In this document: piece after piece, positions 1 through 64,000 of the stretch
Layout of the letters: every line of letters starts with the position of its first letter
Position numbering within the stretch: position 1 is the stretch's first letter
Source: Fibrobacterales bacterium
GTDB lineage: Bacteria; Fibrobacterota; Fibrobacteria; Fibrobacterales; CADBQJ01
Direction: 5' to 3'
Assembly (NCBI GenBank): GCA_017650365.1
Contig: JAGCEZ010000055.1
Location: forward strand, 7,453-71,452
Length of the DNA: 64,000 nucleotides
Made by a program: the position numbers and the translations under genes
The notes under the pieces: model-generated
Told to the model about the DNA's origin: nothing
The model's input: the letters and a program-made list of their open reading frames with translations, nothing else
Database searches by the model: none

Positions 1-1196
1 AGCGTCGTGCCGTAGGGGGACCCGACCTCCGCGATGGAGGCGATCTCCTGGCAGGCCTCGACGCCCTGGCCGTCGCGCACCTTCACGCCGGAGAGGTGCG
101 CGTAGACCGAATAGTAGCCCTCGGCGCCGTGCGTGAGGATGAGGCTGAGCCCCTGGCCCTGGATCGGGCCGACGTAGGCGACCGAGCCCTTCGCGACGGA
201 GCGCACGCGGGCGCCCTCGCGCGAGGCGATCTCCATGCCGAGGTTGCGCGTGACGGTTCCCAGGCCCGCGTGCTTCACGAGCCCGTAGGGCGCGGCGACC
301 TCGCCCACCACGGGCCAGCACCGCTTGAACGCCGGCGTCGCGCTCTTCCCGCGCGTCATGGCCGTGCGCGCCTTGACGGCCTTGCCGCTCCTGCGCGCGG
401 CCTCCTCCGCCTTCTTGCGCGCCGCCTCGAGCTTCGCGATCACCGCCAGCAGCGCCTTCTGCGACGCCTCGTGCTCGTCGATCAGCTGCTGGCGGCGCGA
501 GCGGTCGTCGCGCACCTGGGCGAGGCGCTTCTCGCGGTCGGCCTGGCGCGACTGCAGCTGCGCGTACTCCACGCGCCGCTCCGCGCGCAGCCTTTCGTTC
601 TCCGCGCGGCGCGACTTCAGGAGCGCCGCCTCGTCGTCGAGCTCGGCCAGGGAGCCCCGCAGGGACTCGATCAGGCGGCGGTCGCCGTCGAGCACGCGCT
701 GCCACATCCGGATCTCCGCCGGCGAGAGCCCGCGCTCCGCGGCGCGGAAGAGGAGCTCCGCCGAACGCGGGCGGCCCTTGCGGTACATGTCCCGCGCGCG
801 CCGACCCACCGCCGCGCGCTGCGCGGCGACGGCGCCCGAGAGCGAATCGACGCGCCGCGAATTCTCCTCGATCGCCGTCTGGAGAGAACGCTGCGTCTGG
901 TCCAGCGCGGCGACCAGCTGGCGCTGGCGGCGCACGCCGACGTTCAGCCGCGCGAGCTCTCCGGTCAGCCCCTCCTCCTGGCGCATCTTGTCGCGCACTT
1001 CCCTCTTCTCGCGCTCGATCTGCGCGCGGAGCTTCGCCAGCTCGCCCTGGTGCGTCTTCAGTTCGCGGTCGGCCTGCGTGGAGACCCGGACCGGGCGCTT
1101 CGCCGGGGCCTTCTTCCCCTTCGGCTTCGCGCCCCACGCCGTGGAGAGCGACAGCAGCAGGCAGAGCGCGAGGACGATCGCCTTCCGGGCCTTCAT
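1..1196 (-). CDS. EnvC-like murein-hydrolase activator (signal peptide, long coiled coil, degenerate LytM/M23 domain); C-terminus cut by the window edge
   Basis: Absent from the ORF track because it runs off the left edge. My translation of the minus strand from ATG 1196 gives MKARKAIVLALCLLLSLSTAWG (signal peptide). About 250 aa of R/E/L/Q-rich coiled coil follows, then an M23 fold: FKRCWPVVGEVAAPYGLVKHAGLGTVTRNLGMEIASREGARVRSVAKGSVAYVG..LILTHGAEGYYSVYAHLSG. ATGA overlap with the ftsX stop (1193-1196). Confidence 0.7.
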   Translation of the reverse strand, partial: MKARKAIVLALCLLLSLSTAWGAKPKGKKAPAKRPVRVSTQADRELKTHQGELAKLRAQIEREKREVRDKMRQEEGLTGELARLNVGVRRQRQLVAALDQTQRSLQTAIEENSRRVDSLSGAVAAQRAAVGRRARDMYRKGRPRSAELLFRAAERGLSPAEIRMWQRVLDGDRRLIESLRGSLAELDDEAALLKSRRAENERLRAERRVEYAQLQSRQADREKRLAQVRDDRSRRQQLIDEHEASQKALLAVIAKLEAARKKAEEAARRSGKAVKARTAMTRGKSATPAFKRCWPVVGEVAAPYGLVKHAGLGTVTRNLGMEIASREGARVRSVAKGSVAYVGPIQGQGLSLILTHGAEGYYSVYAHLSGVKVRDGQGVEACQEIASIAEVGSPYGTT

Positions 1197-2074
1197 TCCG
1201 CGGCCCTCTCGCGCAGGTGTCCGAGCACGGTCCGCGCCGAGGCGGAGGCGGCGACCAGGACGAGCAGCAGGACGATTCCCCCGCCGCACCGGCCCAGGGG
1301 CGCGAACCACTCCTCCCAGGCCGGGAAGCCGGAGGCGAGGCGCGCCATCGCGAACTCCCAGACCCCCCAGGCGGCCGAGCCCCCGAGGAGCGCGAGCGTG
1401 GCGGACTCGATCGCGAACGGCATGGCGATGGAGCGTTCGCCCGCCCCGACGTACTTCATGTTCTCGATCAGGAGCGCGCGGGCGTAGAGCGAGACGCGCA
1501 CCGCGTTCCCCAGGATGACGCGGAAGGCGAGGACCATCAGCAGGAGCAGCGCCCCGAGCAGGGTCTCCGCGCGGGCCTTCCACTCCGCGACGCGTTCCAG
1601 CGTCTCGAGCGAGGAGTTCGCGAACTCCACGCCGGGGAGCGCGGCCAGGGCGCCCGCCCACGGACGGTAGCGGAAGGCGTTCTTGAACTCCCCGGACGGC
1701 CAGACGTCGAAGGAGCGCGGGAGCGGGTTGTCGCCCGCGAGGTCGAGCGCGTCGGGCCCGAACGCCCGCGTGAACCGCTCCGCCGCGGCGCTCTTGTCCA
1801 CGAACAGGAGGTCGCCCGTCCCCTCGGTACCGCGGATCCTCTCCTCCAGCGCGGCGACCTCCGCGTCGGAGAGGTCGTCGGAGAGGAAGAGCTCCAGCTT
1901 CCAGGAATCCTCGGGCATCGGCGCCGCGCGGCGCACCACGAGGAACGCGGCCACGGTCCCCTCGAGCACGAGGGCGGCCAGAAGCACGGTGACGAGCGTG
2001 GGGAGGAGGAGACGGCGGTTCCGTCCCCAGCCGCGGAACGACTCGCGCAGAAGATGTGCGAAGTTCGAAAGCAT
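1193..2074 (-). CDS. ftsX: FtsX-like cell-division permease
   Basis: N-terminus ..LRESFRGWGRNRRLLLPTLVTVLLAALVL, a large periplasmic loop, then three C-terminal TM segments, which is the FtsX architecture. The track ORF starts at TTG 2092. ATG 2074 is preferred because it lies 15 nt downstream of a minus-strand TATTATTG box. Confidence 0.75.
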   Translation of the reverse strand: MLSNFAHLLRESFRGWGRNRRLLLPTLVTVLLAALVLEGTVAAFLVVRRAAPMPEDSWKLELFLSDDLSDAEVAALEERIRGTEGTGDLLFVDKSAAAERFTRAFGPDALDLAGDNPLPRSFDVWPSGEFKNAFRYRPWAGALAALPGVEFANSSLETLERVAEWKARAETLLGALLLLMVLAFRVILGNAVRVSLYARALLIENMKYVGAGERSIAMPFAIESATLALLGGSAAWGVWEFAMARLASGFPAWEEWFAPLGRCGGGIVLLLVLVAASASARTVLGHLRERAAE

Positions 2075-2099
2075 CCGATTTACCGATACCAATAATAGT

Positions 2100-2107
2100 T
2101 AGATTTA
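2100..2107 (+). promoter_or_regulatory. -7 type promoter box TAGATTTA upstream of tsaD
   Basis: Only AT-rich island in the 36-nt ftsX/tsaD divergent spacer. 21 nt before ATG 2129, with a GGAG SD in between. The mirror box TATTATTG (2097-2090) faces ftsX. Confidence 0.5.
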
Positions 2108-2128
2108 GGACCCTTTCCGGAGCGGAAG

Positions 2129-3145
2129 ATGATCGTGCTCGGCATCGAAAGTTCCTGCGACGAAACCGCCTGCGGCATCGTGGACGGCGACGGCAGGGTG
2201 CTGGCCAACGAACTCTACTCGCAGATCCCCGAACACGCGCCCTTCGGGGGCGTCGTCCCCGAAGTGGCCGCCCGCGCGCACCTCGAGAAGGTCGGCCCGA
2301 TCGTCCGGGCCGCGCTCGACAAGGCGGGAATCGCCCTTCCGGACGTGGACGTCGTTGCCTACACGCGCGGCCCGGGGCTCATGGGCCCGGTCCTCGTCGG
2401 GGCCTCGTTCGCGCGCGGGCTCGCCGCGGCGCTCGGAAAGCCGGCGGCCGGAATCAACCACCTCGAGGGCCACATCGCCGCGGCGAGGCTCTCGCACCCG
2501 GACCTGGAGCCCCCGTTCCTGGCCCTCACGGTCTCGGGCGGGCACACCCAGATCGACCGCGCGCTTCCGGGCTTCCGGTTCGAGACGCTCGGGCAGACGC
2601 GCGACGACGCCGCGGGCGAGGCGTTCGACAAGTGCGGGAAGCTGCTCGGGCTGGGCTACCCCGCCGGACCCTACGTCAGCCGCGAGGCGAAGAACGGAGA
2701 CCGCTCGGCGTTCCGCTTCCCGCGGGCCCTGCGCGGCGTCGACACGCTGGACTTCAGCTTCTCCGGGCTCAAGAGCGCGGTCCTGCGGCTCGTGGAGAGC
2801 CGGCCCGCCGAAGAGCTTCTCGCCCGCCGCGCGGACGTCTGCGCCGGGCTGGAGGAGGCGATCGTGGACATGCTGACCGAGCGCGCGCTGCAGGCGGGCC
2901 AGGCGACCGGAATCAAGACCCTCGCGGTCTGCGGCGGGGTCTCCGCGAACCCGAGACTGCGCGAAAAGCTCCCGGCCGAACTGGAGAAGCGCGGCATGAA
3001 GGCCCTCTTCCCCGACCTGCGCTACTGCACCGACAACGGCGCGATGATCGCCGGAGCCGCCCTTTTCCGCCTGAAATCGCAGTGTCTGGTTTTTGAACAT
3101 TTGCCGGTCTCCCCGGGGCTGGAACTCGGCGAATTTCTACAATAG
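2129..3145 (+). CDS. tsaD: tRNA N6-adenosine threonylcarbamoyltransferase TsaD
   Basis: MIVLGIESSCDETACGIVDG.. signature, 338 aa, colinear with the Kae1/TsaD family. GGAG-type SD precedes ATG 2129. Confidence 0.95.
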   Translation: MIVLGIESSCDETACGIVDGDGRVLANELYSQIPEHAPFGGVVPEVAARAHLEKVGPIVRAALDKAGIALPDVDVVAYTRGPGLMGPVLVGASFARGLAAALGKPAAGINHLEGHIAAARLSHPDLEPPFLALTVSGGHTQIDRALPGFRFETLGQTRDDAAGEAFDKCGKLLGLGYPAGPYVSREAKNGDRSAFRFPRALRGVDTLDFSFSGLKSAVLRLVESRPAEELLARRADVCAGLEEAIVDMLTERALQAGQATGIKTLAVCGGVSANPRLREKLPAELEKRGMKALFPDLRYCTDNGAMIAGAALFRLKSQCLVFEHLPVSPGLELGEFLQ

Positions 3146-3150
3146 AAGGC

Positions 3151-3822
3151 ATGAAGGCCCGTTTCGCGCCGCTTTTCCCGGTTTTCGCCGCCGCGCTCTT
3201 CGCGCAGGAGGCCGTCCCCGCCGCGTCTCCCGAATCCGGAACGCCCGCGGCACCGCAGGCCGTCGAAACGCAGGTCTCCGAAGCGCCCGCGCCCGCCGCC
3301 GGAGAGCAGGCCGCCGCGCCCGAATCCGCCGCTCCCGCCCCCGAGGCCGCTTCTCCCGCGGCCGAGGCTCCCGCACAAGCGCCCGTTGCCGAAGCCGTGG
3401 TTCCCGCGGCCGAGGCCGCGGCGCCCGCTCCCGCGCCCGAAGAAAAGAAGGCCGAGGAACGCCCCGTCCCCGCCCCGCTCGCCCCTCCCTCGGAGGAGCG
3501 CCTCTCCACCAGCGGGAACAACACGTTCCAGGACGTCGAGATCTTCGGCGACAACTGGCTCTTCTCCCCCACGATCTGGTCCGACATGCTCCGCATGGAC
3601 GACGCCGACGCGATGGTCCAGAAGAACATCGAGGAGAAGAAGTTCGCGAACGACGAGTACTTCATGCGCAACGTGGACCGCGAGGAGTTCGAGGAGGAGC
3701 GCGTGCTCCTGATGTTCGAGGAGAAGGCGCGGCGCTACGAGAAGTACCTGAAGAAGATGCGCGCGGAGATCGCCGCGGACAGCGCGGCGGCCGCCGGAAA
3801 CGCGGATTCCGCCGCGCGCTAG
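3151..3822 (+). CDS. Secreted hypothetical protein (signal peptide, about 90 aa Ala/Pro/Glu-rich linker, charged C-terminal domain)
   Basis: MKARFAPLFPVFAAALFA/QE signal peptide. High GC3. Starts 5 nt after the tsaD stop, with a GAAGG SD. No family recognised. Confidence 0.6.
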   Translation: MKARFAPLFPVFAAALFAQEAVPAASPESGTPAAPQAVETQVSEAPAPAAGEQAAAPESAAPAPEAASPAAEAPAQAPVAEAVVPAAEAAAPAPAPEEKKAEERPVPAPLAPPSEERLSTSGNNTFQDVEIFGDNWLFSPTIWSDMLRMDDADAMVQKNIEEKKFANDEYFMRNVDREEFEEERVLLMFEEKARRYEKYLKKMRAEIAADSAAAAGNADSAAR

Positions 3823-3842
3823 CCTCCCCCTCCCCCGTTTTC

Positions 3843-3850
3843 TACATTTG
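3843..3850 (+). promoter_or_regulatory. -7 type promoter box TACATTTG
   Basis: Perfect TAnnTTTG, 23 nt before TTG 3874, with GGGAGG at 3864-3869. Confidence 0.5.
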
Positions 3851-3873
3851 CGCCTCCGAGATCGGGAGGTCGC

Positions 3874-5751
3874 TTGCTTTCGCTGGAAACACATCTGGAC
3901 TCGGCGCCGAAGAGCGTCCTGGCCCCCATGCGCCGCCACTGGAACCTGGCGCCCGGCAGCGTGGTCTCCAACGCGGCGGTCGCGCAGGCCGTCCGCGAGC
4001 GCGCCTTCGACGCGGACCGGATCCAGGCCCTGCTCGAGCGGTGCACCCCCGCGCAGCGCGACGTCCTCTGGGCGGTCTACGGCTCCGGCGACCGCGGCCT
4101 TCCGGTCGAGTCGCTCCGCGCCGCCTTCCCCTCCGCCGAACGCCATCTCCTCGACGACACCGTCGAGGAGTTCCGGCGCGAACTGGTCGTCGCGCGGACG
4201 GGCGGAGGCAATCCGGTCCTGCACGGCTTCTCCGAGCTCTGGCCCGACCTGGCCGACCGCTTCGCCGACTCGGTCCCCGCGGCGGAGAAGGGCAGCCTCG
4301 CCGAAATCGGCTACGAGGCCTTCGCCGTCCAGCACCTCCTCCATCTCTTCGCCGCGCTCGCGAAGGCCCCCTGGAAGTGCACGCGCGAGGGGGCGGTCAA
4401 GCAGAGCGACCGCCGGGAGTACGACAAGTCGTTCCGCTTCGGGAAGCAGATCTCCCCGCGCCTCTTCACCGAGGTCGTGGACGGCAAGATCTCCCCGGCC
4501 ATGGGCGAGGAGCTGGCGCTCCTGCTCGAGCTTTCGCGCCGCCTGGGGTTCGTCGCCCGCGACGACGAGGGGATCCGCCTCCGCGCCCGGGCCGAGGCGG
4601 CCGCCCGCAAAAACTGCCGCGAGCTCTGGACCGCGCTGCTGGACGCCTGGACCGCGGCGCGGGGATTCTCCGCCGAAGGCCTGCGCACGCTGCTGAGGAC
4701 GCTCTCCACGCCGCGCCGCGCGCGCCCGTGGTGCAAGATCTGGTCGCTGCGCGAACGCCTGGACGCGGACCGGAAGCTGCGCTGGAGCGGGCTTCCCGCC
4801 CAGCTGCGCGAACTGGTCGTGCTGGGGATGGTCCGCCTGGGGACGGACGCCTCGGGGAGCGTGGAACTCCTGGGGCTGACGCAGTGCGCGTCCGTCTGGT
4901 GCGAGACCGGGAGCCTTCCGGCCGAGCTCGCGGAGGCCATGCCCGGATACGCGACCGCGAACTTCGAGGTCTTCGTCCCGATCACCTCCTGCGGCGAACA
5001 CGCCTGGACGCTGCACCGCGCGGCCGAACTGGCCGCGGACGAGCAGTTCCTGAAGTTCACGCTGACCGAGGAGCGGCTGCTGGAGGCCCTGCGCGGCGGC
5101 GTGGATCCGCACGACGTGCGCTCGCTCGCCGAATGGCTGAAGCTCCCCCGCGGCCCCGCGAAGACGCTGGAGGAGTGGCTGAAGTCGTTCGAGCGCTGCC
5201 GCCTGCTGCGCCCGCTGCTGCTGGAGGTGCGCGACGACGCGCTGCGCGGGAAGCTGATGGCGAGCCGCGCCCTCTCCGAATGGATCTCGTGCGAGATCGA
5301 CGGCTTCGGGCTGGTGCTCCGCGACGGAGCCGAGTCGGCCGTCCTCCCGATTCTGGAGAGCTACGGCCTGCATCCGCGCCTTCCCTCCGAGGAGGGCGCC
5401 CCCCTGCCGGACGAGCCCGCGCCCGAATCCGCGCCCGCCGCCAAGCCAGCGCCGGAGATCGACTGGAGCTGGAGCGACCCGCCGCCCGAAACCGCGCTCC
5501 GCTTCGGGGAAATCGACCTCTCCGGGAACGGGTTCGGCGAAAAGACCCCGGACCAGCGCCGGCGCCTGCTGCGCCACTGCGCGGTCAACCGGCTCGAGGC
5601 CACGCTCTGGTGGCGCGACCAGGAGGGGAAGCCGCCGAAGAAGATCCGCGTCGTCCTCGAGGACTGCGACGGCGACACGGTCTCCGGCTCCGACGAAAAG
5701 GGCCGCCCCGTCCGCGTGGAGATCGCGAAGATCGCGAACCTGCGGTTCTGA
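3874..5751 (+). CDS. Hypothetical protein with a segment resembling the XPB/Ssl2 N-terminal 'helicase-associated' domain; no helicase core
   Basis: 625-aa ORF with high GC3. TTG start preceded by GGGAGG (3864-3869) and a TACATTTG box (3843-3850). The segment LKFTLTEERLLEALRGGVDPHDVRSLAEWLKLPRGPAKTLEEWLKSFER resembles, from memory, the bacterial XPB-associated domain. Confidence 0.55.
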   Translation: MLSLETHLDSAPKSVLAPMRRHWNLAPGSVVSNAAVAQAVRERAFDADRIQALLERCTPAQRDVLWAVYGSGDRGLPVESLRAAFPSAERHLLDDTVEEFRRELVVARTGGGNPVLHGFSELWPDLADRFADSVPAAEKGSLAEIGYEAFAVQHLLHLFAALAKAPWKCTREGAVKQSDRREYDKSFRFGKQISPRLFTEVVDGKISPAMGEELALLLELSRRLGFVARDDEGIRLRARAEAAARKNCRELWTALLDAWTAARGFSAEGLRTLLRTLSTPRRARPWCKIWSLRERLDADRKLRWSGLPAQLRELVVLGMVRLGTDASGSVELLGLTQCASVWCETGSLPAELAEAMPGYATANFEVFVPITSCGEHAWTLHRAAELAADEQFLKFTLTEERLLEALRGGVDPHDVRSLAEWLKLPRGPAKTLEEWLKSFERCRLLRPLLLEVRDDALRGKLMASRALSEWISCEIDGFGLVLRDGAESAVLPILESYGLHPRLPSEEGAPLPDEPAPESAPAAKPAPEIDWSWSDPPPETALRFGEIDLSGNGFGEKTPDQRRRLLRHCAVNRLEATLWWRDQEGKPPKKIRVVLEDCDGDTVSGSDEKGRPVRVEIAKIANLRF

Positions 5752-5834
5752 TTCCCCCTCTTGGCGTTTTTGGGGATTTTAAGGCGTTTCATTGACATCG
5801 GGAGACCCCGTTTTTTGGCTATTATCTCGGTTCC

Positions 5835-8800
5835 ATGCCTTTCGTCCATCTGATCAACCACTCCGACTTCTCGATGCTCCGGTCGTCGATCCGGACCGAC
5901 GACATCGTCGCCAACGCGAAGCGCGACGCCGACGAACAGACCGTCTTCGAAGACCACGCGAACATGCGCCGGGAGAAGGACCCGGAGAACAAGGGGAAGT
6001 TCCTCGAGAAAGGGAGCATCCCCTTCTCCGGCGCGGCGGCGCTGACCGACCGCGGGAACATGTGCGGCGCGCTCGAGCTCTACTTCCCCGCGATCCAGGC
6101 GGGGATCAAGCCGATCCTGGGCTGCGAGCTGATCTACGCGCCCAAGGGGCGGCGCGACCTCTCCGACCCCGACATCGTCTGGCTCCTGGCCGAAAACAAC
6201 GAGGGCTACTACAACCTCATCGACCTCGTCTCGCAGGGCTACCTGAACGACTACAAGGACGAGCCGGTCGTGGACTGGAAGCGGATGACGGAGAAGAACA
6301 AGGGGCTCTTCGCCATCTACGGCGGGCGCCGCTCGCACCTGGGCCGGGCGCTCCTGGACGGGAACGCGAAGCTGGCGAAGGAGCGCGTGGACGCGCTGCG
6401 CGAGCTCTTCGACCACGACCACTTCTTCCTGACGATCCAGAACAACGGGGCCCCCGACGACAAAACGCTGATCGCGAAGACGGAGGAGCTCGCGGACGCG
6501 GAGGGGATCCAGGTCGTCGCCACCGGCGACAACCACTACGCCCGGCGCGAGGACCGGAAGGCCTGGCAGGTGCTGCGCTGCATCGCGCGGCGCGAGAAGC
6601 TGGCCGACTACAAGGACGAGTGGCCCGGCGAACTCCACTGCCGCACGGCCGACGAGATGGAGCTGCTCTTCCGCGACCGGCCCGACGCGATCGCCAACAC
6701 CGTGAAGATCGCCGACGCCTGCAACGTGGTCATCCGGACCAAGACCGGCTACGAGTTCTGGCCGGTGTTCCCGATCCCCGAGGGGTTCGCGGACGCGGAC
6801 GAATACCTGGCGCACATCACGTGGGAGCGCGCGCCGAAGCGCTACCCCGACATGACCGAGGAGCAGCGGACGCGCATCCAGAACGAGCTCGACATGATGA
6901 AGAAGATGCACGTGGCCGGCTACATGCTCATCGTGCAGGACTTCATCGTCTGGAGCAAGGAGCACGGCGTTCCGGTGGGCCCGGGCCGCGGCTCGGCGGC
7001 CGGCTCGGTGGTCGCCTACATCATCGGCATCACGAACATCGACCCCTTCTACTACGGGCTTCTGTTCGAACGGTTCCTGAACCCCGAGCGCGTGTCGATG
7101 CCGGACATCGACACCGACTTCTCCGACCTGGAGCGCGGCCGCGTGGTGGACTACGTGGCGGAGCGCTACGGGCAGGACTGCGTCGGGCAGATCATCACCT
7201 ACGGCCGCCTGAAGGCCAAGGCGGTGCTGATCGACGTGGCCAGCGTCCTGGGCATGAACCGGAACGAGTTCAACGCCGTCACGAAGAAGATCCCGGCGCT
7301 GATCAACGGCCTCCAGGCGCCTCCGAAGAAGAAGGAGGGGAAGTCGTACGTGGACGAGATGCCCGAGATGCGGGAGCTCTTCGTCAACGGGACGGAGCAG
7401 TACCGGCAGATCTGGGCGATCGCGCTGAAGCTGGAGAACCTCGTGCGGCAGGCGGGGGTGCACGCGGCGGCGGTCATCATCGCGCCGAAGCCGCTGCGCG
7501 AGCTGGCGCCGCTCTACCGGGCCGCGGGCGAAAAGACGCCGGCGATCCAGTACGACAAGCACTACGCGGAGGACATCGGCTTCCTCAAGATGGACTTCCT
7601 CGGCCTGCGCAACCTCTCGGTGATCACCGACGCGCTGGAGATGATCGAGGAGAACCACGGCGTCAAACTCGACATGGACCACGTGGACCTGACGGACCCG
7701 GAGGCGTTCAAGCTGATGCAGGAGGGGCGCACGATCGGCGTCTTCCAGTTCGAATCGCCGGGCATGCAGAAGTACCTGCGCACGCTGCGCCCGACGAGCA
7801 TCTTCGAGCTGATCGCCATGAACGCGCTCTACCGCCCGGGCCCGATCGAATCGATCCCGAGGTTCATCAAGCGCAAGAACGGCGAGGAGCCGATCGACTG
7901 CTACGACCCGAAGTTCGAGGGGATCCTCGGCGAGACCTACGGGGTGATCGTCTACCAGGAACAGGTGATGAAGCTCTCGCAGGAGCTCTCGGGCTTCTCG
8001 CTGGGCGAGGCGGACAACCTCCGGCGCGCGATGGCGAAGAAGAAGGGGATGGAGACCTTCGAGGGCAAGTTCAAGGACGGCGCCGTGGCCCGCGGCTTCC
8101 CCCGCGCGCTGGCGGAGAAGCTCTGGGACGTGCTGATCCCCTTCTCAAACTACGCGTTCAACAAGTCGCACTCCGCGGCCTACGGGTTCGTCGCGTTCCA
8201 GACCGCGTTCCTCAAGGCGCACTACCCCGCCGAGTTCATGGCCGCGAACATCACCTCCGAAATCGCGAACGCCGACCGCGTGGCCGTGCTGATCCAGGAG
8301 TGCCGCGACCTCGGAATCAAGGTGATCCCCCCGGACGTGAACCGGAACAAGGCGCAGTTCTCGGTGCTCGACGGCTGCCTGAACTACGGCCTCGCCGGGA
8401 TCCGCGGCATCGGGATGCCCGCCGCGCGCGCCATCGTCGCCGAACGCGCGAAGGGCGGCCCGTTCCGCTCGCTCTTCGACTTCGCGCGGCGCATGGCCGG
8501 CGAGAACCTGATCAACAAGAAGGCGCTGGAGTGCCTGACGATGGCGGGCGCCTTCGACGGGCTGGAGGGGACGCGCGCCTCGCAGTTCGCCTCGGTGGAC
8601 AAGGCGATCGACCACGGCGCCAAGTGCCTCCGCGAGAAGGAGAGCGCGCAGGTCAACCTCTTCGGCGACTTCGGCGGCGAAGGCCCGGCGCCCGAGGACC
8701 CGCAGCTCGAGAACGCGGCGCCGTGGAGCTCGCTCGAGCTCCTCGACAAGGAGAAGAAGGTCCTCGGGCTCTTCGTCTCCAGCCACCCGCTCGAGGACTA

Positions 8801-9461
8801 CGAGCTGGAGCTCCGGAGCTTCTCGACCGCCGAGCTGCTCCGGGACTTCCCCTTCTCCGACCTCCCCGAGGGGCTCCCCTGGAGGCAGCGCAACGACCCC
8901 TCCCTGAAGCACCGCGTCTTCGTCGGCGGGATGGTGGAGAAGTTCCAGGCGCGCGTCAGCGAAAAGGGGCAGAACGCCGGGAAGCCCTTCGGCTCGGGCG
9001 TGCTCGCCACGAAGGCGGGCGAGCACCTCGACTTCGTCTTCTGGCCGGACGTCTTCGCCGCCGTGCAGGACCGCGTCGCCCCGGAAAGCATCGTCCTGCT
9101 CTCGGGCTACCTCGAGCACCGCAGGGGCGGGGGCCCGGACGACGTCCAGCTCGTGGGCGAGAACGCCTGGTCGCTGGAGAGCGTGCTCCCCAAGCTGACC
9201 CGCGCCGTCCACGTGGACGTGGACCTCTCCGCGCAGGGCGCGGAGTTCCTGGACGAGCTGAACGAGTTCCTGGACGACTGCGCCCCCGAACCCGGGGAGC
9301 CCGCGGCGAAGATCGTCATCAACGCCGCGCTCCCGTCGAAGAAGCGCGTCCACGCGCTGCTCGACCAGAAGCACGCGGTCGCGGTCACGCGCGGCTTCGT
9401 CAAGTCGCTCGCCGCGCTCGCGGGCGGGACGTCGCGCATCCGGCTCGCGCGCGAAGTCTAG
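5835..9461 (+). CDS. dnaE: DNA polymerase III alpha subunit
   Basis: 1208 aa. N-terminal PHP domain (FVHLINHSDFSMLRSS), then palm/fingers (..GPGRGSAAGSVVAYIIGITNIDP.., PDIDTDF) and a C-terminal OB region. Confidence 0.95.
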   Translation: MPFVHLINHSDFSMLRSSIRTDDIVANAKRDADEQTVFEDHANMRREKDPENKGKFLEKGSIPFSGAAALTDRGNMCGALELYFPAIQAGIKPILGCELIYAPKGRRDLSDPDIVWLLAENNEGYYNLIDLVSQGYLNDYKDEPVVDWKRMTEKNKGLFAIYGGRRSHLGRALLDGNAKLAKERVDALRELFDHDHFFLTIQNNGAPDDKTLIAKTEELADAEGIQVVATGDNHYARREDRKAWQVLRCIARREKLADYKDEWPGELHCRTADEMELLFRDRPDAIANTVKIADACNVVIRTKTGYEFWPVFPIPEGFADADEYLAHITWERAPKRYPDMTEEQRTRIQNELDMMKKMHVAGYMLIVQDFIVWSKEHGVPVGPGRGSAAGSVVAYIIGITNIDPFYYGLLFERFLNPERVSMPDIDTDFSDLERGRVVDYVAERYGQDCVGQIITYGRLKAKAVLIDVASVLGMNRNEFNAVTKKIPALINGLQAPPKKKEGKSYVDEMPEMRELFVNGTEQYRQIWAIALKLENLVRQAGVHAAAVIIAPKPLRELAPLYRAAGEKTPAIQYDKHYAEDIGFLKMDFLGLRNLSVITDALEMIEENHGVKLDMDHVDLTDPEAFKLMQEGRTIGVFQFESPGMQKYLRTLRPTSIFELIAMNALYRPGPIESIPRFIKRKNGEEPIDCYDPKFEGILGETYGVIVYQEQVMKLSQELSGFSLGEADNLRRAMAKKKGMETFEGKFKDGAVARGFPRALAEKLWDVLIPFSNYAFNKSHSAAYGFVAFQTAFLKAHYPAEFMAANITSEIANADRVAVLIQECRDLGIKVIPPDVNRNKAQFSVLDGCLNYGLAGIRGIGMPAARAIVAERAKGGPFRSLFDFARRMAGENLINKKALECLTMAGAFDGLEGTRASQFASVDKAIDHGAKCLREKESAQVNLFGDFGGEGPAPEDPQLENAAPWSSLELLDKEKKVLGLFVSSHPLEDYELELRSFSTAELLRDFPFSDLPEGLPWRQRNDPSLKHRVFVGGMVEKFQARVSEKGQNAGKPFGSGVLATKAGEHLDFVFWPDVFAAVQDRVAPESIVLLSGYLEHRRGGGPDDVQLVGENAWSLESVLPKLTRAVHVDVDLSAQGAEFLDELNEFLDDCAPEPGEPAAKIVINAALPSKKRVHALLDQKHAVAVTRGFVKSLAALAGGTSRIRLAREV

Positions 9462-9489
9462 CGCGGAGCGGCGCGGACGCCGCGGCGGG

Positions 9490-10863
9490 CTACTCCTCGT
9501 GGAACGAGATGGCGCACTTCGGCGCGAAGACGAACTCGCCGCGCCGGCGCCGCACGATGATCAGCTCGGGATGGCTCTCCTCGAGCCGCGCCATCAGGCG
9601 GTTGAGCCGCCCCTCGAAGTTCGGGTTCGAGACGTCGAGCGTGATCTCCGCGTCGCGCTTGAACTCGCGGTTCTCGAACGTCGTCCGCCCGGTGAGGAGG
9701 TAGGTCTTCAGCACGCGCCGGAAGATCTTCGCGGGGACGTTGCGGATGAAGTGCTCGCCGTTGATGGTGACGCTGTCGTCGACCGAGTGGTAGACGACCT
9801 CGGTCTTCGCCGAAATCGACTGGAGAAGGGCCGAATGGAGCGCGTCGATCCTCCGCGCGGTCTTCTTGTCCTCCGACAGGAGCCCTTCGACCAGGAGCTT
9901 CAGCGGATTGGCCGGGCCCTTCTTCGCCGGGAAGGGGGCGTAGCGGATGCGCGCGAGATAGACCGGGGCGCCGCAGCAGCAGCCCGGGCGGACGCGGGGC
10001 GGAACGCCCTTCGGGAGCTTCTCCGCGAGGACGACGACCGGGGAGTCCACGTCGAGCGGGTCGCGCATCGGCAGCCCGAACGACTTCGCCGCGGCCGAGA
10101 AGGCCTTGACCGCGCCGACCTCGCTCCCCTTCCAGAACGCCTTCTTCCCGCGGATCTCCAGGCCGGGGAGGAGGGTTTCGGCGGGAAGCACGTCGGCCAT
10201 CAGGTCGAGCTCCTCGTAGGGGGGCATCCCGAAGACCTCGGGCAGGTGCCGCAGCCAGGGGCAGAACCAGCGCGAGACGTCGAAGGGGATGCCCGTCGAC
10301 TCGTCCGCGTCGAAGAGGAACCAGGCCTCCGACGACGTCTTCCCGGGGCGGATCTCGATCAGCTCGTTGGTGCTGTGCGGGAAGAAGGTGCGGCTCAGCC
10401 GCTCGAACCGCTCCAGCAGGAACTCGCGGCGGTCCGGCGCGGCCAGCATGTCGCCCAGGTGGGGGTTGACCAGCGCCAGCCAGGCCTCCGCGGAGAAGAA
10501 CCGCCAGGGATGGACGCCGGAGTAGAAGGTCTTCACGAACTCGTCGAAGTCGATCCGCTCGTCGGCGCAGAACTCCTCCAGGGCTCCGAAGATCCTCCGG
10601 GCGACCTCGACCGGGACGGGCATCTCGGGGTCGCAGAGCAGCTGGATCTTCCGGAACGCGTCGAGGACGACCCCGTTGCGCTCCACGGGGATCCGGTCGA
10701 GGAAGCGCCCGATCTGCGGAGCGGAGAAGGAGAGGAGCATCGCCTTGTAGACGTGCCGGACGACGCTGATTTCGGGCGTCCCGTCGGCGGAGACGTCGTT
10801 TCCCAGGAATCCGGGGACGGAGGCCGGGGGAAGGAGGATCGTGTTGTTGGCCTGGAGCTTCAC
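9490..10863 (-). CDS. Putative transcriptional regulator: unrecognised about 350-aa N-terminal domain plus OmpR/PhoB-like winged-helix C-terminus
   Basis: C-terminus ..VTINGEHFIRNVPAKIFRRVLKTYLLTGRTTFENREFKRDAEITLDVSNPNFEGRLNRLMARLEESHPELIIVRRRRGEFVF follows the trans_reg_C pattern. GTG 10863 sits 5 nt after a minus-strand TATATTTA box, and codons 10741-10863 have high GC3. Alternative start ATG 10740. Confidence 0.6.
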   Translation of the reverse strand: MKLQANNTILLPPASVPGFLGNDVSADGTPEISVVRHVYKAMLLSFSAPQIGRFLDRIPVERNGVVLDAFRKIQLLCDPEMPVPVEVARRIFGALEEFCADERIDFDEFVKTFYSGVHPWRFFSAEAWLALVNPHLGDMLAAPDRREFLLERFERLSRTFFPHSTNELIEIRPGKTSSEAWFLFDADESTGIPFDVSRWFCPWLRHLPEVFGMPPYEELDLMADVLPAETLLPGLEIRGKKAFWKGSEVGAVKAFSAAAKSFGLPMRDPLDVDSPVVVLAEKLPKGVPPRVRPGCCCGAPVYLARIRYAPFPAKKGPANPLKLLVEGLLSEDKKTARRIDALHSALLQSISAKTEVVYHSVDDSVTINGEHFIRNVPAKIFRRVLKTYLLTGRTTFENREFKRDAEITLDVSNPNFEGRLNRLMARLEESHPELIIVRRRRGEFVFAPKCAISFHEE

Positions 10864-10868
10864 ATGGG

Positions 10869-10876
10869 TAAATATA
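10869..10876 (-). promoter_or_regulatory. -7 box TATATTTA for the divergent regulator gene (leaderless geometry)
   Basis: Minus strand reads TATATTTA-cccat-GTG(10863). Confidence 0.55.
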
Positions 10877-10880
10877 TTTG
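10873..10880 (+). promoter_or_regulatory. -7 box TATATTTG for mutL (leaderless geometry)
   Basis: Perfect TAnnTTTG, 4 nt before GTG 10885. Overlaps the opposite-strand box by 4 bp. Confidence 0.55.
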
Positions 10881-10884
10881 GTTT

Positions 10885-12723
10885 GTGGCTCCGCGCATCC
10901 GATTTCTTCCCGAAGAATGCATCAACCAGATCGCCGCGGGCGAGGTGATCGAACGCCCCGCCTCCGTGGTCAAGGAGCTGGCGGAGAACGCGCTGGACGC
11001 CGGCGCGCGCAGAATCACCGTCCAGATCGCCGGCGGAGGCCGGGAGCTGGTCCGGATCGTGGACGACGGCTGCGGGATCCCCCGCGGGGACGTCGCCGTC
11101 TGCGCGCTGAGGCACACCACCTCCAAGCTCTCGGACGCCCGCGAGCTCTTCGGGATCCGGACCAACGGGTTCCGGGGCGAGGCCCTCGCCTCCATCGCCG
11201 CCGTGGCCCGGCTGAAGATCCAGACCCGCACGGAGGACGAGGAGGCCGGCTCCGAGCTGGTCGTCTCGCCCGGGCGCGAGCCCGAGGTCCGCGACTGCGC
11301 GCGCGAGCGCGGGACGACGGTCACGGTGGAGGACCTCTTCCTCAACGCCCCCGTCCGCGCCAAGTTCCTCTCCTCCCCAGCCGCCGAGACGGGCCGGATC
11401 CTCGACGTGCTCCAGCGCCTCGCCCTGGCCAACCCCGAAGTCGCGTTCCGGCTGCGGCAGGACGACCGCGACCTCCTTCTCGCCGGCCCGGGCGACCTCG
11501 CGCGCCGGACGAAGGAGATCCTCGACCCCGCGATCTCCGGCAACCTCCTTCCGGTCGAATGGGAGGAGGAGGGCGTCCGGATCTCCGGGTTCGTCGGGAA
11601 CGAGAGGACCCTGAAGGCGCGGCGCGCGCACCAGTACCTGTTCCTCGACCGCCGCCCGATCTGGAACGCGGCGCTCTTCCGCGCCGTCGCGCTGGGCGCC
11701 GAGGCGCTGCACGGAAACCCGGCCGCGGTCCTCTTCTTCTCGCTTCCGCCCGAAGAGGTGGACGTGAACGTGCACCCCGCGAAGCGGGAGGTGCGGTTCG
11801 CGCACGAAAGCCGGCTGTTCGAGATCGCGGTCCACGCGGTGCGGGCCGCCCTGGCCGGGCGCGTGGAATGGGCGCCCGCCCCGGAACAGGCGCCCGGGAA
11901 CGGGCCCGCTCCCGCGCCGGATCCCGGACCCGCGCCCGCGGAGAGGCCCGTCCCCCGCGGCGTCCCCGCGGGACGGGCGGCCGCCGCCTGGAAGGACTTC
12001 GCGTGGCGCGTGGAGGAGGCCCCGAAGGACGAGATCAAGGAGCTTTCGCGCGACCTCTTCGCCGAGGCGGAGGAGCGCGAGAAGGCGCTCCGCATGCCCG
12101 AGCGCGACCGGATCGCGGGGATCGACGCCGCGGAGTCCGGGGAACCCGCCGCGAACTTCCTCCAGGTCGGGAACTCCTTCGTCGTCGCGCCCTACGCCGG
12201 AGGGCTGCTGCTGATCGACCAGCGCGCCGCCCACCAGCGCATCCTCTTCGAGCAGGCGCGGAGGCGGATGCAGCGCCGCGAGAACCGCTCGCAGCAGCTG
12301 CTCTTCCCCGAACTGCTGGAGCTGAGCCCCGCGCAGAGCCACTGGGTCTCGAGCTCGCTCGAATCGCTTTCGCTCGTCGGGTTCGAGGTGGAGCACTTCG
12401 GCGCGAACTCCTGGCAGCTCCGCGCCACGCCGCCGGACATGACCGTCGGGAACGCCGTGGAGACCCTCAAGGGGATGGCCGACGACGCAGAAGAGGCGGA
12501 CCCGAAGATCGAGGAGGACTTCTGCGACCGTCTCGCGCTCTCCTTCGCGAAGAAGGCCTCCATCGACGAACGCGCCCTCTCCCCCGAGGAGACGGCCGCG
12601 CTCGTGGACGACCTCTTCGCCACCGAGAACCCCTACGTCGCGCCCGACGGCTCCTCCGTCGTCGTCAAGCTGACTTTGGACGAGATCCGCGACAGCTTCC
12701 GCAGAAAGGGACCGCGCGGATGA
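10885..12723 (+). CDS. mutL: DNA mismatch repair protein MutL (endonuclease motifs degenerate)
   Basis: N-terminal GHKL ATPase: IRFLPEECINQIAAGEVIERPASVVKELAENALDAGA..VDDGCGI. GTG 10885 is 4 nt after a TATATTTG box. The upstream in-frame ATG 10864 is followed by low-GC3 codons (atg ggt aaa tat att tgg ttt). Confidence 0.9.
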   Translation: MAPRIRFLPEECINQIAAGEVIERPASVVKELAENALDAGARRITVQIAGGGRELVRIVDDGCGIPRGDVAVCALRHTTSKLSDARELFGIRTNGFRGEALASIAAVARLKIQTRTEDEEAGSELVVSPGREPEVRDCARERGTTVTVEDLFLNAPVRAKFLSSPAAETGRILDVLQRLALANPEVAFRLRQDDRDLLLAGPGDLARRTKEILDPAISGNLLPVEWEEEGVRISGFVGNERTLKARRAHQYLFLDRRPIWNAALFRAVALGAEALHGNPAAVLFFSLPPEEVDVNVHPAKREVRFAHESRLFEIAVHAVRAALAGRVEWAPAPEQAPGNGPAPAPDPGPAPAERPVPRGVPAGRAAAAWKDFAWRVEEAPKDEIKELSRDLFAEAEEREKALRMPERDRIAGIDAAESGEPAANFLQVGNSFVVAPYAGGLLLIDQRAAHQRILFEQARRRMQRRENRSQQLLFPELLELSPAQSHWVSSSLESLSLVGFEVEHFGANSWQLRATPPDMTVGNAVETLKGMADDAEEADPKIEEDFCDRLALSFAKKASIDERALSPEETAALVDDLFATENPYVAPDGSSVVVKLTLDEIRDSFRRKGPRG

Positions 12724-14411
12724 ACGCGTCGCGCGCCGCGGCCCTGGCCCTCGCTCCGGCCCTCCTCGCCCTCGCCCCGGCCCGCGCCGCCGAGGACCCG
12801 GTCCTGCCGTGGATGGAGTCGAAGCTGGAGGAGCTCGCGCCCGAGCTGGCTTCGCGCGCGGAGGACCCGGTCCTGCAGCTGCAGCTCTTCGTGGAAGACG
12901 CCGTGGACTGGACCGTCGCCGCGGACCGCGGCTCCCTCGTCTCCGAAAAGAGCGAGAACCGCCGGACCCTCCAGGCCAACGTGGTCCTGGGCGACTCCGC
13001 CTTCAGCAGCCGCCGGCCTCTCTACTGGGACGAGACCGTTCCCCCGAACCCGGGGAGCGCGGCCGCGCTTCCGGTGGACGCGTTCTCGGAGAAGCAGGCG
13101 GACCGCGCGGTCCGGCAGGCCTTCTTCTGGGCGCTGCAGGGCGCGCGCGCCCATTTCGCGCGGCTGAAGAGCGAGCGGAACGCGCTGGTCGCGGAGGAGA
13201 ACGCCGGGCTGGACCTCGCGCCCGCGGCGAAGGCGGACCTCGTCGACACCGCCGGACTGGCCCCGGTCGATTCCGCGGCGCGCGCCCTCCTGCGCGGGCG
13301 GATCCTCGCGCTTTCGCGCCGCTTCCTCGGGATCCCCTGGCTCCACAGGTCCGGGATCGAGCTCTCCTGCGCGGGCGAAGTCGCGCGCAAGGCCTTCAGC
13401 GGGCTGCCCGCCACGCGCGACGTCCGGCGGCTCTGCGACCTGAACGTCACGGTGGCCACGAGCACGGACGACGGCATGATCCTGGCGCAGAACCGGACCT
13501 GGAGCTTCGCCTCCGTCCCGCGCGACGTGGACACGGCCGCGGTCGGCCGCGCGGTCGACTCGCTCCTCCTCCGGCTCGACTCGCTGCGCGGCGCGAAGGT
13601 CGGCGAGCCCTACGCCGGGCCCGTGATCCTCGACGGGCCCGCGGCCGCGGTCTACGTGCACGAGGTGCTCGGACACCGGCTCGAAAGCCACCGGCTCCGC
13701 AAGAAGACCGACGGGCAGACGTTCCTGCGCAAGCGCGGGGAATCCGTCGCCGCGCCCGAGTTCTCGCTCGTCGACGACCCCACGGTCGCCGAATGGGACG
13801 GGGAGGCGGTGCACGGCTTCTACCGCGTGGACGAGGAAGGGACGCCCGCGCGCCGCGCCGAGCTCGTCCGCGACGGGAAGCTGGTCGGGTTCCTCGACGG
13901 GCGCGCCACGCTCAGCCCCGAAGACTCCTCCAACGGCCACGGGCGCGGATTCCCGCAGATCTCGCGCATGGGGACGACGATCCTCGCCACGTCGAAGCCG
14001 GTCCCGCGCGAAGAGCTGCGCGCCCGCTTCCTGAAGGCGCTGGCCGAACGCGGGCTCCCCTACGGCCTGGTCGTCCACGACCTGCAGGAGGGCTACACCC
14101 TCACCGGACGGAGCTATCCGCAGACCTTCCGGCTCCACGCCCTCTCCGCCACGCGCGTCTGGGCCGACGGCCGTCCCGACGAGCTTGTCCGGGGCGTCAA
14201 CCTCTCCGGATCCCCGCTGAGCTCGCTCGCGCAGCTCGTCGCCGCGTCGGACAGGATGTCGCTCTTCAACGGCTGGTGCGGCGCCGAAAACGGCTGGGTC
14301 CCCGTCTCCTCCATCGCGCCCGACCTGCTGTTCGCGACCCTCGAGGCCGAGATCCAGCCGACGCGCTCCGTCCCGAAGCCGCAACTGCCGCCGCCGGAGG
14401 AAAAGCCGTGA
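12720..14411 (+). CDS. TldD-family metalloprotease with signal peptide
   Basis: MNASRAAALALAPALLALAPARA/AE signal peptide. HEVLGHRLE metal-binding motif typical of TldD. ATGA overlap with the mutL stop. Confidence 0.85.
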   Translation: MNASRAAALALAPALLALAPARAAEDPVLPWMESKLEELAPELASRAEDPVLQLQLFVEDAVDWTVAADRGSLVSEKSENRRTLQANVVLGDSAFSSRRPLYWDETVPPNPGSAAALPVDAFSEKQADRAVRQAFFWALQGARAHFARLKSERNALVAEENAGLDLAPAAKADLVDTAGLAPVDSAARALLRGRILALSRRFLGIPWLHRSGIELSCAGEVARKAFSGLPATRDVRRLCDLNVTVATSTDDGMILAQNRTWSFASVPRDVDTAAVGRAVDSLLLRLDSLRGAKVGEPYAGPVILDGPAAAVYVHEVLGHRLESHRLRKKTDGQTFLRKRGESVAAPEFSLVDDPTVAEWDGEAVHGFYRVDEEGTPARRAELVRDGKLVGFLDGRATLSPEDSSNGHGRGFPQISRMGTTILATSKPVPREELRARFLKALAERGLPYGLVVHDLQEGYTLTGRSYPQTFRLHALSATRVWADGRPDELVRGVNLSGSPLSSLAQLVAASDRMSLFNGWCGAENGWVPVSSIAPDLLFATLEAEIQPTRSVPKPQLPPPEEKP

Positions 14412-16090
14412 AGCGCGCCTCGCTTTCCGCGCTCCTCTTCGGCGCGCTTCTCTCCGCGGAGGCCGGCGCGGCCGCCTCGCCCGACGCGATCGTCGCGGCG
14501 CTCAGGGACGAGATCCGCCGCGCGGAGGACTCCCTGGTCTCGGCCGACGGCGCGCGCCCGCACTACCTCGCCGCCCGGTACACCGTCCACCGGACCCGGG
14601 TCTTCGCCGCGGAACGCGGGGAACCGCTCCCCGGATCGCGCCAGGACTTCACGGACCTGGTGGCCGAGATCCGCGTCGGCTCGCCGGAGCTCGACGACGG
14701 CCGCTTCGAGGGAACCCCGACCGAACCCTTCCCCTTCGACAGCCCGCTTCCGCGCGACGGGAGCCCGACGCTGCTGCGCCGCGCGCTCTGGCTGCTCTTC
14801 GACGACGGCTTCCGCCAGGCCGCGCGCACGCTGGCCGAAAAGCGCGAGTGGCTGAAGACGCATCCGCAGCTGCGGCCGGAGGGCCCGGACTTCGTCCCGC
14901 CCGAACCGCGCACGGCCGTCGACACGCTCCCGCCGTTCTCGCCCGACGCCGCGGAAATCAAGTCGAAGCTGGCGGAGATCAGCTCCTTCGCGCTGGAGTT
15001 CCCCGAACTGGTCGAGGCGCCCGTGGCGCTGCAGATCGTGGAGAGCCGGCGCTACGTCGTGGACAACCTGGGAACCGTGTCGATCTCCGACGACCGCGAG
15101 TTCCGCGCGGTCGCCGCGGTCCTGACGCAGGCGGAGGACGGGACTCCGCTCTGGGACTGGTGGAAGGAGGCCTCGCCCGTCTGGAGCGAGCTCGACCTCG
15201 CGCCGGCGAAGCGGATCCTCTCCGAACGCGCCCGGAACCTCGTCGCGCTGCGCGGAGCCGCGCCCGGCGAAGGCTACCGCGGGCCGGTGCTCTTCGAAGG
15301 CGAGGCCGCGGCGCAGCTCGTCTGGTACGCGCTGGGCGAACCGCTCTGCGCCGGCGAGGCGGAGATGCAGCTGGGCGAATACGCGCCGCCCCGCATCCTG
15401 CTGACGACGCTCGGGCACCGTCTGCTGCCCAAGGGGTTCTCGCTGGACGACGTCCCCTCGCTCTCCTCCTTCCTCGGGCGCACGCCGCCCGGGCGCTACC
15501 GCGCGGACCACGAGGGCTCCCCCGCGCGCGACCTGGCCCTGATCCGGAACGGCATCCTCGAGGAGCTCCCCGCCGGGCTCGCCCCGCTCCGCGGGCAGGC
15601 GCGCGGAAACGGACACTTCCGGTTCGGGCAGGCCTACCCGGGCACGCTGCTCTTCTCCTGCTCCCCCGAGCGCGAGACCAGGGACGTCGGCGCGGCCTAC
15701 CTCCAGGCGGTGCGCGACGAGGGCAACCCCTCCGGAATCGCGGTGGAGCGGTTCGAGGACTCCGACGCGGCCTCGCTGCTCTCCTCGCCCCTCGCGGACG
15801 GGATCCGCTCGAAGCTCTCGGTCTCCTCGCTCAACGTCACGCAGCTCCCCGCGCCCACGGCGATGGTCTCCGTCGCCGCGGACGGCTCCCGGACGCCCGT
15901 CCGCCCGCTGGAATTCGCGACCATGGGGATCTCCTCCTTCCGCGACTGGACCCTCTGCGGCCGTGACTACGCGCTCCACTCGCCCGGGCTGAACTCCGCA
16001 GTGGCCGCGCCCCCGCTCGCCATCGGCTTCGCCACGCTGCAGCTTCCCGCGCCCCAGAGCCGGGAGTCCATGGACTGGATCCTGAAGTAG
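14408..16090 (+). CDS. PmbA/TldE-like partner protein (no HExxH) with signal peptide
   Basis: GTG start in a GTGA overlap with the TldD-like stop. (M)KRASLSALLFGALLSAEA signal peptide. Similar length and architecture to the upstream paralog, without the metal motif. Confidence 0.72.
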   Translation: MKRASLSALLFGALLSAEAGAAASPDAIVAALRDEIRRAEDSLVSADGARPHYLAARYTVHRTRVFAAERGEPLPGSRQDFTDLVAEIRVGSPELDDGRFEGTPTEPFPFDSPLPRDGSPTLLRRALWLLFDDGFRQAARTLAEKREWLKTHPQLRPEGPDFVPPEPRTAVDTLPPFSPDAAEIKSKLAEISSFALEFPELVEAPVALQIVESRRYVVDNLGTVSISDDREFRAVAAVLTQAEDGTPLWDWWKEASPVWSELDLAPAKRILSERARNLVALRGAAPGEGYRGPVLFEGEAAAQLVWYALGEPLCAGEAEMQLGEYAPPRILLTTLGHRLLPKGFSLDDVPSLSSFLGRTPPGRYRADHEGSPARDLALIRNGILEELPAGLAPLRGQARGNGHFRFGQAYPGTLLFSCSPERETRDVGAAYLQAVRDEGNPSGIAVERFEDSDAASLLSSPLADGIRSKLSVSSLNVTQLPAPTAMVSVAADGSRTPVRPLEFATMGISSFRDWTLCGRDYALHSPGLNSAVAAPPLAIGFATLQLPAPQSRESMDWILK

Positions 16091-16107
16091 CCGTTTCCGC
16101 GCCAAGC

Positions 16108-16143
16108 AATAAAAGCCCCCCGCCGGAGCGGGGGGCGCTTTGT
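16108..16143. terminator. Bidirectional intrinsic terminator between the convergent PmbA-like gene and ftsZ
   Basis: aataaaa-GCCCCCCGC-cgga-GCGGGGGGC-gctttgt: a perfect 9-bp GC stem (16115-16123 / 16128-16136). The U-run is strong in the ftsZ direction (TTTTATT) and weaker in the plus direction. Confidence 0.8.
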
Positions 16144-16164
16144 ATCGAGGGAGACAAAACAGTC

Positions 16165-17412
16165 CTAGTTGAAGCGCATCTGGCGCAGGAACGCCGGCGT
16201 TTCGCGGTCGTCCATCTGGTAGCCCTGGAACTTCGCGGGTTCGGGTTCGGGATCGGCGGCCTCTTCGCGCACGCCCTCCTCGCTGACGAACCGCGGTTCG
16301 GCCGCGGGGGCGGAGAGCTCCTCGCGGGCGGCTTCGTAGGCGTCGGTGACGTTCTGCGCGGTGCAGGCGATCTCCTCGACGGCGGGCGCCGCGGGAAGCT
16401 CGACGATCACGGGCTCCTCGGCCGCGGGCGCGGCGGCGGGGCGCGGACGGGGGTTGAACTCGAAGCCCGTGGCGATGATCGTGACCGAGATGCGGTCGCC
16501 CATCGTCGGGTCGACGACGGCGCCGAAGATGGTGTTGGTCGCCACGTCCTCGCCGACCTGTTCCTGGATGTAGGACATGACGTCGTTCACGTCCATCATC
16601 GTCAGCTGGTCGGAGCCGCAGATGTTCACCAGCAGCCCGGTGGCGCCGGAGACGGAGACGTTGCCGAGCAGCGGGCACTCGAGAGCGATCTGCGCGGCGC
16701 GCTTGCCGCGGTCCTCGCCGCTGGCCTCGCCCATGCCCATCAGGGCGTCGCCGCCCTGCTCCATCACGGTGCGCACGTCCTGGAAGTCCACGTTGATCAG
16801 GCCGCCGCGGACGATGATGTTGGTCACGCCGCGCACGGCGTTGCCCAGCACGTCGTCCACCTTGGCGAAGGCCTCCTGGAAGCTGACCTTGGCGTCGACG
16901 ATCGAGAGGAGGTTCTGGTTGCTGATCGTGATCAGCGTGTCGACCGCGCCCGAGAGGGTCTCGATCCCGGCGAGCGCGTTGCGCTTGCGGACGGGGCCTT
17001 CCCAGATGAAGGGCTTGGTGACCACGGCCACGGAGAGGATGCCCATCTCGCGGCAGATCTCCGCGACGACCGGCGCCGCGCCCGTGCCCGTGCCGCCGCC
17101 CATGCCCGCGGCGATGAAGACCATGTCGGCCCCTTCGAGCAGCTGCTTCACCTCCTCGCGGTGGTTCTCGACCGCCTCGGCGCCCTTTTCGGGCTTGCCG
17201 CCCGCGCCGAGCGCGCCGATCGACAGCTTCTTCGAGGCGAGCGACTGGTCCAGCGCCTGCGAGTCGGTGTTGATGGCGATGAAGTCCACCCCTTCCAGTC
17301 CGCTGCGGACCATGTGGTTGAGGCTGTTCCCGCCGGCTCCGCCGACGCCGACGACCTTGATCTTGGCGCGGCCGGCGACGTTTCCGGAATCGTCGAATTC
17401 GATGGTACCCAT
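16165..17412 (-). CDS. ftsZ: Cell division GTPase FtsZ
   Basis: ..IKVVGVGGAGGNSLNHM.., GGGTGTGAAPVVA tubulin signature, C-terminal DDRETPAFLRQ peptide. Confidence 0.97.
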   Translation of the reverse strand: MGTIEFDDSGNVAGRAKIKVVGVGGAGGNSLNHMVRSGLEGVDFIAINTDSQALDQSLASKKLSIGALGAGGKPEKGAEAVENHREEVKQLLEGADMVFIAAGMGGGTGTGAAPVVAEICREMGILSVAVVTKPFIWEGPVRKRNALAGIETLSGAVDTLITISNQNLLSIVDAKVSFQEAFAKVDDVLGNAVRGVTNIIVRGGLINVDFQDVRTVMEQGGDALMGMGEASGEDRGKRAAQIALECPLLGNVSVSGATGLLVNICGSDQLTMMDVNDVMSYIQEQVGEDVATNTIFGAVVDPTMGDRISVTIIATGFEFNPRPRPAAAPAAEEPVIVELPAAPAVEEIACTAQNVTDAYEAAREELSAPAAEPRFVSEEGVREEAADPEPEPAKFQGYQMDDRETPAFLRQMRFN

Positions 17413-17446
17413 GGTGTGTCTCCCTGTTGGTTGGTTGTTGTTTGTT

Positions 17447-18724
17447 TCAGAAGATCCTGCGGAGGACGCCCCAGACGGCCTGGAGCGCTCCCGAACCCGC
17501 CTTGGCGACGGAATTTCCCTTCGAGGTCTGGCGCGCGGCCTTCGCCGCCAGATGGACCAGCCCGATGCCCTCGGTGTGGCACGGCTTGAGCGTCGAGCAG
17601 CGCAGCCCTTCCGTGCCCGTCTGCGTGACGCCGATTTCGACCGGAAGCTTGAGCACCTCCGCCGCGAGCTCCTTGATCCCGAAGAGGGACGCGCCGCCGC
17701 CGACCAGGACGGCCCCGGCCACCAGCTTGTCGCGGACCTTCTTCGCGTCGAGCTGGGCGCCCACGTCCTCGAAGATCTCGCGGATGCGGGGCTCGATGTA
17801 TCCGACGAGCTCGGAGCGCTTCACTTCGTGCGCGGGGCGGTTCCCGATGCCGGGGACCTTGACCGTGCAGTCCTCCACCTGGGAGATGCGGCAGGCGCCG
17901 TGCATGCACTTGATCTCCTCGGCGCAGTCCTCGTTGGCGTGCAGCCCCACGGCGAGGTCCCTCGTCACCGTGTCCCCCCCGAAGGGGATGGCGTGCGCGT
18001 AGCGGAGCGTCCCGTCGACGAAGACGGCGATGTTGGTGGAGCTGGAGCCGAGGTCGATCAGCACGACGCCCGCGTCCTTCTCCTCCTCGCTCAGCACCGC
18101 CTCGGCGCAGGCGAGGGTGCCCAGGTGGTAGCCGGCGACCTCGAGCTCGGCGCATTCCACCGCCTTGAACAGGTTGTCGCGGTTCTGCGGGTTGACCAGG
18201 ACCAGCTGGACCTTGGCCTCCAGGCGGACGCCCGTGCAGCCGCACGGGTCGGGGACGCGGTTCCCGTCCAGCATGTACTCGTTGGGGATCACGTCGAGGA
18301 TCTCGCGGTCGGAGGGAAGCTGGATGGCGGAGGACTGCTCGATCACCCGCGCGCGGTCGGTCTGGGTGATCTCCCGGTCGCCGGTCTTGGAGATGGTGAT
18401 CTGGCCGTTGCCCTCCATCGTGGTGGAGCTGCGCGCGGCGATGCCCACGGTCACGCGCCTGACGTCGACGCCCGCGACCTTCTCCGCCTCGGCCACGGCC
18501 TTCTGGATCGCCGCGGCGGCGCGCCGGACGTTGAGCACGGCGCCCGCGTTGATGCCGTTCTCGTCGCCGGAGTCGGATTCCCCCACGCCCACGATGTTGG
18601 GCAGGTCCGAATCGGGGACGATCTCCCCGATGACCACCTTGATCTTGGACGAGCCGACGTCCAGCCCGACGACGATCTGGTTCTCCGTCCTCGTCTTCAC
18701 CGTTCCCGTCTTGTCACGAGACAT
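17447..18724 (-). CDS. ftsA: Cell division protein FtsA
   Basis: ..IVVGLDVGSSKIKVVIGE.. actin-like fold. ATG 18724 is preceded by GGGGGG 7 nt upstream. The track start 18730 is a TTG. Confidence 0.92.
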   Translation of the reverse strand: MSRDKTGTVKTRTENQIVVGLDVGSSKIKVVIGEIVPDSDLPNIVGVGESDSGDENGINAGAVLNVRRAAAAIQKAVAEAEKVAGVDVRRVTVGIAARSSTTMEGNGQITISKTGDREITQTDRARVIEQSSAIQLPSDREILDVIPNEYMLDGNRVPDPCGCTGVRLEAKVQLVLVNPQNRDNLFKAVECAELEVAGYHLGTLACAEAVLSEEEKDAGVVLIDLGSSSTNIAVFVDGTLRYAHAIPFGGDTVTRDLAVGLHANEDCAEEIKCMHGACRISQVEDCTVKVPGIGNRPAHEVKRSELVGYIEPRIREIFEDVGAQLDAKKVRDKLVAGAVLVGGGASLFGIKELAAEVLKLPVEIGVTQTGTEGLRCSTLKPCHTEGIGLVHLAAKAARQTSKGNSVAKAGSGALQAVWGVLRRIF

Positions 18725-19535
18725 ACGCAAACCCCCCGAATCTCATGTCGACCGTTTTCGCCTGCTGCAGGTCAGGCCTGTTCTCCAGATGCCGGCGATA
18801 GCGCCGCAGGGCCACGACGCCCTCTTCGTCCAGCGCGATCGTCACGCGGTGCCGGCCCGAGGAGAGCCAGACGTCCGCGAATTCCCCGCGGCCCCGGGGG
18901 CGGACGACCGAAAGGTCGCTCCACAGCTCCGGGACCTCCTTCGCCTTCTCCAGGAAGCGCGACACGCGGGTCCAGTTCGTTTTCCCCTCCGCCTCGACCA
19001 GCGGAAGCTCGTAGTCCTCGCGGCGCCCCATGCGCGCCACGCGCGCGTCCAGGGGCTCCACCTTCCCGCCGGAGGAGAGCACCCACCACGTCCCGGAGCC
19101 CTTCGGCCGGAAACGCGCGAGCAGGGGCTCCTCCCTCACCTCCAGGACGAGCAGCCCCTCCTGGATCTCGCGCCGCACGGAGACGCTTCCGCCCTTCACG
19201 CCGTCGAGCACCGCGGCGCGGACCGACGCGAGGCTGACCTGCTCCATGGGCATCCCCTTCTCCAGCCCGAGGCGGCCCATCAGGCTCTCGCCGCAGGCGA
19301 TCTCGCCGCGGCACTCCACCGCGCGCAGCACGCCGCCGCCGCTGCGGTGCCACCACGACAGCGCGCCCCAGGCGCACACGGCGGCAAGCGAAAGGCAGAC
19401 GGCGCCGAACATTCCGAGGCGTCCGGCGCGCAGGGCGCGGCGGACGGCGGCGACCAGGGCCGCGGCCCGCTCCGCGCGCCGCCGCTCGATCTCGCGGAGC
19501 TCGTTCGTCCCGATTCTGCGCCTGGTTCCGATCAT
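18714..19535 (-). CDS. ftsQ: Cell division protein FtsQ (single TM plus POTRA-like region)
   Basis: Position between murC and ftsA. Arg-rich cytoplasmic head, TM segment GMFGAVCLSLAAVCAWGALSWW, periplasmic domain. ATGA overlap with the murC stop. Confidence 0.75.
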   Translation of the reverse strand: MIGTRRRIGTNELREIERRRAERAAALVAAVRRALRAGRLGMFGAVCLSLAAVCAWGALSWWHRSGGGVLRAVECRGEIACGESLMGRLGLEKGMPMEQVSLASVRAAVLDGVKGGSVSVRREIQEGLLVLEVREEPLLARFRPKGSGTWWVLSSGGKVEPLDARVARMGRREDYELPLVEAEGKTNWTRVSRFLEKAKEVPELWSDLSVVRPRGRGEFADVWLSSGRHRVTIALDEEGVVALRRYRRHLENRPDLQQAKTVDMRFGGFAYVS

Positions 19536-20920
19536 TTTCCGAGGGCCTCCAGGATCGGGGCGCACATTCCGCCGACGTCGCCGGCGCCCATCACGACGAC
19601 GATGTCGCCGCTCTCCGTCTTCTCCTTCAGGACGGCGGGCGCGTCGGAGAGCGCGCCGAGCTCGACCACGTTGCGGTGCCCGCGCCGGCGGGCCGCCTCC
19701 ACGACGAGCGCGGAGGTGATCCCCTCGATCGGCTTTTCGCGCGCCCCGTAGATCGGCGCGACGACGAGGAGGTCGGCGTTGAGGAACGCGGCGCCGAAGG
19801 CCTCGGCCTGGTCGCGCGTCCGGGTGTAGAGGTGCGGCTGGAAGAGGACCGCGACGCGCCTTCCGGGCCAGTTCTCGCGGGCAGCGGCGAGCGTGGCCTC
19901 CGCTTCGCGCGGATGGTGCGCGTAGTCCTCGAAGACGTCGATCCCGCCGGCGCTCCCCTTGCGCTCGAACCGGCGGCGGACCCCGGCGAACTGCGGAAGC
20001 GCCTTGAGCGCGGCCTCGAGCGGCACGCCCTCCTCGCATGTGACGGCGACGGCCGCCAGGGCGTTGAGCACGTTGTGGCGCCCGGGGACGCCGACGACGA
20101 CCTCGCCGCGGTTCTCGCCGCGGACGATCAGGGCGAAGCGCGAGGAGGCGCCTTCGGGGCGCACGTCCGCCGCGCGGTAGTCGGCCTGCGCCGAGAAGCC
20201 GTAGGAGACGACGCGGCGGCGCAGCTTCGGCACCACTTCGCGCACGCCGGGGTCGTCGATGCAGGCGACCGCGTAGCCGTAGAACGGGATCTTGTTCGCG
20301 AACGCCACGAAGGCGCCGCGGATCGACTCGATGTCGCCGTAGCAGTCGAGGTGGTCGGCGTCCACGTTGGTCAGGACCGCCACGGAGGGGTTCATCTCGA
20401 GGAAGGAGCGGTCGTACTCGTCGGCCTCGGCGATGAGGTAGTCGCTCTCGCCGTACTGCGCGCCGCCGCCCAGCTTGTCCACGATCCCGCCGACGATGAT
20501 GGTCGGGCGCAGGTCGGCCTGGTTCCAGATCTGGCCGATCATCGAGGTGGTGGTGGTCTTGCCGTGCGTCCCCGCGACGGCGATCGAATACTTCAGGCGC
20601 ATGAGCTCGCCGAGCATCTCCGCGCGGCGGATCACCGGGATCCCGCGCTCCACGCCCGCGAGGCGCTCGGGGTTGTCCTTCGGGACGGCCGAGGAGTAGA
20701 CCACGAGGTCCGCGTCCTTCACCCATTCCGCGCTGTGCCCGACGTGCACCTTGATCCCGAGCCTCTCCAGGCGGCGGAGCGTCTCGCCGTCGCGCGCGTC
20801 GGAGCCGGAGACCTCGAAGCCGTGGGCCTTGAGCACTTCGGCGATGCCGTTCATCCCCGCTCCGCCGATGCCGACGAAGTGGATCTTCCTGAACCGGGAC
20901 GATGCGACGTTTCCGATCAT
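19532..20920 (-). CDS. murC: UDP-N-acetylmuramate--L-alanine ligase
   Basis: KIHFVGIGGAGMNGIAEVL.., GTHGKTTTTSM P-loop. ATGA overlap with the murG stop. Confidence 0.93.
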   Translation of the reverse strand: MIGNVASSRFRKIHFVGIGGAGMNGIAEVLKAHGFEVSGSDARDGETLRRLERLGIKVHVGHSAEWVKDADLVVYSSAVPKDNPERLAGVERGIPVIRRAEMLGELMRLKYSIAVAGTHGKTTTTSMIGQIWNQADLRPTIIVGGIVDKLGGGAQYGESDYLIAEADEYDRSFLEMNPSVAVLTNVDADHLDCYGDIESIRGAFVAFANKIPFYGYAVACIDDPGVREVVPKLRRRVVSYGFSAQADYRAADVRPEGASSRFALIVRGENRGEVVVGVPGRHNVLNALAAVAVTCEEGVPLEAALKALPQFAGVRRRFERKGSAGGIDVFEDYAHHPREAEATLAAARENWPGRRVAVLFQPHLYTRTRDQAEAFGAAFLNADLLVVAPIYGAREKPIEGITSALVVEAARRRGHRNVVELGALSDAPAVLKEKTESGDIVVVMGAGDVGGMCAPILEALGK

Positions 20921-21984
20921 CGTTCGACCTCCGCGTGGATCCGCTTCGCGATCTCCATCGCGCTGTCCGGATGCCCGAGCTCCAGCGCGGCCTTCCCCAT
21001 CGACTCCAGGCGGGCGGGGTCGTCGAGCAGCGAGGAGATCTTGTTCCAGAGGTCGTCGGGCTCGGACTCCAGCTCCACGAGCGCGGCGCCGGCGCGTTCC
21101 AGCGTCCGGGCGTTGTGCTCCTGGTGGTTCGCGGTGGCGAAGGGGAAGGGGACGAGGACCGTCGGCTTCCCGAAGGCGGTGATCTCGGCCAGCGTGGAGG
21201 CGCCGGCGCGGCAGACGACCAGCGTCGCGTTCTGCATGTAGGGATAGACCTGCGACACGAAGGCGGTCGGGTGGACGTTCGCGAATCCCTTCGTCGCCGC
21301 GGAGACCTCGTCGAACTGCGCGGGGCCGGTCTGCCAGACCATCGAGAGCCCGGGACGCGCGCCGATCTTCTCCGCGCATCCGAGCAGGCGGTCGTTCAGC
21401 CCCTTGGCGCCCTGCGATCCGCCCATCACCAGGATCCGCTCCGCCGCGCCCTCGAACTCCGCGGGCACGGGGAGCTTTTCGCCCACGGGGAGCGGGCGGA
21501 CGGGGTTGCCGGAGAGTTCGTGCGGGCACTTGAGCGCCTTCGCGGCGCTCTCGTCCGCGAGGAAGACCTTGCGCGCGAAGCGGCTGGACACGCGGTTCGC
21601 GACGCCGGCGACCGCGTTCTGCTCCTGCAGGTAGACCGGAATCCCGAGGATCCGCGCCGCGGCGGCGACCGGAAGCGAGACGTAGCCGCCGGTCGCGACC
21701 ACCACGTCGGGGCGCTCGCGGCGCACGGCCTTCAGCGCGGAGAAGAGCGAGCGGACCAGGCGGACGGGAAGGAGCAGGTTCGCGGCCAGGCTCCCGCGCT
21801 TCAGGGGCCAGGCGAGCACGGGGACGAAGGGCCAGCGGTCGCCGACCAGCCGGCGCTCCATGCCCTCCTCGCGCCCGGCGAACACGGCCGTGCCGAAGCC
21901 GGCCTTCTCCCAGGACTCCGCGAGGGCGATCGCGGGATAGACGTGGCCGCCGGTTCCGCCGCAGGCGAACATCGTTTTCTTCAT
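20917..21984 (-). CDS. murG: Lipid II synthase MurG (UDP-GlcNAc transferase)
   Basis: MKKTMFACGGTGGHVYPAIALAE.., ..VVCRAGASTLAEITAFGKPTVLVPFP..HQEHNA. ATGA overlap with the ftsW stop. Confidence 0.92.
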   Translation of the reverse strand: MKKTMFACGGTGGHVYPAIALAESWEKAGFGTAVFAGREEGMERRLVGDRWPFVPVLAWPLKRGSLAANLLLPVRLVRSLFSALKAVRRERPDVVVATGGYVSLPVAAAARILGIPVYLQEQNAVAGVANRVSSRFARKVFLADESAAKALKCPHELSGNPVRPLPVGEKLPVPAEFEGAAERILVMGGSQGAKGLNDRLLGCAEKIGARPGLSMVWQTGPAQFDEVSAATKGFANVHPTAFVSQVYPYMQNATLVVCRAGASTLAEITAFGKPTVLVPFPFATANHQEHNARTLERAGAALVELESEPDDLWNKISSLLDDPARLESMGKAALELGHPDSAMEIAKRIHAEVER

Positions 21985-23105
21985 GCCTTTTCTCCTTCCG
22001 TGGAGTTCTTGCGCGACAGGCCGAGGAGCACGCCGCAGGCGAACAGCGAGACCACCATGCTCGTTCCGCCGTAGCTGATCAGGGGCAGGGGCTGGCCGGT
22101 CGCCGGCCCGAGCTGGACGCAGACGCCGACGTGGATGAAGACGTTCAGCGCGAGCAGCATGGTCATCCCGAAGGCGACCAGGAGGCGGAACACGTCCTCC
22201 TGCCCGCGCGCGATCCTGACGCCGCGCCAGATCAGCACGCCGAAGAGGAAGAGGACGAGCGCGGCCCCGAGGAAGCCGAGCTGCTCCCCGAGCATCGAGA
22301 AGATCGCGTCCGTGAAGGGTTCCGAGACCTGGCCGTTCCCGAGCGCGCCGCGCCCGATGCCCGTCCCGGTCAGCTGCCCGTTGCCGAGCGCCTTGAGCAT
22401 GTCGCTCTGGTGCGTCGCGGCGTTCGCGGCCATCGTCCCGGCCTTGTCGCCCATGCCCAGGAGCGCGGCGATGCGGGCGCGGGAGTGCGCCTGGCTCATC
22501 AGGACGACGCCGATCGCGGGAAGCCCGCAGAGCGCGAGCAGGGCGATGTGGAAGAGCCGGCATCCCCAGACGAAGAGCATCCCGATCCCGATTCCCGTCA
22601 CGATGAGGGCCATGGAGTTGCTCGGCTCGAGGACGAGGAGGAAGGCGACCAGCCCGACGGAGACCAGCGGCGGGAGCATGCCCTGCGAGAAGGAGTCCTT
22701 GAGATGCTCGGTCGCCTTGAGCTTGAACGCCAGGAAGAAGACGATCGCGATCTTCGCGATCTCGGAGGGCTGGACGCTCATCGGGCCGCGGAACCAGCGC
22801 TGGGCGCCGTTGAGGTTCTTCCCCAGCCCCGGCACGAGGACCAGGACGAGAAGGGCCACGGAGAGGACGAAAAGCGGGCGCGCGATCCTCTCCCACGACC
22901 TCGCGGGGACGAGGAGCGCGCCGAACATCACCGCGCACCCGGCGGCGACGTTGGCCAGGTGCTTCCAGAAGAAGTAGGAGGAGGCGAGGTCCCGGCGCTG
23001 CGCCATGTAGACGCTCGAACCGAAGACGATGGCCACGCCGAGCGCGAGCAGAACGAGCACGCACCCGAGCATGATCCTGTCCACCGGTCCCACGCGTCCG
23101 TCCAT
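21981..23105 (-). CDS. ftsW: SEDS-family peptidoglycan polymerase FtsW
   Basis: 374 aa, about 10 TM segments, SEDS motifs (..QPSEIAKIAIVFFLA.., ..PLPLISYGGTSMVV..), located in the dcw cluster. Confidence 0.9.
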   Translation of the reverse strand: MDGRVGPVDRIMLGCVLVLLALGVAIVFGSSVYMAQRRDLASSYFFWKHLANVAAGCAVMFGALLVPARSWERIARPLFVLSVALLVLVLVPGLGKNLNGAQRWFRGPMSVQPSEIAKIAIVFFLAFKLKATEHLKDSFSQGMLPPLVSVGLVAFLLVLEPSNSMALIVTGIGIGMLFVWGCRLFHIALLALCGLPAIGVVLMSQAHSRARIAALLGMGDKAGTMAANAATHQSDMLKALGNGQLTGTGIGRGALGNGQVSEPFTDAIFSMLGEQLGFLGAALVLFLFGVLIWRGVRIARGQEDVFRLLVAFGMTMLLALNVFIHVGVCVQLGPATGQPLPLISYGGTSMVVSLFACGVLLGLSRKNSTEGEKA

Positions 23106-23108
23106 CGG

Positions 23109-24002
23109 CTACGCCTCCGAAACCGTCCTGGCCCATTCCGCGCCGAGCCTGAGCGCCTCGACCTCGGCGCACCCCACCGCCGGGAAGCAGACGACCGCCG
23201 TCTCCCCGTCGGAGATCTTCAGCGCCTTCGCGAGGGCCGACTTCATCGACGAGACCGCGTAGACGTCCATGCTGCGGCGGAGGACGCTCCGCTGCGCGCG
23301 CGGAAGCGACATCAGGTGGATCAGCGTGCAGTCGCCGGAGATCATCAGCTCCTCGAGCCGGGAGTCCAGGACGACGAAGTTCCCGCCGAGCACGACGAAG
23401 GCCGGCCCGGGCATCCAGCGCAGCGCCCTGCGGACGTCGTCCTGGGAGCGGAAGGCGTGGCCGTCCAGGAAGCGGATCCCGGCGACGCGCCCGACTTCGC
23501 GCAGGCGGCCGTTCCCCATGCAGCAGGAGAGGAGCGCCTCGCGCATGCGTTCCGGCGACGCGCCCTGCCACGCCGCCCACTGCAGCGCGCAGACCGCGAC
23601 GTCCAGCCACGAGGGGTCGGGAAGCGTGATCTCGTCGACCACGGCGATCACGCGCGCGCAGCGGTTCGTGACGAGCGACACCATTCCGTCGCGCACGCGG
23701 ACGCTTCCGTCCTCCGCGTCGAGCTCGCGCGCCGCGCCGAGGACCGCCGCGCAGAACGCGCGGTCGAGCCGCAGCACCGAGAAGCCGTCCGTGATCTCCA
23801 GCGACTCCGCGTCCGGCTCGCCGGCGATTTCGGCGATTTCCGGCTTCCCTTCGCGCTCCGCGGCGTTCCACAGGTCGAGGAAGAACGACTGCCACCCGCG
23901 CGCGGGCGTCGCCTCCAGGCGGGCGTCCTTCAGCATCCAGAGCTGTTCGCGCCGGGCGAGGATCCCGTCGGCGGCGTCGGTCTTTTCCATCAGCGCGTTC
24001 AT
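23109..24002 (-). CDS. MurD-like protein lacking the N-terminal Rossmann domain and ATP-binding P-loop (probable pseudoenzyme)
   Basis: 297 aa. The C-terminal two thirds are colinear with E. coli MurD as recalled from memory: [20 protein letters not shown] vs [20 protein letters not shown]; VVLGG vs LLLGG; [29 protein letters not shown] vs [29 protein letters not shown]. No GxxGKT/S motif. Intact ORF with very high GC3 and an ATGA overlap with the murF stop. Confidence 0.6.
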   Translation of the reverse strand: [297 protein letters not shown]

Positions 24003-25378
24003 CTGCGTTCCTCCCGGGTTTCGAGCGTTTCGACCACGCGGTCCAGCCGCATCGAGTGCGATGCCTTCACGAGCACCAGGTCGCCCGGACAGGCGGATCC
24101 GGCGACGATTCCGCCGGCCTCCTCCGCGTCCGCGCAGTGAATCCACGCCGCGGGGTCGAGCCCGGCCTCCACGGCCGCCTCGCCCAGCCTCTTCGAGATC
24201 TTCCCGACCGTCACCAGGCGGTCGAATCCGTTCGCGGGCACCAGCGCGCCCGTCTCCGCGTGCATCTCCGCGGCGCCTTCGCCCAGCTCCAGCATGTCGC
24301 CCAGGACCGCGATCCGGTTCCCGGAGACGCGCATCCGGCCCACGGTCTCCAGCGCGGCGCGCATCGACGTGGGGTTGGCGTTGTAGCAGTCCGCGGCCAC
24401 GCGCACGCCGCCGGCCTCGCGCAGCTGCATCCGCATCTCCGCGCCGCGGAAGTTCCGGAGCGCGGCGGCCATCTCGCCCTTCGGCACCTTGCAGACGGTC
24501 CCGACGGCGATCGCGCCCAGCGCGTCGTAGAGCGAATGGACGCCGGGGACCGAAAGCCGGAACTCCGTGCGGCCGATGACGAAGCGGGCGCAGGCGTTCT
24601 CGTCCCACGTCAGGTTCTTCGGGCGCACCTGCCCGCGGTTCACGCCGAAGGTCAGGAGCCGGTGCCGCGTCGTGGAGCGCAGGCGGCAGAGCATGTCGTC
24701 GTCGGCGTTGACCACGAGCCAGCCGCCCTGGCGCAGCCCCTGCGCGATCGAGCTCTTCTCGCGGAACACGCCGCGGCGGTCGCCGAAGAACTCGAGGTGC
24801 GAGTCGCCGACCATCGTGATCAGCGCGACGTCGGGCAGGACCGCGTTCGTCAGCGAGGCGATCTCGCCGGGGTGGTTCGTCCCCATCTCCACGACCGCGT
24901 AGCGGTGCTCGTGCTTCAGGCGGAAGAGCGTGAGCGGCACGCCGACCTGGTTGTTGAAGTTCCCCTCCGTCGCGATTCCCTTCCAGCGGCGCGAGAGGAT
25001 GGCGTGGACCATCTCCTTGGTCGTGGTCTTGCCGTTGCTGCCGGTGATCGCGATCTTGCGCGCGGCGAACTTCTTCCCGTACCAGGAGGCGAGCGAGAGC
25101 AGCGCCTCGGCGGTGTTCTTCACCGGGACGTAGGCCGCGATCTCGCCCTTCTGGCGGGCAACCCATTTTTCGTCGACGATCGCCATGGCAGCTCCTCGCG
25201 CCAGCACCTGGCGCACGAAATCGTGTCCGTCGAACCGTTCGCCCTTCAGGGCCAGGAAGACCGAGCCCTCGCCCGCCTTCCTCGAGTCCAGGCAGAGGTC
25301 CACCGGGAGGTCGAGCGCCGCCGCGGCCGCGCCGCAGACCGGCGCGCCGAGGGCTCCCGGAAGTTCCGCTATTTTCAT
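23999..25378 (-). CDS. murF: UDP-MurNAc-tripeptide--D-Ala-D-Ala ligase
   Basis: MKIAELPGALG..DSRKAGEGSVFLALKGERFDGHDF.., ITGSNGKTTTKEM. Alternative GTG start at 25390 (GTGA overlap with the murE stop). Confidence 0.9.
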   Translation of the reverse strand: MKIAELPGALGAPVCGAAAAALDLPVDLCLDSRKAGEGSVFLALKGERFDGHDFVRQVLARGAAMAIVDEKWVARQKGEIAAYVPVKNTAEALLSLASWYGKKFAARKIAITGSNGKTTTKEMVHAILSRRWKGIATEGNFNNQVGVPLTLFRLKHEHRYAVVEMGTNHPGEIASLTNAVLPDVALITMVGDSHLEFFGDRRGVFREKSSIAQGLRQGGWLVVNADDDMLCRLRSTTRHRLLTFGVNRGQVRPKNLTWDENACARFVIGRTEFRLSVPGVHSLYDALGAIAVGTVCKVPKGEMAAALRNFRGAEMRMQLREAGGVRVAADCYNANPTSMRAALETVGRMRVSGNRIAVLGDMLELGEGAAEMHAETGALVPANGFDRLVTVGKISKRLGEAAVEAGLDPAAWIHCADAEEAGGIVAGSACPGDLVLVKASHSMRLDRVVETLETREERR

Positions 25379-25386
25379 GTCGAGTT

Positions 25387-26829
25387 TCACTTCCGGCCCT
25401 CCCAGGCCTTTCCGGCCTCCACGGCGTCGTCGAACGGAACCCGCTCGTCGCCGAAGATCTGGTAGTTCTCGTGCCCCTTGCCCGCGAGGAGGAGGACGTC
25501 CCCTTCGCGCAGGGACTCCACGCCCAGGGCGATCGCGCGACGGCGGTCGGGCTCGACCGTGCAGCGCGTCCCCGCGGGGATCCCGGGCTTCACGTCCCCG
25601 ATGATCGCCAGCGGGTCCTCGTGGCGCGGGTTGTCGGACGTGAGGATCAGTTCGTCGGCCCACTTCGCCGCGGCCGCGCCCATCTTCGGGCGCTTGGTCC
25701 GGTCGCGGTCCCCGCCGCATCCGAACAGGACGACCAGGCGGCCGCGCGCGTTCGGGCGGAGCGCCTGGAGGACGCGTTCGATCGCGTCGGGCGTGTGGGC
25801 GTAGTCCACGACCACGGTCCCGCGCCCTTCGAGGACGACCTGCATGCGCCCGGGCACGCGGACCTTCTCGAAGCCCTCCTCGACCGCGCGGAGGGGGACG
25901 CCGGCGGCCAGGGCCCAGGCCGCGGCGCCGAGGAGGTTCTCCTGGTTGAACGCGCCGGGAAGGGGGCTGCGGAGCAGCAGCTCGCCCGCGGGCGTGGCCA
26001 CGCGCATGCGCTGCGAAAGCCCGGTTCCCTCGTCGGCGAGCAGCGCGACGTCCGCGGTCCTGTCGACGCGCGAGACGCGCCAGGCCGAGGAGCCCAGTTC
26101 GCGCGCGAGGCGGGCGCCGTATTCCGAATCGACGTTGACCGCGGCGCGGCCGCCCGCTTCGAGGAAGTCCGTGAAGAGGCGCAGCTTCGCGCGGTAGTAG
26201 TTCTCCATGTCCCCGTGGTAGTCGAGGTGGTCCTGCGTGAGGTTCGTGAAGGCGGCCGCGGAGACGCGCAGGTTCCCGAGTCGGCCCTGGTCGAGCGCGT
26301 GGGAGGAGGCCTCGAAGACGAGGTCGCGGATTCCCTCGTCCCGGACGGACGCGGCGAACCGGTGGAAGTCGAGGAGTCCGGGCGTGGTGAGCCGCGCCTG
26401 CTCCGCGCGGTTTCCGATCCGGTTCGAGACCGTGCCGAGGAGCCCGCAGGGGCGGCCCGCGGCGCGCAGCGCCGCCTCCATGAGGAAGGTGGAGGTCGTC
26501 TTGCCGTTCGTCCCGGTGACCGCCCAGAGCTTCAGCTCCGGCGAGGGCAGGCCCCACATGCGCGAGGCGAGGTCCGCCATCCTCCCGCCGATGTTTTCGC
26601 AGCGCAGGATCCGCGCGCCGTCCCCTTCGCCCTCGACGAGCGCGGCGGCGGCGCCCGCGGCGAACGCGGCGTCCACGTAGCGGGCGCCGTCGTCGGCGTG
26701 GCCGGCGCGCGCCAGGAAGAGGTCGCCCGGGACCACGCGGCGCGAATCGTCCTGGAGGCCGGAGATCTCGATCCCCGCGGCGCTTTCCGGAACGTCGGCG
26801 AACCCGGCGAGAAGGTCCTTCAGCTTCAT
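25387..26829 (-). CDS. murE: UDP-MurNAc-L-Ala-D-Glu--2,6-diaminopimelate ligase
   Basis: VTGTNGKTTSTF P-loop. SDNPRHEDP (DNPR motif) indicates meso-DAP specificity. ATGA overlap with the ftsI stop. Confidence 0.92.
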   Translation of the reverse strand: MKLKDLLAGFADVPESAAGIEISGLQDDSRRVVPGDLFLARAGHADDGARYVDAAFAAGAAAALVEGEGDGARILRCENIGGRMADLASRMWGLPSPELKLWAVTGTNGKTTSTFLMEAALRAAGRPCGLLGTVSNRIGNRAEQARLTTPGLLDFHRFAASVRDEGIRDLVFEASSHALDQGRLGNLRVSAAAFTNLTQDHLDYHGDMENYYRAKLRLFTDFLEAGGRAAVNVDSEYGARLARELGSSAWRVSRVDRTADVALLADEGTGLSQRMRVATPAGELLLRSPLPGAFNQENLLGAAAWALAAGVPLRAVEEGFEKVRVPGRMQVVLEGRGTVVVDYAHTPDAIERVLQALRPNARGRLVVLFGCGGDRDRTKRPKMGAAAAKWADELILTSDNPRHEDPLAIIGDVKPGIPAGTRCTVEPDRRRAIALGVESLREGDVLLLAGKGHENYQIFGDERVPFDDAVEAGKAWEGRK

Positions 26830-28613
26830 GCGGCCTCCTGCAGCTTCAGAAGGCACTTGCGGCCCTCGGTCTCCACCTTGCCCACGCGGCCGGCGCCCTC
26901 CCACGACACGGTCCAGCCGCGGCGTTCGAGCACCTCCACCGCCTCGCGCAGCGGCCATCCGACGAGGTCGCCGGGGACGGCGGGCCGCCTGTCGCAGCTC
27001 GTCCTCCCGCAGGGGACCGCCTTCGCGCGCTCGCCCTCGGGAATCCCCTCCGCGACCCTGTCCTCCAGCGCGAACGGCGTTCCGCCGAGCTCGGGGGAGA
27101 AGCGGATGCGCTCCATGATGTTCCTGAAGATCGGACCGGCGGCGCGGCCGCCCACGGTCGAGACCTTCGGCTCGTCCACCATCGCGTAGACGACGAGCTC
27201 GGGATTGTCCACGGGGAACATCCCGACGAAGCTCGCGACGTTCAGGTCGCGCCGCTTCACGCCGTCCACGTACTTCTCCGCGGTGCCGGTCTTGCCCGCC
27301 GCCGGGAAGCGCGGGTCGTGCAGGTTGCCCGCCGTGCCGCCCTTCGCGACCACGCCGGCCATCATCGTCCGCAGGCGCGCGGCGGTCTCCGAGGAGATCA
27401 CCCGGCGGCGCGCCTCGGGCTCGGCCTTCGACAGCGTCTCGCCCGTCGCCCCGTCGCGGATCTCGCGCACCAGGCGGGGCTCCATCAGCTTCCCGCCGTT
27501 GGCGATCGCGCCGTAGGCCAGCGCCACCTGCAGGGGCGTCACCATGAACTCGTGCCCGAACGCGATCGTCGGGAGCGAGACGCCGCTCCAGTCCTTCACG
27601 TTGCGGAGCTGGCCGCGTTCCTCGCCGCGCAGCGGGACGCCCGTGGCCATCCCGACGCCGAACATCGTCAGGTACTTGTAGAGCTTCCTGCTCCCGATCC
27701 GCTCCGACAGCTGCGCGAAGGCGACGTTCGAGGACTGCGCGATCGCCTCGGCGAAGGAGATGCGCCCCATCTTGTGCGAGTCGCGGATGCAGTTGCCGTA
27801 GATCCTGTAGCAGCCGCTGCTGACGTCGAAGGTGTCCTTTTCGGAGACGAGGTTCTCCTCGAGCGCGACGGCCGCGGTCAGCCCCTTGGCCACCGAGCCG
27901 GGCTCGTAGGTCATCGCGATCGCGTCGTTGCGCAGCCGCTCGGGCGTGGTCGATTCCGGGTTGTCGGGGTCGAAGCCGGGATAGCTCGCCATCGCCAGGA
28001 TCTCGCCGGTGTAGGGCTGCAGCACGATCGCCACGCCGCGGCTCGCGCCCATCGCCTCCACGCCGTCGCGAAGCGCGCCCTCGGCGATCGCCTGAATCCG
28101 GCGGTCGATCGTCAGCACGACGTCGCGCCCGGGGACGGGCAGCTTCTCGCCGTCCTCCACGAGGTCCACCTCGCGGCCGCGCGCGTCCTTGCGCCAGTCG
28201 CGCCAGCCGTCCACGCCGCGCAGCGAGTCGTTGAACATCTGCTCCAGCCCGCTCGTCCCCACGCCGTCGCGGTTGACGTTGCCCAGCACCACCGCGCCCA
28301 CCGACTGCCACGGATGGATGCGGCGCATCTCGCGCGCCGTCCGCTTCCCGTTCGCGCCGCCGGCCCGGAAGGAGTACTCCGCGTTCCCGGCGAGCAGCTC
28401 GCCGTTGCGGTCCAGGAGCCGGCCGCGGCTCGCCCGCAGGACCTCGCGCTTGCTCATCCCGCTCTCCACCATGGCGCGGTAGCGGCTCCCCTGCACCACC
28501 TGGATCCGGAACGCCTGCGCGAGGAAGAGGCCGAGCACGGCGAACATCGCGGCCATCGCCATCGTCAGGCGGGCGTCGCGTCCGAGCGCGGGGAGAAGGG
28601 AGACGCTCTTCAT
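26826..28613 (-). CDS. ftsI: Class B penicillin-binding protein FtsI/PBP3 with C-terminal PASTA-like domain
   Basis: SVAK (SxxK), SSN and KTGTAE motifs. C-terminal ..VPGDLVGWPLREAVEVLERRGWTVSWEG.. ATGA overlap with the ftsL stop. Confidence 0.9.
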   Translation of the reverse strand: MKSVSLLPALGRDARLTMAMAAMFAVLGLFLAQAFRIQVVQGSRYRAMVESGMSKREVLRASRGRLLDRNGELLAGNAEYSFRAGGANGKRTAREMRRIHPWQSVGAVVLGNVNRDGVGTSGLEQMFNDSLRGVDGWRDWRKDARGREVDLVEDGEKLPVPGRDVVLTIDRRIQAIAEGALRDGVEAMGASRGVAIVLQPYTGEILAMASYPGFDPDNPESTTPERLRNDAIAMTYEPGSVAKGLTAAVALEENLVSEKDTFDVSSGCYRIYGNCIRDSHKMGRISFAEAIAQSSNVAFAQLSERIGSRKLYKYLTMFGVGMATGVPLRGEERGQLRNVKDWSGVSLPTIAFGHEFMVTPLQVALAYGAIANGGKLMEPRLVREIRDGATGETLSKAEPEARRRVISSETAARLRTMMAGVVAKGGTAGNLHDPRFPAAGKTGTAEKYVDGVKRRDLNVASFVGMFPVDNPELVVYAMVDEPKVSTVGGRAAGPIFRNIMERIRFSPELGGTPFALEDRVAEGIPEGERAKAVPCGRTSCDRRPAVPGDLVGWPLREAVEVLERRGWTVSWEGAGRVGKVETEGRKCLLKLQEAA

Positions 28614-28891
28614 CTCGCGGCCTCCCCGATGTTCACCGGAAGCTCGAGGTAGTCCAGCCCGAACCGTTCGCGCCCGGCCTTCTCCACGGAATCCCGGCTG
28701 AGGAAGGCCTTCGCGCCGCGGTCGAGCACCGCCAGGCGGTTGCGCAGCAGCTCCGATTCGGCGCGGAGCTCGCGCTGGTCCCGCAGCGCGTCGGTGTAGC
28801 CGACCTGCAGGGCGACGCGCGCGCTGAGGAGCACGCTCGTCGCCACGACGAGCGCCACGAACGCGAGAAGCGCCTGGATCTGCCTGTTCAT
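28610..28891 (-). CDS. ftsL: FtsL-like small bitopic division protein
   Basis: 93 aa: MNRQIQALLAFVALVVATSVLLSA (TM) followed by a Leu/Arg-rich helix. Canonical position between rsmH and ftsI. ATGA overlap with the rsmH stop. The longer track ORF (to 29056) overlaps rsmH. Confidence 0.6.
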   Translation of the reverse strand: MNRQIQALLAFVALVVATSVLLSARVALQVGYTDALRDQRELRAESELLRNRLAVLDRGAKAFLSRDSVEKAGRERFGLDYLELPVNIGEAAR

Positions 28892-29805
28892 AGCTTTTCG
28901 CACGCCCTCAGCTTGGCCGAACGCGAACGCGGGTTCGACCGTTGTTCCTCTTCCGACGGGACGACCGGACGGCGGGTCAGGACCTTCGCCGTCGCGCGGT
29001 TCCCGCCGCACCTGCACACCGGGAGGCCGGGAGGGCAGACGCAATCCTTCGCCCACTCCGCCATCGCCTGCTTCACGCAGCGGTCCTCCACGCTGTGGTA
29101 GCTCATCACCACGAGCCGCCCGCCCCTGCGCAGCAGCGAGCGCGCGGCCTCGAGACCGCTCCGCAGCTGCCCGATCTCGTCGTTCACCTCGATGCGGAGC
29201 GCCTGGAGGATCCGCGCCGCGGCGTCGTCCGCGCGTCCGCGCGCGACCGACCGCGCCGCCTCGAGCACGCTCTCCATCCGCAGCTCGCCGTCGCGCTCCA
29301 CGGCCGCGAAGAGGATCCGCGCCGCGCGCGCCGCGGGCCTCAGGTCGGCGTTGCGGACCAGGGCGTCCTTCAGTTCCCTTTCGCCGACGCGCGCGATCCA
29401 GCGCGCCGCGTCCTCGCCCGCGCTCTGGTCCATCCGCAGGTCCGCCTTCTCGCTCCTGCGGAACGAGAACCCGCGCGAGGGCTCGTCCACCTGGTGGGAG
29501 GAGATCCCGAGGTCCATCAGCACGCCGTCCGCGGATTCCGGCTCGAGCACCGAGGCCATCTCGCCGAAGGGAAGGCGGTGCGCCGTCCAGCGCGGGTCGT
29601 CGCCGATGCGCGCCGTGGCGGCCGCGATCGCGTCAGGGTCGCGGTCGAACGAATCCAGGCGCCCGTCCGGACCCAGTCTGCCGAGGATCGCCGAAGAGTG
29701 GCCGCCGCCGCCGAGGGTGCAGTCCACGTAGCGTCCGGAGGGGCCGATCGCCAGCCACTCCATGCATTCGTCGAGCATTACGGGAAGATGGTAGCCGCTA
29801 TTCAT
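28888..29805 (-). CDS. rsmH: 16S rRNA m4C1402 methyltransferase RsmH
   Basis: MNSGYHLPVMLDECMEWL..YVDCTLGGGGHS..; 8-nt overlap with the mraZ 3' end. Confidence 0.93.
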   Translation of the reverse strand: MNSGYHLPVMLDECMEWLAIGPSGRYVDCTLGGGGHSSAILGRLGPDGRLDSFDRDPDAIAAATARIGDDPRWTAHRLPFGEMASVLEPESADGVLMDLGISSHQVDEPSRGFSFRRSEKADLRMDQSAGEDAARWIARVGERELKDALVRNADLRPAARAARILFAAVERDGELRMESVLEAARSVARGRADDAAARILQALRIEVNDEIGQLRSGLEAARSLLRRGGRLVVMSYHSVEDRCVKQAMAEWAKDCVCPPGLPVCRCGGNRATAKVLTRRPVVPSEEEQRSNPRSRSAKLRACEKL

Positions 29806-30271
29806 CCTCTCCTTCCCGCTGACGCAACGCCATCATCGCGTCGTCAAATTCCTTGTGGTCGGCATCGGAGTCGCCGGAGACGAGCTTCGCGAAGCGTTCC
29901 GGATTGCAGAGGACGACGGTGTCCAGCATTCCGGCGAAGACCACGGTGGACTCGATGCGAGCCCACTGCAGAAGTTCTCGGGAGAGGGTGATTCGGTTCT
30001 GGCTATCGAGGATGCTTGGTCTGGCGGTCGCGATCATTTTCTTGACGGCCGCGATTTCGGTTTCGGTCCGCGCGCGCTTCAGGAGCGCGCGGCTCCGCGT
30101 CGCCCAAAGTCCCATCGGGTAGAGCTCGAGCTCACCGTTCTGGGAAATCGCGACGACGACCTGGTTTTCGTGCTTTGGGTCCAAGCACTTGCGGAGTTCG
30201 CGCGGGAAGCTGCAGCGCAGCTTCTCGTCTACCTTCGCCTGACTGTTGCCTTGAAAGAAGTCCAGCAACAT
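29798..30271 (-). CDS. mraZ: Transcriptional regulator MraZ
   Basis: 157 aa with two DxxxR motifs (VDEKLR, LDSQNR). First gene of the dcw cluster. Confidence 0.88.
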   Translation of the reverse strand: MLLDFFQGNSQAKVDEKLRCSFPRELRKCLDPKHENQVVVAISQNGELELYPMGLWATRSRALLKRARTETEIAAVKKMIATARPSILDSQNRITLSRELLQWARIESTVVFAGMLDTVVLCNPERFAKLVSGDSDADHKEFDDAMMALRQREGEDE

Positions 30272-30292
30272 GTCCTATCTACCTCGATACTA

Positions 30293-30338
30293 CCCACAAT
30301 ACACCACTACTCCCAAAATATAACCACAGTTCCCCACC
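30293..30338 (-). promoter_or_regulatory. Array of 10-bp-phased GTGG direct repeats (putative MraZ boxes) flanking the mraZ -7 box
   Basis: Minus strand reads GTGGGGAACT GTGGTTATAT TTTGGGAGTA GTGGTGTATT GTGGGTAGTA. On the plus strand, CCAC occurs at 30294, 30304, 30324 and 30334, and the middle unit is replaced by TATATTTT (30322-30315). The array lies 22-67 nt upstream of the mraZ ATG. Confidence 0.6.
30315..30322 (-). promoter_or_regulatory. -7 box TATATTTT for mraZ/dcw operon
   Basis: Minus-strand TATATTTT, 43 nt upstream of the mraZ ATG, embedded in the GTGG repeat array. Confidence 0.45.
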
Positions 30339-30427
30339 ATCGACCGAAAAAATTCCCCCGCCGGCGAAAAAGCCTCGTCAGCCGGCGTCTCGTTGAACAT
30401 TTGTGCAGTGGTTTCGGAGCCGTAGAT

Positions 30428-30458
30428 ATGAAAAGGCCCCTTCCAAGCGGAAGGGGCC
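30428..30458 (-). terminator. Intrinsic terminator downstream of PFOR
   Basis: Minus strand: GGCCCCTTCC-gctt-GGAAGGGGCC-TTTTCAT. Perfect 10-bp stem (30435-30444 / 30449-30458) followed by a U-run, 25 nt after the PFOR stop. Confidence 0.8.
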
Positions 30459-30482
30459 TTCGGTTCCGTTCTCCGGAGCGGT

Positions 30483-33400
30483 CTAGACCGCGCCGCCCTT
30501 GGCCATGTTTTCGTAGAACGCGTAGCGCGCGTCCACTTCGGCCTGGAGCTCGTCGGCGAGCTTCTTGGCCACCTCGGGGTTGGAGCGGGTCAGCCGCTTG
30601 TAGCGGTTTTCCGTGTAGATGTATTCCGCCACGGGGATCGTGGGCTTCTTGCTGTCGAGGACAAGCGGGGCCTTGCCTTCGGCGGCGAGAGCCGGATTGT
30701 AGCGGAGCAGCGGCCAGTAGCCGGAATCGACCGCCATCTTCTGGTGGGCGAGCTGGCTGTTCAGGTCGAAGCCGTGGTTGATGCACGGGCAGTAGGCGAT
30801 GATCAGCGAAGGACCGTGGTGCGCCTCGGCTTCCTGGAACGTCTTGAGCGCCTGCGCGTCGTTGGCGCCGATCGCCACGCGGCCGACGTAGACGTTCTTG
30901 TAGCTCATGGCGATCAGCCCGAGGTCCTTCTTGCCCGCCCGCTTGCCGGCGCTCGCGAAGAGCGCGACCGCGCCGCGGTTGGTCGCCTTGGAGGCCTGCC
31001 CGCCGGTGTTCGAGTAGACTTCGGTGTCGAGCACGAGGATGTTCACGTCCTCGCCGGTCGCCATCACGTGGTCCAGCCCGCCGTAGCCGATGTCGTAGGC
31101 CCAGCCGTCGCCGCCCATAATCCAGACCGACTTCTTCACCAGGTAGTCGGCGTACTCGTCGCGCAGCGCGGCGGCCTTTTCGCAGTCGGCGCCCTTCAGG
31201 GCCTCCTTCAGCTTCGCGACGTTCTCGCGCTGGGCCTGGATGCCCGCTTCGTCGTCCTGGCTCTGGGTCTTGAGGGCTTCCACGAGGTCGGCCGGGAGCT
31301 TCTCGGCGCATTCGTCGAGAAGCGAGAGGGCCTGCGTCGCGTGCTTCGTGATCGCGAGGCGCATGCCCAGGCCGAACTCGGCGTTGTCTTCGAAGAGGCT
31401 GTTCGCCCAGGCCGGGCCGCGGCCCGCGCGGTCCTTCGCCCACGGGGTGGTGGGGAGGTTGCCGCCGTAGATCGAGGAGCAGCCGGTGGCGTTGGCGACC
31501 ACCATGCGGTCGCCGAAGAGCTGGCTCACCAGGCGCACGTAGGCGGTTTCGCCGCAGCCCGCGCACGAGCCGGAGAACTCGAACAGCGGTTCCAGCAGCA
31601 TCGCCTGCTTCACCACGTTCTTGTTCACCTTGGTGCGGTCGAACTCGGGCAGGTCGACGAAGAAGTCCCAGCACTTGCCTTCGCGGACCTTGATCGGTTC
31701 CTGCGGCACCATGTTGATCGCCTTCTTCTCCGGATCGGCCTTGTCCTTGCCGATGCAGGCCTGCGTGCAGACGCCGCAGCCGGTGCAGTCGTAGCTGGAG
31801 ACGGAGAGGACGAACGCGGGCTTGTCGGAGCCCTCGAGCTTGAAGCCCTTGGCGGGCGCGCTCTTGAAGCCCTCGGGGGCCTTCGCGAGGAGCGATTCGT
31901 CCACGACCTTCACGCGGATCGCCGCGTGCGGGCAGACCATCGCGCACTTGCCGCACTGGACGCAGGCGTCGGGGTTCCAGCTCGGGATCGCCAGCGCGAG
32001 GTCGCGCTTTTCGAACTTCGTCGTCCCGGTCGGGAAGACGCCGTCCACCGGCATCTTGGAGACGGGGAGCTTCTCGCCGTTGCCGCGGATGATCTCCGCG
32101 GTCACTTCGTTCACGAAGGCCGGGGCGTCGCCGTGGATCGGGGCGCGGAACTCCTCCTTGCTCGTGACGGCCGCGGGGACCTTCACCTCGTGGAGGTTGG
32201 CGAGCGAGGCGTCGATCGCGTCCCAGTTCTTCTGGACCACTTCCTGGCCCTTCTTCGCGTAGGTCTTCTCGGCGTACTTCTTGATGTACTTGATCGCGGT
32301 CTCCGCGTCGAGCACGTTGCCGAGCTTGCTGAAGAAGCAGGTCTGCATCACGGTGTTGATGCGGCGGCCCATGCCGGTCTTCTCGGCGACGGCGTAGGCG
32401 TCGATCACGAAGACCTTGAGCTGCTTTTCGACCATCGCGGCCTGCACCGGGCGGGGGAAGGTGTCCCAGACCGTCTCGGCGGAGTGCGGCGTGTTGATCA
32501 GCACGGTCGCGCCCTTCTTCGCGTACTTCAGCATGTCCACCGAGCCCAGGTGGGGCGTGTGGTGGATCGCCACGAAGTCGGCTTCGTTCTCGCCGATCAG
32601 GTAGGGGGCGTCGATGACGCTCTTGCCGAAGCGGAGGTGCGAGGTGGTCATCGAGCCGGACTTCTTCGAGTCGTACACGAAGTAGCCCTGCGCGTAGTTC
32701 TCGGTCTCGTTGCCGAGGATCTTGATGGAGTTCTTGTTCGCGCCGACGGTGCCGTCGGAGCCCAGGCCGAAGAACATGGCCTGGAAGAAGTCGCTCTCCA
32801 GCTTGAAGGAGGGGTCGACGGTCAGGCTGGTGCCGCAGACGTCGTCGTCGATGCCGACGGTGAAGCGGGACTTCGGAGCGTCCTTGGAGAGCTCGTCGAA
32901 GATCGCCTTGACCATCGCCGGGGTGAACTCCTTGGAGGAGAGGCCGTAGCGGCCGCCGATCATCTTCGGCATGGCCATGGCGCCGGACATCACGGCTTCG
33001 GAGACGGCGGTCAGCGCGTCCTGGAAGAGGGGTTCGCCGGCGGAGCCCGGTTCCTTCACGCGGTCGAGGACGGCGATCTTCTTCACCGTCTTCGGGAGCG
33101 CGGCCACGAAGGCCTCCATCGGGAAGGGGCGGTAGAGGCGGACGTTGACGAGGCCGACCTTTTCGCCCTTGGAGTTCAGGTACTTGACCGTGTCGCCGAT
33201 GGTGCAGGTCGAGGAGCCCATCGAGACGATCACGCGGTCGGCGTCCGGAGCGCCGACGTAGTCGACGATGTGGAACTGGCGGCCGGTGAAGCCGGCGACC
33301 TTGTCCATGTACTTCTGGACGATCCCGGGGACCTTCGCGTAGAAGGGGTTGACCGTCTCGCGGCCCTGGAAGTAGACGTCCGGGTTCTGCGCGGTGCCGC

Positions 33401-34046
33401 GCATGGTCGGGCGGTCGGGGGTCATCGCGCGTTCGCGGCAGGCCTTGACGTACTTGTCGTCGATCACGTCGCGGATGACGTTGTCGTCGAGCGCCTCGAT
33501 CTTCATCACCTCGTGCGAGGTGCGGAAGCCGTCGAAGAAGTGCATGAAGGGGACGCGGCTTTCGAGCGTGGCGGCGTGGGCCACGAGGGCGAGGTCCTGG
33601 CACTCCTGCACCGAGGAGGAGGCGAGCATCGCGAAGCCGGTCTGGCGGCAGGCCATCACGTCGGAGTGGTCGCCGAAGATGGAGAGGCCCTGCATGGCCA
33701 GGGCGCGGGCGGTGACGTGGAAGACCGTGGGGGTCAGCTCGCCGGCGATCTTGTACATGTTCGGGATCATCAGGAGCAGGCCCTGGGAGGCCGTGAAGGT
33801 CGTGGTGAGGGCCCCGGCCTGCAGCGCGCCGTGGACGGTGCCGGCGGCGCCGCCTTCGGACTGCATTTCGAACACGCGCGGCACCTGGCCCCAGATGTTC
33901 TTCTGCCCCGCGGCGCTCCAGTCGTCGGAGTGCTCCGCCATCGGGCTGGAGGGGGTGATGGGGTAGATGGCGATGACTTCGCTGAGCTTATGGGCGACGC
34001 GGGCCGTGGCCTCGTTGCCGTCCATGGCGACCATTTTCTTGGACAT
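30483..34046 (-). CDS. nifJ: Pyruvate:ferredoxin (flavodoxin) oxidoreductase, single-polypeptide NifJ/YdbK type
   Basis: 1187 aa. [38 protein letters not shown].., two 4Fe-4S motifs ([25 protein letters not shown]), TPP region [16 protein letters not shown]. Confidence 0.96.
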
Positions 34047-34114
34047 AATCTCTCCGGAAGACGTGAACCGGGAACGTCCGGCGGACGGAGGGCCCGCAGG
34101 GCGTTTGGACTGCC

Positions 34115-34122
34115 GAAATCTA
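34115..34122 (-). promoter_or_regulatory. -7 box TAGATTTC for PFOR
   Basis: Minus-strand TTAGATTTCGG, 68 nt upstream of ATG 34046. Same octamer as upstream of both GH18 genes. Confidence 0.5.
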
Positions 34123-34197
34123 ATTTTTCCTCTTCCCGGGAACCCGCCCTCCCCCGACTTTTGCGATTTTCCCCTAGTTTTTCCCTCGTTTCCCGAG

Positions 34198-34205
34198 TAT
34201 CTTTA
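34198..34205 (+). promoter_or_regulatory. Candidate -7 box TATCTTTA for the nuo operon
   Basis: 53 nt before the nuoA ATG. An alternative TAGTTTTT lies at 34175-34182. Confidence 0.35.
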
Positions 34206-34258
34206 TTCTAAAATTGCGCCCGACATTGGCAAATGGCCTTTTCCCGACCGGAAGGTTT

Positions 34259-34642
34259 ATGTCTTCTTACGCGATTTTGGCATTTTTCCTCTTTCTGGGA
34301 GCCGTGCTCGCGTGGGGAGCCATGCTCACGGGCCACCTCCTCTCCCCCAAAACGCCCCGAACCCCCTTCCAGCGGGAAGCCTACGAGTGCGGAAACTCCA
34401 CGATCGGCCCCACCCGCGTCCGCTTCCGCGTCGGCTACGTCTTCTTCGCGCTGCTCTTCCTGGTCTTCGACATCGAGACCCTCCTGCTCTTCCCCGCCGT
34501 CTCCGCGCTCTCCGCGTCGCTCCGCGGCGAAGAGACCGGGATCGCCCCCCTGCTGGCCGCGGGCGAGGTGCTGCTCTTCGTCGCCGTCCTCTCGTTCGGG
34601 CTCGTCTGGGCCTGGCGGAAAGGAGCCCTGAAATGGGACTGA
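34259..34642 (+). CDS. nuoA: NADH-quinone oxidoreductase subunit A
   Basis: [38 protein letters not shown] 34259 is preceded by GGAAGG. The track ORF starts at an upstream TTG. Confidence 0.85.
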
Positions 34643-35898
34643 TGGAGAACGTGCCGAAGGTCCTCGACCCGCTTCCCGGCGGAAGCCGCCTGGCCGACGC
34701 CGTGGACTACGTGGTCAACTGGGCCCGCTCCCGCTCCATCTGGCCGCTCACCTTCGGCACCTCCTGCTGCGCGATCGAGATGATGGCCGCCTCCATGGCC
34801 CGCTACGACATCTCCCGGTTCGGCTCCGAGGTCTTCCGCGCCTCCCCGCGCCAGGCCGACCTCTTCATCGTGGCCGGGACGATCGTGGAGAAGATGGCCG
34901 AGCCGCTGGTCCGCCTCTACGAGCAGATGCCCGGCCCGAAGTGGGTCATCGCGATGGGCTCCTGCACGATCTCCGGCGGCCCTTTTTATTATGACAACTA
35001 CTCCGTCGTGAAGGGCGTCGACCGGCTGATCCCGGTCGACGTCTTCGTTCCCGGCTGCCCGCCCCGCCCCGAAGCGCTGCTGAACGGGCTGGTCCTCCTG
35101 CAGGAGAAGATCCGGAAGGAGACGCTCCGGAACCCCCGCCGCCCGGGCGAACCGCTCTCCGCGCCCGCCGAGGACCGCTGGGCCAGGGCCAAGGAGGCCT
35201 GGGAGGAGCTCGAGCGGATCAAGGACGAGCAGATGGCGGAGGCCCGCGCGAAGTTCGCGGCCGAGCACCCGGACTACAAGCCCCCGAAGCCGCCGCGCGC
35301 GGAGAAGCCCGCCTTCCCCGAGGTCGCGCGCGAACCCGCGCCGCACGCCGGCTGGAACGCCCGCGCGGTCGCCGATGCCGTCCACGCCCGCTTCCCCGAA
35401 CTGAAGCTCTTCCGGCTGGGCGACGTCGCGCCCGAAGTCCTGGAGGCGCGGCCCGCGGACTGGATCCCCTCGTTCGAGGTCCCGTCCGGAAAGCTGCTCG
35501 AAGTCGCGCGCTGGCTCAAGGACGGCGAGCTGAAGATGGACTTCCCGCTCCTCCTCACCTCGGTGGACCGCCTGGACCGCTTCGAGCTCGTGGCGCAGCT
35601 GATGAACTCGAGCACGTCGGCGCGCGTGGAGCTCCGCGTCCCGGTCGAGAAGATCTTCCCCGAAGGCGGAAGCTACGCCGCCGGGGAGAAGAACCAGAAG
35701 TACGGCGCGACGGCCCCGTCGCTCGTCCCCGTCTGGCCCGGCATGGGCTGGCACGAACGCGAGATCTACGACCTGATGGGGATCCGCTTCGAGGGGAACC
35801 CCGACATGCGCCGCATCTTCCTGGAGGAGGATTTCCCCGGACATCCCCTCCGCAAGGACTTCGACATGCCCGGACGGGCGATCCCGAGGCACGCATGA
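34633..35898 (+). CDS. nuoBC: Fused NuoB-NuoC subunit with an about 78-aa charged/Pro-rich linker
   Basis: NuoB part: [34 protein letters not shown] (N2 cluster Cys residues). Linker approx 35119-35352. NuoC part: ..[46 protein letters not shown]. One uninterrupted frame of 421 aa. Confidence 0.88.
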
Positions 35899-37049
35899 CC
35901 GCGCGGACGCGACAGACCCTCCCCCCGGGCTTCCTGCTTCCCGTCCGCGACGGGGAGACCGACGAGTTCTACCTCAACCTCGGCCCGCAGCACCCCTCCA
36001 CGCACGGCGCGCTGCGCGTCGTGGTCCGGCTCGACGGCGAGACGATCCGCGAAGTGGTTCCGCGCCTCGGCTACATCCACCGCGGGATCGAGTACCAGGC
36101 CGAGCGCGACAACGTCCTGCAGTTCGTCCACTTCGCCGACCGGTTCGACTACCTCACCGCGCTCCAGAACGAGCACGCCGTCTGCCTGGCGGCCGAGAAG
36201 GCGCTGGGGATCGGCGTCCCCGAACGGGGCGAATGGATCCGCGTCGTCGCGGACGAGCTGACCCGCATCTCCTCGCACCTGATCTTCCTCGGCTCCTTCG
36301 GCACCGACCTCGGCGGCACGACGACGTTCCTCTACGCCTTCAAGATGCGCGAAGCCGTCACGCAGCTCTTCGACGAGCTCTGCGGCGCGCGGCTGACGAC
36401 GAACTTCCTGCGCCCCGGCGGCTGCGCGCGCGACCTGCCCGAAGGCTTCGTCCAGAAGACGCGGGCGGCGCTCGAAACGGTGAAGCGCGGCATGGACGAG
36501 TGGGACGTCTTCCTCTCGGGCAACGTGATCTTCCAGGAGCGGACGCGCGGCGTCGGGATCCTCCCCGCGGACCGCGCGGTCGCGCTCGGCTGCTCGGGCC
36601 CCGTGCTCCGCGGCTCCGGCGTGGAGTTCGACCTGCGGAAGAAGGAGCCCTATTCCCTCTACTCCAAGTTCGACTTCGACGTCCCCGTCGGGAGCGTCGG
36701 CGACTGCTGGGACCGCTACGCCGTGCGCGTCGAGGAGATCCGGCAGAGCGCGCGCATCCTCGAACAGGCGCTCGACGACGTTCCCGAAGGGCCGTGGCGC
36801 TCGAAGGAGAAGGTCTCCTGGCGCCTGGACGAGGGCTCCTGGTGGAGCGAGGTCGAGACCGCCAAGGGGATCCTGGGCGTCCAGCTCGAATCGCAGGGGA
36901 AGAGCGACAAGCCCTGGCGGATCAAGGTCCGCTCGCCGAGCTTCTCCAACCTCATGGCGCTCGACGAGATGTGCCGCGGACAGAAGGTCGCCGACCTCGT
37001 CGCGATCCTCGGGTCGATCGACCCCGTCATTCCGGAGGTGGACCGGTGA
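35895..37049 (+). CDS. nuoD: NADH-quinone oxidoreductase subunit D
   Basis: ..[25 protein letters not shown].. ATGA overlap with the nuoBC stop. Confidence 0.93.
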
Positions 37050-38143
37050 ACGCGCTGGACCTCTCCGTCAACCACCCCGTCGGCGACTTCGTCCGCGAAG
37101 TCCTCTTCCCGAACTGCCCGGACCTCGCGTGGGCGGCCAACGGCCTAATCGCCGCCGTCGCGCTGGTCCTCTTCCCGGTCTTCCTCTCCGCGCCGTTCCT
37201 GATCTGGATGGAGCGCAAGGTCTGCGCCCACATGCAGGCGCGGCTCGGCCCGATGCGCCACGGCCCGCACGGCGCGTTCCAGACGATCGCGGACGTGATG
37301 AAGCTGCTCTTCAAGGAGATCGCCCTTCCCGGGAAGATCGACCGTCTCCCCTACCTCCTCGCGCCGGCGATCCCGCTCACCGCCTCGTTCCTCTCGCTCG
37401 CCGTGATTCCGTGGGACCACGACCTGCAGGTCGCCGACCCGGAGCAGGGGATCCTCTACCTCCTCGCCGTCGGCGCGCTCGGGATCCTCGGGATCCTCGT
37501 CGGCGCCTGGGCCTCCAACAGCAAGTTCGCGCTCCTGGGCGCCATGCGCGCCGGCGCGCAGATGCTCTCCTACGAGGTCTCGCTCGGGATCCTGATGCTG
37601 CTGGTCGCGCTCCTTTCCGGCGAAAGCTCGCTGCGCGAGATCGTCCTCTCGCAGCAGGGGACCGCGCTGGACTGGTGGATCTTCAAGGCGCCGGTCGTCG
37701 GGTTCCTCGCCTTCGTCCTCTACCTCGTCTCCTCCACCGCCGAGCTCAACCGCGGCCCGTTCGACCTCGTGGAGGCCGAGCAGGAGCTGACCGCGGGCTA
37801 CCAGACCGAATACTCCGGCATGGGCTTCGCGATGTTCTATCTCGCCGAGTACGTCAACATGGTGATCCAGGCCGCGCTCGTCTCGACCTTCTTCCTCGGC
37901 GGCTTCCTCCCCCTGCAGATCGGGATCGCGCCCGTCGACGGGATCCTCGCGGCCGCGCCCGGAATCGTCTGGATGGTCGCGAAGATCCTCCTGGTCGTCT
38001 TCGTCTACATGTGGTTCCGCTGGAGCTTCCCGCGCCCGCGCATCGACCAGCTGCTCGCGCTGGAGTGGAAGACCCTCGTCCCGGCGAACCTCGTTCTCTT
38101 CGCGCTCGGCGTCCTGCTCGTGTCGCAAGGATGGATACTGTAA
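37046..38143 (+). CDS. nuoH: NADH-quinone oxidoreductase subunit H
   Basis: ..FLIWMERKVCAHMQARLGPMRHGPHGAFQTIADVMKLLFKE.. GTG start in a GTGA overlap with the nuoD stop. Confidence 0.92.
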   Translation: MNALDLSVNHPVGDFVREVLFPNCPDLAWAANGLIAAVALVLFPVFLSAPFLIWMERKVCAHMQARLGPMRHGPHGAFQTIADVMKLLFKEIALPGKIDRLPYLLAPAIPLTASFLSLAVIPWDHDLQVADPEQGILYLLAVGALGILGILVGAWASNSKFALLGAMRAGAQMLSYEVSLGILMLLVALLSGESSLREIVLSQQGTALDWWIFKAPVVGFLAFVLYLVSSTAELNRGPFDLVEAEQELTAGYQTEYSGMGFAMFYLAEYVNMVIQAALVSTFFLGGFLPLQIGIAPVDGILAAAPGIVWMVAKILLVVFVYMWFRWSFPRPRIDQLLALEWKTLVPANLVLFALGVLLVSQGWIL

Positions 38144-38616
38144 TGGCGAAAATCGTCGTCTCCAGGCCTCCGGAAGACGGGCGGATCCGCAGGATCGCGC
38201 GCGGGATCCTCTCCCTGGCCAAGGGGATGGGGGTGACGATGGGCTACTTCCTCCGCCCCTCGCGCGTCGTCACGGAACAGTACCCCGAGAACCGGAAAAC
38301 GCTCAAGATGACCGAACGTTTCCGCGGGAACCTGGAGATGGTCCACGACGAGAACGGCGAGCACGACTGCATCGCCTGCGGGATGTGCGAACGCGCCTGC
38401 CCCAACGCCTCCATCTCGGTGCTTCCCACCAAGAGCCTCGCCGGGAAGAAGGTCCTCGGGCAGTACCTCTGGCGCATGGACTCGTGCACGCTCTGCGGGC
38501 TCTGCGTGGAGGCCTGCCCCACGAACGCGCTGCGGATGGGACGCGAATTCGAGAACGCGACGGACGACAGGAAGACGCTCGTCCGCGTCCTCAACCGGAA
38601 GGAGGGCCGCTCGTGA
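38143..38616 (+). CDS. nuoI: NADH-quinone oxidoreductase subunit I (2x[4Fe-4S])
   Basis: CIACGMCERACP and CTLCGLCVEACP. The ATG overlaps the nuoH TAA by 1 nt. Confidence 0.9.
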   Translation: MAKIVVSRPPEDGRIRRIARGILSLAKGMGVTMGYFLRPSRVVTEQYPENRKTLKMTERFRGNLEMVHDENGEHDCIACGMCERACPNASISVLPTKSLAGKKVLGQYLWRMDSCTLCGLCVEACPTNALRMGREFENATDDRKTLVRVLNRKEGRS

Positions 38617-39158
38617 ACGCGGATCCCGTTTTCCTCGCGGTCGCCGCCGCGATGGTCGCAGGCGCGCTGGGAACCGCGCTGTGCAAGAACGTCCTGCACG
38701 CGGCGCTCTCGCTCGTCCTCTGCTTCTTCGCGACCGCGATCCTCTACCTGCTGCTCCACGCGGAGTTCAACGCCCTCGCGCAGACCATGGTCTACGTCGG
38801 CGGAATCCTGGTCTTCATGGTCTTCGCGATCCTGATGACCTCGCGTCTGGGCGAGAAGGACCTGGAATCCGGGGCGGGGCGGCGCGCGGCCGCCTTGCTC
38901 GTCTCCGGCGCCTTCCTCTTCGCCGTCGTCCAGGCCGTCTCCGGCGCCGAGGAGCTCCTCTCCCTGCGCAAGGCGGCCAACGAGGGCTTCGCCTCGTTCG
39001 GCGACGTCGGGCGCCTGCTCCTCTCCCCCGCCGAGGGCGGCCAGCTGGTCGCCTTCGAACTCGCGACCGCGCTCCTGCTGGCCGCGCTCGTCGGGGTCGT
39101 CGCCGTGGCGCGCCGCCCCGCCCCGAAATCCGATCCCGAAGAGGAGGAACGCCGATGA
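38613..39158 (+). CDS. nuoJ: NADH-quinone oxidoreductase subunit J
   Basis: GTGA overlap with the nuoI stop. ..HAEFNALAQTMVYVGGILVFMVFAILM.. membrane protein, in the conserved operon position. Confidence 0.85.
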   Translation: MNADPVFLAVAAAMVAGALGTALCKNVLHAALSLVLCFFATAILYLLLHAEFNALAQTMVYVGGILVFMVFAILMTSRLGEKDLESGAGRRAAALLVSGAFLFAVVQAVSGAEELLSLRKAANEGFASFGDVGRLLLSPAEGGQLVAFELATALLLAALVGVVAVARRPAPKSDPEEEERR

Positions 39159-39469
39159 CCGGATTCTCCCTCTCCGCGGTCCTGGTCCTCGCGGCCCTGC
39201 TCTTCGCCGTCGGGCTCTACGGCCTGCTGAGCCGCCGGAACCTGATCGGCATGCTGCTCTGCGTCGAGCTGATGCTCAACGCCGCGAACGTCAACCTGGT
39301 CGCCTTCGCGCGCTTCGAAAGCGGAGACCCCGCCTCCGGCGCGCTCCTCTCCGTCTTCTCCATCGCGATCGCCGGCGCCGAGATGGCCGTGGCGCTCGCG
39401 ATCCTGGTCGCCATGCACCGCCGGCGCCGCACGCTCGACGCCGACGAACTCAACGAGCTGCAGGGGTAG
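39155..39469 (+). CDS. nuoK: NADH-quinone oxidoreductase subunit K
   Basis: 104 aa. ..NLIGMLLCVELMLNAANVNLVAF.. ATGA overlap with the nuoJ stop. Confidence 0.9.
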   Translation: MTGFSLSAVLVLAALLFAVGLYGLLSRRNLIGMLLCVELMLNAANVNLVAFARFESGDPASGALLSVFSIAIAGAEMAVALAILVAMHRRRRTLDADELNELQG

Positions 39470-39472
39470 GAA

Positions 39473-41455
39473 ATGGAAAACGCCGCCGCCCTCCCCTTCG
39501 CCCTGCGCCACGTCTGGATCGTCCTGGCGCTGCCGCTGCTCTCCTTCGTCCTGAACGGGCTCTGGACCTGCCGGAAGAAGGAGTCGTGGAGCGGCCCGAT
39601 TTCGACCGTCCTGGCCGGCGCCAACTGGATCTTCGGCACGCTCTGCGTCTGGCAGTGGTGGAAGGCCTCCGCGGGGCTCCCGGGCCGTTCGATGGTCCCG
39701 TGGTCGTTCGACTGGCTGACGTTCGGGCAGCTCGGGACGTTCCGCCCGCTGACCGCCGGGATCGGCGCCCTGCTCGACCCGATCTCCGCGATGATGGTCT
39801 TCGTCGTCGCCACGATCGCCTTCTTCGTCCACGTCTACTCCATCGGCTACATGCGCGAAGACCCGGCCCGCGGCCGCTTCTTCCCGCTGCTCTCGCTCTT
39901 CGCCTTCGCGATGCTCGGCCTGGTCCTGGCGACCAACGTCTTCCAGATGTACGTCTTCTGGGAGCTCGTCGGCGTCTCCTCCTACCAGCTGATCGGCTTC
40001 TGGTACCACAAGCCCTCGGCGGTCGCCGCGTCGAAGAAGGCGTTCATCGTCACCCGCTTCGCCGACGCCTTCTTCCTGCTGGGAATCGTGGTCCTCGCCT
40101 GGGTCGTCCGCAGCTTCGACTTCTCCGTCCTCAACTCCGCCGCCGCGGCCGAAGCGCTCCTGCGCCCGGTCTCCTTCGGCTTCTTCGAGGCGCCCGCCCT
40201 GCCGGTCGCCGCAGCGCTGGTCTTCGCCGGCGGCTGGGGCAAGTCGGCGATGTTCCCGCTCCACATCTGGCTGCCCGACGCGATGGAGGGCCCCACGCCG
40301 GTCTCCTCCATCATCCACTCCGCGACGATGGTCGTCGCCGGCGTCTTCCTCTCCGCGCGGATGTTCCCGCTCTTCTCCGCGGTCCCCTCCGTCATGGGGC
40401 TGATCGCCTTCGTCGGGGCCTTCACCGCCGCCTTCGCGGCCGTCGTCGCGATCGCGCAGCAGGACATCAAGCGCATCCTCGCCTTCTCCACGCTCTCGCA
40501 GATCGGCTACATGCTCTTCGCGCTCGGCGCGGCGGCCGTCTGCGGCGGCGGGGTCCTCGTCGCCGGATACTCCGCGTCGATGTTCCACGTCTTCACGCAC
40601 GCCTTCTTCAAGTGCCTGCTCTTCCTGGTCGCCGGGTCGGTGATCCACGTCGCGGGGAACAACATGCTCTCGTGCATGGGCGGCCTCCGGACGAAGATGC
40701 CGCTCACCTACCTCTCCGCGCTCGCCGCGACGCTCGCCATCTCCGGGATCCCGCCCTTCTCCGGGTTCTGGTCGAAGGACGAGATCGTCGCCTCCGCGTT
40801 CCAGGCCGGGCACCCGGTCCTCGGGACGGTCGGGCTGCTCGTGGGGGCGCTCACCGCCTTCTACATGTTCCGCTTCTTCTTCCTGATCTTCCACGGCGAA
40901 GCGCGGAGCGACCGTTCGCACGCGCACGAGGACCGCTGGATGACCTTCCCGATCGTCTGCCTCGCGATCCCCTCGCTCTGCGCCGGCATCCTCGCGAAGC
41001 CGCTGTTCGAAAGCGCGTTCAGGCCGCGGCTCCTGCCCTGGGTCCAGGCCGTCGAGGGGACGCACGCGGCGTTCGTCCCCGTCGCCGCGACGCTGCTCGC
41101 GCTCCTGGGCGCGGTCGCGGCCTGGTTCCTCTACTGCGGACCGAAGGCGGACGTCGCCCGCGCGCTCGACGCGGAGCACCGCCCCGCCTGGTACCGGCTG
41201 GTCTACCGCAAGTTCTGCATCGACGAGATCTGGCTCTTCGTCGTGCGGAGGATCCTCTTCGAACGCGTCGCCGCGCCGATCAAGTGGTTCGACCGCAAGA
41301 TCGTGGACGGGGCGATGAACCTCGTCGGCAAGTCCGTCGTCCTGGCGGGCTGGTGCGTGAACGCCCTCCAGAACGGCAGCCTGGCGACCGCGCTCGCCTT
41401 CGCCGCCGGCGGCTTCATCCTCGTCTGGCTCCTGGCCGGAAACCTCTTCCCGTAG
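39473..41455 (+). CDS. nuoL: NADH-quinone oxidoreductase subunit L
   Basis: 660 aa antiporter-like subunit. ..YVFWELVGVSSYQLIGFWYHKPSA.., ..WLPDAMEGPTPVSSIIHSATMVVAGVF.. Confidence 0.92.
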   Translation: MENAAALPFALRHVWIVLALPLLSFVLNGLWTCRKKESWSGPISTVLAGANWIFGTLCVWQWWKASAGLPGRSMVPWSFDWLTFGQLGTFRPLTAGIGALLDPISAMMVFVVATIAFFVHVYSIGYMREDPARGRFFPLLSLFAFAMLGLVLATNVFQMYVFWELVGVSSYQLIGFWYHKPSAVAASKKAFIVTRFADAFFLLGIVVLAWVVRSFDFSVLNSAAAAEALLRPVSFGFFEAPALPVAAALVFAGGWGKSAMFPLHIWLPDAMEGPTPVSSIIHSATMVVAGVFLSARMFPLFSAVPSVMGLIAFVGAFTAAFAAVVAIAQQDIKRILAFSTLSQIGYMLFALGAAAVCGGGVLVAGYSASMFHVFTHAFFKCLLFLVAGSVIHVAGNNMLSCMGGLRTKMPLTYLSALAATLAISGIPPFSGFWSKDEIVASAFQAGHPVLGTVGLLVGALTAFYMFRFFFLIFHGEARSDRSHAHEDRWMTFPIVCLAIPSLCAGILAKPLFESAFRPRLLPWVQAVEGTHAAFVPVAATLLALLGAVAAWFLYCGPKADVARALDAEHRPAWYRLVYRKFCIDEIWLFVVRRILFERVAAPIKWFDRKIVDGAMNLVGKSVVLAGWCVNALQNGSLATALAFAAGGFILVWLLAGNLFP

Positions 41456-41465
41456 CGAGGCGCCG

Positions 41466-42986
41466 ATGTCGAGTCCCCTTCTCCTCTCCGCAATCTGGGT
41501 CGTGCCGCTCCTCGCGGCCTTCGCCACGCTCTTCCTGAAGCGCGACGACCACCTCGCGGTCAAGCTGGTCCACGCCGTCTGCCACGGCGGCAACCTCCTC
41601 CTGGCGATCAGCCTCCTCGTCTCCTTCCTCGCGGAGACGGAGGGCGCGCTCCCGGCGTCGGGCACCGTCACGCAGCTCCATTTCGCGATGGACAGGATCT
41701 GGATCCCCGCGCTCAACATCCACTACAACGTCGGCGTGGACGGGCTCTCCATGCTGATGATCCTCCTGACCGCCATGATCATCTTCGCGGGCGTCTTCGC
41801 GAGCTGGGGGATCAGGGACCGCGCGCGGGAGTTCTTCATTCTCCTGGACCTGCTGGTGGCCGGCGTCTACGGCACCTTCATGAGCTTCGACCTCTTCGCG
41901 CTCTTCCTCTTCTACGAAGTGGCCGTGCTCCCGATGTACCTGCTGATCGGCGTCTGGGGGACGGGGCGGAAGGAATACTCCGCGATGAAGCTGACGCTGA
42001 TGCTCGTCGCGGGCTCGGCGCTCCTGATGGGCGGGATCCTCGCGCTCTACTTCGGGAGCCACCTGCAGACGTTCGACCTGAACGTCCTGTCGCAGTACCC
42101 CTTCCCGCGCTCCTTCCAGCGGCTCTTCTTCCCGATCCTCTTCTTCGGGTTCGGCGTCCTCTCCGCGATCTTCCCCTTCCACACCTGGTCGCCCGACGGC
42201 CACGCGAGCGCGCCCACCGCGGTCTCGATGCTCCACGCCGGCGTGCTGATGAAGCTCGGCGGCTACGGCATCCTCCGCGTGGCGATGTACGTCCTGCCCG
42301 AGGGGGCGACGGAATGGTTCCCCTGGCTGATCCTCCCGATCGCGGTGAACGTCGCCTACGGCCCCTTCGTCGCCCTGCGCCAGCGCGACCTGAAGTACAT
42401 CACCGCCTACTCCTCGGTCTCGCACCTCGGCCTGGTGCTGCTCGGGCTCGCGGTCTGCACCTTCACCGGCATCAAGGGCTCCGCGATGCAGATGATCTCG
42501 CACGGCCTCCTCACCGGGCTCTTCTTCGCGCTGATCGGGATGATCTACGGCCGCACGCACACGCGCAACGTGGACGAGATGGGCGGCCTGATGAAGAGGA
42601 TGCCGTTCCTGGGCGTCTCGTTCGTGCTGGCGGGCTTCGCGGGGCTCGGGCTTCCGGGCCTCTCCGGCTTCGTGGCCGAATCGACGATCTTCCTCGGCGC
42701 CTTCGAGAACCCCTCCGCGGTCGTCCGCGGCTGCACGGTCGTCGCGATCCTGAGCATCGTCACCACCGCGGTCTACATCCTCCGCGCGGCCAACCGCATG
42801 CTCCACGGCCCGCTGCCCGAAAGGTTCGGGACGCTGACCGACGCGGTCTGGAACGAACGGCTCGCCGTGATCGTCCTCCTGATCGGCCTCTTCGGCATGG
42901 GCCTCTTCCCGGGCTGGATCGCCGACGCGCTCGACGGTTCCGTCGCCCCCCTGTTCAACAACCTCGTCCGGGCGGTGGTTCCATGA
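41466..42986 (+). CDS. nuoM: NADH-quinone oxidoreductase subunit M
   Basis: 506 aa. ..FPFHTWSPDGHASAPTAVSMLHAGVLMKLGGYG.. Confidence 0.92.
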   Translation: MSSPLLLSAIWVVPLLAAFATLFLKRDDHLAVKLVHAVCHGGNLLLAISLLVSFLAETEGALPASGTVTQLHFAMDRIWIPALNIHYNVGVDGLSMLMILLTAMIIFAGVFASWGIRDRAREFFILLDLLVAGVYGTFMSFDLFALFLFYEVAVLPMYLLIGVWGTGRKEYSAMKLTLMLVAGSALLMGGILALYFGSHLQTFDLNVLSQYPFPRSFQRLFFPILFFGFGVLSAIFPFHTWSPDGHASAPTAVSMLHAGVLMKLGGYGILRVAMYVLPEGATEWFPWLILPIAVNVAYGPFVALRQRDLKYITAYSSVSHLGLVLLGLAVCTFTGIKGSAMQMISHGLLTGLFFALIGMIYGRTHTRNVDEMGGLMKRMPFLGVSFVLAGFAGLGLPGLSGFVAESTIFLGAFENPSAVVRGCTVVAILSIVTTAVYILRAANRMLHGPLPERFGTLTDAVWNERLAVIVLLIGLFGMGLFPGWIADALDGSVAPLFNNLVRAVVP

Positions 42987-44416
42987 CGCTGCCGAGCATC
43001 CTTCCCGACGTCGCGCTCCTGGCGCTCGCCGCCCTCCTGCTTCTGGCCGGGCTGGCCGGGAACGAAAAGTCCGAACGGCTCGCCTTCCCCGCGGCGATCG
43101 GCGGGACCGCGCTCCTCTTCCTCCTCTCGCTCCTCGTCCAGCCCTCCCCGGAGAAGTTCCTCGGCTGCTGGAGCGTCACCCCGGCCGGGCTCCACTTCCG
43201 CCAGCTCTTCCTCTTCGCGACGCTCCTGGTCGAGGCGTTCGCGCGCTCCTACTTCCGCCGCGGCGGCGACGGGAAGGGACCGCTGGAGCGCGGGAGCGAG
43301 TTCCTCGCGACGCTGCACCTGGTCCTGCTCGGCGCGTTCGCCGTCGTCTCGGTCGACAACCTGCTCGCGCTCTTCGTCGGGCTTGAGCTCGCCACCATTC
43401 CGCTCTACTGCCTCGTCGCGTGGAGGGCGGGCGACCGCCGCGGGGGCGAGGCCGCCGTGAAGTACGTCGTCATGGGCGCCGGCGCCTCCTGCTTCGACCT
43501 CTTCTCCTTCTCCTACCTCTACGGCCTCGCCGGCTCGCTCGACTTCGGCGCGGTCGCCACGCGCGTCGCCTCCATCCAGGACGGCTCCGGCTCCTCGGGC
43601 CTGCTGCGCGTCGCCGTCGCGGCGCTCTTCGCGGGCGTCGGCTTCAAGCTGACGATCTTCCCCTTCCAGATGTGGGCCCCGGACGTCTACGAGGGGGCGC
43701 CCACGCCGGTCACGCTCCTCCTCTCCGTCGTCTCCAAGTCGGCCGCGGTCGCCTTCCTGCTCGTCCTGATGCACGGCCCGCTCGCCCCCGCGCTCGCCAA
43801 GACGCAGGAGCTGGTCCTCCTCCTCTCCGCGCTGACGATGACCGTCGGCAACCTCGGCGCCATCCACCAGCGCCACCTGCGCCGCTTCATGGCCTACTCC
43901 TCCGTCGCGCAGGCCGGCTTCATCCTCGCCGCGCTCGTCGGGCCGGCGGACCGCGCGACGGGCGCCGCGCTCTTCTACCTCTTCGTCTACGCCGCGACCA
44001 ACACGCTCGCCTTCGCCGTCTTCGCCGTCGCGGGCGAGGAGCGCGGCGAGACCTTCGAATGCCTGCGCGGCCTCTCCCGGCGCTCGCCCGCGCTCGCCGG
44101 GATCCTCGCGGTCTGCATGTTCTCGCTCGCGGGAATCCCCCCGGTCGCCGGGTTCGTCGGGAAGTTCTTCCTCTTCTCCTCCGCGGCCTCCGCGGGGCAT
44201 TACCTCTTCGTCGTCTTCGCCGCGCTCAACGGCACGCTCTCGCTCTACTACTACCTGCACGTGCTCCGCGAGGCCTACATCGTCCCCGAAGAGGAGGGGA
44301 AGGAAAACGGGGCGCTCCGCGTCGACCCGCTCCAGAAAGTCCTGCTCGGGTGCCTCCTCCTCGCCGTGGTCCTCCTGGGCCTCCTGCCGCAGCTCTCCGA
44401 CTTCCTCTCGCGCTAG
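42983..44416 (+). CDS. nuoN: NADH-quinone oxidoreductase subunit N
   Basis: ATGA overlap with the nuoM stop. ..FPFQMWAPDVYEGAPTPVTLLLSVVSKSAAV.. Confidence 0.9.
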   Translation: MTLPSILPDVALLALAALLLLAGLAGNEKSERLAFPAAIGGTALLFLLSLLVQPSPEKFLGCWSVTPAGLHFRQLFLFATLLVEAFARSYFRRGGDGKGPLERGSEFLATLHLVLLGAFAVVSVDNLLALFVGLELATIPLYCLVAWRAGDRRGGEAAVKYVVMGAGASCFDLFSFSYLYGLAGSLDFGAVATRVASIQDGSGSSGLLRVAVAALFAGVGFKLTIFPFQMWAPDVYEGAPTPVTLLLSVVSKSAAVAFLLVLMHGPLAPALAKTQELVLLLSALTMTVGNLGAIHQRHLRRFMAYSSVAQAGFILAALVGPADRATGAALFYLFVYAATNTLAFAVFAVAGEERGETFECLRGLSRRSPALAGILAVCMFSLAGIPPVAGFVGKFFLFSSAASAGHYLFVVFAALNGTLSLYYYLHVLREAYIVPEEEGKENGALRVDPLQKVLLGCLLLAVVLLGLLPQLSDFLSR

Positions 44417-44429
44417 GCGCGGGAGGGGC

Positions 44430-45122
44430 TCAGATTTCGACCAGGGTCGGCTCGTAGGCGACTTCGTAGCGTTCGTCGAGCCTGGAGACGTTGCAGACTC
44501 TGCTGGATTCGAAATCGACGCCGCCGTGCCGTCCCGTGTGGATGTGCCCGCAGAAGACGAAGCGCGGACGCTTCGCGGCGATGGCATTGGCCAGTTCCGG
44601 CGAACCGAACGGCCCGGCGCCGGTCTGGAGCGAAAAGTCAACGTCGCATTCGGGGATGTGCGGCGGGGAATGCGTCACCAGCACGTCGAGATCGGCCGGA
44701 ATCTTCGAGAAACGGCGCTTGAGCGCGGCCGGATCGGCCTCGAACGCCCACGACCAGGAGATGATCGGCACCCACGGCGTGCCGTAGAACTTCACGCCGT
44801 CGATTTCCACGCCCTTGTCGACGAGGAAATGGACGTTCGGCGAAAAACCGTATTTCCAGTCGAAGCCGCGGATTCCCCTGAACCGCTTGCGCGCAATCGG
44901 AAAGAAGTCGTGGTTGCCGGGAATGACGACGAAACGCACGTCGGGATGGGCGGACGTCCATTCGCGAAAGCGCGTGTTGATCCACTGCCTCTGGAGATCG
45001 ATGTTCCAGGGGTCGAACCCCCTCAACGGCGCGATGTCGCCCGCGATGACGACGACGTCGGCTCCCTTCGGGTCAAGCCCTTCCAGGTTGCCGTGCAAAT
45101 CCGATGTGGCCAGAATCCTCAT
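44430..45122 (-). CDS. Calcineurin-like metallophosphoesterase
   Basis: MRILATSDLHGNL.., VVIAGDIAP, VIPGNHDF, VTHSPP, CGHIHTG motifs. GGAAGGAGAG SD. Confidence 0.85.
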   Translation of the reverse strand: MRILATSDLHGNLEGLDPKGADVVVIAGDIAPLRGFDPWNIDLQRQWINTRFREWTSAHPDVRFVVIPGNHDFFPIARKRFRGIRGFDWKYGFSPNVHFLVDKGVEIDGVKFYGTPWVPIISWSWAFEADPAALKRRFSKIPADLDVLVTHSPPHIPECDVDFSLQTGAGPFGSPELANAIAAKRPRFVFCGHIHTGRHGGVDFESSRVCNVSRLDERYEVAYEPTLVEI

Positions 45123-45295
45123 GTCTCTCCTTCCCCCGTTTCTGCATCCAATCTATAAAGCGGTAGCCGGAAAACGGAACAAACATCTCCTGTTCCGTGC
45201 GGCAGGCTTTAAACGGAAGTTTATCCGGCCAAAACCTCCTCCTGTTTTTACAGGATAAGCTTCCTTTTGGCCATATATCAACTTCCCCGTTTGGC

Positions 45296-45303
45296 TATTT
45301 TTT
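45296..45303 (+). promoter_or_regulatory. Candidate -7 box TATTTTTT for lipoprotein A
   Basis: 32 nt before ATG 45336, with an AGAGG SD between. Confidence 0.4.
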
Positions 45304-45335
45304 CCGGGGAAACGAACCAACCACCAGAGGTCCCC

Positions 45336-46523
45336 ATGACCGCTCGCAATTCGCTTCTCTCCCTCGCCGCCGCCCTCGCGCTCGGCTGCCTCGTCTCCTG
45401 CGGAGACTCCACGGGCGGATCCGGCGGATCGAACGGTTCGGGCAGCGTCTCCGGCGTCAAAAGCAGCATCAAGGTCGTGGGCGACACCATCCGCTACACC
45501 GAAGAGCGGACCGTCAAGATCTACTCCGTCGACGAAGAGGCGCGCGTCATGCTCGCCAGATCGCCCCAGGAGAACTACTGCGTCCGCGAAGACGGAGTCC
45601 TGTCGTGGGAGACCGTGAAGGAACTCCCCGACACGATGACGCTCTCATACAGCTTCGGCACGATCCCCGGCGAACTCGTCGGGTTCCTGGAGCAGAATGG
45701 CTACGACGTCGAAGGCCGGGTCGTGCTTTACCTGTTCGAAGACGAATACTACGCGAACATCTTCCTGGGGAGAGACTCCTCCACCATCTTCGGCGAATGG
45801 CAGGAGACCCCCTGCTACGTTGATCTGGACTACTACGGCGGCGGCGTCGGTTGCGACGACACCGTCGTCGAAGGGACCTTGAAGATCGGGAATGGCTCGG
45901 TGACGGAAAAGAGCACGACCAGCGTCTCCAAGAACTACTGGATGTACGACAAGCCCTTCCGCTCCGCCTTCATGGGCTCGCTCTACGAACGGCTGGCCAC
46001 GGGCCGCGCCTGGCCCCAGCTCTACCCGCACGAGATGTTTACGGAAGACTCCGTCGAAGTCCTGAAGGTCATGGGCGACTACATGATTGCGGTCAAGGAA
46101 CAGACGGCGAAGTCGCAGACGTTCGAAATCGACGGAAAGAGCTACACGGCCAGGATTCTCAAGAGTTCCGCCGACTACCGCGGCTACGCCGGCGGCCTGG
46201 ACTACTCCGTCGACATGGAAGTCGCCGACGAATCCGAGACCTGCCGGATCACCGTCCGCTCGATTTCCAAAGTCGACGGGGAATACTGCGCCGACAAGTA
46301 TATGGACAACTACGAATGGGACTCCGAGTGGGACTACGACGACAACGAGTTCGAATACGCGGACGCGATTCTCTGGAGCAACGCCGAAGAACACGGCGCC
46401 TGTCTGAAGCGCATCGCCGCCCGCGGGAGCGACGCCGCGCCCGCCGTCGCCAAGGCCGCCCGCAGGACCGCCGCGAACAAGATCCAGATCCGCCCCGCCA
46501 AGAAACGGCTCTTCGCCCGCTAG
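45336..46523 (+). CDS. Lipoprotein of unknown family (paralog A)
   Basis: MTARNSLLSLAAALALGCLVSC/GDS lipobox, Gly/Ser linker. Colinear with the downstream paralog (shared GDTIRY.EER, LGRDSS..FGEW, TPCY, EKSQTF, GGLDYS, ETCRI, GNEFEYAD, AC.KRIAA). AGAGG SD before ATG 45336. Confidence 0.7.
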   Translation: MTARNSLLSLAAALALGCLVSCGDSTGGSGGSNGSGSVSGVKSSIKVVGDTIRYTEERTVKIYSVDEEARVMLARSPQENYCVREDGVLSWETVKELPDTMTLSYSFGTIPGELVGFLEQNGYDVEGRVVLYLFEDEYYANIFLGRDSSTIFGEWQETPCYVDLDYYGGGVGCDDTVVEGTLKIGNGSVTEKSTTSVSKNYWMYDKPFRSAFMGSLYERLATGRAWPQLYPHEMFTEDSVEVLKVMGDYMIAVKEQTAKSQTFEIDGKSYTARILKSSADYRGYAGGLDYSVDMEVADESETCRITVRSISKVDGEYCADKYMDNYEWDSEWDYDDNEFEYADAILWSNAEEHGACLKRIAARGSDAAPAVAKAARRTAANKIQIRPAKKRLFAR

Positions 46524-46553
46524 CCGGGCGCGCCGACCACGTTCGTTTCGGAG

Positions 46554-47687
46554 ATGTCGATGAACATGCGCAGACTTTCCCTCTCCCTCGCCGGCGCGCT
46601 CGCGCTCGGCGCCCTCGTCTCCTGCGGCGACTCCGGCAGCGGCTCCTCCTCCGGCGAAGGCGGATCCGGCGGCGGTTCGGGCGCCTCCTCCGGAGACGTC
46701 AAGCGGTCCGTCGAGATCAAAGGCGACACCATCCGCTACGCCGAGGAGCGCGGCGCGAAGGTCTTCGCGCACGACGAGTCCGCGCGCGTCCTCTCGGTCG
46801 CCTCGCCCGTCGACGAGTACTGCGTCCTCGAAGGCGCCTCCGTCTCCTGGAAGGCCGTGCGGGAATATCCCGACACGACGACGTTCTCCTGGTCCTTCGG
46901 CGCGGTCACGACCGAGATGGCCGGCATCCTCAAGGGGCTGGGCTACGACGTCGACGGCAAGGTCCTCCTCGTCCTGGAGGAAGCCGGGTTCGAGGGCCAG
47001 GGCGACATCCTGCTGGGCCGCGACTCCTCCTCCGTCTTCGGCGAATGGGCCTACACGCCCTGCTACACGGACGCAAGCGGCGGCTTCCGCTGCTCCAACC
47101 GCCACGTCGAGGGAAGCCTGAAGATCGGCAAGAGCTCCATGACGCGGAAGGAGTCCTACGACGTCGCCAAGGGCGACTACCTCTACGACGACCCCTTCGG
47201 GTCGCGCTTCATGAGCCTTCTCTACGACAACCTCGCCGGCGGCAACTACTTCGCCGAGCTCGAGGCGGGCGACCTCTTCCTGGAGGACACCGGGGCGGTC
47301 GCGCGCAGCGTCGCGAACGACGGCGTCGAGATCACGGCGCGGGCGGAGAAGTCGCAGACGTTCAAGATCGGGCTGAAGACCTACACGGTCGAAGTCCTCA
47401 AGAGCTCCGGCGAGTTCCGGAAGGCGACCGGCGGGCTCGACTACTCCGCGGTCGTCGAAGTCTCCGACGGATCAGAGACCTGCCGGATCGACATCCGCTC
47501 GGTCACCGCGGTCGGCGAAGACCTCTGCGCCGGCAAGAACATGGATGGTTTCAAGTGGAGCCGCGGCGAGGACGTCGACGGGAACGAGTTCGAATACGCG
47601 GACGGAATCGTCCTGGGCGACGCCGCCGCGCACGAAGCCTGCATGAAGCGCATCGCCGCGATCGGTCCCGACCCGGCCGGGCGCTAG
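46554..47687 (+). CDS. Lipoprotein of unknown family (paralog B)
   Basis: ..RRLSLSLAGALALGALVSC/GDS lipobox. Same conserved blocks as paralog A. Start ambiguous among ATG 46554/46560/46566, with a GGAG at 46550-46553 favouring 46560. Confidence 0.7.
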   Translation: MSMNMRRLSLSLAGALALGALVSCGDSGSGSSSGEGGSGGGSGASSGDVKRSVEIKGDTIRYAEERGAKVFAHDESARVLSVASPVDEYCVLEGASVSWKAVREYPDTTTFSWSFGAVTTEMAGILKGLGYDVDGKVLLVLEEAGFEGQGDILLGRDSSSVFGEWAYTPCYTDASGGFRCSNRHVEGSLKIGKSSMTRKESYDVAKGDYLYDDPFGSRFMSLLYDNLAGGNYFAELEAGDLFLEDTGAVARSVANDGVEITARAEKSQTFKIGLKTYTVEVLKSSGEFRKATGGLDYSAVVEVSDGSETCRIDIRSVTAVGEDLCAGKNMDGFKWSRGEDVDGNEFEYADGIVLGDAAAHEACMKRIAAIGPDPAGR

Positions 47688-47693
47688 CGCGGT

Positions 47694-48806
47694 TCAGCGG
47701 CGGCCGAAGAACCGCCTGCAGGGCTTCTCGATTCCGTAGTGCAGCGCGGCCGCCAGGGCGCACGTCCAGACGGCCGCGACCGCCAGCCTCGCGAAATCGC
47801 CGGCTCCGTCCAGAAGATCCGTGTTCGCCTCGAGGATTTCGACCGGACGCCACGAGAAGAACTGCGCCAGGAAGAACGCGTAGGCGTTCTCGGCCAGGAC
47901 CCCGGCCGCCTTCGGGACGCGATTCCCGCCGTGGCGCGTTTCAAGCCTCGCGCACAGGTACAGCACGGTCCCGAAGCAGGGGATGGCGGCGAAGTTGAAC
48001 AGTTCGACGCACGAGCGCAGGTTCCGGACCCAGAGTTCGATTCCCAGCGGCAGCGCGAGGCAGCAGGCGAAGACCGCCCACCGGAGGTTCACCGGGATTT
48101 CCTTGCCGGAATCTTCGGCGAAGAGCCTGCCGACGACCACGCCGATCGAAAACTCCGCCAGGCGCAGCAGCGGGTTCGCGTAGATGTCCGCGAAGCCGAA
48201 GCGGTAGGCGGGCAGGAACGCGTAGCTCGAAACGCAGTAGAGGGCGCCCGCCAGCAGAAGGGCGTTCCGGCGGGACGCGCCCGCGACGACCGCGGAAACG
48301 TAGGGATAGAAGAGATAGCAGACGAAGATGCAGGAGACGAACCACGTCCCGTCGTTGTGCAGGAACGAGAACGAGCCGGCGAAGACGGACTGGAGCATCG
48401 GGAGCTCCACGGGCGCCGCGACGAGGTTGTCCAGCGGCCCGACGGCGCCGGCGGCGCGCATGCCCGGAATCCGGGACGCCGCGAACCCGTCCAGGAGCCA
48501 GAGGGCGTAGACGGCGGCGTAGAGCGGGTAGATCGCCGCGAGCCGCCTCTTCAGGAACGCGCCGACGTCGCCGAGGCCGGGACCTTGCGCGAACCTTCCC
48601 CTTCTCCAGTCGACGTAGTAGAGGCAGAAGCCGCTCAGCATGAAGAAGGCCACCATGAAGACGTGGCCCTTGCCGACGAAGCGGTCCAGGAACCCGTAGT
48701 CGACGCCGAGCTGGATGTTCGAGTGGAAGAGGAACACCATCAGCGCGCAGAGGGCCCTGAAGAGGTCGATCGAACGCAGGCGTCCGCCGCGCGGCGCGTT
48801 TTCCAT
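47694..48806 (-). CDS. Acyltransferase family 3 (OafA-like) integral membrane protein
   Basis: ..RLRSIDLFRALCALMVFLFHSNIQLG.., about 10 TM segments, 370 aa. Confidence 0.85.
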   Translation of the reverse strand: MENAPRGGRLRSIDLFRALCALMVFLFHSNIQLGVDYGFLDRFVGKGHVFMVAFFMLSGFCLYYVDWRRGRFAQGPGLGDVGAFLKRRLAAIYPLYAAVYALWLLDGFAASRIPGMRAAGAVGPLDNLVAAPVELPMLQSVFAGSFSFLHNDGTWFVSCIFVCYLFYPYVSAVVAGASRRNALLLAGALYCVSSYAFLPAYRFGFADIYANPLLRLAEFSIGVVVGRLFAEDSGKEIPVNLRWAVFACCLALPLGIELWVRNLRSCVELFNFAAIPCFGTVLYLCARLETRHGGNRVPKAAGVLAENAYAFFLAQFFSWRPVEILEANTDLLDGAGDFARLAVAAVWTCALAAALHYGIEKPCRRFFGRR

Positions 48807-48816
48807 GCGGGCTTTC

Positions 48817-50067
48817 CTACCGGGCTTTCCGGAGACCGGGTCCGGGAATCGTCATTTCGGGCGCGGAGGCGCTGCGGCGCGCGACGAGGCGACGCTGCAG
48901 GCCCGCGAAATCGGGGGCGGGCGGAGGCGCGGGCCGCGCGGCGGAGGAGTCCGGGAGCGCGGAGGCGGAGGAGTCCGCCGCGGAGGAACCGGCCGGGGCG
49001 CGCGCCAGCGCGTAGGCGGCCGCGAGCTGTTCGTCCGGATCGGAGACGAGCGTGTCGGGCTCGATCCCGACGCCGTGGTACGTCCTGCCGTCGGCCGCGG
49101 AGAAGATCACCATCGACGTGACCGACAGCATGCCGCCGTGCGGCCCGTCGAGCAGGCTCTGCCCGATTCCCTTGCCGTAGCTGCGCGTTCCGACGACCGG
49201 GATCTTCGGGTCGGCGGCGGACTGGACGGAGGTGGCCACGAGCTCGGCGCAGCTGGCCGACCCGCTGTCCTGCAGGACGACCCAGCGGCGCCCTTCGCCG
49301 CGGCCGCCGTCGGCGCCGACGACCGTGGTGTACTCGGGCACGTCCGCGTTCAGGCGCGACCAGCCGCGCCAGAGGACGAAAAAGGGCTGCGCGCCCAGAA
49401 TCTCGTCCGCGACCCCCATGCAGGCCGCGTAGTCGCCGCCGGGATTGCCGCGCAGGTCGAGGATCGTCGCCCTGTCCGACGCCGTAGCGTCGAGCGCGTC
49501 GAGGAACTCGCTCCACGTGCCCGCGGTGTCGCCCGATTCGCGCCCGACGGAGTGTCTCCGGAAACTGGAGATCTGGACGAGCGCGACCTCGTCGTCGAGC
49601 CGCTCCACGAAGACCGTCGTGTCCACGGTCGCCTCGTCCGCCGTCCAGTAGGCGTGGGCCTGCGCGGAGTCGAGATAGCGCGAGAACGGATCCAGGAACC
49701 CTTCGGACGCGCCGACGGCCCGGACGTCGGAGAGCACCTCGGGAATCGAGCCGTACCTCCACCAGTCGCCCAGGCCCGGGCCGTAGGGGTGGAGGAACGC
49801 CGTGTAGTACCAGACGAAGTAGAACTCCTCCAGCGGGGCGCCGGTCAGCGCGTTGCGCGCGGAGGAGGGGCGCGAAGCCTCCAGGGTTCCGGCCGGGGTT
49901 CCGGGACCGGGGATCTCCCCGCCGTCTCCGGGCTTCGACGACGACAGGCCGCCGCCCCCGCCGACCGAGACCGCGGTCGGGCCGTCGTTCGCGGAGCACG
50001 AGAGGAGAAGCGCAGCCGACGCGGCGAGGAAGAGAAGAAGCGCGCGGAACGTCCGGTTCTTCGCCAT
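48817..50067 (-). CDS. S41-family (C-terminal processing type) serine peptidase, lipoprotein
   Basis: LLLSC/SAND lipobox. ILDLRGNPGG, DSGSASCAELVA (nucleophile Ser region) and GTRSYGKGIGQ (Lys) motifs. Confidence 0.8.
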   Translation of the reverse strand: MAKNRTFRALLLFLAASAALLLSCSANDGPTAVSVGGGGGLSSSKPGDGGEIPGPGTPAGTLEASRPSSARNALTGAPLEEFYFVWYYTAFLHPYGPGLGDWWRYGSIPEVLSDVRAVGASEGFLDPFSRYLDSAQAHAYWTADEATVDTTVFVERLDDEVALVQISSFRRHSVGRESGDTAGTWSEFLDALDATASDRATILDLRGNPGGDYAACMGVADEILGAQPFFVLWRGWSRLNADVPEYTTVVGADGGRGEGRRWVVLQDSGSASCAELVATSVQSAADPKIPVVGTRSYGKGIGQSLLDGPHGGMLSVTSMVIFSAADGRTYHGVGIEPDTLVSDPDEQLAAAYALARAPAGSSAADSSASALPDSSAARPAPPPAPDFAGLQRRLVARRSASAPEMTIPGPGLRKAR

Positions 50068-50077
50068 CCGGAACCTC

Positions 50078-50656
50078 CTATTCCCCGCGGCCCTCTTCCC
50101 GCCCCTCGCGGGCGGCGAGCCTCGCCTTCCGCCGTTCGGCGCGGTCGCGCAGGAACTTCGCGTTCTTCGCGCGCATCGCCCAGTAGGCGAGGAAGTAGAA
50201 GAGGACGGCGAATGCCGTCGCCACGATCGTCATCCCGACGACGAAGGCGAGGAGGTGGTCGCCGGCCACGGAGGCGAGCATCTTCAGCGTTTCGGGCGTC
50301 TCCGCCAGGCTCATCCCCTTCAGCGTCCCCAGGAGGTCGATCGCCAGGGGGCGCGTCTCGACGATGTGCCGCCCGGTCCAGTAGCCCAGCGGGTAGAAGA
50401 AGGGGAAGATCGTCGGGGGGACGGCGATGAAGGAGCTGATGCAGCCCGGGAGCTTCGGGAGCTTGAAGAGTTCGAGCGTGGCGATGGTGAGGACGAGCGC
50501 GACGCCGAAGGTCGGCATCAGCCCGATGAAGACGCCGACGGCCACGGAGAGCGCGACGGGGTTGGCCCCCTCGCGGCGCGGCAGCATCTTGTGCCACCAG
50601 AGCCGCCCCAGCCGGGGGAGCTTCGGGTGCTTGAGCCGGACGTTTCCGAAAATCAT
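50078..50656 (-). CDS. DUF2062-family membrane protein
   Basis: MIFGNVRLKHPKL..NPVALSVAVGVFIGLMPTFGVALVLTIA.. ATGA overlap with the DJ-1 stop. The longer track ORF (to 51274) is out of frame with the DJ-1 gene. Confidence 0.7.
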   Translation of the reverse strand: MIFGNVRLKHPKLPRLGRLWWHKMLPRREGANPVALSVAVGVFIGLMPTFGVALVLTIATLELFKLPKLPGCISSFIAVPPTIFPFFYPLGYWTGRHIVETRPLAIDLLGTLKGMSLAETPETLKMLASVAGDHLLAFVVGMTIVATAFAVLFYFLAYWAMRAKNAKFLRDRAERRKARLAAREGREEGRGE

Positions 50657-51213
50657 GCGAACAGCGCCGAAACTCGGACCTTTTCCGCGGTCTCTTTCCC
50701 CTCGAGCGCCTCGAGGAGGGCGAGCCCGAACTCCGCGGCCGTCCCGGCCCCGCGGCTCGTGATCAGGTTTCCGTCCACGACGACGCGGTCCTGCAGATAG
50801 GTCAGGGAACCGTCGTCGAGCTTCGCCTGTTCCGCGGGGAAGCTGGTGATCCTGCGGCCTTTCAGGATCCCGGCGCGCTTCAGGACTCGGGGCGCCGCGC
50901 AGATCGCGGCCACGATCCGGCCCTTCGAGGCGTACGTCCAGACGATCTCCAGGACCCGCTCGTCCGCTTCGAGGCGCGCGGTTCCGGGCCCGCCGCCCGG
51001 GAGGAGCACCGCGTCGAAACCGTCCGCGGAGACCTCGTCCAGCGTCGAATCGGCGGAAACGGAGATGCCGTGGGCGCCTTCGACGTCCCACGATCCGTCG
51101 TCGGCGATCGAGCAGAGGACCACCTCGACGCCGCCGCGGCGCAGAACGTCGACCGGAACGACCAGTTCGGTCTCCTCGAATCCCTCGGCCATCAGGGCGA
51201 GCACGCGTTTCAT
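50653..51213 (-). CDS. DJ-1/PfpI (YajL/ThiJ-like) family protein
   Basis: MKRVLALMAEGFEETELVVPVDVLRRGG.., nucleophile elbow AAICAAP, ..ITSRGAGTAAEFGLALLE.. Confidence 0.88.
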   Translation of the reverse strand: MKRVLALMAEGFEETELVVPVDVLRRGGVEVVLCSIADDGSWDVEGAHGISVSADSTLDEVSADGFDAVLLPGGGPGTARLEADERVLEIVWTYASKGRIVAAICAAPRVLKRAGILKGRRITSFPAEQAKLDDGSLTYLQDRVVVDGNLITSRGAGTAAEFGLALLEALEGKETAEKVRVSALFA

Positions 51214-51218
51214 ATCGG

Positions 51219-51226
51219 CAAAGATA
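51219..51226 (-). promoter_or_regulatory. -7 box TATCTTTG for the DJ-1 operon (leaderless geometry)
   Basis: Minus strand reads TATCTTTG-ccgat-ATG(51213); perfect TAnnTTTG. Confidence 0.6.
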
Positions 51227-51235
51227 GGAAGTTTC

Positions 51236-51243
51236 TAGTTTTG
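51236..51243 (+). promoter_or_regulatory. -7 box TAGTTTTG for hslO-thrH (leaderless geometry)
   Basis: TAGTTTTG-cgccc-GTG(51249); perfect TAnnTTTG. Confidence 0.6.
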
Positions 51244-51248
51244 CGCCC

Positions 51249-52121
51249 GTGAAAGAGACCATCATCCGGGCCACCGGAAAGACCGTTCCCCTCCGCTATG
51301 TCGTCGTCTCGCTCCGCGAGGCGATGGACGAGATCGGCGCCCGCCACGGGGCCGAGGGCTGGATGCTCGAACGGATGTCCGAGTGCGCCATCGCATCGTT
51401 CTTCCTCAGCTCCTCGCTCAAGTGCGCGGGGGCGCTCAGCCTGATCACCTACTGGGACGGCGAGGTTTCGCGCATCGAGTCCGACACCACGCCCATGGGC
51501 CTGGTCCGGGCCCGCGCCATCCACGACGAGGTCCTCGCGCTGGGACCGCGCGTCCCCAAGGCGACCCCGGTCCGGATGGAGACCCGCCGCTTCGACGAAA
51601 AGGGCAAGATCCTCGCCCACAGCGTGGTCAACATGGGCAAGGCCTCCGTCGCGCAGAACCTGGCGGTCTACCTCTTCCAGTCCGAACAGGTGAAGGCGGC
51701 CGTCGGCATCCAGGCCGTCGCCGACCCGGAAAATCCCGCCCGCCTGAAGATGGCCGCCGGCTGGATGATCGAGGCCTTCCCCGACTGCGACGCCGCGTCG
51801 CTGGCCAAGGCCGAGGAGGTCGCGCGGAACCTTCCGCCCCTCGAGGCCTTCCTGACGCCCGAAGGGTTCGACGAGCACGCCCTGCTCTCCGCGCTCGCCG
51901 GGGACGTGGACGTGCAGATCCACCGCGAAATCGACCCGAAGCCCTTCTGCCCCTGCTCGCGCGAACGGATGCGCAACAACGTCATCGCGCTCGGGAAGAA
52001 GCAGCTCCTGGCCCTCCGCGACGAACAGCACGGCGCGCAGGCGGTCTGCGAATTCTGCCGCACCGAATACGACTTCACCGAGGCCGACCTCGACGAGATG
52101 ATCCGGGGACTGGGGAAATGA
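51249..52121 (+). CDS. hslO: Redox-regulated chaperone Hsp33
   Basis: C-terminal zinc switch CPCS..(25 aa)..CEFCRTEYDF. GTG start 5 nt after a TAGTTTTG box. Confidence 0.88.
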   Translation: MKETIIRATGKTVPLRYVVVSLREAMDEIGARHGAEGWMLERMSECAIASFFLSSSLKCAGALSLITYWDGEVSRIESDTTPMGLVRARAIHDEVLALGPRVPKATPVRMETRRFDEKGKILAHSVVNMGKASVAQNLAVYLFQSEQVKAAVGIQAVADPENPARLKMAAGWMIEAFPDCDAASLAKAEEVARNLPPLEAFLTPEGFDEHALLSALAGDVDVQIHREIDPKPFCPCSRERMRNNVIALGKKQLLALRDEQHGAQAVCEFCRTEYDFTEADLDEMIRGLGK

Positions 52122-52732
52122 GCGAAAAGCAGAACATCGTCGTGATGGACCTCGAAGGGGTCCTCGTCCCCGAAATCTGGATCGCCTTCGCCGAAAAGAC
52201 CGGCATCCCCGAACTCCGCCGGACCACGCGCGACGAGCCCGACTACGACAAGCTGATGCGCGGCCGCCTGAAGATCCTCGACGACCGCGGGCTCGGCCTG
52301 CCCGACATCCAGGAGACGATCGGCTCCCTCCGCCCGCTCGACGGCGCGAAGGAGTTCATCTCCCGGCTCCGCGAAGAGACGCAGGTGATCATCCTCTCCG
52401 ACACCTTCGAGCAGTTCGCCGCGCCGCTGATGAAGCAGCTCGGCTGGCCGACCCTCCTCTGCCACCGGCTGGTGACCGACGAAACGGGCCGCATCGTGGA
52501 CTACAGGCTGCGGATGCAGAACCAGAAGATGCGCGCCGTGGAGGCGCTCCAGTCGCTCAACTACCGCGTGATCGCCTTCGGAGACTCCTTCAACGACACG
52601 GCGATGATCGGCAAGGCCGACTGCGGCTACCTCTTCCACGCGCCGCAGAACATCCGGGAGCGGTTCCCGCAGTTCCCCGCGTTCGACGACTACCCCGAGC
52701 TGCTGGCCGAAATCGAGTCGCAGCTGCGCTGA
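52118..52732 (+). CDS. thrH: ThrH-type HAD phosphoserine phosphatase/homoserine phosphotransferase
   Basis: MDLEGVLVPEIWIAFAEKTGI..ILSDTF..LLCH..FGDSFNDTAM..LFHAP is near-colinear with Pseudomonas ThrH as recalled from memory. ATGA overlap with the hslO stop. Confidence 0.88.
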   Translation: MSEKQNIVVMDLEGVLVPEIWIAFAEKTGIPELRRTTRDEPDYDKLMRGRLKILDDRGLGLPDIQETIGSLRPLDGAKEFISRLREETQVIILSDTFEQFAAPLMKQLGWPTLLCHRLVTDETGRIVDYRLRMQNQKMRAVEALQSLNYRVIAFGDSFNDTAMIGKADCGYLFHAPQNIRERFPQFPAFDDYPELLAEIESQLR

Positions 52733-52779
52733 ACGCGGCGAAATCGCCTCAAAAACCGAAATTCCGGCGCGAGAACGGA

Positions 52780-52808
52780 GTGGCCACAGCGGTGACCACT
52801 TCTTTTTT
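52780..52808 (+). terminator. Intrinsic terminator after thrH
   Basis: GTGGCCAC-agcg-GTGACCAC (8-bp stem with one C/A mismatch) followed by TTCTTTTTT. Confidence 0.65.
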
Positions 52809-52849
52809 AGGAAGCCCTTGGACAGGAGGCGGGCGCCCCTTTGTCTCGC

Positions 52850-52857
52850 TATTTTTA
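52850..52857 (+). promoter_or_regulatory. -7 box TATTTTTA before the candidate small ORF
   Basis: TATTTTTA-caaac-ATG(52863). Confidence 0.45.
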
Positions 52858-52862
52858 CAAAC

Positions 52863-53072
52863 ATGAAGACGCAGGAACTCCGTACTCTCGTCGAAGCCTC
52901 CTCCGCCACGATGGTCGCCAGCCATCAGGCCAAGCTTCGGATGTACCGGAACGAAATCGACCGGCTGATCGCCCAGCCCGCCGCGCCCGCCTTCCCGACG
53001 CCCCGGGCCCGCCGCAGGGCGCTGAGCCGTTTCGTTCCGCAGTTCGTCCTCTTCTGGATTCTCTTCCGCTGA
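52863..53072 (+). CDS. Candidate small (69 aa) leaderless protein with hydrophobic C-terminal tail
   Basis: The ATG is exactly 5 nt after TATTTTTA (52850-52857), the same geometry as hslO and DJ-1. About 85% G/C at third codon positions. MKTQELRTLVEASSATMVASHQAKLRMYRNEIDRLIAQ..FVPQFVLFWILFR. No homolog recognised. Confidence 0.4.
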   Translation: MKTQELRTLVEASSATMVASHQAKLRMYRNEIDRLIAQPAAPAFPTPRARRRALSRFVPQFVLFWILFR

Positions 53073-53166
53073 GAAGAGTCTCCGGACCGGCGCGTTGGAC
53101 GAAACTCCCCCTTTTTCGTTCGTGCGAAGGGGAGGAAACGGGCCGATTTTCCTAATTTCCTCCAAG

Positions 53167-54009
53167 ATGAGCAGCCAGCACCGTTTTCCGCGTTTCCGTC
53201 CCGTTTTCGGCGTTTTGGCCCTTCTCTGCGCCTTCGCCTGGGGAGCGGAACCCGCTTCGGAACCCGTTTCCGGGGCCGCGGACATCGACGGCGGCTCCAC
53301 GAATCCGGCCGCCGCCCAGGCCGAAAAGAAGTCCTTCCGCACCTATCTCTTCGAGGATCTCCTCCCCGTTTCGCCCGAAGAGTACATCTCCAAGGGGCGG
53401 ATCACGGCGGGCACCCAGGTCTCGCTGATGCAGGCGACCATCAGCGACCTCGACATCTCGCTGGCCGACATCTACGAACTGGACGGCTACATCCTGAACG
53501 TGGAGGCCTTCGGCGCCTGGTTCTTCCGCGACGCCGTGGCCGTGGGGCTCCGCGCCGGCTACAGCCGCACCGAATACACCTTCGACTTCGAGGTGAACGA
53601 GGACCTGACCGACCTGGCGCAGGACCGCGACTTCGTCAGCAACGGCTTCTCGCTCACCCCCTACCTGCGCTACTACCTCAAGCTCTTCCCCACGAGCGCG
53701 TTCTACTTCTTCAGCGAAATCGACCTGACCTACGAATACTCCACCGGTCTTTCCGCGGTGGACGACGGGGAGAACCTCGACAAGACGCGCACCACGACGC
53801 ACGTCATCGAGGCGGGCGTCAACCCCGGCGTGGCGATCTTCATCCTGAAGGGGTTCGCCTTCGAGACCTCCGTCGGCCTGCTGGGCCTGAGCACCGGCAT
53901 CCGCGAAATCGAGACCAACGGGACGTCGAAGAGCGAGATCGTCACGAACATCATCAACTTCAGGATCAACCTGCTGGCGCTCAACTTCTCGCTGGCCTAC
54001 TACTTCTAG
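53167..54009 (+). CDS. Small outer-membrane beta-barrel protein
   Basis: Signal peptide ..VFGVLALLCAFAWG/AE. Alternating amphipathic strands. C-terminal ..NFSLAYYF with a terminal aromatic residue, typical of OMP barrels. Confidence 0.65.
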   Translation: MSSQHRFPRFRPVFGVLALLCAFAWGAEPASEPVSGAADIDGGSTNPAAAQAEKKSFRTYLFEDLLPVSPEEYISKGRITAGTQVSLMQATISDLDISLADIYELDGYILNVEAFGAWFFRDAVAVGLRAGYSRTEYTFDFEVNEDLTDLAQDRDFVSNGFSLTPYLRYYLKLFPTSAFYFFSEIDLTYEYSTGLSAVDDGENLDKTRTTTHVIEAGVNPGVAIFILKGFAFETSVGLLGLSTGIREIETNGTSKSEIVTNIINFRINLLALNFSLAYYF

Positions 54010-54021
54010 GGAGGGGGAACG

Positions 54022-55314
54022 ATGACCGCGCGCACACGTCTTCTTCTCCCCGCGGTTTCCGCCGCGCTCGCCCTGCTCTGCGCCCTGGCCGCCTGCTCCG
54101 ACGGGACCGGCGCCGAAGAGAAGCGCGAACCTGTCGAGGCGAGCGTCTCCCTCGGCAAGACCGAGATCTCCGACTTCTCCGAATTCCGCGTGGAGTGCGC
54201 CGTGAAGGGAAAGGCCGCGGGCGACACCGTCAAGCTGGCGTTCGAGCTGCCCGAGGGCTTCTCGCTCCGCTACGCCGCCGACGACGACCCCTTCGACCCC
54301 GAGCTGGGCGGGACTCTCCGCGGCGGCGACAAGGTCGTCCTCTCCGACAAGCTGCATCTGGTGCTGCTCGACGAACTCGACGTGATCGTCTCCATCATCG
54401 TCGTCAAGCCCGAGAAGAAGCCGAGCTCCTCCGCGAAGGGAAGTTCTGAAAAGGGCTCCTCCGGAAAGGGCGACTCCTCCGGCTCCGGCTCGTCCGAAGA
54501 GGGCGGTTCCTCCGGCGAGGGAGGTTCCTCCGATTCCGGCTCCTCCGTCGAGGAATCCTCCGGCTCCGGGTCCTCCGAAGCCCTCTCCTCCTCCGAAGAG
54601 AGCAGCTCCTCGTCGGAGGCCGTTCCCGAGCCGCAGCTTCCCGGCTGGACCGCCGCGGCCTGGGGCACCACATCGAACGCGATGGCGACCGAGAAGGACA
54701 ATCGGATCATTGGCTCGGGCGACCATTACCAGGGAAGCGCGAACGCGCAGATCTCCGCCGACCGGATCGTCCTGACCACCGCCGCCTCCAAAAAGCGCAC
54801 CTGCGGCATCGGCATCTGCGGCAGCTGGAGCAGCCGCAACTCCACCGGACTGCTCTTCACCGGATCGGTCTCCGCCGGCGACGCGCAGGCGATGTACAAC
54901 GCCAGCGGGAGCGCATCGGACTTCAGGGGAATCCTCTCCTTCTCCGGCATCCCCTTCGCCGGGAAGCCCGCGGCGTTCGAAGCGAGCTACTCCTACGAGC
55001 ACGTGAACGCGAACGGGCAGCGCGGGCTGATCGTCGTTCTGCTCCTGAACGGCTCCACGCTCGTGGGCTCCGCCGCCAAGGAGATTGGAAGCGCGGAAAC
55101 CCAGCAGAACCTCCAGGTGCCCTTCGTCTACGGCGACGGCGCCTGGTACGACTCCTCGCTCCTCGTCCCCGCCGGTCTGCAGCGCGGCACCGGCTCGGAA
55201 GAGGTGACCTCGGCCGTCGCCCTCTTCGCGTCGAGCGGGACCGGCGCGGGCGACGTGGGCGCGGGATCGTCGTTGACCGTCTCCTCCTTCCGTCTGATCT
55301 ACGGAGGGCCCTAG
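54022..55314 (+). CDS. Lipoprotein with Ser/Gly-rich linker and C-terminal PCMD-like (putative carbohydrate metabolism) domain
   Basis: LCALAAC/SDG lipobox. About 65-aa S/G/E linker. The C-terminal region shares ..GIPFAGKPAAFEASYSY.. and a ..LTVSSFRLIYG ending with the downstream PCMD-like gene. GGAGGGGG SD. Confidence 0.68.
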   Translation: MTARTRLLLPAVSAALALLCALAACSDGTGAEEKREPVEASVSLGKTEISDFSEFRVECAVKGKAAGDTVKLAFELPEGFSLRYAADDDPFDPELGGTLRGGDKVVLSDKLHLVLLDELDVIVSIIVVKPEKKPSSSAKGSSEKGSSGKGDSSGSGSSEEGGSSGEGGSSDSGSSVEESSGSGSSEALSSSEESSSSSEAVPEPQLPGWTAAAWGTTSNAMATEKDNRIIGSGDHYQGSANAQISADRIVLTTAASKKRTCGIGICGSWSSRNSTGLLFTGSVSAGDAQAMYNASGSASDFRGILSFSGIPFAGKPAAFEASYSYEHVNANGQRGLIVVLLLNGSTLVGSAAKEIGSAETQQNLQVPFVYGDGAWYDSSLLVPAGLQRGTGSEEVTSAVALFASSGTGAGDVGAGSSLTVSSFRLIYGGP

Positions 55315-55316
55315 CC

Positions 55317-57200
55317 ATGAAACGGTTCCCGGCCCTTCTCTCCGCGGCGGCGCTGCTCCTTCTGGGGGCGTGCGAAGCCGCCTACGACACCTTCGGCGAC
55401 TCGGACTACAACGCGCTCGACGACTTCGGCTACGCCGAGCAGGAGGGGACGACCAGCGTCGACCTCGAGGCGCACCTCTTCCGCTCCTTCGTGACCGACT
55501 CCGTCCGCCCCGACTCGCTCACGCTCCGCTCGCTGAAGAAGAGCTCGCTCTCCTCGGTCCACCGCGTGCTCAGCAAGATCGACGGCGTGCCCGCCGACTC
55601 GGCGGAACGCGACTCGCTGGCCCGCTGGGTGGCGATCGCGAAGCGGCCCTACGAAAAGGGCGACCGCGTGCAGCTGCCGAAGAGCGGAAAGATCTACCTG
55701 GTCTCGGTCTCGGAATCGGGCCGGCGCGACCTCTGGCTCTCGCAGGTGGAGGTGACCCTGGAAGGGGGCGAGGGCGAAGGCGGCGGAAACGGCGGCGAAG
55801 GCGGGAGCGGCGGCCAGGGCGGCGGCGACAAGCCCAGGCCGAAGAGCGGCGACGTCTCGCTCTCCGTGACGCTCGTCGGGCAAGTGGGCGCGAACGTCTT
55901 CCCCGGCGGCGAAGGGCTGCCCGACACGCTCGCGGCGATGGTCCCCGCCGGCGTGCCGCTGACCGCGCTCGAAGTGGCTTCCGTCAAGCTGGGCGCAGGC
56001 GCCGCCGTCGAGCCCGACCCCTACGGCGTCTCCGACTTCTCCTCGCCCGTCGCGTTCCGCGTGACCGCCGAAGACGGCGCGACGAAGGACTACCTGCTGG
56101 TGGCGGCCAACGCGCCCGAGGACTTCGTGGCCTCGCCTCCCCCGCGGCTCCTCTCCTTCTCCAGCGGGACGAACGCCGTGACGATCGACACCGTCGCCCG
56201 CACGGTCTTCGTCGAGACGGAGTACCTGGCCGACCTGAAGGCCGTGCCCGTCTCCTTCTCGCTGAGCGAGAACGCGACGGCGACCGGGCTCGTCTCCGGC
56301 GGAACCGCCGACCTCTCGCGCCCGGTCGTCCTGACGGTGGCCAACGACATGGGGCTGACCGCGGAATACCGCGTGCAGGCAGGCTGCCAGATTCCCTTCT
56401 CGGACTTCGACAGCTGGACCTCCACCAACCGGACCGTGATGACGGGCCATTGGACCGTCCCGGGGAGCTCCGCGACCTTCGACACCCTCTGGGACAACGG
56501 CAACCAGTACGGCGTGGCGCTCGTGGGCGACATCATCCTCTCGCAGAGGCAGAGCAGCGGAAGCCGCGTCTACGCCCATCTGGAGACCGTCAACAAGGTC
56601 AAGCTGGCCAGCGGGAACCTCTTCACCGCGAAAATGAACCCCAAGGGAGTGGGCGCGCTCAACATGTCCTCGTACAAGGACGGCAACGAGCTGATCGACT
56701 TCGGGCGCCCCTTCGCCGGCCGTCCGACCGCGATCGAGTTCACGGCGAAGTACTCCCCCGCGGGACAGGACTCCTGCGACCTCTACGTGCTGCTGGAGAA
56801 CCGGGGCGACCGCAACAGCAACGTCGGCCGCAGCACCGCGCAGAAGAACTACCTCGTGGCCTCGGCCTGGTACCGCTCCACCACCGACCACGACGCCTCG
56901 CTCCCCGACGTGGAGTCGATTTCCGAACCGGACGCCGACGGGTTCCGCACGATCCGCCTCCGGCTGAAATACGGCGAGCCGCTGGCGGGCTCCCCCATCT
57001 TCCGCTCGGCCGCCTTCGCGACCTCGCTCGAAAACAAGAACGGGATCTTCAACGCCGTCACCCGGGGCGACGCCTACGCCGACTACGACGTGACCCACAT
57101 CCGCGTCGTGATGGCCTCGAGCGCCGACGGCAACCACTACAACGGTTCCGCGGGATCCGCGCTCGACGTGGACGAAGTGCGCCTGGTCTACGGCGACTGA
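55317..57200 (+). CDS. Lipoprotein with two cadherin-like beta-sandwich repeats and a C-terminal PCMD domain
   Basis: LLLLGAC/EA lipobox. ..SDFSSPVAFRVTAEDGATKDYLLV.. and ..LSRPVVLTVANDMGLTAEYRVQ.. repeats. PCMD pattern IPFSDFDSW..LWDNGNQ..LFTAKMN..FGRPFAGRPTAIEFTAKYSP..LDVDEVRLVYG. Confidence 0.75.
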   Translation: MKRFPALLSAAALLLLGACEAAYDTFGDSDYNALDDFGYAEQEGTTSVDLEAHLFRSFVTDSVRPDSLTLRSLKKSSLSSVHRVLSKIDGVPADSAERDSLARWVAIAKRPYEKGDRVQLPKSGKIYLVSVSESGRRDLWLSQVEVTLEGGEGEGGGNGGEGGSGGQGGGDKPRPKSGDVSLSVTLVGQVGANVFPGGEGLPDTLAAMVPAGVPLTALEVASVKLGAGAAVEPDPYGVSDFSSPVAFRVTAEDGATKDYLLVAANAPEDFVASPPPRLLSFSSGTNAVTIDTVARTVFVETEYLADLKAVPVSFSLSENATATGLVSGGTADLSRPVVLTVANDMGLTAEYRVQAGCQIPFSDFDSWTSTNRTVMTGHWTVPGSSATFDTLWDNGNQYGVALVGDIILSQRQSSGSRVYAHLETVNKVKLASGNLFTAKMNPKGVGALNMSSYKDGNELIDFGRPFAGRPTAIEFTAKYSPAGQDSCDLYVLLENRGDRNSNVGRSTAQKNYLVASAWYRSTTDHDASLPDVESISEPDADGFRTIRLRLKYGEPLAGSPIFRSAAFATSLENKNGIFNAVTRGDAYADYDVTHIRVVMASSADGNHYNGSAGSALDVDEVRLVYGD

Positions 57201-57294
57201 CCGGACCCGGCGGGGACTTTCCGAAATCCTTTTTTCGGCCTACTCGAACGGCTCCGCAAGCCCGGTTTTACAAAGCCCGGGCCCGCGCAAGGGG

Positions 57295-57302
57295 TAGATT
57301 TC
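57295..57302 (+). promoter_or_regulatory. -7 box TAGATTTC for GH18 paralog 1
   Basis: GGGGTAGATTTCGG, 34 nt before the ATG. Conserved with the paralog 2 upstream region. Confidence 0.5.
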
Positions 57303-57336
57303 GGTCAAAGACCTCCCGCAGCCCAAGGGGACAGAC

Positions 57337-58890
57337 ATGAAATTCCCGGCCCTTTCCGCCGCCACCGTCCTTTCCGCCCTGCTCGCGTCCGCGGCGCTGA
57401 CCGCCTGCGGCGACTCGGGGACCTCCAACTCCGGCGGTTCCGGCTCCGGCGACGCGAAGTTCCGGGCCGAGGAGTACTGCTTCCTCAACGCGGACCTCGC
57501 GGCGTCGCTCGGCGTTTCGGACTGCGCCGCCCTGACCGACGAGCAGCGCGCGGAGTTCGAAGGACACTACGAGGCGTCCGGCAAGGCCGAAGGGCGCTGG
57601 TGGAACGTCCGGGCGCAATGCTCGGACCGTCTGGAAGCCGACGTCCCGCTCCCCTGCTCCGCCGACTCGATCGCGGCGCTCCGCAAGTGCTCCGACGACG
57701 GATGCCCGGAGGCGCTGGAGGCCTGCATGGCCGGCGTCTCCGCCCTCTCGTCCGCCCTCCCCTGCGACTTCGGGACGGTGCAGTACTTCCGCGCCTGCCA
57801 GGCGGCGAAAAGCGCGCTGTGCCTCGGGCTGACCATGCGCGACGCCGACTACCTCGCAGCCAGCTGGCTCCTCGAAGGCAAAAAGGAGGAATGGGCCTAC
57901 ACGAACGTCCCCGCGGACTTCAGCGCCTCCGGCTACTGCGACCTCAACCCCGCGGTCAAGGCGATCTACGGCCCGGACTGCGACGAGCGGACCGTCTCCT
58001 GGCACTACGTCCTCTTCGGAAAGCCGCAGGGGCTGCAGTACAAGACCGAGGAGATCGTCGATCCCTACGCGGACTACCGGGCGATTGCGAACGAACCCGC
58101 GTTCAAGATCGTCGGCTACGTCCAGACCGGCACCTCGGGCGGATGGAACGCGGACCACTACAAACACGCGACGCACCTCGTGGTCTTCGGACCGGAGACG
58201 AACGCGAACGGCGACATCGTCTGGAAGGGAACCTCCCCCGAAGACCTGAAGGCCTGGGGCTACTACGGATCCAAGACCGACACCCGCGTCATGGTCGCGA
58301 TCGGCGGATGGGGCAAGTCGAACGGCTTCACGGCCATGGCGAACAGCGCGACGGCGCGCGAGAACTTCGTGAACCAGCTGGCCGCGCTCAAGGACTACCA
58401 CGTCTACGGCGTCGACATCGACTGGGAGAACGACGGCAACACCTGGCCCTACCCCGGTTCCGGCGTCAACGCCCTGCTGTCCGACATGGCGGCGAAGCTG
58501 CATCCGCTGGGGATGAAGATCAGCATCGCCCTCGCCTCCACGACCGCGGGCGGGCTGAACGCGACCGGGGCCGCCGCCGTCGACTGGATCAACGTGATGT
58601 GCTACGACGGCAGCAACCACGGGACCTTCGCCAAGATCGCCTCCTGCAAGGAGACCTACGCCGGATACCAGTCGAAATCGGTGATCGGCGTGCCGTTCTA
58701 CGTCGGCAACACCGCGTACAGCAAGGGCGCCTCGAGCGAAGTGGTCGGCCTGGACGGGATGGCGACGGCGACGAACTCCATCAAGAGCTGGGGCCCCGGC
58801 ATCATGATCTGGGACCTCAGCCACGACAAGACCGATCCGGAATCCTCGCTGTTGGTCAAAATCGCCGAAACGGCGGGCTACAATCCCTAA
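57337..58890 (+). CDS. GH18-like (chitinase/endo-beta-N-acetylglucosaminidase family) lipoprotein, paralog 1
   Basis: AALTAC/GDS lipobox. Cys-rich N-terminal module. GH18 core ..VMVAIGGWGKSNGF.. and YGVDIDWEN (DxDxE catalytic motif), ..WINVMCYD.., ..GIMIWDLSHD.. Confidence 0.8.
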   Translation: MKFPALSAATVLSALLASAALTACGDSGTSNSGGSGSGDAKFRAEEYCFLNADLAASLGVSDCAALTDEQRAEFEGHYEASGKAEGRWWNVRAQCSDRLEADVPLPCSADSIAALRKCSDDGCPEALEACMAGVSALSSALPCDFGTVQYFRACQAAKSALCLGLTMRDADYLAASWLLEGKKEEWAYTNVPADFSASGYCDLNPAVKAIYGPDCDERTVSWHYVLFGKPQGLQYKTEEIVDPYADYRAIANEPAFKIVGYVQTGTSGGWNADHYKHATHLVVFGPETNANGDIVWKGTSPEDLKAWGYYGSKTDTRVMVAIGGWGKSNGFTAMANSATARENFVNQLAALKDYHVYGVDIDWENDGNTWPYPGSGVNALLSDMAAKLHPLGMKISIALASTTAGGLNATGAAAVDWINVMCYDGSNHGTFAKIASCKETYAGYQSKSVIGVPFYVGNTAYSKGASSEVVGLDGMATATNSIKSWGPGIMIWDLSHDKTDPESSLLVKIAETAGYNP

Positions 58891-58934
58891 AACGCCCTCA
58901 AAAGAGGACGGGAACAGGTGAATTTTGCCTTTAC
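58891..58934 (+). other. Decayed relic of the DTW-gene 5' end, carried along by the GH18 tandem duplication
   Basis: 'aacgcc..gGTGAATTTTGCCTTTAc' after the GH18-1 stop aligns with 'aacgct..cGGGAATTTTGCCTTTGc' after the GH18-2 stop, which is the real DTW N-terminus REFCLC. The register is offset by one codon (30 vs 33 nt from the stop). Confidence 0.55.
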
Positions 58935-58961
58935 CCGGCGAATTCGGCCGCGGCGAGGGGC

Positions 58962-58969
58962 TAGATTTC
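58962..58969 (+). promoter_or_regulatory. -7 box TAGATTTC for GH18 paralog 2
   Basis: GGGGCTAGATTTCC, 38 nt before the ATG. Confidence 0.5.
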
Positions 58970-59007
58970 CAGAAGATGCACATCCCGCCTTTCCAAGGGG
59001 GAGAACG

Positions 59008-60882
59008 ATGAAACACGCGCTCATTTCCGGTTCCCTCGGCCTGTTGGCCGGCGCAGGCCTTCTCGTCGCCTGCGGCGAGTCGGGCGGCTCCTCGCCCACC
59101 CCCGTCCAAGGGGGGATCGACTCCTGCGTCGGCGAATACGCCGGGCAGATTCCCGCCGACTTCTCGGCCAGCGGCTACGCCGCGGCCAATCCCGACCTCG
59201 CCGCAGCCATCTGCATCGACGGCGCCTGCGACGGCGCCGACGAATGCCGCGACCTCGTCCGGCACTGGGTCAACTACGGCCAGGGCGAAGGCCGGACCTA
59301 CGACGCCCCCGTCGTCCCCTCCTCCGAGACGGGCTCGTCGGAAGGCGGGAGCTCCGAAGGGGGCAATTCCGCCGGAACGCCGTCCAGCTCCTCGATCAAG
59401 GCCTTCTCCTCCGCGGCCCCGGGCACGCTGCCCGCGGAATTCCGCGCCGAGGAGTACTGCTTCCTCAACACCGACGTCGCGGGCGTTCTCGGCGTCTCGA
59501 ACTGCACGGGCCTGACCGACGGACAGCGCGGGCAGCTCGAAAACCACTACCTCTCCTCCGGCGCCTCCGAAGGGCGCTGGTGGAACGTCGAAGTGCAGTG
59601 TTCGCAGCGCGCCCTCTACGAAGCGCAGCTTCCCTGCTCCGCCGACTCGATCGCCGCGCTCCGCAAATGCACCGACGCGGAATGCCAGTCCAAGCTCTCG
59701 GCCTGCATGGCGGGCGTCCACGAACTCGCCGCCTCCGAGCTGCCCTGCGACTTCGGCAAGGTGAACTACTTCCGCGCCTGCCAGAACGCGCAGAGCAAGC
59801 TCTGCCTCGCGTCGACCTACACCGAAACCGACTACCTCGCCGCCAGCTGGTTCCTCGAAGGGCGCGAGAACGGCTGGGCCTACACGAACGTCCCCGCGGA
59901 CTTCAGCGCCTCCGGCTACTGCGACCTCAACCCCTCGGTCAAGGCGATCTACGGCCCGACCTGCGACCAGCAGACCGCCGCCTGGCACTACGTCCTCTTC
60001 GGCAAGTCGCAGAACCTGCAGTACAAGAGCCAGGAGATCGTCGACCCCTTCGCCGACTACACGCCCATCACCACCGAGCCGTCGTTCAAGATCGTCGGCT
60101 ATGTCCAGAGCGGCACCAACGGCGGATGGAACGCGGACTACTACAAGAAGGCGACCCACCTGGTCATCTTCGGACCAGAGGTGGATGCCAATGGCAACAT
60201 CGTCTGGATAGGAACGAGCAAGGACGACCTGAAGTACTGGGCCTACCAGGGATCCAAGACCGACACCCGCATCATGGTCGCCATCGGCGGTGCGGATGGT
60301 ACTGCCCGGGGTGGTCGAAACAAGTCCGCCAACTTCTCCGCCATCGCCAATGCCGGTGCTGCCCAGACCAACTTCCTCAACCAACTCGCCGAGCTCAAGG
60401 ACTACTGGGTCTGGGGCGTGGACATCGACCGCGAAGACGTCTGGCCCTACGGAGCCGGACTGGATCAGCTTGTTCCCGCGATCTACAACAAAATCCACCC
60501 GCTGGGGATGAAGGTCACCGTCGCCACGGGCAGCCAAAACAACGGCCTCGGCGCCTGGGGCAGCGTCGACTGGGTCAACGTGATGTGCTACGACTTCAAC
60601 GGCAACGCGTCGAGTTGCCCCGGCACCTGCATGAACTCCAGCAGCTACCCGACCCACAAAAGCCAGACCGCCATCGGCGTCCCCTTCTACACAGGCGCCG
60701 GCTCATACCTTTCCGGCGCCACCAACGATCTGGTCAGCTTGAGCGGCATCGCCACGGCCACCTCCAACATCAAGAACAACGGCTTCGCGGGCATCATGAT
60801 CTGGGACCTCTCCCAGGACAAGACCGACGCGAGCAACTCGTTGCTCTACAAGATCGCCGCGACGGCGGGGTACAATCCCTGA
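59008..60882 (+). CDS. GH18-like lipoprotein, paralog 2 (extra N-terminal repeat plus Ser/Gly linker)
   Basis: GLLVAC/GES lipobox. ATG 59008 follows AAGGGGGAGA. GH18 core ..IMVAIGG.., WGVDIDRED (DxDxE retained, W->R), ..WVNVMCYD.., ..GIMIWDLSQD.. Confidence 0.8.
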   Translation: MKHALISGSLGLLAGAGLLVACGESGGSSPTPVQGGIDSCVGEYAGQIPADFSASGYAAANPDLAAAICIDGACDGADECRDLVRHWVNYGQGEGRTYDAPVVPSSETGSSEGGSSEGGNSAGTPSSSSIKAFSSAAPGTLPAEFRAEEYCFLNTDVAGVLGVSNCTGLTDGQRGQLENHYLSSGASEGRWWNVEVQCSQRALYEAQLPCSADSIAALRKCTDAECQSKLSACMAGVHELAASELPCDFGKVNYFRACQNAQSKLCLASTYTETDYLAASWFLEGRENGWAYTNVPADFSASGYCDLNPSVKAIYGPTCDQQTAAWHYVLFGKSQNLQYKSQEIVDPFADYTPITTEPSFKIVGYVQSGTNGGWNADYYKKATHLVIFGPEVDANGNIVWIGTSKDDLKYWAYQGSKTDTRIMVAIGGADGTARGGRNKSANFSAIANAGAAQTNFLNQLAELKDYWVWGVDIDREDVWPYGAGLDQLVPAIYNKIHPLGMKVTVATGSQNNGLGAWGSVDWVNVMCYDFNGNASSCPGTCMNSSSYPTHKSQTAIGVPFYTGAGSYLSGATNDLVSLSGIATATSNIKNNGFAGIMIWDLSQDKTDASNSLLYKIAATAGYNP

Positions 60883-61542
60883 CCGAACGCTGCCTGAAAT
60901 GCTGGCGCACGCGGGAATTTTGCCTTTGCGGCAAAGTTCCCGTTTTCGACAGCTCCGTCCGCGTCGGCCTCCTGCGCCACCCCAACGAGCGGCGCAAGAC
61001 GATCGGCACGGCGATGCTCGCGCACACCTGCCTGAAGAACAGCTTCCTGCTCGACGGCGTGGACTTCTCGGAGGACAGGAGGCTCCGCGCCGAGCTGGAG
61101 CGGTTCGCGCCGGACGAGGTCGCGCTGCTCTTCCCCGGGCCGGCGGCGCGGCCGATCGAGGAGGCGCGCGGGACGCTGAAGTGCCTGCTCGCGCTGGACG
61201 GCACCTGGAACGAGGCGAAGAAGATCCTCCACTACACGCCGTTTCTGCAGACGCTGCCGCGCGTCGCCTTCGCGCCCGCGGAGCCGAGCACCTACCGCAT
61301 CCGGAAGGAGCCCCGGCCCGAGTGCGTCTCGACCATCGAGGCGATCGCGCACTCCCTGCGGGCGCTCGGCGAGGACGAGGAGGTTTCGCGGAACCTGAAG
61401 GCGGCCTTCGACCTGATGGTGGAACGTCAGCTGGCCTTCGGGCACTCCGCCCCGCGACAGAAGCTGAGCATGCAGCGTCGCGAGCAGCGGCTGCGCGAGG
61501 GGTTCGTCAACTGGTGGCTGATGAGCACGAACCCCGAGCAGG

Positions 61543-64000
<2,458 letters not shown>

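What the first reader, a model, noticed from the sequence alone, without database searches (positions are those of the whole stretch)
51211..51251. Back-to-back divergent promoters with start codons 5 nt after a perfect TAnnTTTG box: leaderless hslO and DJ-1 operons
The 35-bp spacer between the DJ-1 gene (ATG 51213, minus) and hslO (GTG 51249, plus) holds two perfect TAnnTTTG octamers, one per strand. They are TATCTTTG (51226-51219) and TAGTTTTG (51236-51243). Each is followed by exactly 5 nt and then the start codon. There is no room for a Shine-Dalgarno sequence. If the octamer is the Bacteroidota-type -7 element, transcription starts at or within 1-2 nt of the start codon, so both operons would be leaderless. 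One of them would use GTG. Both genes are oxidative or electrophile stress functions (Hsp33, DJ-1), which suggests a shared compact control region.
Basis: partly seen in the sequence, partly recalled or inferred. Interest (0 to 1): 0.62.

Follow-up and report, generated by a model that had tools for sequence, protein, structure and literature searches.

The report
Back-to-back leaderless promoters, hslO and DJ-1
In a high-GC rumen bacterium of the phylum Fibrobacterota, a 35-bp gap between two divergent stress genes holds two promoter boxes placed so that each mRNA should begin at its own start codon; the layout is real and conserved for one gene, but it belongs to a known class of gene organisation.

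Summary
TATCTTTG (51226..51219, minus) lies 5 nt before ATG 51213 (DJ-1). TAGTTTTG (51236-51243, plus) lies 5 nt before GTG 51249 (hslO). These are two of only four perfect TAnnTTTG octamers in 64 kb.

The genome is a ~70% GC Fibrobacterota MAG relative, not Bacteroidota. Twenty-three distinct hslO upstream sequences (window, its close relatives, Fibrobacter) plus two deeper relatives, one of them Hallerella, carry TnCTAnnTTT(G/A), 4-5 nt, then the start codon. One further relative has a one-mismatch box and one is leadered. The box follows the start codon even though the N-terminal length varies.

In Flavobacterium the -7 box lies 4-5 nt from the TSS, so transcription should start on the start codon. 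Leaderless hslO is therefore well supported in silico. Leaderless DJ-1 is supported only in the high-GC clade; in Fibrobacter DJ-1 has a TATAAT-like box and a GGAGG leader.

An unrelated pair in the window, mutL and an unknown gene at 10863/10885, has an even tighter conserved 21-nt version. The layout is therefore a general promoter and leaderless habit of this lineage, not a stress-specific control region. No TSS data exist.

Verdict: a new member of a known kind, of moderate interest.

The parts
51249..52121 (+). hslO (Hsp33), GTG start at 51249. It is 290 aa and carries the C-terminal CxC...CxxC zinc redox switch.
   Evidence: Pfam HSP33 scores 1.5e-39 and covers residues 4-277 against profile positions 2-273. 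No upstream in-frame start is possible. The N-terminus KETIIRATG is conserved against the Fibrobacter sequence KDRIIRATG.
51244..51248 (+). 5-nt spacer cgccc between the plus box and GTG. It ends in a pyrimidine at -1.
   Evidence: The spacer varies between relatives (gggcc in L001). The base at -1 of the start is C or T in 23 of 23 distinct orthologous sequences.
51236..51243 (+). TAGTTTTG, the predicted -12..-5 (or -13..-6) promoter element of hslO.
   Evidence: T-12, A-11, T-8, T-7 and T-6 are invariant and position -5 is G or A in 23 distinct hslO upstream sequences. The box is also present in L045 and in L046 (Hallerella).
51227..51235 (.). 9-bp centre ggaagtttc. It supplies the T(-15)/C(-13) upstream extension of both boxes: gTTTC before TAGTTTTG on the plus strand and cTTCC before TATCTTTG on the minus strand.
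   Evidence: T-15 is found in 23/23 and C-13 in 22/23 hslO orthologues. The same TTT(A/T)C precedes the boxes of prfC and sufB and the box at 3843. The centre is identical in L001 and L015.
51219..51226 (-). TATCTTTG, the predicted -12..-5 (or -13..-6) promoter element of the DJ-1 operon.
   Evidence: The box is identical in L001, L014 and L015, while the 5-nt spacer differs (ccgat against gccat).
51214..51218 (-). 5-nt spacer (ccgat on the minus strand) between the minus box and ATG.
50653..51213 (-). DJ-1/PfpI family gene of 186 aa, ATG at 51213. It is the first gene of an operon.
   Evidence: Pfam DJ-1_PfpI scores 3.2e-49 and covers residues 2-168 against profile positions 1-164. No upstream in-frame start is possible.
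50078..50656 (-). DUF2062 membrane protein. Its ATG overlaps the DJ-1 stop (ATGA).
48817..50067 (-). S41 peptidase-like gene, next in the DJ-1 transcription unit. It is followed by an acyltransferase at 47694-48812.
   Evidence: Pfam Peptidase_S41 and Acyl_transf_3.
52118..52732 (+). HAD-family hydrolase. Its ATG overlaps the hslO stop (ATGA), so it is the second gene of the hslO operon.
   Evidence: The hslO-HAD order is conserved in all relatives examined.
10861..10887 (.). Second, tighter example of the same design. It reads GTG 10863 (minus; unknown conserved 457-aa protein), cccat, the 12-bp island TAAATATATTTG, gttt, then GTG 10885 (plus; mutL). The island holds two overlapping boxes: TATATTTA on the minus strand at 10876..10869 and TATATTTG on the plus strand at 10873-10880.
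   Evidence: The N-terminus of the unknown protein is conserved. The island CAAATATATTTA with 4-5-nt spacers is conserved in L042, L039 and L041 (73%, 51% and 45% identity). In L040, mutL alone keeps box + 4 nt + ATG.

Best explanation
The 35-bp spacer is a minimal pair of back-to-back divergent core promoters. Each consists of a -10/-7-type element of the FCB-group form (TnC-TAnnTTTG) with no recognisable -35/-33 element.

I infer the following mechanism. RNA polymerase with the housekeeping sigma melts the AT island and initiates 5-6 nt after the final G, that is on the purine of the start codon (or 1 nt before it). The hslO-HAD and DJ-1-DUF2062-S41 mRNAs are then leaderless, and ribosomes initiate on a 5'-terminal GUG (hslO) or AUG (DJ-1) without a Shine-Dalgarno contact.

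The two predicted start sites are only about 35 bp apart, so the two polymerase footprints overlap and only one orientation can be occupied at a time.

The layout is a general habit of this lineage. About a quarter of the transcription-unit heads in the window show it. Leaderless hslO is conserved across nearly all Fibrobacterota relatives examined. Leaderless DJ-1 appears to have arisen in the compact, high-GC clade by loss of an SD-containing leader.

Shown here: the sequence, its conservation, the spacing, the absence of SD and the correctness of the start codons. Inferred: the TSS positions, the sigma factor used, and leaderless translation.
For: 1. Geometry. In F. johnsoniae, bona fide promoters have 4 or 5 nt between the -7 element (T-12 A-11 T-8 T-7 T-6 G-5) and the TSS (PMC6847099). 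F. psychrophilum places the box at -12..-5 (PMC9723704). Here the box-to-start-codon distance is 5 nt for both genes.

2. Conservation for hslO. All 23 distinct upstream sequences have TAnnTTT(G/A), 4 nt (14 cases) or 5 nt (9 cases), then the start. T-15, C-13, T-12, A-11 and T-8..-6 are invariant or nearly so. Nothing is conserved upstream of -20. The base at -1 is always a pyrimidine and +1 a purine. The same holds in L045 (38% identity) and in Hallerella L046 (36% identity).

3. The box tracks the start codon. The residues before (I/L)IRATG number 3 (window), 4-5 (Fibrobacter) and 9 (L045/L046), yet the spacing stays at 4-5 nt.

4. Window against L001 (84% identity). All 6 differences in the spacer fall in the 14 free positions and none in the 21 box and centre positions (Fisher p about 0.002, my calculation).

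5. The box behaves as a promoter, not an RBS. It lies at variable distances upstream of SD-led genes: sufB at 22-37 nt, window 3843 at 23 nt before GGGAGG-TTG, and 2100 at 21 nt.

6. Independent gene families show the same 4-5-nt arrangement: mutL and the unknown 457-aa gene, prfC and a DUF4423 gene.

7. There is no SD near either start, although other genes in the window have GGAGG-like SDs. No sigma70 -35/-10 promoter is found in 50600-52800, and there are no Rfam elements.
Against: - No transcription start site, ribosome profiling or N-terminal data exist for this organism or, in the library searched, for any Fibrobacter.
- Comparative support for DJ-1 is shallow: two distinct sequences, window/L014 and L001/L015. 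In Fibrobacter the orthologue is clearly leadered with GGAGG.
- The hslO box has G at -10. F. johnsoniae promoters almost never do (TAHHTTTG).
- One relative (L044, 46% identity) has its box 77 nt upstream of hslO, so the leaderless state is not universal.
- The 5' ends of the predicted mRNAs are not less structured than shuffled controls.
- The sigma factor of this lineage was not examined.
- Efficient leaderless initiation on GUG is documented in mycobacteria (Shell et al. 2015, from my own knowledge) but not in this phylum.
Confidence: 0.7

Rival explanations
1. Only hslO is leaderless. The DJ-1 operon is transcribed from the TATCTTTG box but is poorly or differently translated, or it is mainly expressed from another promoter further upstream inside hslO. 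In that case the mRNA carries a leader without SD and initiates by an SD-independent, leadered mechanism, as in Bacteroidota.
For: The DJ-1 orthologue is leadered with a TATAAT-like box and GGAGG in all Fibrobacter loci. In L043 (53% identity) the divergent gene has a TAGCTTTG box followed by a 24-nt leader containing GAGGGG. The leaderless geometry for DJ-1 is seen only in the window/L014 and L001/L015 sequences.
Against: The DJ-1 box is perfect and carries the T-15/C-13 extension. It sits 5 nt from an ATG that is preceded by a pyrimidine, and it is unchanged in L001 while the spacer changes. No SD or A-rich tract precedes the ATG. No other promoter-like site was found nearby.
Confidence: 0.15
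2. The octamers are not promoter elements. They are AU-rich translation signals within longer leaders (a non-SD ribosome-binding or S1-binding site at a fixed distance from the start codon), and transcription starts inside the neighbouring genes.
For: Only about 37% of Fibrobacteria genes have SD (PMC10783764), so other initiation signals must exist. A fixed short distance to the start codon is also what an RBS would show. GeneMarkS-2 notes that promoters and RBSs sit at the same distance and can be confused (PMC6028130).
Against: The same motif occurs at variable distances of 21-77 nt upstream of SD-led genes. That is promoter behaviour, not RBS behaviour. The motif equals the experimentally defined sigma-A -7 element of the sister phylum, and it has the same spacing to the start codon as that element has to the TSS. 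The invariant pyrimidine at -1 and purine at +1 are a transcription-initiation signature. At the mutL pair, a single 12-bp island serves both strands.
Confidence: 0.08
3. The 25-bp near-palindrome CAAAGATAGGAAGTTTCTAGTTTTG is an operator for a dimeric stress regulator that co-controls Hsp33 and DJ-1.
For: 18 of 25 positions are symmetric (my count). The DJ-1/hslO divergent synteny is conserved in most Fibrobacter loci recovered. Both proteins act in oxidative or electrophile stress (established knowledge of Hsp33 and DJ-1).
Against: In Fibrobacter, Hallerella and L045, hslO keeps a single box with no inverted partner, and the DJ-1 promoter lies about 95 nt away. The same half-site precedes the unrelated genes prfC, sufB and mutL. 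Two inverted TnCTAnnTTTG boxes account for the symmetry, and no extra conserved positions remain for an operator.
Confidence: 0.07

Closest known systems
Bacteroidota sigma-A(Bfr) promoters (-7 TAnnTTTG / -33 TTTG)
   Same: The octamer has the same invariant positions T-12, A-11, T-8, T-7, T-6 and G-5. The 4-5 nt from the box to the start codon here equals the 4-5 nt from box to TSS there. The -33 region is weak or absent, as in F. johnsoniae. Sources: PMC6847099, PMC9723704, PMC7366714.
   Different: The host is Fibrobacterota, the sister phylum within the FCB group. A conserved T-15/C-13 extension is seen. G is allowed at -10. TATAAT-like boxes also seem to be used, as in Fibrobacter DJ-1. 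SD sequences are used by many genes. Leaderless mRNAs are rare in Bacteroidota: 3.7% in B. thetaiotaomicron and 5.5% in F. psychrophilum, and 87% of F. johnsoniae leaders exceed 10 nt. Here about 4-5 of roughly 16 transcription-unit heads look leaderless. The sigma factor was not examined.
Leaderless genes of GeneMarkS-2 'group C' bacteria (Actinobacteria, Deinococcus-Thermus)
   Same: A -10-type promoter box lies at a fixed short distance from the start codon of the first gene in an operon. SD is used for the other genes. About 25-50% of operons are leaderless (PMC6028130). GUG as well as AUG is used at the 5' end in mycobacteria (my own knowledge: Shell et al. 2015).
   Different: The box is TAnnTTTG rather than TANNNT, and the phylum is different. 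FCB genomes were 90% 'group B' in that survey, and Fibrobacter is not named in its main text. Supplements were not available.
Bacterial bidirectional promoters (Warman, Grainger and colleagues)
   Same: Divergent transcription comes from a compact, pseudo-symmetric AT-rich core. Only one polymerase orientation can bind at a time. Such promoters often lie between functionally linked divergent genes (PMC12825309). The mutL pair (starts 22 bp apart, overlapping boxes) fits their '23-bp' class.
   Different: The predicted hslO and DJ-1 starts are about 35-36 bp apart with two separate, non-overlapping boxes. That makes them back-to-back promoters rather than a shared -10 element. Both products would be leaderless mRNAs, which that work does not address.

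Membership tests
Bacteroidota-type sigma-A(Bfr) promoter | -7 element TAnnTTTG (T-12 A-11 T-8 T-7 T-6 G-5) | tested here: met
   Both boxes are perfect. The specified positions are invariant across the 23 distinct hslO upstream sequences. G at -10 in TAGTTTTG departs from the refined TAHHTTTG consensus.
Bacteroidota-type sigma-A(Bfr) promoter | -33 element TTTG about 20 nt upstream of the -7 element | tested here: not met
   There is no TTTG at -36..-33 of either box. No position is conserved upstream of -20 in 23 orthologous promoters. This element is also weak in F. johnsoniae.
Bacteroidota-type sigma-A(Bfr) promoter | TSS 4-5 nt downstream of the box | not testable with these tools
   No TSS data exist. 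The start codon lies 4-5 nt downstream, with a pyrimidine at -1 and a purine at +1.
Bacteroidota-type sigma-A(Bfr) promoter | Recognition by a sigma-A(Bfr)-type primary sigma factor (no region 1.1, altered regions 2.3-2.4 and 4.2) in a Bacteroidota host | not tested
   The host is Fibrobacterota. No sigma gene was examined in the window or the loci, and the papers found do not describe the primary sigma factor of Fibrobacterota.
Leaderless mRNA (5' UTR of 0 to about 5 nt) | TSS at or within a few nt of the start codon | not testable with these tools
   This is inferred from the box-to-start spacing and its conservation.
Leaderless mRNA (5' UTR of 0 to about 5 nt) | No Shine-Dalgarno sequence; the start codon is the most upstream possible and agrees with homologues | tested here: met
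Leaderless mRNA (5' UTR of 0 to about 5 nt) | A -10-type promoter box at a fixed short distance from the start codon, conserved in orthologues | tested here: met
   For hslO. For DJ-1 this is met only within the high-GC clade and not in Fibrobacter.
Bidirectional promoter with shared -10 element (Warman type) | Divergent TSSs about 10, 18 or 23 bp apart, around or within one symmetric -10 element | tested here: not met
   The predicted hslO and DJ-1 starts are about 35-36 bp apart, and the two boxes are separated by 9 bp. By sequence geometry the feature is met at the second pair, 10863/10885, where the predicted starts are 22 bp apart and the boxes overlap.

The most novel reading that the evidence does not exclude
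Fibrobacterota as a phylum would use an FCB-type core promoter, TnC-TAnnTTTG, with no -35/-33 element. They would transcribe a substantial share (about a quarter) of their operons as leaderless mRNAs, alongside SD-led genes. GUG-initiated leaderless mRNAs would be tolerated in the high-GC lineage; three of the four candidates here use GTG where lower-GC relatives use ATG. Genome compaction would have produced minimal two-way 'promoter-only' intergenic regions of 21 and 35 bp, in which every base is either box, box extension or the 4-5-nt initiation spacer. This would extend the Bacteroidota promoter type to the sister phylum. It would also offer a natural system in which one polymerase-sized site serves two leaderless operons.
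Probability: 0.5. Interest if true: 0.55.

Novelty: new member of a known kind. Interest (0 to 1): 0.4.

Why it matters
- **Gene calling.** If confirmed, gene starts and promoters in Fibrobacterota, which are major rumen fibre degraders, could be predicted from a simple rule: TnCTAnnTTTG, 4-5 nt, then a start codon. This would improve start-codon calling in MAGs. In L043 the caller missed the GTG and began four codons late.
- **Reach of the promoter type.** It would show that the Bacteroidota-type -7 element is not confined to Bacteroidota.
- **Expression tools.** The 21-bp and 35-bp spacers would be compact natural bidirectional parts for expressing genes in these genetically difficult organisms.
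- **Evolution.** The comparison also records a switch from an SD-led to a leaderless mRNA (DJ-1) as an intergenic region shrank from about 140 bp to 35 bp.

Tried and rejected
- **-33/-35 element.** I looked for one for either promoter and found none. The TTTC at -40..-37 of each promoter is only the complement of the partner gene's second codon AAA, and nothing is conserved upstream of -20.
- **Sigma70 consensus scan** of 50600-52800: 0 sites.
- **Rfam scan** of the whole window: 0 hits.
- **Folding of the first 50 nt** of the four predicted leaderless mRNAs. The two mRNAs of this finding are not less structured than shuffled controls (z -0.14 and +0.49). Only mutL tends that way (z +1.98). 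This evidence is uninformative.
- **Operator hypothesis** for the near-palindrome. Rejected because hslO in Fibrobacter, Hallerella and L045 keeps a single box with no inverted partner.
- **ECF-like reading** (GGAAG, 16 nt, CGT). It would start transcription inside hslO and has no comparative support, so I did not pursue it.
- **Literature.** Searches for Fibrobacter with leaderless, TAnnTTTG, transcription start site, promoter + sigma, and primary sigma factor found no description of Fibrobacter promoters or TSSs. The GeneMarkS-2 supplements are not held.
- **P0027 contig.** No DNA was available.
- **Box distances in the Fibrobacter loci.** The histogram shows a peak at 4-5 nt but is dominated by hslO orthologues. 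I use it only to find other families.
- **Gene calls.** My first two GC3-based gene calls were noisy, with antisense shadows and a merged mutL ORF. The count of about 16 transcription-unit heads is therefore approximate.
Full report
**1. The observation**

On the minus strand, ATG 51213 is preceded by ccgat and then by TATCTTTG (51226..51219). On the plus strand, TAGTTTTG (51236-51243) is followed by cgccc and then by GTG 51249. The window holds only four perfect TAnnTTTG octamers, against 1.34 expected; 5 of 100 shuffles reach four. The count alone is weak evidence. The placement is not.

Three of the four boxes lie 4-5 nt upstream, in the right orientation, of start codons that homology supports (hslO, DJ-1, mutL). 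The fourth, at 3843, lies 23 nt before a TTG preceded by GGGAGG.

**2. The genes and their starts**

- Pfam gives HSP33 (1.5e-39, residues 4-277 on profile 2-273) and DJ-1_PfpI (3.2e-49, residues 2-168 on profile 1-164).
- In-frame stops at 51225-51227 and 51237-51235 exclude earlier starts.
- The Hsp33 N-terminus MKETIIRATG aligns with MNFKDRIIRATG of Fibrobacter.
- Both genes head operons. The hslO stop overlaps the ATG of a HAD hydrolase. The DJ-1 stop overlaps the ATG of a DUF2062 gene, which is followed by an S41 peptidase and an acyltransferase.
- No GGAGG-like sequence lies within 17 nt of either start, although other transcription-unit heads in the window have one.

**3. The organism**

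The window is about 70% GC. The closest genomes are rumen MAGs filed under Fibrobacter. L001 has 84% identity and 69% GC. The Fibrobacter species have 44% identity and about 50% GC. Metagenome contigs add L014 (98% identity) and L015 (84%). Fibrobacterota belong to the FCB group together with Bacteroidota.

**4. Comparative test for hslO**

collects 23 distinct hslO upstream sequences: the window with its close relatives (L014, L001/L015) and the Fibrobacter loci. All carry TAnnTTT(G/A), then 4 nt (14 cases) or 5 nt (9 cases), then the start codon.

- T-15, T-12, A-11, T-8, T-7 and T-6 are invariant.
- C-13 is present in 22 of 23, and position -5 is G in 20 and A in 3.
- Nothing is conserved upstream of -20.
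- The base before the start codon is always C or T.

Deeper relatives keep the arrangement. L045 (38% identity) has TATATTTG-cggc-ATG. Hallerella porci (L046, 36% identity) has TATATTTG-actt-ATG in a 27-nt gap after a co-directional gene. L043 (53% identity) has TAAATTGG-acca-GTG, and there the gene caller had begun four codons too late.

The number of residues before (I/L)IRATG varies from 3 to 9, yet the box stays 4-5 nt from the start. Box and start codon therefore move together.

One relative, L044 (46% identity), is an exception: its box lies 77 nt upstream.

**5. Why this spacing implies leaderless transcripts**

In F. johnsoniae, bona fide promoters have 4 or 5 nt between the -7 element (T-12 A-11 T-8 T-7 T-6 G-5) and the TSS (PMC6847099). 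In F. psychrophilum the box occupies -12..-5 (PMC9723704). The same spacing, now measured to the start codon, together with the pyrimidine(-1)/purine(+1) pattern, places +1 on the A or G of the start codon.

The motif also contains the universal -10 positions TAnnnT, which gives the same prediction. GeneMarkS-2 uses this same logic to define its 'group C' genomes (PMC6028130).

**6. The box is a promoter element, not a ribosome-binding signal**

In the Fibrobacter loci the same TTT(A/T)C-TAnnTTTG precedes several unrelated genes.

- sufB: 22-37 nt upstream, variable, leadered.
- prfC: 5 nt upstream.
- A DUF4423 gene: 4 nt upstream.

In the window, one-mismatch boxes lie 15-38 nt upstream of genes, most of them SD-led: 2074, 2129, 45122, 57337 and 59008. 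A simple sigma70 scan finds no alternative promoter in 50600-52800, and Rfam finds nothing in the window.

**7. DJ-1**

The divergent DJ-1/hslO-HAD arrangement is conserved in most Fibrobacter loci recovered. There, however, the spacer is about 140 bp and DJ-1 has gcTATAATA, a leader of about 20 nt, and GGAGG 4 nt before the ATG.

In L043 the divergent gene has a TAGCTTTG box only 8 nt from the hslO box, followed by a 24-nt leader with GAGGGG. Only its first codons are on the contig.

Only the high-GC clade (window/L014 and L001/L015) has the box 5 nt from the DJ-1 ATG. Between the window and L001, all six differences in the spacer fall in the 14 free positions (the two 5-nt spacers and the nn positions) and none in the 21 box and centre positions. 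I calculate Fisher p of about 0.002.

A leaderless DJ-1 is therefore plausible. It is lineage-specific and less well supported than leaderless hslO.

**8. A second, tighter example**

At 10861-10887 the 21-nt gap between an unknown conserved 457-aa gene (GTG 10863, minus) and mutL (GTG 10885, plus) is cccat-TAAATATATTTG-gttt. The 12-bp island holds two overlapping boxes.

The N-terminus of the unknown protein is conserved. The island CAAATATATTTA with 4-5-nt spacers recurs in orthologous loci of 73%, 51% and 45% identity, with ATG or GTG starts. In L040 (32% identity), mutL alone keeps TATATTTA-tctt-ATG.

This pair fits the bidirectional-promoter class, in which divergent TSSs lie about 23 bp apart (PMC12825309). 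It shows that the design is generic and not tied to stress genes.

**9. How the spacer most likely works**

The spacer holds two separate core promoters set back to back. The 9-bp centre ggaagtttc supplies the T-15/C-13 extension of each box.

The predicted start sites are about 35 bp apart, so the two polymerase footprints overlap. Occupancy in the two orientations should be mutually exclusive, as argued for bidirectional promoters.

No operator needs to be invoked. The 18/25 symmetry follows from two inverted boxes, and in Fibrobacter the hslO box stands alone.

**10. What is known, and how new this is**

- Leaderless mRNAs are rare in Bacteroidota: 3.7% in B. thetaiotaomicron (PMC7366714) and 5.5% in F. 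psychrophilum. In F. johnsoniae 87% of leaders exceed 10 nt.
- FCB genomes were 90% 'group B' in GeneMarkS-2.
- About 37% of Fibrobacteria genes have SD (PMC10783764).
- I found no paper in the held library describing Fibrobacter promoters, TSSs or leaderless genes.
- In this window about 4-5 of roughly 16 transcription-unit heads look leaderless: hslO, DJ-1, mutL, the 10863 gene, and possibly dnaE, which has TATTATCT 7 nt before its ATG. This count rests on my approximate gene map.

**11. Verdict**

The leaderless reading is well supported for hslO and reasonably supported for DJ-1, but it has no TSS data behind it. The 'shared stress control region' is not supported as such.

This is a new member of known kinds: leaderless genes behind a -10/-7 box, and compact divergent promoters. 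It occurs in a phylum where this had not been described in the papers I could search. Interest is moderate.

Noticed in passing
window 10861-10887 (also L039 629-655, L041 806-831, L042 1216-1242): A 21-nt gap separates mutL from a Fibrobacterota-specific 457-aa protein of unknown function. The gap is a single 12-bp AT island (TAAATATATTTG) holding two overlapping TAnnTTT(G/A) boxes, each 4-5 nt from a start codon. It is conserved down to 45% protein identity. It looks like a minimal bidirectional promoter producing two leaderless mRNAs.
   Followed up: yes
window 9490-10863 (minus): A conserved 457-aa protein with no Pfam domain. Its full-length homologues (27-79% identity) come mostly from unnamed metagenome contigs, one of them labelled Fibrobacterota. 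It has a very conserved C-terminal third (NVPAKIF...FENREFKRD...NPNFEGRLNRL). It lies between dnaE and mutL in the four relatives checked.
   Followed up: partly
window 3843-3876: The fourth perfect box (gttttcTACATTTG) is followed by cgCCTCCgagatcGGGAGGtcgcTTG. The hairpin would pair the Shine-Dalgarno GGGAGG of the next gene (TTG 3874) with an upstream CCTCC. This may be an SD-sequestering leader.
   Followed up: no
L002-L038, DJ-1 upstream regions (e.g. L003 3859-3900, minus strand): In Fibrobacter the DJ-1 gene has a canonical-looking gcTATAATA box, a leader of about 20 nt and GGAGG. Fibrobacter therefore seems to use both TATAAT-like and TAnnTTTG-like boxes.
   Followed up: partly
window 51227-52732 compared with L003 and other Fibrobacter loci: Intergenic regions are much shorter in the high-GC lineage. 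The DJ-1/hslO gap is 35 bp against about 140 bp, and hslO/HAD is an ATGA overlap against a gap of roughly 130 bp. The start codons of leaderless candidates have shifted from ATG to GTG.
   Followed up: partly
L043 69-83: The public gene call for this hslO orthologue starts at ATG 81. The homologous start is GTG 69, which sits 4 nt after a TAAATTGG box. This is an example of leaderless GTG starts being miscalled in MAG annotation.
   Followed up: partly
window 2074-2129: A further divergent pair, an FtsX-like gene (minus) and tsaD (plus), has back-to-back one-mismatch boxes: TATTATTG on the minus strand at 2097..2090 and TAGATTTA on the plus strand at 2100-2107. Here the boxes are followed by short leaders of 15 and 21 nt.
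   Followed up: no
window 57295-57302 and 58962-58969: Two adjacent genes of similar size are each preceded by the same gggTAGATTTC box, 34-38 nt upstream of an SD-led ATG. They may be paralogues with duplicated promoters.
   Followed up: no
L010, L031, L007/L011/L038 upstream regions: Short tandem-like repeats (gctcaccgctcaccgctcat...; ctagatcctagcccctagatcc...) fill some Fibrobacter intergenic regions just upstream of the promoter boxes.
   Followed up: no

What the first reader, a model, noticed from the sequence alone, without database searches (positions are those of the whole stretch)
53167..60882. A SusC/SusD-less surface glycan locus: small beta-barrel OMP, two PCMD-like lipoproteins and two GH18-like lipoproteins
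Five consecutive same-strand genes all encode exported proteins. One is an OMP ending in ..AYYF. The other four are lipoproteins with clean lipoboxes. Two carry a C-terminal PCMD (putative carbohydrate metabolism) domain, a family typical of Bacteroidota polysaccharide loci and still without a defined function. One of these also has cadherin-like sandwich repeats. Two carry GH18 catalytic cores that retain the DxDxE motif. No TonB-dependent transporter or SusD homolog is present. This may be an alternative cell-surface system for capturing and trimming chitin, N-glycan or peptidoglycan-type GlcNAc polymers.
Basis: partly seen in the sequence, partly recalled or inferred. Interest (0 to 1): 0.55.

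Follow-up and report, generated by a model that had tools for sequence, protein, structure and literature searches.

The report
Barrel–PCMD lipoprotein module beside chitinases
In a high-GC gut Fibrobacterales genome, an ancient and uncharacterised gene cassette (a small outer-membrane barrel plus sugar-binding-like PCMD lipoproteins) sits next to two lineage-specific chitinase-type lipoproteins; the genes are real, but they look like two separate units rather than one GlcNAc-harvesting machine.

Summary
All five genes are real and exported. They comprise a small beta-barrel OMP (53167-54009), two PCMD lipoproteins (54022-55314, 55317-57200) and two 61%-identical GH18 lipoproteins (57337-58890, 59008-60882).

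The organism is a high-GC Fibrobacterales MAG, not Bacteroidota, so the absence of SusC/SusD is expected.

The locus splits into two evolutionary units.
- **Unit A** is the tightly packed OMP-PCMD-PCMD operon. In 70 of 70 Fibrobacter-type genome loci the OMP is followed by a PCMD gene, and none has a related GH18 within 8 kb. In 5 of 5 remote OMP homologues, at least two from named Bacteroidota, a PCMD lipoprotein follows directly, among unrelated genes. I found no description of this FCB-wide OMP+PCMD cassette in the paper library.
- **Unit B** is a tandem GH18 pair. Each has a compact chitinase-type TIM barrel (closest fold FjChiB) with the DxDxE, MxYD and W motifs intact. Each also has an unannotated Cys-rich helical N-domain and its own promoter-like box. 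More distant relatives of these GH18s stand alone beside uvrA or among housekeeping genes.

The adjacency of A and B holds only in this clade. The 'one GlcNAc capture-and-trim system' reading is therefore possible but weakly supported. The 8-10-strand barrel is too small to import glycans.

The parts
52863..53072 (+). Small ORF (69 aa) with a hydrophobic C-terminal tail, upstream of the operon. Whether it belongs to the system is uncertain.
   Evidence: It is called as a gene in identical contigs. Similar small ORFs lie upstream of the triad in L006 (79 aa) and directly upstream of a lone GH18 in L012 (68 aa). It has no Pfam match.
53167..54009 (+). g1: small (8-10 strand) outer-membrane beta-barrel with a signal peptide and a C-terminal ..AYYF beta-signal. 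It is the conserved partner of PCMD lipoproteins.
   Evidence: It is 47-55% identical to Fibrobacter orthologues. Remote homologues occur in Bacteroidota.
54022..55314 (+). g2: lipoprotein (lipobox LAAC) with an N-terminal domain, a ~75-aa Ser/Gly/Glu-rich linker and a divergent C-terminal PCMD jelly-roll. It is the accessory paralogue, present in 55 of 70 Fibrobacter-type loci.
   Evidence: (hhalign 99.9%). It starts 12 nt after the g1 stop codon.
55317..57200 (+). g3: lipoprotein (lipobox LGAC) with a conserved post-Cys motif (CEAAYDTFGDSDY), an N-terminal domain, a Gly/Glu linker, Ig-like (DUF5018-like) domain(s) and a C-terminal PCMD domain. It is the universal PCMD partner of the barrel.
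   Evidence: A g3-like gene follows the OMP in 70 of 70 loci. The post-Cys motif is shared with the PCMD partners in loci L094-L098. It starts 2 nt after the g2 stop codon.
57211..57233 (+). Weak terminator-like hairpin plus T-run, 11 nt after the g3 stop codon.
   Evidence: The number of such sites in the region is not above chance (7 found, 6.9 expected), so this is only suggestive.
57295..57302 (+). TAGATTTC box, 35 nt upstream of the g4 start codon. It is a candidate promoter -7-type element.
   Evidence: There are three copies in 64 kb against 0.3 expected, and all three lie upstream of gene starts.
57337..58890 (+). g4: lipoprotein (lipobox LTAC) with a Cys-rich all-alpha N-terminal domain (~aa 40-240) and a compact chitinase-type GH18 TIM barrel (aa 255-517, motif YGVDIDWE).
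   Evidence: pLDDT 87.6; best TM-score hits 6xyz FjChiB and 3co4.
58962..58969 (+). Second TAGATTTC box, 39 nt upstream of the g5 start codon.
59008..60882 (+). g5: tandem paralogue of g4 (61% identity). It is a lipoprotein (lipobox LVAC) with an extra N-terminal repeat, a Ser-rich linker, the Cys-rich helical domain and a GH18 domain (motif WGVDIDRE).
   Evidence: Gene callers on identical contigs give 624 aa.

Best explanation
The region holds two separable units that became neighbours in one high-GC Fibrobacterales clade.

**Unit A (g1-g2-g3, one operon).** This is the Fibrobacterales version of an old two-gene cassette, small beta-barrel OMP plus PCMD lipoprotein, found across the Fibrobacterota and Bacteroidota.
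- Shown: the pairing and the gene order are conserved across phyla. The barrel is OmpA/OmpW-sized. g2 and g3 are lipoproteins with acidic residues after the Cys. Each carries a linker or Ig-like stalk and a C-terminal CBM-like jelly-roll, the PCMD domain.
- Inferred: BAM inserts the barrel. The lipoproteins are flipped to the cell surface and held at the barrel. The conserved post-Cys motif C-x-D-x-D/E-Y-F-G and the unusually conserved barrel strands form the contact. The PCMD pocket binds a glycan ligand.
- On this reading the cassette is a constitutive surface binding or adhesion device, not an importer.

**Unit B (g4, g5).** These are two tandemly duplicated, separately promoted lipoprotein GH18 enzymes of the compact endo-chitinase type. 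Each carries a new Cys-rich helical N-domain.
- Inferred: they cut chitin or chitooligosaccharide-like beta-1,4-GlcNAc glycans at the cell surface. Rumen fungal cell walls are one possible substrate.
- Any cooperation between A and B is clade-specific and unproven.
For: **Taxon.** P0001 is 100% identical and named Fibrobacterales. The GC content is 0.67 against a median of 0.50 for Fibrobacter-type loci.

**Unit A packing.** The intergenic gaps are 12 nt and 2 nt.

**Synteny.**
- A genome scan with the OMP profile gave 80 loci, nearly all named Fibrobacter, Fibrobacteraceae or Hallerella.
- All 70 loci with at least 4.5 kb downstream have a g3-like gene after the OMP. Of these, 55 also have a g2-like gene, and none has a g4/g5-like GH18.

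**Deep conservation.**
- An exhaustive profile search found 199 cluster representatives at E<=1e-10. Named members come from Flammeovirga, Aestuariibaculum, Persicobacter, Prolixibacteraceae and Alistipes sp. ZOR0009.
- All 5 remote loci examined have OMP followed by PCMD (353-415 aa) with gaps of 7-108 nt. Their neighbourhoods are unrelated and hold no SusC/SusD, TonB-dependent transporter or glycoside hydrolase families.
- The N-terminal motif and the C-terminal ..LxY ending are shared.

**Folds.**
- The g1 model is a small barrel with 19-24-residue strands, and it resembles OmpA, OmpW and TtoA.
- g2 against g3 gives hhalign probability 99.9%.
- g3 matches BT2081 (3hbz). BT2081 is an Ig-like domain plus a CBM6/11/16/29-like jelly-roll with a conserved pocket and a Ca site (PMC2954218).

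**Unit B.**
- g4 and g5 are 61% identical.
- GH18 is above the Pfam threshold, and G358, D360, D362, E364, M421, Y423 and W492 are invariant.
- Sequence and fold matches in the PDB are all chitinases. The best TM-score is to FjChiB (6xyz), a predicted surface lipoprotein that acts endo on chitooligosaccharides.
- Full-length relatives number only 16 clusters. The 45% and 37% relatives stand alone, beside uvrA or among housekeeping genes.
- The TAGATTTC box lies upstream of both genes.
Against: - No experiment or transcript data exist. Surface exposure, the barrel-lipoprotein contact and the PCMD ligand are all inferred.
- The rules for lipoprotein surface export are established for Bacteroidota, not for Fibrobacterota.
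- The PCMD family has never been shown to bind a glycan. The BT2081 paper only proposes it.
- Adjacency of unit A and GH18 persists in relatives at ~54-56% identity (L006 and GCA_016648615.1). This could reflect selection for co-function rather than inherited synteny.
- The terminator-like hairpin after g3 is weak, and such sites are no more frequent than chance. Read-through transcription into g4 and g5 therefore cannot be excluded.
- The g1 model has only moderate confidence (pLDDT 71), and its strand count is ambiguous (8-10).
Confidence: 0.55

Rival explanations
1. All five genes form one functional cell-surface system for GlcNAc polymers. The PCMD lipoproteins capture chitin, N-glycan or peptidoglycan fragments, the GH18s trim them, and the OMP admits the products.
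For: - All five genes are on the same strand, and all products are exported.
- PCMD is CBM-like.
- The GH18 catalytic motifs are intact.
- The adjacency is kept in clade relatives at ~54-56% identity.
- In Bacteroidota PULs, surface glycan-binding lipoproteins and endo-acting lipoprotein glycoside hydrolases are typically neighbours.
Against: - The OMP+PCMD unit lacks GH18 in 70 of 70 Fibrobacter-type loci and in 5 of 5 remote loci.
- GH18 relatives occur without the unit.
- g4 and g5 have separate promoter-like boxes and gaps of 117-136 nt.
- An 8-10-strand barrel is too narrow for oligosaccharide import.
- The window holds no regulator, transporter or GlcNAc catabolic genes.
- Fibrobacteria are reported to lack the means to use chitin hydrolysis products (PMC4704652).
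Confidence: 0.2
2. The OMP+PCMD cassette does not handle glycans at all. One possibility is that the small barrel is a dedicated export or anchoring factor for its neighbouring surface lipoprotein, analogous in logic to Slam and its adjacent surface lipoproteins. The other is an OmpW-like channel for a small hydrophobic ligand that the deep PCMD pocket captures. In either case the GH18 genes are unrelated neighbours.
For: - The gene pairing is strict, with gaps of 7-108 nt across phyla, in housekeeping-type and varying neighbourhoods that hold no glycoside hydrolase or SusC/SusD families.
- The best TM-score matches of g1 include the hydrophobic-ligand channels OmpW and OprG.
- The barrel sequence is unusually conserved (47-55% identity, many invariant strand residues).
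- The post-Cys motif is conserved.
- BT2081 has a deep, conserved, solvent-accessible pocket with no demonstrated ligand.
Against: - The PCMD core is most similar to CBMs and to GH16.
- Fibrobacter versions carry long Ig-like and Ser-rich stalks of up to ~1000 aa. These suit reaching outward to polymers rather than feeding a channel.
- The barrel has no similarity to the Slam/DUF560 14-strand barrel.
- Other PCMD paralogues are reported in SusC-containing PULs.
Confidence: 0.17
3. The whole region is an envelope-maintenance locus. The lipoproteins face the periplasm, the PCMD domains bind the cell's own envelope glycans, and the GH18s act as autolysin-like enzymes on the cell's own wall or on GlcNAc-containing envelope polymers.
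For: - The whole window is housekeeping and includes the dcw cluster, an S41 peptidase and an acyltransferase-3.
- Remote cassettes lie next to OmpA, Omp85, SpoIID, and glycosyltransferase and epimerase genes.
Against: - The GH18 fold and sequence neighbours are chitinases, not peptidoglycan hydrolases.
- Acidic residues follow the lipobox Cys in g2-g5, and there are long Ser-rich linkers. Both are typical of surface-exposed lipoproteins in FCB bacteria (the Bacteroidota export signal is from my own knowledge).
- The Cys-rich N-domain suggests an extracytoplasmic, probably external, setting.
Confidence: 0.08

Closest known systems
BT2081 / PCMD family (PF13201; PDB 3HBZ, also 3S30, 4HET, 4JRL)
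   Same: - g3 matches the Pfam family above threshold and matches 3HBZ directly.
- The architecture is the same: a lipoprotein signal, Ig-like domain(s) and a C-terminal jelly-roll ending ..L-x-Y.
- The Ca-ligand Asp (BT2081 D351) is conserved as D619.
   Different: - g3 is longer, with an extra N-domain and a linker.
- The proposed catalytic Asp338 of BT2081 is Asn606 in g3.
- BT2081 paralogues were reported with SusC-like genes in PULs. Here the partner is a small barrel.
- The function of the family has still not been tested.
Surface glycan-binding lipoproteins (SGBPs) of Bacteroidota PULs and utilisomes, such as the levan SGBP BT1761
   Same: - They are surface lipoproteins built from Ig-like domains plus a beta-sandwich binding domain, and they are encoded next to an outer-membrane barrel.
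- BT1761 is listed as a BT2081 paralogue.
- g3 has a weak match to 8a9y_T (E 0.02).
   Different: - There is no SusC (a 22-strand TonB-dependent barrel), no SusD and no regulator.
- The partner barrel has 8-10 strands and cannot import glycans.
FjChiB (Fjoh_4560, PDB 6XYZ), the GH18 of the Flavobacterium johnsoniae chitin utilization locus, and 3CO4 (B. thetaiotaomicron chitinase)
   Same: - These are the best structural matches to the g4 GH18 domain (TMt 0.72, rmsd 3.3-3.5 A).
- FjChiB has a single compact GH18 domain and is a predicted surface lipoprotein, as g4 is.
- FjChiB is an endo-acting enzyme that prefers chitooligosaccharides.
   Different: - Sequence identity is only ~18-21%.
- g4 and g5 carry a ~200-aa Cys-rich helical N-domain with no Pfam family.
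- The locus has no CusC/CusD, GH20 or NagB genes.
Small outer-membrane barrels (OmpA transmembrane domain, OmpW/OprG, TtoA; Pfam OMP_b-brl_2 and DUF3575)
   Same: - g1 shares the fold class and size, a signal peptide and a C-terminal aromatic beta-signal.
   Different: - All Pfam scores are below threshold.
- g1 has very long strands and strong sequence conservation.
- It is strictly linked to a PCMD lipoprotein gene.
Slam (DUF560) and its adjacent surface-lipoprotein genes in Neisseria (from my own knowledge; not tested here beyond fold)
   Same: - The genetic logic is the same: a barrel gene is conserved next to the gene of a surface lipoprotein.
   Different: - Slam is a 14-strand barrel with a TPR domain.
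- g1 shows no such match.
- No export role has been shown for g1.

Membership tests
GH18 (CAZy; Pfam PF00704) | Pfam match above the gathering score | tested here: met
   g4 scores 74.9 bits and g5 scores 50.7 bits, against a cut-off of 29.6.
GH18 (CAZy; Pfam PF00704) | (beta/alpha)8 barrel fold | tested here: met
   The AlphaFold model of g4 has pLDDT 87.6. Foldseek gave 426 PDB matches at E<=1e-3, and every listed top hit is a GH18 chitinase-family protein.
GH18 (CAZy; Pfam PF00704) | Catalytic DxxDxDxE motif, plus the MxYD motif and the conserved Trp needed for substrate-assisted catalysis | tested here: met
   - D360, D362 and E364 are invariant, as are M421 and Y423, with D424 nearly invariant, and W492.
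- The first Asp of DxxDxDxE is Tyr in g4 (YGVDIDWE) and Trp in g5 (WGVDIDRE).
- Enzyme activity itself was not tested.
GH18 chitinase type, as opposed to endo-beta-N-acetylglucosaminidase type | Closest sequence and structure relatives are chitinases | tested here: met
   All 45 PDB sequence hits and the top 50 fold hits are chitinases, chitinase-like proteins or one GH18 N-acetylglucosaminidase. No EndoH, EndoF, EndoS or EndoBT appears among them. Substrate specificity cannot be settled in silico.
PCMD (PF13201) | Pfam match above the gathering score | tested here: met
   g3 scores 71.1 bits against a cut-off of 28 and covers profile positions 1-234 of 234.
PCMD (PF13201), for g2 | Pfam match above the gathering score, or profile-level homology | tested here: inconclusive
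   In Pfam, g2 scores 18.4 bits, below the cut-off of 28. The g2-family profile against the g3-family profile gives hhalign probability 99.9 and E 7.8e-35 over 274 columns. g2 is therefore homologous, but it is a divergent member by Pfam's own rule.
PCMD (PF13201) | Structural Ca-site Asp near the C-terminus, and the pocket residues of BT2081 | tested here: inconclusive
   - D351 of BT2081 corresponds to D619 in g3, which is nearly invariant in the family. It is Ser in the window's g2.
- E336 corresponds to D604, and D338 corresponds to N606.
- The alignment covers only the last ~32 residues.
Polysaccharide utilization locus (PUL) | Adjacent SusC-like TonB-dependent transporter and SusD-like lipoprotein | tested here: not met
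   There are no TonB-dependent receptor or SusD families in any gene of the window. The organism is Fibrobacterales.
Polysaccharide utilization locus (PUL) | Linked sensor or regulator (HTCS, ECF/anti-sigma, SusR) | tested here: not met
   None was found in the 64 kb.
Bacterial lipoprotein (g2-g5) | Signal peptide with a lipobox [LVI][ASTVI][GAS]C | tested here: met
   The lipoboxes are LAAC, LGAC, LTAC and LVAC. The Cys is invariant in alignments A2 and A3. Lipidation and surface exposure were not tested.
Small beta-barrel OMP (OmpA-TM/OmpW class; PF13568) | Signal peptide, C-terminal aromatic beta-signal, and an antiparallel barrel of 8-10 strands | tested here: met
   - The protein ends ..AYYF.
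- The model has 9-10 strand elements.
- Foldseek matches OmpA, OmpW and TtoA with probability 1.0 and E of 2e-5 to 8e-4.
- The Pfam score is below threshold (20.1 bits against a cut-off of 27).
OMP+PCMD cassette (defined here) | A g1-type barrel gene immediately 5' of a PCMD lipoprotein gene on the same strand | tested here: met
   This holds in the window (12-nt gap), in 70 of 70 Fibrobacter-type loci and in 5 of 5 remote loci, at least two of them from named Bacteroidota.
Slam-type lipoprotein translocon (DUF560) | 14-strand DUF560 barrel with a TPR domain | tested here: not met
   g1 has no DUF560 or TPR match, and its model is a small barrel.

The most novel reading that the evidence does not exclude
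The small barrel and its neighbouring PCMD lipoprotein form a previously undescribed two-component outer-membrane device shared by Fibrobacterota and Bacteroidota. The barrel would be the dedicated docking or export partner of the lipoprotein, contacted through the conserved post-Cys C-x-D-x-D/E-Y-F-G motif. PCMD lipoproteins would then be a class of surface binding proteins that work independently of SusC/SusD. In this Fibrobacterales clade, the device has been placed directly upstream of new Cys-rich-domain chitinases, which may give a SusCD-free surface system acting on fungal chitin.
Probability: 0.35. Interest if true: 0.65.

Novelty: new variant of a known kind. Interest (0 to 1): 0.45.

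Why it matters
- **An anchor for an uncharacterised family.** PCMD (the BT2081 family) has a solved structure but no tested function since 2010. A strictly conserved small-barrel partner across two phyla gives a concrete, testable hypothesis: a barrel-lipoprotein complex. It also gives tractable hosts, since Fibrobacter succinogenes and several cultured Bacteroidota carry the cassette.
- **Relevance to Fibrobacter biology.** For fibre-degrading Fibrobacterales, which lack Sus-type systems, the cassette is a candidate for how binding proteins are displayed on the cell surface.
- **The GH18 enzymes.** The pair adds a narrow enzyme family with an unannotated Cys-rich helical domain. All Fibrobacteres carry GH18 genes of unclear role (PMC4704652). 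Surface chitinases in a gut Fibrobacterales could point to interaction with anaerobic fungi.
- **A caution for annotation.** Same-strand neighbours in a MAG are not automatically one system.

Tried and rejected
**Ideas rejected**
- g1 as a glycan porin or SusC substitute. Its model and fold matches are OmpA/OmpW-sized.
- GH18 as an endo-beta-N-acetylglucosaminidase of N-glycan PUL type. No ENGase appears among the sequence or fold neighbours.
- Cadherin-like repeats in g3. There is no such Pfam match, only a sub-threshold DUF5018 hit.
- Membership in a PUL. There is no SusC, SusD or regulator.
- A known domain in the GH18 N-terminal region. No Pfam hit appears even at E<=10.

- The sigma-70 promoter scan found 0 sites, and terminator-like sites were at chance level.
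- Literature searches for PCMD, PF13201, DUF5018, DUF3575 and BT2081 found no functional study.
- The NCBIfam scan gave nothing useful.

**Not attempted**
- I could not map the Fibrobacter succinogenes S85 orthologues to locus tags, so published proteomes were not checked.

Full report
**1. What is in the sequence**

The window has 62-73% GC. Between 53167 and 60882 there are five + strand ORFs with coding-type codon bias (GC3 0.87-0.94).
- g1 (53167-54009, 280 aa) has a cleavable signal peptide and ends ..LAYYF.
- g2 (54022-55314, 430 aa), g3 (55317-57200, 627 aa), g4 (57337-58890, 517 aa) and g5 (59008-60882, 624 aa) have lipoboxes LAAC, LGAC, LTAC and LVAC.
- Gene callers on identical public contigs give the same five products.

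Pfam results:
- PCMD in g3: 1.5e-19, full profile.
- A sub-threshold Ig-like DUF5018 stretch in g3.
- A sub-threshold PCMD hit in g2 (1.9e-3).
- GH18 in g4 (1.2e-20) and g5 (2.7e-13).
- Only weak OMP_b-brl_2, OmpA_like and DUF3575 hits in g1.

Profile-profile comparison of a g2-family alignment with a g3-family alignment gives probability 99.9% and E 7.8e-35 over the C-terminal 274 columns. g2 is therefore a genuine but divergent PCMD protein.

The GH18 motifs are YGVDIDWE in g4 and WGVDIDRE in g5. D360, D362, E364, M421, Y423 and W492 are invariant in a 36-sequence alignment.

The exception is the 'cadherin-like' label, for which I found no support.

**2. Whose genome it is**

- g3 is 100% identical to a protein deposited as 'MAG: PCMD domain-containing protein [Fibrobacterales bacterium]'. 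Every source-named homologue of g1 and g3 in the homology searches is from Fibrobacter or Fibrobacterales.
- Identical contigs come from public metagenome assemblies. Many related loci come from rumen, yak, sheep, goat and horse-faeces MAGs.
- The lineage has 65-67% GC, against a median of 50% in 79 Fibrobacter-type loci.
- This is not a Bacteroidota genome, so the lack of SusC/SusD is the expected state rather than an anomaly.
- The rest of the 64 kb is housekeeping: FtsX, TsaD, DnaE, MutL, PmbA/TldD, the dcw cluster, PFOR, the nuo operon, an S41 peptidase, HSP33, HAD and UvrA. It holds no TonB-dependent transporter, SusD, regulator or GlcNAc catabolic gene.

**3. The locus is two units**

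*Unit A: g1-g2-g3*

The genes are packed with gaps of 12 and 2 nt.

A scan of one genome per GTDB species with the g1 profile returned 80 loci. Nearly all are named Fibrobacter, Fibrobacteraceae or Hallerella, and a few are evidently mislabelled bins. I ran tblastn with the five window proteins against these loci:
- Every one of the 70 loci with at least 4.5 kb downstream has a g3-like PCMD gene after the barrel.
- 55 of them also have a g2-like gene between the two.
- 15 have the barrel followed directly by one PCMD gene of 540-590 aa.
- None has a g4/g5-like GH18 within 8 kb.
- In Fibrobacter the unit sits between a Fib_succ_major-domain gene and thioredoxin, HisF and PmbA genes.

An exhaustive profile search of 1.84 billion cluster representatives found 527 relatives of the barrel at E<=1e-3 and 199 at E<=1e-10. 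Named members are from Bacteroidota: Flammeovirga aprica, Aestuariibaculum, Persicobacter psychrovividus, Prolixibacteraceae, Alistipes sp. ZOR0009 and Bacteroidales MAGs.

I could look up five of these remote barrels (E 4e-32 to 5e-14).
- In all five, the next gene on the same strand, 7-108 nt downstream, is a PCMD protein of 353-415 aa.
- The surrounding genes are unrelated to one another and hold no SusC/SusD, TonB-dependent transporter or glycoside hydrolase families.
- These PCMD partners are lipoproteins whose mature N-terminus reads C-I-D-W-D-Y-F-G, C-V-D-E-D-Y-F-G, C-S-R-E-D-Y-F-E and similar. The Fibrobacter g3 consensus is C-T-A-D-Y-D-T-F-G, and the window has C-E-A-A-Y-D-T-F-G.
- All of them end ..L-x-Y.

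The g3 type is thus the universal partner, and g2 is a Fibrobacteraceae-level extra paralogue.

*Unit B: g4 and g5*

- They are 61% identical tandem paralogues.
- Only 16 clusters in 5.8 billion share the full-length architecture. Beyond them, identity drops abruptly to generic GH18 enzymes, many with CBM5/12 modules.
- A 56% relative (GCA_016648615.1) shows the same PCMD-GH18-GH18-DTW-UvrA order. A relative whose g3 homologue is 54% identical (L006) has a g4-like gene starting 137 nt after its g3 homologue.
- The 45% relative lies directly between a small ORF and uvrA, with no barrel or PCMD genes. The 37% relative lies alone among housekeeping genes.
- The small ORF upstream of that lone GH18 resembles the 69-aa ORF upstream of g1 in the window. 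This suggests that unit A was inserted, or lost, between the small ORF and the GH18.
- g4 and g5 each follow a gap of 117-136 nt containing GGGG(T/C)TAGATTTC, 35-39 nt before the start codon. TAGATTTC occurs three times in the window against 0.3 expected. The third copy lies upstream of the PFOR gene.
- A weak hairpin plus T-run follows the g3 stop codon, but such sites are not enriched.

I infer that g4 and g5 have their own promoters. Read-through from g3 cannot be excluded.

**4. Structures**

*g1.* The AlphaFold model (49-sequence alignment, pLDDT 71) is a barrel of 9-10 strand elements, most of them 19-24 residues long. It follows a ~55-residue low-confidence N-terminal segment. Foldseek against the PDB gives the OmpA transmembrane domain, TtoA, OmpW/OprG, Ail and NspA (E 2e-5 to 1e-3). 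The barrel therefore has 8-10 strands, with long strands that would project beyond the membrane. Sequence conservation is unusually high for a small barrel, at 47-55% identity between lineages with very different GC content and with many invariant strand residues. I read this as extensive protein contacts, which is an inference.

*g4.* The model (pLDDT 87.6) has an all-alpha N-terminal domain (aa ~40-240) with 12-14 family-conserved cysteines and no Pfam match. It also has a compact GH18 TIM barrel (aa 255-517) without a large alpha+beta insertion. The best structural matches by TM-score are FjChiB from the Flavobacterium johnsoniae chitin utilization locus (6xyz) and a B. thetaiotaomicron chitinase (3co4). 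All other top hits are chitinases or chitinase-like proteins. PDB sequence hits are likewise chitinases. FjChiB is a predicted surface lipoprotein that cleaves chitooligosaccharides in endo fashion and is weak on crystalline chitin (PMC5127042).

*PCMD.* The only characterised member, BT2081, is an Ig-like domain plus a jelly-roll resembling CBM6/11/16/29 and GH16. It has a structural Ca site and a deep conserved pocket, and its function was only proposed (PMC2954218). In g3 the Ca-ligand Asp is kept (D619). The proposed catalytic Asp338 is Asn (N606), which weakly favours binding over hydrolysis.

**5. How it most likely works**

*Shown*
- The barrel-PCMD pairing is ancient and strict.
- The barrel is too small to import oligosaccharides.
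- g2 and g3 are lipoproteins with acidic residues after the Cys, flexible Ser/Gly/Glu linkers or Ig-like stalks, and CBM-like heads.
- g4 and g5 are chitinase-type GH18 lipoproteins with complete catalytic motifs.

*Inferred*
- g1-g3 form a constitutive surface complex in which the barrel docks, or helps to display, the PCMD lipoproteins, and these bind a glycan.
- g4 and g5 are surface endo-chitinases transcribed on their own.
- Their position next to unit A in this clade may or may not reflect cooperation.
- Fibrobacteria are reported to carry GH18 genes but to lack the means to use chitin hydrolysis products (PMC4704652). One F. succinogenes GH18 was recorded as a cellulose-binding protein (PMC3079729). 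A non-nutritional role, such as acting on fungal walls on shared plant fibre, is therefore plausible but speculative.

*Rivals*
- A non-glycan role of the cassette, either as a dedicated lipoprotein export or anchor factor or as an OmpW-like small-ligand channel with a capturing lid.
- A periplasm-facing envelope-maintenance role.

**6. Comparison with known systems and novelty**

- The parts belong to known families: GH18, PCMD and small OMP barrels.
- The locus fails the defining tests of a PUL.
- What appears undescribed in the literature I could search is the cross-phylum barrel+PCMD cassette and the GH18 subfamily with the Cys-rich helical domain.
- I rate the finding as a new variant of a known kind, with moderate interest (0.45).
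- The most novel reading not excluded is that the cassette is a SusCD-independent surface display and binding device, here coupled to new chitinases. I give it a probability of about 0.35.

Noticed in passing
window 45336-46523 and 46554-47687 (+): Two tandem paralogous lipoproteins (48% identical, lipoboxes ..LVSC) have no Pfam family and only a weak NCBIfam 'SCO4651 lipoprotein' hit. Their function is unknown.
   Followed up: partly
window 52863-53072 (+); L006 1666-1905; L012 3394-3600: A small ORF of 68-79 aa with a hydrophobic C-terminal tail lies upstream of the barrel-PCMD operon in the window and in L006. In a related lineage (L012) a similar ORF lies directly upstream of a lone GH18. 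This marks the point where the two units meet.
   Followed up: partly
window 57295-57302 (+), 58962-58969 (+), 34115-34122 (-): TAGATTTC occurs three times against 0.3 expected. Each copy lies 35-70 nt upstream of a gene start (g4, g5 and PFOR). It resembles the Bacteroidota-type TAnnTTTG -7 promoter box. No sigma-70-type promoters were found in the region.
   Followed up: partly
window 57442-58086 (g4 aa 36-250) and 59008-59760 (g5 N-terminus): This is an all-alpha domain with 12-14 conserved cysteines and no Pfam match. It contains 2 (g4) or 3 (g5) copies of a motif F-x-A-x-x-Y-C-x-x-N-x-D...H-Y-x-x-x-G-x-x-E-G. It may be a new carbohydrate-binding or targeting module.
   Followed up: partly
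L094 8001-9831, L095 2953-4839, L096 6001-8133, L097 5001-6920, L098 5001-7029: In distant relatives, including named Bacteroidota such as Flammeovirga and Persicobacter, a barrel of 238-295 aa is followed by a PCMD lipoprotein of 353-415 aa. These PCMD partners share the post-Cys motif C-x-D-x-D/E-Y-F-G with the Fibrobacter proteins.
   Followed up: yes
Fibrobacter-type loci, e.g. L025 10673-13789, L077 10837-13935, L044 10354-13350: The g3-type PCMD lipoprotein ranges from ~540 aa to more than 1030 aa across Fibrobacter species. The extra length lies between the conserved N-terminal region and the C-terminal PCMD domain, and some members carry PF22243 and PF16341 domains. This suggests that stalk length is under diversifying pressure.
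   Followed up: no
L012 5423-10792 (-): The UvrA-like gene next to the lone GH18 in this relative encodes 1789 aa, about twice the usual UvrA length, with duplicated UvrA domains.
   Followed up: no
whole window, compared with L015-L093: This Fibrobacterales lineage has 65-67% GC, while 79 Fibrobacter-type loci have a median of 50%. One close relative (L014, 87% OMP identity) is deposited as 'Fibrobacter succinogenes', which is probably a mislabel.
   Followed up: partly
window 60.9-61.7 kb: On identical contigs the gene callers place a DTW-domain gene after g5, with its 3' end overlapping the convergent uvrA gene by about 130 nt.
   Followed up: no
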